NCBI GenBank assembly: GCA_024626585.2
Contig: JANKJI020000002.1
Location: 96,621,736 to 96,656,067, forward strand
DNA length: 34,332 nt
Direction: 5' to 3'
DNA from: Ginkgo biloba
Taxonomy: Eukaryota; Plantae; Ginkgophyta
Below are positions 1 through 34,332 of the stretch, one piece after another. Within the stretch, counting starts at the first letter, position 1; every line of letters begins with the position of its first letter. The notes under the pieces were generated by a model. The model was not told the DNA's origin. It worked only from the letters and a program-made list of their open reading frames with translations, and did no database searches. A program made the translations under genes and the position numbers.

Positions 1-791
1 TAGCATTAGGAGGGGGAGATGGATGCTCACTAGTTGATTGATAATCGAGTGGAGTGTTAACTTAGGGTGAAATAGGGTTATACTATAGAATAGACCTTCA
101 ATTCCCATCTACGAAATTATATTTAGGAGGGAGGCATTATTTTCTATTAGAGTAACATACACCACTCTAGGGTTCAGGATGTGAATGAGATTACATGGAG
201 ATATCAAGGGGATCAAAATAAATTAGTAAAAGGAATAAATAGAAAGGTTATTTTAAGACCCTGAACCAAACCTAACGTTGACCGAGTTGTTGGATGATAA
301 TCTAAATGTGAAGTGGTTGGAGTCAAGGCTCTTAAAAAAATTGAACAAGAAACTTTTGGCAATCATCACTTATCTAATCCCTATGAGATACTAGAAATAA
401 TCTCTAAGGTACCTCACTCAAAAGTAATACACTACACTACTGAGATGGCCTCCCCCAATGTATGTACTGACCTAATCATAAAACCACCCACTATAAAATT
501 AGGGTAAATCCATAAGGAATTAGAGAAAATAAAGACTCTAATGCCCCTAATAATAGCTATGGGTTCACATCACTACCTAAACCCTATAGGACATGCATAC
601 AATCATCCCATTTTGTTAGACAAGGGTAATGGGGTTTTAACTTGATATGAAATAATAATTAACCTTGCTAAGTTAATTATTATTCACTTAATAAAGTTAT
701 TTAATTATTTAATAGAATCCAAGTTAATTGAATAATCAATTATGATTAGATAGTTAATTAATTCCTAGTCCACATTAGAAAAGAGGTTACA
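1..791. mobile_element. Possible LTR-retrotransposon LTR remnant
   Basis: Purine tract aggagggggaga (8-19) is followed by TG. At the other end the minus strand starts tgtaacctc at 791. Non-coding and AT-rich in between. Only terminal motifs support this and no paired LTR was found. Confidence 0.25.
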
Positions 792-2293
792 CACTCCTCA
801 ACCATTCATTTAGACTAAGAAACATGCATGAGTCCGCACACTTTAATTACCATTAATTTATAATAGGTCATTATCATGCATGCACACTTATTTTTTCACC
901 ATTCGCCTAGGACAAGTCATGTCATAAGTGATAGTGATAGATTTAGTATATTCCTCTATTAGATTAGGGTTTCTAAGTTAGTATTTTAGAAAGTCTAATA
1001 AATAATGTAATGAGAAGAATTATCATAACTAATGGAGATAATTCTCATGCATATCTTAATAAGAAAGTTGGAATAAGAGATTTCTTGGAATTTGTTATTT
1101 AATTCTCATATGTATTTTGTAAATCTTTGTGCATATCTTATTATTCTCTTCATTGATTTAATATTGTGTGAGCCCATACTCATTCATAAGTCTTCCACTT
1201 TAAATACAAGGGGATTTAATACTACCCTTTTCCATTTGGCCTCACATCATTATGGCCTCAGGAAGCTGGCTTCTAAGAACCATAAAGAATATAAGAAAAT
1301 GCCATCGTGAAAAATTATCATTGTGAGAAAATGCACTATTGTAAACTCGTGAAATTGTGCCAAAAGTTGTGACACTTTTCCCATCATACATTTTGATTTT
1401 CAACCCTATTTTGATCACAAGTTTCAACCCTACACCTAAACTTATAAAATTTATAAAAAAATGCAGGAATACAAAATGAACAACCACCTTTCTAAAAGTT
1501 GAAATACACTGTTATGATAACGAAATGGAAAGTTATCCAAAGGAATATAAATTTTCCTAAAATATAATTTGAATGAGATTATTTTTGGAGGATATTTCTT
1601 AGGTTCTTGTAATTCTTTTTCTAGAGACATAAAAACAGAGCTANNNNNNNNNNNNNNNNNNNNNNNNNNNNNNNNNNNNNNNNNNNNNNNNNNNNNNNNN
1701 NNNNNNNNNNNNNNNNNNNNNNNNNNNNNNNNNNNNNNNNNNNTCCCTTCAATATAAATTTGACTCTGCCCTTCAAATTGGATCATTGGATGCATCATTC
1801 ACAGTGTCAAAGTCACGTGCTATGTCTCTTAAATAATATGCAATGCCTTCACCATCACTAATGACTTAACCATACAATCACCATGGAATGATGCATAATG
1901 GTCGATGTGAAGCATCATGGATAATCAACTAACCATACTACCCAAAAATGCAAACACAACATTCCTTGTACCCTATGCATGAAACACTTCAATGAATTTT
2001 TGCATAACATTTAGCAACCTCCCATAATGATTATGTAATTCTTTTCACATGTCTTAATATGGTTTTAACTCATTGACATATGCACCCAAAAATCAAATCT
2101 CTTCGTAAATTTCATACTAACTAGGAGTTTTGTATACCTTTGAGTATCTAGCCATTCATGCTTTACCACTTTGAAGGCGACTTCCAACTACCCATTAAAC
2201 TAAATTAAAATAAAAAATTGAAATCTCTTTGCTTCACACTAAATTCTGTTACCTGACTTTGTTAAGAATAATTTCAAATAGCATGTGTTAATT

Positions 2294-2402
2294 CACACAT
2301 TTTTTTATTGTTTATTAAAGTACCTTGAAAGATATTTTAAGAAAATTTAATGTGCCATAGTCAATCTACTCTACCTTAGATATAGAATAGTGTGAAGTGG
2401 CC
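2294..2402 (+). repeat. ~110-bp dispersed direct repeat, distal copy (partner at 3389-3498)
   Basis: cacacatttttttattg...atttaatgtgccatagtcaatctactcta...gtgtgaagtggcc aligns colinearly with the copy at 3389-3498. Confidence 0.85.
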
Positions 2403-2452
2403 CTTAAAAAGAGAGATTTAGGTGAACTTCATTTTCATACACAATTTGATAT

Positions 2453-2493
2453 GAGAGAGAGAGAGATTGATTGATTGATTGATTGATTGATTG
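2453..2493 (+). repeat. Compound microsatellite (GA)7(TTGA)6TTG
   Basis: Read directly from the sequence. Confidence 0.97.
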
Positions 2494-3388
2494 TATAAAT
2501 AATTGTAAGGCATAAACCATAGATGCATTTGGCTTATTATTAATAGTTTATAGAGGTGAATAGATTTAAGAATATAATTTATTTTTTTAATTAAAAATAT
2601 GATTCATTATTACGAAAAAGAAAATCATTAAGATATAAATATAATTTATAAAAAGATAAGGGCAAAAAGTGCCTCCGAAAAAAATAATGTAAGGAGGATT
2701 ACCATATTAGGATTAGAATCCCATTGTTTGTTGATAGCAACAATCTAGGTGGGGTCTATGGCAAGCATTTCAAGTTTTGTTGGGTTAGGGGTTGGGTGCA
2801 TAGCAACCATGTGTGTGGGGTCTATGCTTGGAGTTATGAGATTTGTCAGTGGCATGTCATGACTTCAATTGAAATGTAGTAGTGAGTTCATAACTCCATG
2901 GGATAACCTTCCTTGCTAGATGAGTTTTTTGTCACTAACCTCACATATAGTAACTAGTGACCTCACAAAAAGAAGTTATTTTGTAAGTTGTACAAAGTTT
3001 TGGATTGTTTCCATATACATTATCGTTCCAAATACCTACTAATGACATGTTAGTATAGGAATTGATTTTTGGTTAGTGTGACACTATGTAACGAATAAAA
3101 GATTTTTTCTTTAGGTTTTCACATATGGTTTCTAAGAATGTGAACAAATAGTAAATTTTATTATAATTTTCTAAAAAAAGTATGATAAATATTCCAAGTT
3201 TGATTTGCTCATATGATATGATGTGGCTAGTAATGTTTCCTTGTTGCCTTAGCATATTTATTTTTAAAAAATTATTTACACGCCACTTNNNNNNNNNNNN
3301 NNNNNNNNNNNNNNNNNNNNNNNNNNNNNNNNNNNNNNNNNNNNNNNNNNNNNNNNNNNNNNNNNNNNNNNNNNNNNNNNNNNNNNNN

Positions 3389-3498
3389 CACACAATTTTT
3401 TGTTATTTCTTAAAATATCTTAAAAAAATACTTTAAAAAGATTTAATGCGCCATAGTTAATCTACTCTAGTAGATAGTAGATAGAGTGCGAAGTGGCC
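3389..3498 (+). repeat. ~110-bp dispersed direct repeat, gene-proximal copy (starts at a gap edge)
   Basis: cacacaattttttgtta...atttaatgcgccatagttaatctactcta...gtgcgaagtggcc matches 2294-2402. Confidence 0.85.
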
Positions 3499-3698
3499 AT
3501 GATTAATAATCAAATATACCATTTAGGTAAAGCCAATATTCGTCATAGGCAAATGTCTTCCGATAAGAATACGGGGTTTGATGAGTTCAAAATTTTCATA
3601 CATTTTCAAATTTTTAGTGCAAATAATTTATCCAAAGAATAAAATCAAAGCAATTCGAATAGCAGACAGAAGTTGCATTGCATGCTTGATCATTGGCA

Positions 3699-3902
3699 AT
3701 GGACTCCACATCCACATCATTGGAAAAGAGTGATGAACGGTCAGTTCTGTTTGAATACCAACTGCAAATCTTCTTCTTCATTAATGAGAAACTCGATGAA
3801 TTGAATGTTGATTTGTTTCTATCCATAAAAACAGAGCAATCCATCCTCTTTTCCATTCATTCATTTCGTGCAAGGGAATTCCTTCTCAGGAAAAATGCAT
3901 AG
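3699..3902 (+). promoter_or_regulatory. Candidate upstream ORF (67 aa, MDSTSTSLEK...LLRKNA*) ahead of the KASH-like gene
   Basis: ATG at 3699 in gcaATGg context, TAG at 3900-3902. It is a uORF only if transcription starts upstream of 3699, which is unknown. Confidence 0.3.
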
Positions 3903-3914
3903 AGTGAATGAATG
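3854..3914 (+). promoter_or_regulatory. Stem-loop (19-position stem, 23-nt loop) in the presumed 5' leader
   Basis: cattcattcatttcgtgca (3854-3872) pairs with tgcatagagtgaatgaatg (3896-3914): 15 Watson-Crick pairs, 3 G:U pairs, 1 mismatch. Confidence 0.55.
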
Positions 3915-3931
3915 AAGTTCTGAAACCCCGG

Positions 3932-4090
3932 GTGAGTAATTTGAATAGAAAATTTGGGTAGTCCAACTTAATCTTGTCGCCTTTAATTATGCTTTAGTTT
4001 TGGGCTCTTGAGGATTATGTGTAGAGATTCCTGCGCTCTGGAAAACTGGGCTGTGTTGTTATTTGATTTGTTTGTGTATTTCTTCCATAG
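3932..4090 (+). other. Probable 5'UTR intron (159 nt) of the KASH-like gene
   Basis: Consensus donor G|GTGAGT at 3932, U-rich interior, acceptor ttttgtgtatttcttccatag-type tract ending in AG at 4089-4090. An in-frame TGA at 4103-4105 precedes the ATG at 4193, so the upstream exon is non-coding for this frame. Confidence 0.6.
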
Positions 4091-4192
4091 ACGCTTTCAA
4101 ACTGAATAATCATACTTCTTAAACCTCGCCTGAATCTGCGATGTTGTGGCCCTTTGCAACATTGTATTGTATGGGAGAATCTGTCAAGTCCA

Positions 4193-4537
4193 ATGGAAGA
4201 AGCGATGAAGAGAATGCATTTGGAGCTGACGCACGGAAGGCATAGGTGGCATAGACCCCTTGAGCGCAGTTGGAAAGCTTTTAGGAAGCACAGGAGATGC
4301 AGCTCATATTGTTCTGATGGGTCTGAGCAGGGTTCCAATTCATATGAAAATGCTTCTGAAAACCAATGTTACATGTCTCCTCCAATCATAAATAAGGAAC
4401 GCTGTGAGAAGGAACATGCCCACAAGGAGGAAGCACATGACGTGGGCTGTTGTCATGGGAGCATGGGCTGTTGTCATGGGAGCTCTGATATGTCATGTGA
4501 TTCACAGTGTACCCCCTTGGAAGCTGCTCTTAATCAG
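4193..4537 (+). CDS. Coding exon 1 (115 aa) of a putative plant KASH-domain outer nuclear membrane protein
   Basis: First in-frame ATG at 4193 (ccaATGg). Open frame MEEAMKRMHLELTHGRHRWHRPLERSWK...CTPLEAALNQ ends at donor CAG|GTAATG (phase 0), which matches the phase of the acceptor at 7897. Confidence 0.8.
4443..4483 (+). repeat. In-frame 21-nt-period tandem duplication encoding GCCHGS-M-GCCHGS
   Basis: tgggctgttgtcatgggagc occurs identically at 4443-4462 and 4464-4483. Confidence 0.95.
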
Positions 4538-5096
4538 GTAATGATTAATGCTAATATTTCCTTTCTTATGTGGGCACTTGTGTTGATTTAAAATTCAAGA
4601 ACAATTATCAAATCCCAATTTGAGATCAATTGGTGGTTATCAGAGGCTATGTGAACTGTACTGTAAGTCCTGTGGTGTATTCTACGATGATCTACTAATT
4701 CACATGAAACCCTTTTTTTGTTTTAAGGATGCCAGGGTTCTTTTCCGAGGGATGAGGGTTTTTTTTTCTGTATTTTTTCCCCCCTATTTTTTTTTTTCAA
4801 TTTTGAAGGACAATATTTGGGCTCAACGTAGGGTCTATCACTAATCTATGCTGTCAATCTATGCCCTCCCATGCCAAAGATTAAATTAAAAAATAAGTTG
4901 AAATCAGTATTTTACAACTTGGGGATGGAGTATCTTTGCCTGGGAACATTGGCCTCAACTCTTTGCCATTGTTTTCTGAACAGGGTAACATTTCAGAACC
5001 TGTAATCTCACCTTGTAAGCGAGTTCCCTGTGACTTAATTCATATATTTGTCTTCGATTGAAACCAATTTGTGGAGGTTAAATCTGGGTGGCTGGT

Positions 5097-5704
5097 ATTA
5101 TGTCATTTTTGGATCTGAAATTAGACTAAGTGAACCAAGATCCATATGAATGGATAAGACAAGGATGGTTGGGTTCATATAGACCCCACTTAGACTTTAA
5201 GGAAAACCAAGCTACTTTTTTAGCTAAATTCCAATGCAACCCATTTCCTCTAATTTGATCATCTATATCTTCAATCGTGTTGAAATACCCACATAGAATC
5301 CAACATGTGATAGGGATCTTGTTTCTTAACCACTAGTAGAGTTAGGCCCTTTTATCATGTAAGTTGGATGCATAAATGTTTATTATACCCATGGTGCTTC
5401 CTCTAATATGGTATTGAATCCATATCACTCTATTGGCAGGGTCACGACTCCAATAAATAACACATTTTTAAAGAGAGGGATCTAGAATGGTTTCAGCTCC
5501 ACCTCTTCCCTCCTGATGATTAGAGAAAAAAATTACCCCCCTTAGCCAATTAGCATTGAGGGTGGTGAAAAGTATAAATCCTTTAACCTTAACTTCCTAT
5601 AATAAAATCATTAGAACCTTTTTTTCAAACTTTAATATCTTTACTAAGATTTTTTCTTATGGGTTAGCAATCCCATGCATGTTCTGACTAATTAACTTAA
5701 TCAT
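5097..5704 (-). mobile_element. Decayed L1-type LINE ORF2 endonuclease (EEP/APE-like) fragment, antisense within the intron
   Basis: Minus-strand translation gives MIKLISQNMHGIANP*, ILL*EVK, GIINIYASN, WILCGYFNTIE and WFT*SNFR. These match LINE endonuclease motifs SWNVRG, LQETK, NIYAP, GDFN and FTWSN in the right order. Several stops; truncated near 5097. Confidence 0.85.
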
Positions 5705-6880
5705 TAATAAAGTGAAGGAAATTAATAGTCCATGGTTCCCTGCTCATCTTTCCCTAGGTTCACTAACACTTGATATAGGTTTTATAAAGATTCTATAGTC
5801 TCTCTCATCTTATTATACATGGTATAATATTGATTGAGGTTTTTTCCTACATTGGCACCTTTGACCACTTGTGAGAGTAACATTGTTTAGGATTCTAGGG
5901 GTGGTGGAGGGGAGAAATGGAAAATCTTATTTTTACCCTAGGGTTTTGGGATATGCTTCTCTCTAGTAGAATGATTCTTAGTATAAGGGACATCCCAAGG
6001 GACCGTATGGGACTTGGATGGCTATTCCTTGGGAGATACATTCTTCATTGATGTATTACTTTGTGTAGGTTGACTTGCAAGCATGTTAGTTTTGCTTGAA
6101 GAGCATTTATTCTTGGACTTTAAAACTTGCCAACCATCTTCTAACAAGGTATCAACAAGATATTTAGACCCATTATTACTTTTGTTTTTAGATAGTTCAT
6201 TCGTCGGAGTATGATATGGGGTTGGTGGACCACTTTTGGATATCAGAGGATAATATTTGATCATGTGTTTAGAACTCTAGTAGTGAAAACATGTATTAGG
6301 AATGTGCATNNNNNNNNNNNNNNNNNNNNNNNNNNNNNNNNNNNNNNNNNNNNNNNNNNNNNNNNNNNNNNNNNNNNNNNNNNNNNNNNNNNNNNNNNNN
6401 NNNNNNNNNCCTTAGAGGGATAATAAAGTATGTTTGGTGGAGAATAGTGAGGAATTTGGTAGCAGAACCACCTATATAGGTAGCCACATTCAAAAGGAAG
6501 AATAAAGAGAGGTTTTGGTGTGAAGACTGATATAATTATTGATAGAGGCAACTAGATGGATTTGCTTAAAATCCTCCAAGAGGGAGATTGTGGTATATTC
6601 TTTTGAGGTTAAACCCCAGTNNNNNNNNNNNNNNNNNNNNNNNNNNNNNNNNNNNNNNNNNNNNNNNNNNNNNNNNNNNNNNNNNNNNNNNNNNNNNNNN
6701 NNNNNTTCCTCCATGTGTTTTATGTATGTTTTTTGGTTGTGTGGGTTTGATGATAACATACCCTTGAAGGGTAGGGCCATCGCATAAGGGACAAAGAGAG
6801 ATGCCCCATTTGTATCCTAAGGAGTGACTAGAGTTAGAGGAATTAGGGAGACAACTGCATCATTTGGCATCAAATCCATG
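5705..6880 (-). mobile_element. Possible ORF1 remnant of the same intronic LINE
   Basis: Lies directly upstream of the ORF2 start on the minus strand and contains LLEDGWQVLKSKNK, resembling the GW..V..K motif in plant LINE ORF1 C-termini. Heavily decayed and split by two gaps. Confidence 0.4.
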
Positions 6881-7079
6881 TCTAAGGCTTATGAAGGAAT
6901 TGGTTGAGGAAAGTTAAGGAAATATTAAATTTTTTTTGGTGGAATAAAAGATGAATTAAGAATGGTAAGGAGAGTATTTGAACGAGGGTTGATAAAAACC
7001 AATAGAGAGTTATAATTCCTAAGAAAAGATTTTGCAGAGTTGGATAAAGAAAGAGAGAGGTAAGTAAAAGAGGAGTAGA

Positions 7080-7882
7080 TTCAAGCCATAATGGAAAAGC
7101 TACGCACATTATGCACTCCGAAGGGGAAGACATCTCCCAATAGGAAGGAGGAGGTGGAAAAGGTCAAAGTAGGCAGAGATGAGATGTTGGGGTCTATGGT
7201 GAAGGCATTTCTAAAGAGGAGAGGAGAAAATATTTCAATAAGGAAGAAGAGAGAGGATTAGAATATCCTATGGAGAATGTTCAAGTGATGAGAAGTCCTA
7301 TGTGAAGGATAGAAAGAGAAAGAACCCATATAAGGACCAGGTGAAGAGGAACTAGAGATAGTTCTGTGTGAACTAGAACCTAGAGAGAGTGTGGAATAAA
7401 TGGCATATGATGAGGAGACTTTGAATGAGACTGTGAAAAGGAAAAGTAAGGTGGAGGATGGTGAGATCCCATGTGCGGAACGAGAATTTGATGATGAGAT
7501 TTTGGATGAAGTAGTGAAAATACTTCTTAAGGAACCATACGAAGGATAAGGTGATGAGTTGAATGGGGTTTTGTGTGAATAACCAAATAAAATATTAAAT
7601 GAGATGAAAAATATGTGGCCATGTGATGAGGTCCCACATGAGGGATAGAATGAGGAATTTAGGATGTTTAGATCCCATCCATATCTAAATTTTATGGTTG
7701 TTGAAATAGAGGTTGAAGTGAAGGAAATGATAGATGTTTCCCATGATGGTGATGAGGTGCTCCTAGATAGAGCGCATAGTGAGAAGATGCATATTGGTAG
7801 TGTATATAAGGAAGAAGGCATAAATATCCTTGAAAAAGTATTAATTTTTTCTGATTATTTTGTAGGTGATGATGATTTATAG
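7080..7882 (+). mobile_element. Decayed Glu/Asp-rich reading frame, probably TE-derived
   Basis: Strongly purine-rich stretch reading EETLNETVKRKSKVEDGEIPCAEREFDDEILDEVVK...FVGDDDL* with scattered stops. No diagnostic domain recognised. Confidence 0.35.
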
Positions 7883-7897
7883 TGTTGATCTTTTCAG

Positions 7898-8608
7898 AAC
7901 TTCAAATCCCCAATGACAGTTGATGACTTCCATATGTTCAACACTTCACCAAGGACACTTGTCCGGTCACTGCAGCAGCAGTTCTCTCCTGAGTCTGAGA
8001 AAGTGAAGAAGCAAGCCAAAGAAAGATGTGCAGATGCTGGGTATGATCCAATTTGGAGTATCAGAAACAACCCCATTGCTAGCGATACAGATGACGAATT
8101 AAGGGCAAGAAAACAAGGACTGGCAAATGTTGCCTGCAGGGGTAGAATGTTGTTCTCAGACCTGGAAAGTGTGGTTAATGGGGATTTGGAGAGAAGGAAA
8201 GCTCAAGCGGGAGACCCTGACGAGCTGAGTTCTCCATGGTCATCCACTGTTGAAAAAGTTGGATTTACTTCATCAGCTTCTTCCAATATCCCTTTTCCTG
8301 AAATTACAGATAAGCAGGAAGAGTTACCCATCATCAATATGCAGACTGTGGCTGTTAAAGGAAATCCTGGGGTTAACTGCAGGAAAGAAGAAATCACGCA
8401 AAAGGATGTGGATTCAGTGGAAGTTTTATCCATATATTCTGAATTCAAAGAGGCAAGTGCATCCGGTGGTGGATGGGCGAAAGCATGGAGCTTAATGGAC
8501 TTCATTCTGAGGGGATCCCTATATGTTGTACTGCTTGTTCCTGCAGCTATGGTGGCAATTAAGACATTTACATGTCAAGAAAAATACCATATTTTGGTTC
8601 CTACTTAA
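7898..8608 (+). CDS. Coding exon 2 (236 aa + stop) of a putative plant KASH protein; TM helix ~8501-8560, luminal tail 8561-8605 ending LVPT
   Basis: Acceptor ttttcag| at 7897, then an uninterrupted 711-nt frame. C-terminus FILRGSLYVVLLVPAAMVAI-KTFTCQEKYHILVPT*. A TM helix, a short tail and a terminal hydrophobic-V-P-T are the established plant KASH signature (Arabidopsis WIP and SINE proteins). Confidence 0.88.
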   Translation, partial: NFKSPMTVDDFHMFNTSPRTLVRSLQQQFSPESEKVKKQAKERCADAGYDPIWSIRNNPIASDTDDELRARKQGLANVACRGRMLFSDLESVVNGDLERRKAQAGDPDELSSPWSSTVEKVGFTSSASSNIPFPEITDKQEELPIINMQTVAVKGNPGVNCRKEEITQKDVDSVEVLSIYSEFKEASASGGGWAKAWSLMDFILRGSLYVVLLVPAAMVAIKTFTCQEKYHILVPT

Positions 8609-9732
8609 TCTAGTCCTCTTCTCAGTTCAAATCCCCAGATTCAGTCTTGAATATAGTTCTTATTGGATACAGGGTGCTGGCAATGCTTCTTTCAAGTGAG
8701 ATCTGTAGTTTGGTTTGGATATGTTTCATCAGGCCTTCTGCTCTGTGTGATCCTGTGAGGGGTAGTGGTATGGGACTGTGTAAGGAACAGTTTTCAGCTG
8801 TCAATATAGAAATTATTTCAGACAAGAGTGGAACAATGCATGTAGTGAATTATAAAATAATTAAATTCTTCTTTGATACTTCTGTTTGTTTGAAAGAAAT
8901 GGTGGGTTTAGTGGATGGTTGGTTGGTTTATCATAATTCTCTGATAATGCACAATATCATAGTATGCCTGAGATATATTTGGGTGGTGTTGATTAATAAG
9001 TTTCATTGGACTTCCAGTGTAATGCGTAATTCAGTGATGCATTTACGATTAATTCTCCTTTTTTAAATTTTTATGGTTCGAGTTAGCGAGTATGTGCTAT
9101 AATTATTGAAGCACACTCTTGAATTGGCTCCAAATATCATAGGGAGGGGGTATTCTGTTTTATGGTTGAATGAAGGCCAAGAATATGATCTGTGCAACTA
9201 ATGCAATTTTATGGTAACAATTTTATCATAGTTTTTAACTGTTTTAAGTGACTATGGTATTCACTACTTAAGTAGTTTTGTATTGTACAACCAATTAGTA
9301 GTGTCTCCCATACGTAGGGCTTAGAGTATCCACTTCTCAATTAATTTCTCTTTCTCTAGCCAATCACGTGTTTATTTTTCTTAAATATGTTCTTCTCTTA
9401 AGTTGTCACAATATCAAAAAATGAATTACTTATTTTCTCCAAAAACTATATCATTTTTAATCTCTAGTTTGATTTGTTGTTGGAAAATATTCTTAATTTT
9501 TTTGTACTATTATTATGATTTTTTTTAAATATTTATTAAAATCTAAAAAAAATCAAAGGAGGATTGCTTTAGTTTAACAACCCTAAATCTCACCTAGTTT
9601 GACTTCAATGGAAACTATGTCCTTCCCCATTATGGGGGAAATCCCTTCATCCCTGACTCAAAATTTTAATCTTCAAAATAAGATTGTTGTTGCAAAAAAA
9701 TCATTCATGCTTTTGAAGCTCATAAACGATAT

Positions 9733-10576
9733 ATGATGGAGGCAAAAAAGAAAATTTTCTTCAAGCGAATTGAGGTGATTCCAATCCAGGACACAAAACT
9801 AGAGGAAGTCTATGAAGAATTGTAGGTTTTACATGAGAGGACCTTGATTGGTAAGTTCACAAGAGCTTGGCCTAATCCAAATGCCATAAGAAACTGGGTT
9901 GATTATCATTGGACCTCACTTGTTCATGGACAAATAGATATTGAATTAGTGGGATGAGGATTTTTCTTGGAAACTTTTGAATCAGTTGAAGAGTGTGAAA
10001 CTATTTTTTACAAAGGCCTTTGGTCTTTAGGTCGTAATGGGATTTATTTAAAGCATTAGCATCTTAATTTTGACCCCACTGAGGAAGTACCTAAAGAAAT
10101 ATTCATTTGGGTTCATTGATCATTCCTTCCTAGGATTTTATTCAAGGAATAAATACTTTCAAGCATTGGTAATCAAATAGGATAGTATGTTAAGATGGAA
10201 GATCCTCCTAAATCCATTTGTTCACTTGCCTAAATCTGCGTCAAGATTGATCCATAAATTGGACTTCAAAAAGTTGTTAAATTTAATGTCAAGACAAATG
10301 CAAGTGCATATATAGTCATGCAAAAGGTAGATTATGAGAGTATCCCATCCAACTACCTAAAATGTCATGAATGCGGCTATTTTGCCAAGCATTGTCCAAA
10401 AACTCCTCTGCCAAATAAATCAAACACCTTTAGATGTTGATAGATTCTAGTAAGCAAAAAATGTAGACTTCATAAAAAGAATAAACCACCAGCCCAAAAT
10501 TAAGGATAGAATAAGATTGGTATTAAAGGATCTAACTCAAATCATTTTGAAGTTGTGACAAAACACTCAGAAGAAG
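9733..10576 (+). mobile_element. Decayed L1-type LINE ORF1 (DUF4283 + CX2CX4HX4C zinc knuckle), truncated by a gap
   Basis: Single frame: TLIGKFTRAWPNPNAIRNWVDYHW...G*GFFLETF...GLWSLGRNGIYLKH*HLNFDP...IWVH...ILSSIGNQIG...A*ICVKID...QKVDYESIPSNYLKCHECGYFAKHCPK. Many premature stops. Confidence 0.93.
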
Positions 10577-11397
10577 NNNNNNNNNNNNNNNNNNNNNNNN
10601 NNNNNNNNNNNNNNNNNNNNNNNNNNNNNNNNNNNNNNNNNNNNNNNNNNNNNNNNNNNNNNNNNNNNNNNNNNNNATTCAATAATAAAATTAAAAATCA
10701 ATAGAATTATTAGGAAATTAAATATATTTTAAAAATACAAATAAATTAATCATATCATCCTTATAGATGATTAATCATTATATTAAATGTATTAAAAAAT
10801 CTACATACATCAATTCGTTTCCATACTTTCCATGGGTATGGCCAATGTGTCATGCAAATATGTGTTTGCCTCCTTTCACCACTTGATATTCTCTTTACAT
10901 TGTATCTCTTGATAACCTACATTATGACATACATTATCTCATTCATCAAATCCATCAAAATATTTTAAATATTGGTTCTTATTACTTTACTTATCCAATG
11001 AACATTGAGAAAAGTCTCTGGGAATTGGCCATGCATTAAATTCTTATGGAGTTCCACCTCATATAGGCTACAATGCATAACCCCAACAATATTGGTGGAT
11101 GAAGTAGGAGCCTTAAATCATCTTGGGAGGTTGTCTCGCTATGGTTTGTTTTTTGCAAAACACAATATTTAGTATCCAACCATGTGTAGTTTTCTCAATA
11201 AATAATTTAATAAATTTTACTTTTGAAATATGTAGGAGAAAGTTAAGGAATTCAAGTTGATTTCCTTAGGAAATAAGAGTTATATTACTAAATTTACATG
11301 TGAGGAATATATGTTACATATAAGTGAATCTTGAAGTACTTATAGCCTCATATCCATATGTTAGAAATGAAAAGAACAGTGTAAATGATAGGGGAAG

Positions 11398-11476
11398 ATT
11401 GTTTACTATATGGTTTCTCTTTTTATATTAGACATATTGTTTACTATATGGTTTCTATTTTTATATTAGAAATATT
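11398..11476 (+). repeat. 38-bp tandem duplication (2 copies)
   Basis: attgtttactatatggtttct.tttttatattaga starts at 11398 and 11436. Confidence 0.92.
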
Positions 11477-12499
11477 AGCGAGAGTTGTATTTATCTTCAA
11501 TCCTTAATGGAGAGAGATGTAAGGTATAAATATTAGTGTATAGAGGATGTTATTTAACCTCTTAGGGAAATCAAATATAACTTAGAATATGTATTTTTTA
11601 GTTAAATCTTTCTTGTAATATTTTAGTAGTGTCAATTGCATATTCTTAGTGGTTGTTGGGATGCATGGACATCCATTTTTTATTTTAGGAACTAGTTTTA
11701 TCAAAGTTAGTAAATTCATGTTTTGTGATATGAAAGATAAGTTTCCTCAAAGAGATTAACTTTTATTGATATAAAAGTAATAAATATTTATTTTAGTTGA
11801 CATGAGAATTGTATCTCTGTGGCTTCAATAGTATTATATCATTTCCTGCCACCCCCTCATTAATGAGGAGAAAATATTATGNNNNNNNNNNNNNNNNNNN
11901 NNNNNNNNNNNNNNNNNNNNNNNNNNNNNNNNNNNNNNNNNNNNNNNNNNNNNNNNNNNNNNNNNNNNNNNNNNNNNNNNNTATAAAGGGGAATGTGCCC
12001 TAAAAATTAGCCAATAATGGTATACATAATAATTATTTTTGCAATAAATAGTACGTTGTCTCTATTTAGGAAAATATTAATTGACTTACCTATTACTCTA
12101 GCATCTTTAACCTGTTGTGCTAATGTGTGTAGTAGTGATAGAAATGATAGTGTTTATTTTCTATGGACTGCTTCAAGATAGGTAACAAGGGTNNNNNNNN
12201 NNNNNNNNNNNCGAATATTTATATTTAGTATTAATATGTAGAGATGGTTTACTTATAATTTGAATTATTTTTATTTTTATTTATTATTGAAAAATATTAG
12301 TGATATATATAGATATGATTTGACTAATATCCATTATATAATGATTTGATTTACATTTATTATAAAAATTTATTATGTGATTGATTTGATTTATATAATA
12401 TTTTATAATTGATATGAGAAAGTGGACGGTCAATCGTACATTTTATTTTTTAGTATACAGTATAGGTAAAAGAATACACTAAATAACTAATATACACTA

Positions 12500-13281
12500 A
12501 TAGGTTGAGAGTTAAGAAACCAAATCATCTTTAGTGTTATAAGGTATTAATAGAACTTTCCATGCTTATATGAGTATTTTCCTTTAGTAGGGAAATGTAT
12601 TATATTCAATTGAGTTGTTTGTATTTATTTTTACTTATTAATTGAATTTGAAGTCATTATTATTCATCATAAGAATGTATTTACTTAAACATCTCTAATT
12701 GTTATATTTACAATGTATTAGAAGAATCTATGAATCAAGCATTGAATGTTAGTCCTATTTTAAGGAATTTAACCTCATCTTCTTATCTAAGTTATCCAAC
12801 TATCCTTTTATTTTTTCGTTGAAGGAGTCATTAGGGTTCTAATTTACTTTGTCTTCTATATGTTTGAATGGGTTAATTTGTCCTTCATGATTAAATATGA
12901 TTGTCTCTTATAATTCCAACTTCCCTAGATGATCTTTACACACTTGATAAGATGATTATGTGTTGGAATTTTAAATTATCAAGAGGATCTCTACACATTC
13001 AATTTTCCAAGGCCATTTGATAGTGGTTTGGCTACAAATAAATATGTCCAATATTCACATGGTCAATGAACTTCTTTATTAATTTTTCATTATTTTGAGG
13101 ATTAATTATACTTAACCTTGTAAGTCCTTTATCAGTTTAAAACCATTTTTAAAACTACTTTTAATTCTAGAACTAGTGTTAAATGTCTTCTTAATCACTA
13201 CCCTACATATTGCATTTATATGGTCCTTCCCATTCTAGTTTGACCCTTTTTCCATATACTAAATGATGTAGGGGCATTACA
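12500..13281 (-). mobile_element. Possible LTR remnant
   Basis: The minus strand begins tgtaatgcccctac at 13281, a TGTAA-type LTR terminus. The left boundary is a guess. Confidence 0.25.
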
Positions 13282-13867
13282 GGTAAAATTTCTCTATTTT
13301 TATATTAAGGATGAAATTCTATAATTATGATATGGATCCAAATTCTTTATTGGTAGCCAAAAAAATTTTGTTTTCTCACCAAACATCCTAAAATGGGACT
13401 ATTTCCTTAACTTTTAAGTTTAAAAATTAAATTTATCATAGTTGATAACTTTAAGAACTTGAGTTTGAAGTTCCTGCCCCATGCATGGATAGTGGTAGAT
13501 GGATAAGATGAGGTCTTAAAAAGGGTAGGTAGAGGTCTAAAAGATAGGTTGGAGCCAACCTTCAACTAAGCGCTCTTTGTCTTGAGCCTGCGTGTCATGC
13601 TTAGAACAAGTCATTTAAGCATAAAACATGTTCTGACAAGAAATCGACTTGTAGTAGTTGGNNNNNNNNNNNNNNNNNNNNNNNNNNNNNNNNNNNNNNN
13701 NNNNNNNNNNCCGTACAAGTCATTAGGGCATCTTGTGTCATGTTTTTTAGTGCCCTACTTTATGATTCCAATGACTTGGATAAGAAGCAAATTTTAATGA
13801 CTTTATTATTGATTCTTGGCCTTGTTACTTTATTACGAAGTAGCTAGAGCATTTGTATTGTTGCCCT

Positions 13868-14120
13868 ATTGTATACCGAAGTATGTCCTTATATTTCTAA
13901 CGTCTCTCTACTGAATTGCTGGCCTTAAGAAGTAGTTGAAGCTTCCTTACTGCTGCCCTGTTGTAGGCCGAAGGCTATCTCTATTTTTCTAGTAAATTTC
14001 TGAGGCCTTATTGATGGCCGAACTTTGACCCTACTCCTTTTTTGTAGGCCGAACCTTCCTGAAGGCTTGTGGCCCTCTTACAATTGTCCAACAAACCCTC
14101 TTTTTGTAGGTCGAGTCCTT
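13868..14120 (+). repeat. Degenerate subrepeat cluster with core ttgtaggccgaa (~5 copies), probably LTR/TE-internal
   Basis: ttgtataccgaa, ttgtaggccgaa, ttgatggccgaa, ttgtaggccgaa and ttgtaggtcgag occur at irregular spacing. Confidence 0.6.
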
Positions 14121-14789
14121 CTAGGATCTATCGAACTGTTGCTTACAAGTTATTGTGCCAAAGTTTTGCATAAGAGCTGAGGGAAAGNNNNNNNNNNNNN
14201 NNNNNNNNNNNNNNNNNNNNNNNNNNNNNNNNNNNNNNNNNNNNNNNNNNNNNNNNNNNNNNNNNNNNNNNNNNNNNNNNNNNNNNNAGATATAGAGTTT
14301 TGATAGAGTTTGTAGGTAGAGAGTGGTTTGGTGGTAGATTTGTGATAGCATATATAGGAAGAGAAAGTGGTTTGGTTCTTTACAAGAAGGTGGTTTGTTT
14401 ATGAATTTTATTTGGAAAATTATAATAAAAGATTTAATTTTAATTATTTGTACATGTTTTATTTATAGAGTAAGTGAATTTTATTCACCTTTTCACACAT
14501 ATATAGTGTGGTTTCTTTATGCCTTCCACTTGCATCACCAAAATTCCTATGTAGAGTTAAATGAACACAATTATTTTTAATGTTGATCTATTTTTCTAGT
14601 AGATCATGAATTTTCTTAATAAGATTTAATATTCACACAATGATGTGTCATATACTGATGTTTTAAACATTTTGTGCATTTATATAGTATAAGATAAAAT
14701 GCATTTTTCTAACCCTTTTATTCCAAGTTTAGAAGTATTGAAGTTGTAGCTTCCTTCCATTTCATGAATGCACACTAGATTCATCTATC

Positions 14790-15398
14790 ACTATGGAATA
14801 TATTATTATAAGATTGGTTGTCTTGTACCAACGTGACTGGGGAGAACAACTTTTAGAGGTAGTCTAGGCATACTGAATTGCATGGAAAAATGTGACTGGA
14901 TTCACACCATTCTAGCTGGTGTACGAAAAATCCATGGTCATGCCTATTGAACTCAAAATCAAAACCTTTAGAATGGCACAACAATTGGGGTTATCTCTTG
15001 ATGACACACAACGTGCCTACCTAGAACAAATACACCAACTGGACAAATTTAGGCAAGAAGCAACATAGTGAACAGATTTGGTCTAAAGTTAAAGGAAATA
15101 ATGGCATGATAGACATCTGCAAATTAAGGAATTTATACCTTGAGATTGGGCTTTACTTTATGATTCACGCTACAACAATTTTCTAGGAAAGTTTCAAATT
15201 TGCTGGATGGGCCCTTACCACATCAGGCAAGTTTTTTCTAATGGCATTGTACTATTAGAAACTATTGATGATAGTGGCACTACATTTCTGGTTAACGACT
15301 ATTGTCTGCGGGCATACAAGAAGCCAGTCACTAGAGAGCAGTTTGTACAGCGGATGGTCTAAGAACCCGATTTACAGGTTCTAGATCAAACCTATTAG
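14790..15398 (+). mobile_element. Decayed Ty3/gypsy (Athila/Tat-like, non-chromovirus) integrase C-terminal half
   Basis: RDWGEQLLEVV*AY*IAWKNVTGFTPF*LVY...MPIEL...WHDRHL...DWALLYDSR...GKFQICWMGPYHIRQVFSNG...VNDYCLRAY. GPY/F motif at 15210-15218. Confidence 0.93.
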
Positions 15399-16095
15399 AG
15401 CTATCCATAATAATCCAGTAAGTGTGTGTTTGTGTGGGATGGGTTCGTGCGTATTTTTCCATCAAAACTGTATAATTTTCATATCCATATCGACAGATAA
15501 TTATCCGATATCAATCATACCAGTTGCTCCATATATTAGTTACAAGAGATACTAGTCACCTTAACTGAAATACCAGTCACCTTACATATTGATCATTTAT
15601 AACTATGTACCTAAGTACATATCTATCACTCACTTGTAATTAGATAGTCGTCACTCACAACGTAACCAATAGTCATCGCGCCTTCATCTAGTGATGATAG
15701 TTTGGCACATCCACCACCTATCACCCTAACAATGATCATTTAGATAGTTGTCATTTCAAGTGATCACATTTTTTTTTTCACATGTTCTTTTATATCCCAC
15801 CATCAACTTTGCACATGCTTATTGCTTCTTGATATCTATCCTTTTCGCATTAATATGACATAACTAACTGACATCCCTTGATCTCTCATCATTCCAAAAT
15901 TACACCATGATTTTTCACCATTATATTAGATGAGATCTTTGATCATTACTTTCCTTCCCCTTCCATCCTGTCCCTCTCCCATGTTGAATCATATCTCTAC
16001 GGACACCTTACTTGGTTGCATTTCGACGGAGCTCAATACTCAGCCAAGGGGGGCAATAATCACCTAAGTGATTGCAGAAATTGAGTCGCAATAGA

Positions 16096-16467
16096 ATGTC
16101 GACCTCCAGCGAGTCTTTAGAATCGATTGGTGCAAAGAAAGTGGAGATTGTTGAGGGGGGTAGAAAGAAAGGCAGGATAGGGAAGAGGTTGTAGACTTTG
16201 CACCAGAGGAAAGAAATGCTAGAAGAAGTCCTGATTAGCCAGTGAGAGATGAATGTCAGGAAGGAGAAAATAGATGTGGTTCTATCCTTATTTACTAAAG
16301 AACCTAAGGTGAAGGCCATTTACTAGGATATTAGGCTTGAATACATCTGCTTAAATTGTGGACATTTTGATCTCGAATTAGTTGAAAAATTTATGAAAAG
16401 GTTTAAGGATGGAAAAACTTGGGTCAAGAAAAATAAGATAGCGGTTACCAAGGAACTAATAGCTAGG
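16096..16467 (+). mobile_element. Decayed extra 3' ORF of the retroelement (env-like position)
   Basis: ATG at 16096, one frame to the gap with 3 stops: MSTSSESLES...GHFDLELVEKFMKRFKDGKTWVKKNKIAVTKELIAR. Same strand as the integrase, ~700 nt downstream of it, with no gap in between. Confidence 0.55.
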
Positions 16468-16567
16468 NNNNNNNNNNNNNNNNNNNNNNNNNNNNNNNNN
16501 NNNNNNNNNNNNNNNNNNNNNNNNNNNNNNNNNNNNNNNNNNNNNNNNNNNNNNNNNNNNNNNNNNN

Positions 16568-17470
16568 CATGCTTAAGGTTATGGTGAAGACCTCCAACAA
16601 ATTTCAATATCATCTTGTTGATTGAATCCTTGATGTCCAACCGAATCACAAGATCTTTATATTGCTCATAATAATCTTCAAGACTCTACCCTTGTCTTTT
16701 TTTTAGATGAATCTGCTTCAAAAATAGCTCATCCTCATAACCAAGAGGATAAAAGTTCTACCTTGGCTCCTTTTGAAAATAAATCCATGAAGAAATAAGA
16801 AGTTNNNNNNNNNNNNNNNNNNNNNGAAGTTTCCCTTCTCAAACTCTGGCTTTGCAAAAAGACTCCTGCCATAGAAGAGCCTTCCTACTCATATTCAATT
16901 TGGCAAAAGCTATTCTTTACTCATTTGTGTACGCCTGACAAGAGAAATACATCTCCAATGCTTGGATCCAAGTCTCCAAAAACTCAAGATTCATTCTTCC
17001 ATCAAACACCTTTATATATACCTTCGACTATACCTAAAATGGGTTATGTGCCATAGATCCTTGTGTAGATGAAGATCCTAAAAGATGAGGTATGGTATTT
17101 TGTGAGGGGAAAGTCACATTAGAAGGAGGAGGATTTGGTTATTATTGCACCAATGAAGATATGATTTCCATAGATGCACTCAATGTGGACACTTGGGTTT
17201 GCATATACTAGAAGGTTAATTACTCTTCCCATTGCTTGTTAGCTCTCTTTCTTCTCCTTCCTTATATTTCTCATTGCCTTCTTCAATCTGTCCATATCTG
17301 AGTCATAGGAACCCTCTTCACTCCTCTCATCTCCACTAAGCTCGTCCTCTTCTTCTTCTTGGTCGATATTAGTTTCCAAAAGGACTTTTGGGAGCCTCTT
17401 CCTTTTCTTCCTTGCCTTCCTATATCTCTACACCTTGGCCTACAGTCCTTGATGCACCTCTAGTGGATAC
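16568..17470 (-). mobile_element. Decayed Ty3/gypsy gag (Retrotrans_gag)
   Basis: Minus strand: FDGRMNLEFLETWIQALEMYFSCQAYTNE*RIAFAKLNMSRKALLWQES...NFYPLGYEDELFLK...RQG*SLEDY...LKFVGGLHHNLKH. The upstream limit is approximate. Confidence 0.88.
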
Positions 17471-17587
17471 CATATAGAAGAAAAATAAATTTTGGAAAAT
17501 GAACAAAAATGGCAATAAGGAGTCCCTCACAAGGTTCAAACCTTCCATGGCTAAGTTATTCCAATCAAACTCTGACACTTATTGTAA

Positions 17588-17760
17588 GCGATCCAACTTA
17601 CAAATGCAAGCCAACCAATGTGCTAATAAGCTATCTCCCAATCCTATTAAGGACAATCCAACTTACTATAAGCAATCCAACCAATGTACCAATAGCGAGC
17701 TATTCTCTCAATGTGGGCAATCCAACTTACCTAGGCAAGCAACCAAATGTGCCACTAAGA
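17588..17760 (+). repeat. ~65-bp degenerate tandem repeat (about 3 copies), probably inside the 5' LTR of the minus-strand gypsy element
   Basis: atccaacttac recurs at 17591, 17656 and 17720, each followed by caacca(a)atgt. Confidence 0.8.
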
Positions 17761-18292
17761 GAAAAGAGAACGAATAATAATAAAGTCAAGACCTTACTCA
17801 TACAAAATGATTTATCCTCTTGGTGTTAGAGGTTTTATCAATATGTTGCAAAAGTGATTTGATCAAACTCCAAGGAGATAATCTCTTTCCGTCAATTGCA
17901 TTCTCTTCAAAATGATAAAAAGCTAGTTTTTTGTGAAATTTTAGGGCCTAACTATGCATAGTTTTTTAGAAAATTAATATTATATTTATGTTCACTCTTC
18001 GGGCCTTGATTGTGTTAGTGCATGCTCCTAGGTGCACAAATGAATGATACCGTGGTTCTGTGATGCATAAATATGGTACATAAATATTTTTTTAGAATGA
18101 AAAATTTAACTTTAGAATGATGCATGGCCTACACGAAGCTCGAGATCTATTGAATACTTGCCATGTAATATTGTCACAATCACCTATAAAGANNNNNNNN
18201 NNNNNNNNNNNNNNNNNNNNNNNNNNNNNNNNNNNNNNNNNNNNNNNNNNNNNNNNNNNNNNNNNNNNNNNNNNNNNNNNNNNNNNNNNNNN

Positions 18293-18672
18293 TTATTCCC
18301 CGAGAGGGTTTCTCCAGTTCAAAAAAAATCCTGTGTTCATCTTTCCATAGTGTGTGCATACTTCCATGTGGTTCAGTTGTATTTTCGTTGCCGCTAGCGT
18401 GTGTCGGTTGTCCTTAGTGTGGGTGGTGTGCGACGTTGGAGAAAAGATCCTGTGCAGCCAAGTGTGGAGGGCGATCGGCCAGCCTCTCTCCCCGCCTGCT
18501 CTGCGTTAGAATATACCTTCCCTTGGTTGGGTCATTTCAACTCGCTAAGGACTAGGAAAGTGCTGCAATACACTTTACCTTCACCACGGTGGCCGAAATT
18601 AATTTGGCGCCATAAATACTCATACCTACCTCATCTTTGCACCTGTTGTAAATGAGTATGGGCTAGCACGAC
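18293..18672. other. CpG-rich segment with an LTR-U5-like start
   Basis: About 16 CpGs in ~380 bp in an otherwise CpG-poor window. Begins ttccccgagagggtttctccag...aaatcctgtgtt, a motif type common near plant LTR 3' ends. Confidence 0.35.
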
Positions 18673-21229
18673 ACACAAGATCAATAATGATTGCATATTC
18701 TCTTTGGGAAATGAAATATTTCCTTTGAATTGAACCGTTAGGCCATTATGAGGAGAATGACTACCCTCCACATCTACTCTGCTACTAATGGAAGAAGTAG
18801 CCAAATCGCTAATGTGGTGAGGTTGAGAGTTGGGTAGCAATGTCCATTAATGTTTGGATTTTCTATGCATTGTCATCACTTGGAGGTGCTAGGGTGGCTG
18901 AGTGAGCATGTCAGTTAGGGTATAAGAGCAAATTTCAATAGAGTTTGTGCTCATTTGTGCATGTTGAACGAAGTCATATAGTGAGAGTAAGTTAGAGCAA
19001 ACAATAACACAGTCCAGGCTAGTTTTAGGCCTTTAAGCTTGAGAAGGTGGCAATTATTGTTAAAGAATCTACAACCATGGTGACTTTCTAGATGCATGAA
19101 GTGGTTGAGGATGATTTGAGCCTCTAGGCTGGCAAATGGTAGAATTTCGTCTCTCAAGTTGATGGCAAGCATGGTGAAGAATATTAGTGGCTCAAGTTAG
19201 TCGGGTTGGTGGATGTGGTAGAAATGTTGATAGTTTACTTGGACTAGCCAACCTTTGTTTGGATTTTAAGGATTTGTACATTAGTGAAATGAAGCTCTCC
19301 TTCAATGAGAAACACATTTTGACCCTCTTATGACTTCTAAATTATGGTAAGGTGGTAGACCCTTGAATTGAGGGTAAGAATACAAACACGTATAAGATAT
19401 ATGAGGTATTATATCTAGGAAAATTTAAGTCATACATATTTAGTAGATCCAATGATTTTACTATTTTAGAAATTACCAACCTAGATGGCTTGTGGATTGA
19501 TCAGATTCTAGCTAAAAGTTTATCTTATAGGGAAATCATTATTTACCTAATTTTTCAATGGATGGTTCTAGTAATATAGTTGGAAATAAAACAAGTGTTC
19601 AACTAAATGCAATGGTATGATGATAGGCTCAATTAATTTTTCACTTCACCAAGTAAACTGATAGATATTTTCTAATGCCATAAACCATTTACTTATTGGT
19701 CACAAAGATGCTTGAAAAAATAAACTATATTGATCCTAATGTGATGCTTAGATATCGAGCCTATATTACATTTAATTGATATCTATAATATTTTGATGAT
19801 GATGAGATAACTTTAATAACCTCCTTTAAGAATATTTATTTTACCTACCTATAGTCCCTAAATGATGGGGATGATTGGTCAACTACATTACCTAATTATG
19901 TTAAATACCAATAGAATGAAGTGGATTGGGAGGATGTCATATATAAGAATAACTTCTCCTTAAAGAGATGACTAGAAAACAAATAGTTTATGAATTTCTA
20001 AACACATGATGGTGAGATTAAGGATAACATTACTAGCATGAAGAAATTTATTCTAGAACATAACCCCAGATTACATGCCTCAATAGTGTCCATTCAAGTA
20101 TTTGATATCTAAAATTCATTAATCTATCATGTTGAATAATAGTTGTGTCTCTATCACCTAATTCATGCTGACTAATCAGATCCAAACTCTATAATTTTGG
20201 ATTATACTTCATGGGGTATCCAATTCTGTCGATTAATTTANNNNNNNNNNNNNNNNNNNNNNNNNNNNNNNNNNNNNNNNNNNNNNNNNNNNNNNNNNNN
20301 NNNNNNNNNNNNNNNNNNNNNNNNNNNNNNNNNNNNNNNTGATCTTGGTGTTAGGAGCACACTCGATGTAACCCCAACTAATAAGAGGCTGACCAATCAC
20401 CTTAGGAGTAGCAAGTGTTGGGTTAAATTCTCAACAAAATATCATATCAACTTATCCTATAAGTAATTCATCTCTCAATATCCCTTCTTAATGAGTTTTG
20501 ACTTAAGATATACTAGTGATTAGAGTACCTTTTATAGTAGGTACAATACCAATAATCAGTACAATGTCTATGATAAGGGTATTCTTAGCATCNNNNNNNN
20601 NNNNNNNNNNNNNNNNNNNNNNNNAAAGTGTGTAGGTGGTTTAACTTTGTTGGTATTATGGGTCTCTTAGGATTAGTGGCTACCTAGTTTTAAAGTGAGG
20701 GTAGTATGAGTAGGAATTAACCTCACTAAGATGGATTCAAGTTGGACAACATTATTAAAAAATCTTAAAGAGTAATGGAAGGGTCAATTTTAGCCTACCT
20801 AAGAGATTGTCAAGGGGTCAATCACTACTTAGAAAACCAATGATANNNNNNNNNNNNNNNNNNNNNNNNNNNNNNNNNNNNNNNNNNNNNNNNNNNNNNN
20901 NNNNNNNNNNNNNNNNNNNNNNNNNNNNNNNNNNNNNNNNNNNNNNNNNNNNNNNNNNNNNNNNNNNNNNNNNNNNNNNNNNNNNNNNNNNNNNNNNNNN
21001 NNNNNNNNNNNNNNNNNNNNNNNNNNNNNNNNNNNNNNNNNNNNNNNNATCCCTATTAGCATGCATTACGACCCATAGCCTTGGCCCTAGAAGTTCAATC
21101 AAGAATAACTAAATCTTAATTATTGTCTAAGCTTAATTACTAAAAGGAATAAGTGGATATACTAAGGGATAAAATAATTACATTCTAAAAGCACAATTAC
21201 ATAGTATCTAGTAGGAAATGGATACACTA

Positions 21230-21560
21230 AAAGCACTTCTAGCTACCATGGTACAGGAGGTAAGAGATAAAATAACAGATGGTAAATATAAGATAAAGAA
21301 TTACTAAGTTGTTATAGACCTATAAGAAGTATCTCTAAGAGTTAAAATTGATGAAGTGGCTCAAATATCTTTCATGATCGTAAAAAATGCCCAAGAAATC
21401 AGAAGGAATAAGGCTAAAGAAGATTCATAATTACTTCAATCTATAGTTATAAGAGATCAAACCCAATAGTCTTAGTTAGAGGAAATCTATGCAGAAAGCC
21501 TAAACTACATTCATACTATATTCCTAGACATCAAAGTATTTGGGGGTCTTATGGGAAAAA
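21230..21560 (+). mobile_element. Very decayed possible Ty3/gypsy integrase fragment
   Basis: TSSYH...TDGK and KNAQE...RKPKLHSYY loosely follow the integrase motifs SAYHPQTDGQ and AQ...KL..RY. Frames are broken. Confidence 0.3.
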
Positions 21561-22151
21561 TAATAATATTTTTCTCCTATGTTGCAAGTTTCTTAACTAG
21601 ATATTAAGTACATGGATTATACAATACAACAAGTATCAACTTTGAGGGGTTCACAAATGTATAAGATACCAAATCAATTAATTCCTTAGTTATGTTATGG
21701 TGGTATAAAATAACTATCGTTAAGCTTCTTTCTAAACTCATTAAATAAGAGAAAATAATCAAACATGTGTTATCTTCCAAAAATGAGATAAGGACCCCCT
21801 CTTTATTAGTTGTACTTTCATCATTAATAGAATCATGTATAGTTATAGTTATTCATCTAGTAGTCTAACCATCCCTCCCAATACCATTACAATAATTTTA
21901 GCCAATATTTTAGTTACAAGTGACTATGTTCTTGTGGAAGTGTCCTAATGGTTATTACTTCTCTAACTATGGGTACCACTCAATTATATTCTCTAATTAT
22001 CATAATATTATAAATAGTACCTCGTATCATAGATACAACACCTTATTTTGCNNNNNNNNNNNNNNNNNNNNNNNNNNNNNNNNNNNNNNNNNNNNNNNNN
22101 NNNNNNNNNNNNNNNNNNNNNNNNNNNNNNNNNNNNNNNNNNNNNNNNNNN

Positions 22152-22640
22152 AAAATACTTTGGACTAAATGGTCTCCCTTTAGACCTCTCTTATAAAATA
22201 TCATGTTGATATTTTATAAGAGAAGGTTTATAAAGACTGTTTAAAACCTTTATAAAAGGAGAATTTATCCACGGAAGCATAAATGCAAGTTTTCTTTCCT
22301 AGATTTTCAAAATCAAATATTCAACACCAATAACTTTGTACAAAGTTTGGTATAAAATTTACTCAAAATACTCACCCACGAGTTGAAATTCTTGTTGTAG
22401 TATATCATTTAACCTAAATGAAACACTTTTATACAACATAAAAGAATCTATTGTTGTATATTTGTAGTATAAAATATAATGCATACCATTCATCTAGAAA
22501 AGAAAAGGGCAATGAATATCAAATTAGAGATTAGTAGAGCCTACAACAGGATGAGATGCATGTTCATCCTATTCATAATTAAAATACTTGTGGTTCAATA
22601 AGTTAGGTCTTCAATGTATAGCCAACCACATCTCAATAAG
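22152..22640 (+). mobile_element. Decayed L1-type LINE reverse transcriptase, N-terminal part
   Basis: KYFGLNGLP, GSINASF, TPITLYKVWYKI, KILTHELKFLL*YII*PK*NTFI and AMNIKLEISRAYNRM match KSPGPDG, RPISLCNV.YKI, SK.LA.RLK and KLD..KAYDRV. Confidence 0.85.
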
Positions 22641-24031
22641 TGATCCAAAACCNNNNNNNNNNAAGAATGTGTATGATGGAAGTGAATTAAAATAAACATA
22701 AATCGCATTCATAAATTATGATCATATGTAAAATATTACTTTTATTACAAAAAGAAAATGATATGCTTTACAAATATTTACATCAAGTTTCCAAGTTGAA
22801 TCAAGGTCCGCAAATTTACAAATCTTAATCTCCCTTATAGTGGGATATTATAGTGCACAAAATTAGTGCTTCACACAAGGATTGACTTACAATTTATAAA
22901 ATAGAACCTTAATCTTAAATCTCTCTTGTAAAATGAAATATGCAAGAGAAGAAATACAGAATTTTCTTTGCATTTTATTGCACTAGGTTTTTTTCAAGTT
23001 TTTCCATTTTTTATAGTAATCAAAAGAACTTCTACTTATAAGATCTAGTGAGATTTTATAAATTTCCCTCTATAACTATTGATGAAATTAAATAATTGTT
23101 TGTTTTAACTTCTTGGTTAAATAAAGTTAATGTGGGTACTATTCAAGTTATGAAGGAACTCCTATGGAGGATAAGCTAGAGTATAAAATGGCTCTAAGTG
23201 GTTTGGTGCAAGTTTAGGTCTCTTCTTTTATCATTTGTCAATTCCTTTTAAAATTTTATAACATATCTTAGCACTACACTTTAGTTCGCACCATTGATCT
23301 GTCAAAGTCAATCTTAGTTATTGATCTACCAGAGCCATTTTATTATTTTTATAACTTGGCATGAGTTTATGATTCCTTCAATATAGTTGATCATGGTAGA
23401 ATAATATCATCTATTGATTAAAGTCTCTTGTTATCTTAAGATCTTTTTGTTACTTTAGGTCTTCTTTGTATTCTTACAAGTCTTCCTAACTTAATAACTT
23501 GCTCTAGTGCAACTTTAACTTTTATTGAAATTTGGTTGAATTTCCAAGCCTATAGAAGTATGATTTCGTCAAACTGATGTGGGATTCTAGAAATCCACTT
23601 TTATGGAGATTATTAATTACTCAAGTTATTTTCCTTAGAATCCATCATGGTAATGGACAAATTGCTTGAATATTAGTGTTTACTTGAGTTGGTCTAAAAA
23701 ATTGTTGCATTTTATAGTATCCTTCACTATTTTATAGTTTCCTTAAATGGGATTTCCTTCTTACCAAAAAGCATAGAACTTCAATATTTCAAAGTGAAAA
23801 TTGGCCATATGGTCACTCAAATTATAGAATTTGGACCTTTTCAAGGGATATACCCCTATGACCCAGCTAGGGTGTTTTGTCTTGGACTCTATTGGTAATT
23901 TTGTTCCTATATATGACAATTACCAATATGATTTTTAAACCAATTTGTAGCAATTATTATATTCCTACCACTACAAAATTAAATTCAACAATCATTCCTT
24001 ATACTTTAGATCTAACCCAGATAAATGCTCA
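22641..24031. mobile_element. ~1.4-kb insertion splitting the LINE RT; solo-LTR candidate
   Basis: Non-coding block beginning TG (22641) and ending CA (24031), located where RT motifs are interrupted. Flanks ataag / aataa are only an imperfect TSD. Confidence 0.45.
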
Positions 24032-24039
24032 AATAAATA

Positions 24040-24900
24040 GTCTTGATAAATGGATCCATGATATTTATTTATTCTTTTAATTTCAAAGAGTATAAATTAA
24101 GGATGCCCCCTTTCTCCTAGAATATTTATCTCAATCAAATTATTTTGTTACTCACTTGATAAAGGAGAAAAATAATTCTAAGATCCTAAATTTGTGTTGG
24201 TAGAAAGGAATATGAATCTTATAACCCACCAAGAATTTACAAATGGGGCAATCCTATTTGATTTTAAAAAATTAAGAGAATCCATAATATTAAAAATAAC
24301 TATAGACATGTATCTTAAAGTCTTGGGAGAAAAAATAATCATAGAGAAAATATAACTACAATGTTACAATATTTCAAAGCATATTAAAGAATAAATAGTA
24401 TTCATCTAGGAAATTGATCTTAGGGATAGTATAAACCATTTACAATACCTTGAGGTTTTCCTTGCAATAAAAAGACACATTGGGATCCTATTATAGGAAA
24501 GTTTTAAAAAATGGTAAGTTCTTGGATAAGAAAAAATTTCTCCTTAGTAGGAAGAGTTATTCTTATAAAATCAATGTTAAGCTTAATCCCAATTATACAT
24601 GTAGTGCTTTTGGGATCCCGAATAAGAAGTTTGAGGGTTTTTTTAAATATCATAAACAAATTCTTTTGGAAAGGATCTAGATATGAGAAGAAGGAATACA
24701 AACTAGTAAGATGGGACCACACAACCAAACTTAACAATCATAATGGTTTAGGCATACAAGATCCATTAATGACAAATGTAATCTTAGGGATAAAAAGTAG
24801 TTGGTTATTGTAGAAGGAAGAAGAAAGACCTTATAGCAAGATGATAATAAAAAAATACTGTGGTTGTGCAAGTTCTAGAAATATAACCATTGTTTAAATA
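24040..24900 (+). mobile_element. Decayed L1-type LINE RT, C-terminal part and post-RT region
   Basis: LINGS...SKSIN*GCPLSPRIF (RQG.PLSP motif), then HWDPII, SWIRKNFSLVGRVILIKSMLSLIP, NKFFWKG, LVRWD and NGLGIQD. Confidence 0.9.
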
Positions 24901-26014
24901 GAAGGAAGGTTAGAGGATCTATACTATAGCAACATCTTAAGAAAACCCTTGAATTTAAAAAAAAAAAGAATGATATTATTGTATAGAAATTCCTAGTAGA
25001 TGTTACCTTTAAAAAAAGTAGGAGGGAATAGTCCAACACTTATGTTAGGACTATTAAAGGACCTAATTAAGTTGCTAACACCTTGAGTCTCTTACGAATA
25101 TCATCCACCATTTCCAAAAATTCACAAGGGTGTAATGGTTTTTCAATCAATGAGAAAGAGGAAGTTATGCTAAAGAAAAATCTATCTTTATATGGATGTG
25201 GCATATTGAACCTAGACAAATAATTGACGAATATAAATATCAAATAACCTTATGGTTGTCAATAGCATAAAAAGTTTCAATCTTGTCTATACTTAAGTCT
25301 ACGACAAGATCTAATCAATAATCTATGAAATAGAATTACTATGATATAATAAATTAAGAATTAGGAAATGATATAAAGAAGAAAGGAAAAGACTCCAAAT
25401 ATTATAAATCAAGTTACTATCTTAGATGTCCAAAGGCTTGGCCTATTATAAGATCCCTTAAAAGGTTGATACTAGAATTGCAATCTTTACTCTATTATAA
25501 TTGATTTAATTATTTTAATAATAATAATAATTTAAAATTGGATGTGGGTGTAAAGACATGGAAGGGAAGGAAAACTACAATAAAGGAAATTCAAAATACA
25601 AGATAGAATCTAGTTGCAACATGAAACCAAATGAAATTAGATGGTAAAGGTGGTCTTAAAACCCATAAAGGTAATCCAAATAAATGAAAAACTATGTATA
25701 ATTGAAAGTGNNNNNNNNNNNNNNNNNNNNNNNNNNNNNNNNNNNNNNNNNNNNNNNNNNNNNNNNNNNNNNNNNNNNNNNNNNNNNNNNNNNNNNNNNN
25801 NNNNNNNNNNTTTTAAAAGGAACAAGGAAAAAGGGTAGTAGATCTAAAGGAAGTAATAAAAATGTTTATGCACCATTTCTAATCTATTTTTACCTTCATC
25901 GGGATTTCTCCTAATAGTCATGTAACAATTCATAAATGCTTGGAATTTGTACCTAGAAGAGGGTCAGAATCACAAGCTAAACTTTTGTATCTATATATTA
26001 ATCTTTTAGAGCTT

Positions 26015-26110
26015 AAATAAGCACTATGGTCCATAATAGAGGAGAAATCACTAAGTGGTGATGGTCTTCCAATAGAGTTTTATAAAACTTGCAAGGAAGT
26101 TATCATGCAT
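26015..26110 (+). mobile_element. Short LINE RT N-terminal fragment
   Basis: ALWSIIEEKSLSGDGLPIEFYKTCKEVI resembles AL.SM...KSPGPDG.P.EFYK..W..I. An NVYAP motif at 25861 may be a linked endonuclease remnant. Confidence 0.65.
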
Positions 26111-27704
26111 AAGGGGTGTGGAAAGAGCCCTTGGACTTTCAAATCTCCCAGATACTATCCCATGGTCTTAAGTCTTAGGGGGCACTATCTAATGGGAAAA
26201 TTCTTACAACAATGGTCATTTTAATTCAAAAGGGTCGCCAATTTTTTTGTTGTTTGGAGAGCATGGGAATTTATAAGAAGATTAATTCAATTGCATGGAG
26301 ATGATCCTAGAAAAGGGTTGTTCGCTCCTAGTGATTCATTATGGTGGGGGGGGGGTGGACCTTGCATGAACTCCAAGAATTTGATATAGCGTATATCCTA
26401 AGTAATCTAAAATCTAGTTATAAGGGGATTTCTATAGTGTTACACTTGGAATAAACAAGTGGACTAGTTGTATTCTTGGCAAATGGGGATTACTTAATAC
26501 TCATGGCGTTATATTGTACAATTTGTTAAGAGCAATTCCTCAAGATATAAAAAATAAAGTGTATTTGTATAATGGTGGAAAGTTTGGAATTGATTGCATA
26601 AAACTCCCTTCTTACATTTTTAGTGAAGAAAGGCCCATTATTCTTATATCCATTTGTTGGCATTCAATAATGTTGTAATAAGGTTTGGAAGTGATCAGAT
26701 TTGGAACAGGGCTAAGAAGTAAGATTAAGCACAATATGGAAGATCAACACTAAGGGAATAAAGAAGTTGATGCTTTGGANNNNNNNNNNNNNNNNNNNNN
26801 NNNNNNNNNNNNNNNNNNNNNNNNNNNNNNNNNNNNNNNNNNNNNNNNNNNNNNNNNNNAATAATATACATTTATTTTGTGGTAGCGCAAAAGATCAAGC
26901 CATCTAGAATAGGCATATGGGATATGCAAAGGGAAATTTTTTTCACCCATGCAGTGGAATATGGATTTTCTCAAGAATACATATGCCCTTGATAGAGGAT
27001 TATTCAAGTTTGGCACTTGTTTCCGATGGAGCCCTTATGGACAATATGGATTCTTAAAATTCATACTAATCCTTATATTACTTTATTAATTCANNNNNNN
27101 NNNNNNNNNNNNNNNNNNNNNNNNNNNNNNNNNNNNNNNNNNNNNNNNNNNNNNNNNNNNNNNNNNNNNNNNNNNNNNNNNNNNNNNNNNNNNNNNNNNN
27201 NNNNNNNNNNNNNNNNNNNNNNNNNNNNNNNNNNNNNNNNNNNNNNNNNNNNNNNNNNNNNNNNNNNNNNNNNNNNNNNNNNNNNNNNNNNNNNNNNNNN
27301 NNNNNNNNNNNNNNNNNNNNNNNNNNNNNNNNNNNNNNNNNNNNNNNNNNNNNNNNNNNNNNNNNNNNNNNNNNNNNNNNNNNNNNNNNNNNNNNNNNNN
27401 NNNNNNNNNNNNNNNNNNNNNNNNNNNNNNNNNNNNNNNNNNNNNNNNNNNNNNNNNNNNNNNNNNNNNNNNNNNNNNNNNNNNNNNNNNNNNNNNNNNN
27501 NNNNNNNNNNNNNNNNNNNNNNNNNNNNNNNNNNNNNNNNNNNNNNNNNNNNNNNNNNNNNNNNNNNNNNNNNNNNNNNNNNNNNNNNNNNNNNNNNNNN
27601 NNNNNNNNNNNNNNNNNNNNNNNNNNNNNNNNNNNNNNNNNNNNNNNNNNNNNNNNNNNNNNNNNNNNNNNNNNNNNNNNNNNNNNNNNNNNNNAGTTCA
27701 TCAT

Positions 27705-27815
27705 ATTAATTAAGGGGTGGTCGCTCTGACATCTAATGTTTTTAATATATAATAATAGATTAATTAGGGGGTGGTTAATTTGACATCCAATACTTTTGGT
27801 ATATAGTAATAAATA
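27705..27815 (+). repeat. 54-bp tandem repeat (2 visible copies) adjoining a ~600-nt gap
   Basis: attaatta(a/g)ggggtggt...tgacatc.aat...atata.taata starts at 27705 and 27759. Confidence 0.85.
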
Positions 27816-28881
27816 TTGCATTTAATAATTTTGCATCTCCCAATGTCACCTCTCACTACTTGTTTTCTTTGTTGTGCAATTTATCTTTTGAAGATGGATG
27901 CCCAGTTGGAGTCTCATACACTAGTAATTGATATGTTACATAATATATTGTAGGAAATTCAAGAGGCATATATTGAGAGTATTGTAAAATTAAAATTTGG
28001 CTAAGCAAAACCATTGCATGAGATTACATGTAATAATGCCACGACAAGATGTCTAAGAAAATGCATTAGACAAGATCTTAATATGCTACTAGTAGACTAA
28101 GAGGAATTAGTGGGGTTAGTGACTCTTGAAAGTGTGTTGGTAGGTTAATTAAACAATTACTAGAATGGGTAATTTTGGCACAGATAAAGGGTGGTTGGTT
28201 TACATGTAACATTTGTAATGTTATACATAGTTTGAGTTTTGTTTTATTTTTTGAAGAACCCCCCATACTATAATATGATGTACAATCTCTCTTTTGTAAT
28301 ATAAAAGGGCTCATTTCTACAACCAAAAGAAAGGATTCATGGCATATGCTCATGTTCCTCTTTTGTTGCTCTACTTATAAGATTAAAAATAAATGTATTG
28401 TACAAAACCTCTCAATGCCTCGTGTCATATACATGAGAAAATTAGTATCATTGCATAATATTTTGGTGCGCGATTAAGTATTGGATCCTAACTACCCTCT
28501 TCCACCACATTAATGATTAAAGTAAAAACATATGCAATCTTATTCTATTACAAATCAACATGGCTACTCACCTAAATAACATAAGAAAAATGAGCAAATA
28601 ACACTTATGTGATTAATATTACAAAATGAGCTAACTAAAGAGAAAATTGCACACTTTCAAGATGTTCATTTTTCACGAATCCATAAAATCCATAAACACC
28701 TATGCATCTTAGAAACATACAAAGGTATGAATAATGTGGTGATTTGTATATAACCTTAATCTGATGGATTTTAAAAATCCATGTAACATGTCTTCTAAAA
28801 GATGCATATGCCCTTTATGTTAGGTTTCAAGATGCATAGCATATAATCTAGCCTAAGATAATTTCTCTTATGTTTGATCTA

Positions 28882-29180
28882 TTTGGAAGATTAGAAATCA
28901 TTCATGTGTAAACCTTGATACTTAATATCATATGCAATGTAATTTAATATTGTATATAACGTAATTTAGTATGTCATGAAAGGATGCCATTGCTTGTAGA
29001 TTTTTTTTGGAAGATTAGAAATAATTCATCTATATAAACCTTAATACCTAATATCACATACCAATGTAATTTAATATCACACATAATGTCATTTAGCCTC
29101 TCATATAGGGATGCCATTTAGCCTCTCATATAGGGATGTCATTGCTTACAAATTTTGTTTGGAAGATTAAAAATATTTTT
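28882..29180 (+). repeat. ~124-bp tandem repeat (2 copies plus the start of a third) with an internal 25-bp duplication, running into a gap
   Basis: tttggaagatta recurs at 28882, 29006 and 29158. atg(t/c)catttagcctctcatataggg is doubled at 29086-29135. Confidence 0.88.
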
Positions 29181-29623
29181 NNNNNNNNNNNNNNNNNNNN
29201 NNNNNNNNNNNNNNNNNNNNNNNNNNNNNNNNNNNNNNNNNNNNNNNNNNNNNNNNNNNNNNNNNNNNNNNNNNNNNNNNNNNNNNNNNNNNNNNNNNNN
29301 NNNNNNNNNNNNNNNNNNNNNNNNNNNNNNNNNNNNNNNNNNNNNNNNNNNNNNNNNNNNNNNNNNNNNNNNNNNNNNNNNNNNNNNNNNNNNNNNNNNN
29401 NNNNNNNNNNNNNNNNNNNNNNNNNNNNNNNNNNNNNNNNNNNNNNNNNNNNNNNNNNNNNNNNNNNNNNNNNNNNNNNNNNNNNNNNNNNNNNNNNNNN
29501 NNNNNNNNNNNNNNNNNNNNNNNNNNNNNNNNNNNNNNNNNNNNNNNNNNNNNNNNNNNNNNNNNNNNNNNNNNNNNNNNNNNNNNNNNNNNNNNNNNNN
29601 NNNNNNNNNTTTTTAAGGCTTGG

Positions 29624-30045
29624 GCACTTAGTTTTGAACACATTGCTTAAATGATGACTCCCACATGTTTAGGCCATGATTTCTACTTTTTAATGGGGAT
29701 GTAAAAGCTTATAGATTTTTTTGAACAAGCATATATTACATATAAAAAATGTGGCTTTGTGCACTTGTTTATACACATTACTTAAATAATGACTCCCACA
29801 TGTTTAGGCCATGATTTCTACCTTTTTAATGGGGATGTAATTTAAGCTTTATAGATTTTTTTGAACAAGTATATATTATACATAAAAAAATGTGGCTAAC
29901 CCTTTTTGGGGCTTTGCACGAGTAGGAATTGTACATTAATAATTACTCCTATTTTGCATGCACTTGGTTTTGTACACATTTTTTAAGTGACGACTCCCAC
30001 ATGTTTAGCCTCTGATTTCTACCTTTTTAATACAAATATAAGCTT
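29624..30045 (+). repeat. ~135-bp tandem repeat (2 full copies plus a displaced partial third)
   Basis: gactcccacatgtttag recurs at 29656, 29791 and 29992, with matching flanks gcactt...acacatt and tgatttctac.ttttt. Confidence 0.9.
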
Positions 30046-31751
30046 AATTAGATGCTCATGTAAGAGACATTGATTGCCTTTGAGCCACATGTTATAACCA
30101 AAATTGTCTAGTTCATAATTCTGATTTAGCGCTGAATGAGCAAAATTTACAACCATTAGAGAAATGGTGAGCTACTCTCCAAGAGCATTGTTATTCACAT
30201 AATTTTATATGGTATACTCTCTTTCTAAACCTCTTGACACCTAATATTAAAATACGGCCTAAACGGTTAGAGGGACAAATAGCCACTTAACACGGATTTG
30301 CAAACATGCAAGGGAAAAAAAAATAGGGAATACCTCAAAAGAGGATCAACCTTTAATTAACTATAAAGTATAATTATATACATGTTGGATATATCATAAA
30401 GAGAGATTGCTGACTGCTTCTAGAAATTTTACTACAACAAGGTTAGAATACTCAATGTGTCACCACTAGGTCCTGACAGATTAGTCATTGCTCTCACTAG
30501 CGGTTGAGTGTTAGGGTTGTTAGGCACATTGAGGAGTTAACCTAAAGACTAATAGGCTAGCGATCAACGCATGATTATACGATAGTCATGTACATAGCAT
30601 AATAAGAATAAAAGTGCATCATTCGATAGAGATAAAACATTACTTAGCTATTATTATACATGTAGAAGTAGATAAATAGGAAAAATTATTATGTGTATTA
30701 CTTGCTTGATGTTTACATAGAAGTGAATATACAATAAATTTATTAGATTAGATGATACATGATGATGTTCTTCCCATTTGAGCTTACAATATATATAGAA
30801 GTGATTAGGACTAGGCTTTAAAGGAGGTGTTGTTACAAAATAAAGGAGTGCGCCCCTTTTTACATAACTAATCTGTTCAAATTTTGCTAACAGACTATTC
30901 ACGAATTTTTACTTCTATCATTCATCAAAAAACAGTGAGTCATTCGATGAACAATAGTGAGTTGTTCGTCGAACAATCATAGTCATTCAATGAATGAGAC
31001 TTCTTATTTTTGTTGTTTTTACTGTTGTTATATTTTGCTGCTACCTGTTGTTATGTTTTACCCCATCAACATCATGCCCAGACTTTTTCATTTGAACATC
31101 CTCCTTCAAAAATTTTTGATACTCTGTCATTGCCACCTCTGCCCCCTAAAAAATTTAGCTTTCTCATTTTAAGATCGGTATCTTGATTTTATGTTTTTTC
31201 AGTAATGCCTCCAACTATTCATTCTTCCATTATATAAATTCCATATCCTCAACTATGGTCACCATCTNNNNNNNNNNNNNNNNNNNNNNNNNNNNNNNNN
31301 NNNNNNNNNNNNNNNNNNNNNNNNNNNNNNNNNNNNNNNNNNNNNNNNNNNNNNNNNNNNNNNNNNNGTTTTGGAAATTCTCATCAAACTAATGGCACAA
31401 CCAATGGAAGTAAATGTAAATTATCATCAACGTAGCTTTGTATTGTTTTCTTCCACTTTATGGATAATTTATATGAGATTGTACATGTTTGAAAAAATCT
31501 TATCAGTAATCGTCATTTTCTACTCCCGAAAGAAAGAAAACAGGGCAGCTATACTTTGATAAGAGTAATGGAGGAATTATTATTTCGTTTTGGAAGTAAC
31601 GCTTAACCATTTTCTTGTCAATTATCAAATGCTATTGATAAAATAATCCTGACATTTCTCTTAAAACGAAATTCTTGAAGATAATCGGATACATTATACA
31701 CATAACCAATGAGCAAATGGCTTTACTCAAAATGAGATTAGATGAACATAA

Positions 31752-31762
31752 TTTATTTATTT
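31752..31762 (-). terminator. Candidate polyadenylation signal (AATAAATAAA) of the glycine-rich protein gene
   Basis: Plus-strand tttatttattt reads aaataaataaa on the minus strand, ~135 nt past the stop codon. Confidence 0.45.
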
Positions 31763-31895
31763 AGTGCTCAGAAGATTGGCTGCAACGAAGAATCCACTCT
31801 CATACATAAATCGTTGTCTCTAGAACCTCGACGAATGATATTTAAATTAAGATTAATACAATTATACGCGTCCATTAGAGCTATAATTTAATCGC

Positions 31896-32388
31896 TCAGT
31901 TGCCTCCTACATTGTCGATGGTTTTAACTGGGACATCAGCTTCTCCACCAATGCCACCACCGCCTCCAAATCCTCCGCCTTTGCCAATTCCACCACCAAA
32001 ACCTCCTCCGTGACCTCCCCCAAATCCTCCTCCTTTTCCGTGCCCACCTCCAAACCCACCGCCAATTCCACCACCATTCCCTACCCCGCCTCCAATTCCG
32101 CCGCCTTTGCCAATTCCACCACCAAAACCTCCTCCGTGACCTCCTCCAAATCCTCCGCCTTTGCCAATCCCACCTCCGTGCCCTCCTCCAAACCCGCCAC
32201 CAATTCCACCACCAAATCCTCCACTGTGACCACCACCAAACCCACCGCCAATGCCGCCACCATTCCCTATCCCTCCACCAATTCCTCCGCCCTTACCACC
32301 ACCCCCACCAATTCCGCCGCCAATGCCGCCAATGCCTCCACCCTTGCCTATTCCCCCACCAATTCCGCCGCCAATGCCGCCGCCCTTA
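31896..32388 (-). CDS. Glycine-rich (GGGX)n protein, probable cell-wall structural GRP; 5' end lost in gap
   Basis: 163 open codons: ...KGGGIGGGIGGGIGKGGG...GGGFGGGHGGGFGGGIGKGGGFGGGGGIGGEADVPVKTIDNVGGN* (TGA at 31898-31896). Third positions of the GGN codons vary freely while GG is fixed, which identifies this strand or its poly-Pro mirror as the coding frame. The clean non-repetitive tail, stop and downstream AATAAA favour the Gly reading. Confidence 0.88.
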
Positions 32389-32909
32389 NNNNNNNNNNNN
32401 NNNNNNNNNNNNNNNNNNNNNNNNNNNNNNNNNNNNNNNNNNNNNNNNNNNNNNNNNNNNNNNNNNNNNNNNNNNNNNNNNNNNNNNNGATAAGAAGAGT
32501 ATTAATAAGGTAATAGGATTTAAGGACATATTTTATCCTCCTATGAACTAACTTGATATGTACATGGAACTATAGAGCGAAGGGAAAGGAAAGTTGAATT
32601 GAAGCTCAATCTCTCTATTATTGTATTATTTGGATAATACAATGGTTTCTTTCCCAGATGACCTCATCTCTAGAATTCTTATTCACTAGTTATGCATGCA
32701 TGCCATTGGTGGAGATGTAGGGTACTTAAAAAGCATAAGGACCTATCACCTAAAGTATCCCTATATTTCATATACCTTTATTGTTTATCTTTGTTTGCCT
32801 CATCTTCTAATATGGAAACAAATATTGATTCCTTTGGTAACATCAATAGTGACCACATAACAAATAATTAAAATAAATCAATATAAGAGATTGGAAAAAA
32901 CTCCTCATT

Positions 32910-33073
32910 GATGTGAATTTTTAGGATCTTGGCAAAAATATCCAAACCCTTTTAGTAATATGGGCTAATGGAATATTTGATGGTAACTCCCTTAGATGAG
33001 CATTTTTAGGAGCTTGGCAAAGATATCCAAACTCAACTAGCAATATGCCTAATGGAATATTTGATGGTAACTC
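32910..33073 (+). repeat. 85-bp tandem duplication (2 copies)
   Basis: gatg.g.atttttagga.cttggcaaa.atatccaaac...ctaatggaatatttgatggtaactc starts at 32910 and 32995. Confidence 0.92.
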
Positions 33074-34332
33074 TTTTCCATCATCCTTTTTCCTAGGTAA
33101 TAACTATGCACTACCTCTTTATATATAGGCTTAGTTATAACAATAATTATATATCTAGCTCTATGCACTTTTGTAATGATTTTCTCTTGCTTCAATCCTA
33201 TTTAGTCCAATTTATATGGGACTTAGTCCAAGGTTCTACACAATGTTCATAAGTGAGCTCTGTACCATCATCACTTACTATTTATTTAAAGATTGATTAT
33301 GTCCATGTAAGGAACAATCATAAAGTCTCAGTATTAAAAGATAACTAGAGGCATCCTGGACTTAAGGAATACATTACAACAAACATATGGAGTGCAAATT
33401 TATATAGGAAGGTTATTTAAAGCATGGATTAAACTACATTAAGAGCTAGGGAGCTTTCTTATGATGATAAGATATTTAATAACTTAGTAACGAGATGTGA
33501 GAAATAGGATATATATGAAATGAATTAAGATGATTTTTATTTAATATAAATTGGGACCAAAATAGGTGTATTGGACATTTATAAGATTCATCATTATAGT
33601 AGAAACTTTCTATGCTCTCAATTTGTATGAGGATTTTTAAGCGGTGTCAATATTTAGCAAGCTTTCTATGTTATTTACTTTAGCTATGATGTTACAAAAT
33701 TGTCTTAATTATTTAGGATGGTTGGGCATTATAGAAAGGGACATTATTTAACTTCTACTTTGTTTGTATTACATGTATCTATACAGTCTATATTGTAAGA
33801 ATGGGCATATGGACAACTATACAATCAGCCTGCACGGTTTGCATAGATGGCCGTACTGTCAATTCTTATGGTCTGCTGACATCATCCTTGATACAATGTT
33901 GCCGTGTCATCAAGGAACTACCATATCAACATTATTAGGTTGCCACATCATGTTGCTGTCATTTCATCCTTGTACTACATTGGAAACTTGCCTTTAACTT
34001 GCTAGAGTTGGCTTTGACTTGGTAAAATCGACATGACTTGCTGGAATTTCCATCAAATATTAGATTTTGGTATATTTTCATTATGTTGCAAATATTTTAC
34101 TAGAAAGCCTCATAGCCCCAAGTTGGTTTCTACTTGGAGCATTTTCTCCATATCTCTTGTAGCATCAATGTGCTCTAAGATTACCTTCACCAACATTGGA
34201 CTCACTAACTTCAATTCCCCCTAGGCTAGGTTTGGGTGTGCTCGAAGTAGCTCATAGTGGAGGCTGAGCATCATATCCATAGGGACCAATGGATCTGCAC
34301 GTTTGCTCTTGTTGAAATTAGATATTAGAATT

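What the first reader, a model, noticed from the sequence alone, without database searches (positions are those of the whole stretch)
4193..8608. Atypical plant KASH (LINC-complex) protein assembled from two ORFs 3.4 kb apart
Seen: two ORFs listed separately in the track splice in phase 0 (CAG|GT at 4537/4538, CAG|AAC at 7897/7898) into a 351-aa protein ending TM-KTFTCQEKYHILVPT*. Known: a C-terminal TM, short perinuclear tail and terminal xVPT is how plant KASH proteins (WIP1-3, SINE family) bind SUN proteins. Inference: the cytoplasmic part shows no ARM repeats (SINE1/2), TIR domain (TIK) or long WIP-type coiled coil that I can recognise. It looks largely disordered, with short motif-like islands (KRMHLELTHGRHRWHRPL, FNTSPRTLVRSLQQ, RGRMLFSDL) and several S/T-P sites (MSPP, KSPM, TSPR, FSPE) that could be CDK/MAPK targets. 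It may be an uncharacterised KASH family linking the nucleus to an unknown cytoplasmic partner.
Basis: partly seen in the sequence, partly recalled or inferred. Interest (0 to 1): 0.78.

Follow-up and report, generated by a model that had tools for sequence, protein, structure and literature searches.

The report
Gymnosperm SINE protein lacking ARM domain
This spliced Ginkgo gene, with relatives in conifers, is a shortened copy of the known nucleus-anchoring SINE1/2 proteins that keeps the nuclear-envelope docking tail but lacks the domain that links some SINEs to actin, so it likely docks on the nuclear envelope without anchoring the nucleus.

Summary
The splice is real: contigs of 4 of 4 presumed RNA runs (4 studies) join 4537|7898. 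The gene is Ginkgo biloba Gb_33275 and ends in a hydrophobic helix plus a 15-residue LVPT tail that meets the published KASH rules. It is not a new KASH family. It matches the C-terminal half of the full-length Ginkgo SINE1/2-type protein Gb_08088 (42% over 288 columns), carries the SINE motif DDxxxF..(S/T)PRxLxxSLQ, and likely shares the last intron position with SINE genes. What it lacks is the ARM domain (PF24714); an in-frame stop lies upstream of the start codon. ARM-less relatives in Pinus and Cryptomeria group with it (95/94 and 92/92; a Ginkgo-only origin is not rejected, p-AU 0.086). Best reading: a natural counterpart of the engineered maize MLKS2ΔARM, which stays at the envelope but cannot anchor nuclei. 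SUN binding and function are untested. New variant of a known kind.

The parts
3582..4170 (+). 5' untranslated region as far as transcript contigs reach (true start site not shown); in-frame TAA at 4120-4122 closes the frame upstream of ATG 4171
   Evidence: Contigs X8 (from 3582), X2 (from 3810) and X1 (from 3834) run unspliced into exon 1; stop found
4171..4537 (+). Coding part of exon 1 (109 codons once the window-only insertions are left out); corresponds to the linker of full-length SINE, residues about 399-513 of Gb_08088
   Evidence: Gb_33275 starts here; same Met and Phe15 spacing in Pinus PITA_30529; local alignment to Gb_08088 reached by 0 of 300 shuffles
4213..4234 (+). 19 extra nt found only in the window; they shift the frame and put ATG 4193 in frame. 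Likely misassembly, or a rare allele
   Evidence: Absent in 3 of 3 covering contigs and in Gb_33275; about 31 nt around it match DNA contigs of summed depth 2842, i.e. a high-copy repeat
4443..4463 (+). 21-nt tandem duplication found only in the window
   Evidence: Direct repeat D2; absent in 4 of 4 contigs and in Gb_33275
4538..7897 (+). 3360-nt GT-AG phase-0 intron, largely repeat-like DNA, with two N gaps; likely the conserved last intron of SINE1/2 genes
   Evidence: Joints; in-frame AG 16 codons before the motif Pro in 3 of 3 SINE loci L001-L003, 17 here
7898..8608 (+). Exon 2 coding sequence, 236 aa plus stop
   Evidence: 99% identical to Gb_33275; 45% identical to Gb_08088 residues 520-753
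7922..7975 (+). SINE1/2 signature motif DDF..TSPRTLVRSLQ (TPR[RK]L in full-length SINEs)
8054..8080 (+). WSIRNNPIA motif, shared with liverwort, moss, lycophyte and fern SINEs
   Evidence: 4 of 5 ARM-less-group and 11 of 36 ARM-bearing sequences, none of them angiosperm
8090..8200 (+). Predicted helix (residues 174-210) holding the gymnosperm RGRMLF motif
   Evidence: AlphaFold2 block pLDDT 52-75; motif in 9 of 11 gymnosperm sequences
8504..8560 (+). Predicted transmembrane segment
   Evidence: Hydropathy 2.09; within helix 301-334, block pLDDT 72-90
8561..8608 (+). 15-residue KASH-type tail ending LVPT, then stop
   Evidence: meets the DORY rules of PMC4050730; last 10 residues differ from Gb_08088 at one position

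Best explanation
The gene is a spliced, ARM-less paralogue of the plant KASH proteins SINE1/2, and its product likely inserts in the outer nuclear membrane and binds SUN through its LVPT tail but likely cannot tie the nucleus to actin, so it would loosen or tune anchoring by full-length SINEs. Shown here: the splice, the 345-aa product, homology along the C-terminal half of Gb_08088, absence of ARM, and relatives in Pinus and Cryptomeria. Inferred origin: a Gb_08088-type gene was duplicated before Ginkgo and conifers parted, and the copy began translation at a new ATG inside the linker. Inferred from published constructs: envelope targeting, SUN binding and loss of anchoring. Speculative: competition with full-length SINEs for SUN pockets.
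For: Joint in 4 of 4 presumed-RNA contig sets. 42% identity over 288 columns to Gb_08088, E 6e-59, which carries PF24714 at 91 bits against a cut-off of 43.3. Profile-profile match of the ARM-less group to 39 SINE sequences, probability 99.8. No Pfam hit in Gb_33275. No ARM-region tblastn hit in the window for 6 ARM-bearing queries at E up to 1. In-frame stop at 4120 inside sequence that transcript contigs cover unspliced. Exon 1 of Gb_33275, PITA_30529 and P0011 aligns to Gb_08088 399-513 (0, 1 and 0 of 300 shuffles) and to none of 11 other SINEs. ARM-less group on one branch: 95/94 (27 rows), 92/92 with Gb_08088 as sister at 91/88 (16 rows). Published analogue: maize MLKS2ΔARM stays at the envelope, loses actin colocalisation, is more mobile and does not anchor nuclei (PMC6649574, passages). 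SINE2, 4 and 5 need a terminal LVPT for SUN binding and envelope enrichment (PMC4050730, passages).
Against: No binding, localisation or phenotype data exist for this protein. A pure competitor needs only the membrane anchor and tail, yet the SPRxLxRSLQ and WSxRxNPIA motifs are kept, which points to a partner of its own. ARM status does not predict actin linkage: AtSINE2 has ARM but no actin association (PMC4050730) and ARM-free MLKG1 colocalises with actin (10.1101/343939). The AU test does not reject Gb_33275 plus Gb_08088 as a clade (p 0.086). Only 3 of the 5 grouped rows are full-length models; P0002 and P0008 are exon-2 fragments. The Cryptomeria N-terminus matches neither Gb_08088 (116 of 300 shuffles) nor the other ARM-less proteins, and its branch is long. 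Residues 1-70 of Gb_33275 alone do not match Gb_08088 above chance (252 of 300). ARM-less models can be artefacts: Taxus P0010 is a partial model of ARM-bearing P0014.
Confidence: 0.5

Rival explanations
1. Specialised adaptor: the ARM-less SINE binds SUN and uses its retained linker motifs (SPRxLxRSLQ, WSxRxNPIA, the 174-210 helix) to recruit its own cytoplasmic partner, with the motif no longer under full CDK-consensus control. This does not exclude the best explanation.
For: WSxRxNPIA is in 4 of 5 ARM-less-group sequences and in non-seed-plant SINEs but in only 1 of 5 gymnosperm ARM-bearing paralogues. The full CDK consensus at the motif is in 31 of 32 ARM-bearing SINEs that match the pattern and 0 of 5 ARM-less ones. 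Disordered ARM-free KASH proteins have functions of their own, e.g. SINE3 in gametogenesis (PMC11511747).
Against: No partner is identified. The motifs have low pLDDT in both models. The five ARM-less rows are related, so 0 of 5 may be one event.
Confidence: 0.3
2. Decaying or redundant duplicate: a tail-anchored ER or envelope protein with little LINC role.
For: Fast divergence (31-37% identity to the conifer models). Few reads in three raw RNA runs. The window's own letters carry a frameshift.
Against: Open frame, start Met, motifs and xVPT are kept in Ginkgo, Pinus and Cryptomeria. Spliced contigs in 4 studies. The frameshift is absent from all covering transcripts.
Confidence: 0.12
3. Gene-model artefact: the locus is the 3' end of an ordinary ARM-bearing SINE gene whose first exons lie outside the window or in N gaps.
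For: The window has 23 N runs, one at 3289-3388. Such a partial model exists for Taxus P0010.
Against: Contigs run unspliced up to 589 nt upstream of the ATG, across an in-frame stop at 4120 that lies downstream of the one acceptor-like site I noted there, at 4091. The same start Met is used in Pinus and in P0011.
Confidence: 0.05
4. One reading: an independent, uncharacterised KASH family unrelated to SINE1/2.
For: No Pfam domain. A search for longer relatives with exon 2 alone found none among 2960 candidates.
Against: HMMER over all representatives and an alignment-based search found ARM-bearing SINEs; E 6e-59 to Gb_08088; shared motifs and likely shared intron.
Confidence: 0.02

Closest known systems
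SINE1/SINE2 family (At1g54385, At3g03970; maize MLKS1/2; Ginkgo Gb_08088, Gb_10260, Gb_07597; PF24714 TORTIFOLIA1/SINE1-2 N-terminal domain)
   Same: Homologous linker, (S/T)PRxLxxSLQ motif, membrane helix, xVPT tail and likely the same last intron
   Different: No ARM domain and no first ~100 linker residues (345 aa against 753); SPR[TS]L in place of TPR[RK]L, which loses the full CDK consensus
Engineered maize GFP-MLKS2ΔARM (PMC6649574)
   Same: Same architecture: part of the disordered linker, membrane helix, KASH tail, no ARM
   Different: This one is a natural gene with relatives in conifers; its behaviour is untested
SINE3, SINE4, SINE5 and MLKG1/2 (short ARM-free plant KASH proteins)
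   Same: Short cytoplasmic part without known domains, membrane helix and xxPT tail
   Different: SINE3/4 are described as unrelated to SINE1/2 (PMC7746247) and all are limited to angiosperm groups; none was named among the 13 and 52 hits. Their sequences were not compared directly
WIP1-3 and TIK
   Same: WIPs share the terminal VPT
   Different: No long coiled coil or TIR domain here; no homology found

Membership tests
Plant KASH protein (DORY definition, PMC4050730) | Transmembrane segment directly before the tail | tested here: met
   Hydropathy 2.09 and predicted helix 301-334; no dedicated TM predictor was available
Plant KASH protein (DORY definition, PMC4050730) | Tail of 9-40 residues at the C-terminus | tested here: met
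   10-15 residues depending on the window chosen
Plant KASH protein (DORY definition, PMC4050730) | Terminal [DTVAMPLIFY][VAPIL]PT, kept in most homologues | tested here: met
   LVPT; 4 of 5 ARM-less-group rows (the fifth is a fragment) and 33 of 36 ARM-bearing rows
Plant KASH protein (DORY definition, PMC4050730) | Nuclear-envelope localisation and SUN binding dependent on the last four residues | not testable with these tools
   Needs imaging and co-IP; no plant SUN sequence was on hand for a complex prediction
SINE1/2 family | N-terminal ARM-repeat domain (PF24714) | tested here: not met
   No Pfam hit, no ARM hit in the window, upstream in-frame stop. It is therefore filed as a SINE1/2-derived paralogue, not a canonical member
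SINE1/2 family | Homology of linker, membrane helix and tail to SINE1/2 | tested here: met
SINE1/2 family | Conserved DDxxxF..(S/T)PRxLxxSLQ motif (my own definition from the alignments, not from a paper) | tested here: met
   32 of 36 ARM-bearing and 5 of 5 ARM-less-group rows
SINE1/2 family | F-actin association through ARM (SINE1, MLKS2; not SINE2) | not testable with these tools
   Predicted absent by analogy to MLKS2ΔARM
SINE3/4/5 and MLKG | Sequence homology | not tested
   Their sequences were not retrieved; none was named among the hits
WIP / TIK | Long coiled coil (WIP) or TIR domain (TIK) | tested here: not met
   No Pfam hit; one 37-residue cytoplasmic helix only

The most novel reading that the evidence does not exclude
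Gymnosperms have kept, since before Ginkgo and conifers split, a dedicated ARM-less SINE that acts as a built-in clutch for the LINC complex: it fills SUN pockets or mixed SINE assemblies, releases nuclei from actin when they must move, and has shed the TPR[RK] CDK site that is conserved in full-length SINEs from liverworts to angiosperms.
Probability: 0.25. Interest if true: 0.68.

Novelty: new variant of a known kind. Interest (0 to 1): 0.44.

Why it matters
Plant KASH proteins are described as unrelated families that share only a tail. This case shows one route to a short, disordered KASH protein: truncation of an ARM-bearing SINE with the last exon kept. It raises the testable question of whether other short KASH proteins arose the same way. 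It also gives a natural counterpart of an engineered ΔARM construct, and it points to two conserved linker motifs of SINE1/2, one a full CDK consensus site, that can be mutated in Arabidopsis, maize or moss today. I found no description of an ARM-less SINE in the searchable papers, but the main evolutionary survey (Poulet 2017) and the Medicago paper could not be read. Practically, the window's exon 1 should not be used as the reference sequence.

Tried and rejected
Pfam on the two exons: only a sub-threshold MRP-63 hit, E 0.038, rejected. Search for longer homologues with exon 2 alone: none; weak evidence, overturned. ESM Atlas: Gb_33275 could not be searched; P0002 and P0009 gave only sub-threshold unrelated hits. 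No whole genome is held, so the repeat origin of the 19-nt insertion could not be checked in the assembly. No listed holder run is on record as RNA. Metagenome scan with P0008: 114 stretches, none related; with the ARM-less alignment: 3 loci, of which L002 and L003 carry ARM exons and L001 holds only the last exon. Idea that the linker motifs dock on the ARM domain: the full-length Gb_08088 model leaves them at low confidence, and the complex job of ARM 1-300 with Gb_33275 100-200 gave no answer, score 0.01; this is neither support nor evidence against. A tblastn hit of Gb_07597 residues 333-382 at 14814-14990 (E 0.002, minus strand) lies outside ARM and was not pursued. A possible 5' UTR intron 3932-4091 is not spliced in the contigs. 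Earlier scan findings: none by sequence or words. Poulet 2017 and Newman-Griffis 2019 are not held. No supplements were read; those of Zhou 2014 and Poulet 2017 may list gymnosperm SINE sequences.
Full report
Observation. The donor at 4537/4538 and the acceptor at 7897/7898 are as described and give a 351-codon frame ending in a hydrophobic stretch and KTFTCQEKYHILVPT. I laid 8 of the 24 runs listed. Contigs of X1, X2, X7 and X8, from four studies and guessed by the tool to be RNA, each skip exactly 3360 nt with GT..AG ends. The three raw-read RNA runs gave 6, 2 and 8 reads, all in exon 2 or the 3' UTR, and cannot test the joint. The DNA-like run X15 shows no joined form. Exon 2 is 99% identical to Ginkgo biloba Gb_33275, 345 aa.

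Correction of the N-terminus. All three contigs that cover 4213-4234 lack 19 nt there, and all four lack a 21-nt tandem copy at 4443. Without them the frame opens at ATG 4171 and gives 345 aa with 3 substitutions against Gb_33275. The Pinus relative aligns to this start without gaps up to Phe-Gly-Arg (score 41 against 18 for the window's start). So MEEAMKRMHLELTH is specific to this window. About 31 nt around the insertion are matched by DNA contigs of summed depth 2842, which suggests an assembly detour through a repeat; a rare allele is not excluded.

What it is. HMMER over 1.84 billion representatives gave 13 hits including itself. Four of the other 12 match PF24714, the TORTIFOLIA1/SINE1-2 N-terminal domain, three above the cut-off and one below. 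An alignment-based search gave 52 hits, among them proteins annotated SINE1 and Ginkgo Gb_08088; that profile included ARM columns, so its E-values do not measure C-terminal homology. The direct comparison does: 42% identity over 288 columns to Gb_08088 residues 470-753, E 6e-59, and probability 99.8 for the ARM-less profile against 39 SINE sequences. The tail of Gb_08088 also explains a second, longer transcript that touched 8576-8607 in X2, X7 and X8. AlphaFold2 gives Gb_08088 a confident helical domain at 7-294, a disordered linker and a membrane helix; Gb_33275 has only the linker-like part, a helix at 174-210 and the membrane helix.

The loss of ARM is real in Ginkgo. Transcript contigs run unspliced from as far as 3582 into exon 1, across an in-frame stop at 4120, and six ARM-bearing queries find no ARM-region match in the window. 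Exon 1 of Gb_33275, PITA_30529 and P0011 aligns with Gb_08088 399-513 (0, 1 and 0 of 300 shuffles) and with none of 11 other SINEs; residues 1-70 alone are not significant. The intron likely matches the last intron of SINE genes: an in-frame AG lies 16 codons before the motif proline in 3 of 3 SINE loci and 17 here, where one residue is inserted (acceptors inferred, not RNA-tested). Two database proteins, P0011 and Nelumbo P0029, appear to read through a donor at the same place (Q then V).

Age. ARM-less full-length models exist in Pinus taeda (348 aa) and Cryptomeria japonica (299 aa). On the C-terminal region the five-row group has 95/94 support (27 rows); with more linker it has 92/92 and Gb_08088 as sister at 91/88 (16 rows). 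Most angiosperm rows and short fragments were left out of the first tree and all angiosperms out of the second. The AU test does not reject Gb_33275 plus Gb_08088 as a pair (p 0.086), the Cryptomeria branch is long and its N-terminus matches nothing, and Taxus P0010 shows that ARM-less models can be partial. One origin before the Ginkgo-conifer split (roughly 300 million years, recalled) is likely for Ginkgo and Pinus, less sure for Cryptomeria.

Motifs. The pattern PR/KxLxxSL is in 32 of 36 ARM-bearing SINEs; two of the four misses have close variants. It forms a full CDK consensus (S/T-P-x-K/R, recalled) in 31 of those 32 and in 0 of 5 ARM-less-group rows. WSxRxNPIA is in 11 of 36 (ten non-seed plants and Gb_07597) and 4 of 5. 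RGRMLF-like motifs are in 9 of 11 gymnosperm, 0 of 11 non-seed and 0 of 19 angiosperm rows; RWH is in 1 of 41.

Mechanism. The tail meets all three DORY rules, and SINE2, 4 and 5 need their terminal LVPT for SUN binding and envelope enrichment (PMC4050730; passages and section 22 read). SINE1 reaches actin through ARM (same paper). Maize MLKS2ΔARM stays at the envelope, loses actin colocalisation, becomes more mobile and no longer anchors nuclei (PMC6649574; passages). SUN is modelled as a trimer with three KASH tails (PMC13200780; abstract, introduction and section 10), and SINE1 and SINE2 are listed as interactors (PMC7746247; passages). From this I infer that the protein occupies SUN pockets without an actin link and so tunes anchoring by the three ARM-bearing Ginkgo SINEs found here (0.5). 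Against: conserved cytoplasmic motifs suggest a partner of its own (0.3), SINE2 has ARM without actin association, and ARM-free MLKG1 colocalises with actin (10.1101/343939; passages). SINE3 shows that a short disordered KASH can have its own role (PMC11511747; passages).

Novelty. Nine paper searches showed no ARM-less SINE and no mention of the gene ids. Passages of PMC13280194 and PMC13155315 added nothing on it. Poulet 2017, which covers gymnosperms according to PMC13200780, could not be read, so prior notice is possible. It is a new, ARM-less variant of a known family with an untested but easily testable function; interest 0.44.

Noticed in passing
window 31896-32388, minus strand: 3' part of a glycine-rich protein gene (GGGIGGG and GGHGGG repeats); its 5' part falls in the N gap 32389-32488. 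No Pfam hit.
   Followed up: partly
window 24508-24813, plus strand: 101-codon frame that resembles the C-terminal part of a plant LINE reverse transcriptase (recalled resemblance); no Pfam hit.
   Followed up: partly
window 4538-7897: The intron is largely repeat-like: DNA contigs of X15 pile up to mean depth 4830 at 5812-6012, and 6000-8000 is strongly purine-skewed.
   Followed up: no
window 3932-4091: Donor-like GG|GTGAGT and acceptor-like TTCCATAG in the 5' UTR; retained in contigs X1, X2 and X8.
   Followed up: partly
window 8222, 8335, 8505: Single-base differences among runs in exon 2 (G8222A, C8335A, T8505C); two match substitutions in Gb_33275. Likely alleles.
   Followed up: partly
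proteins P0013-P0049 (SINE1/2 family): A TPR[RK]LxxSLQ motif with a full CDK consensus is conserved from liverworts to angiosperms just after the last intron; I saw no mention of it in the passages read.
   Followed up: partly
Ginkgo proteins P0001, P0003, P0005, P0017: Ginkgo has at least four SINE1/2-related genes (Gb_33275, Gb_10260, Gb_07597, Gb_08088); the Gb_07597 model has a broken-looking ARM match below the Pfam cut-off.
   Followed up: partly
L001:202-850, L002, L003:6004-10942: Unannotated SINE1/2 loci in metagenome contigs; L003 holds a whole multi-exon gene ending YYPVPT.
   Followed up: partly
window 14814-14990, minus strand: Weak tblastn match (E 0.002) to Gb_07597 residues 333-382; may be chance or a repeat-derived stretch in that gene model.
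   Followed up: no
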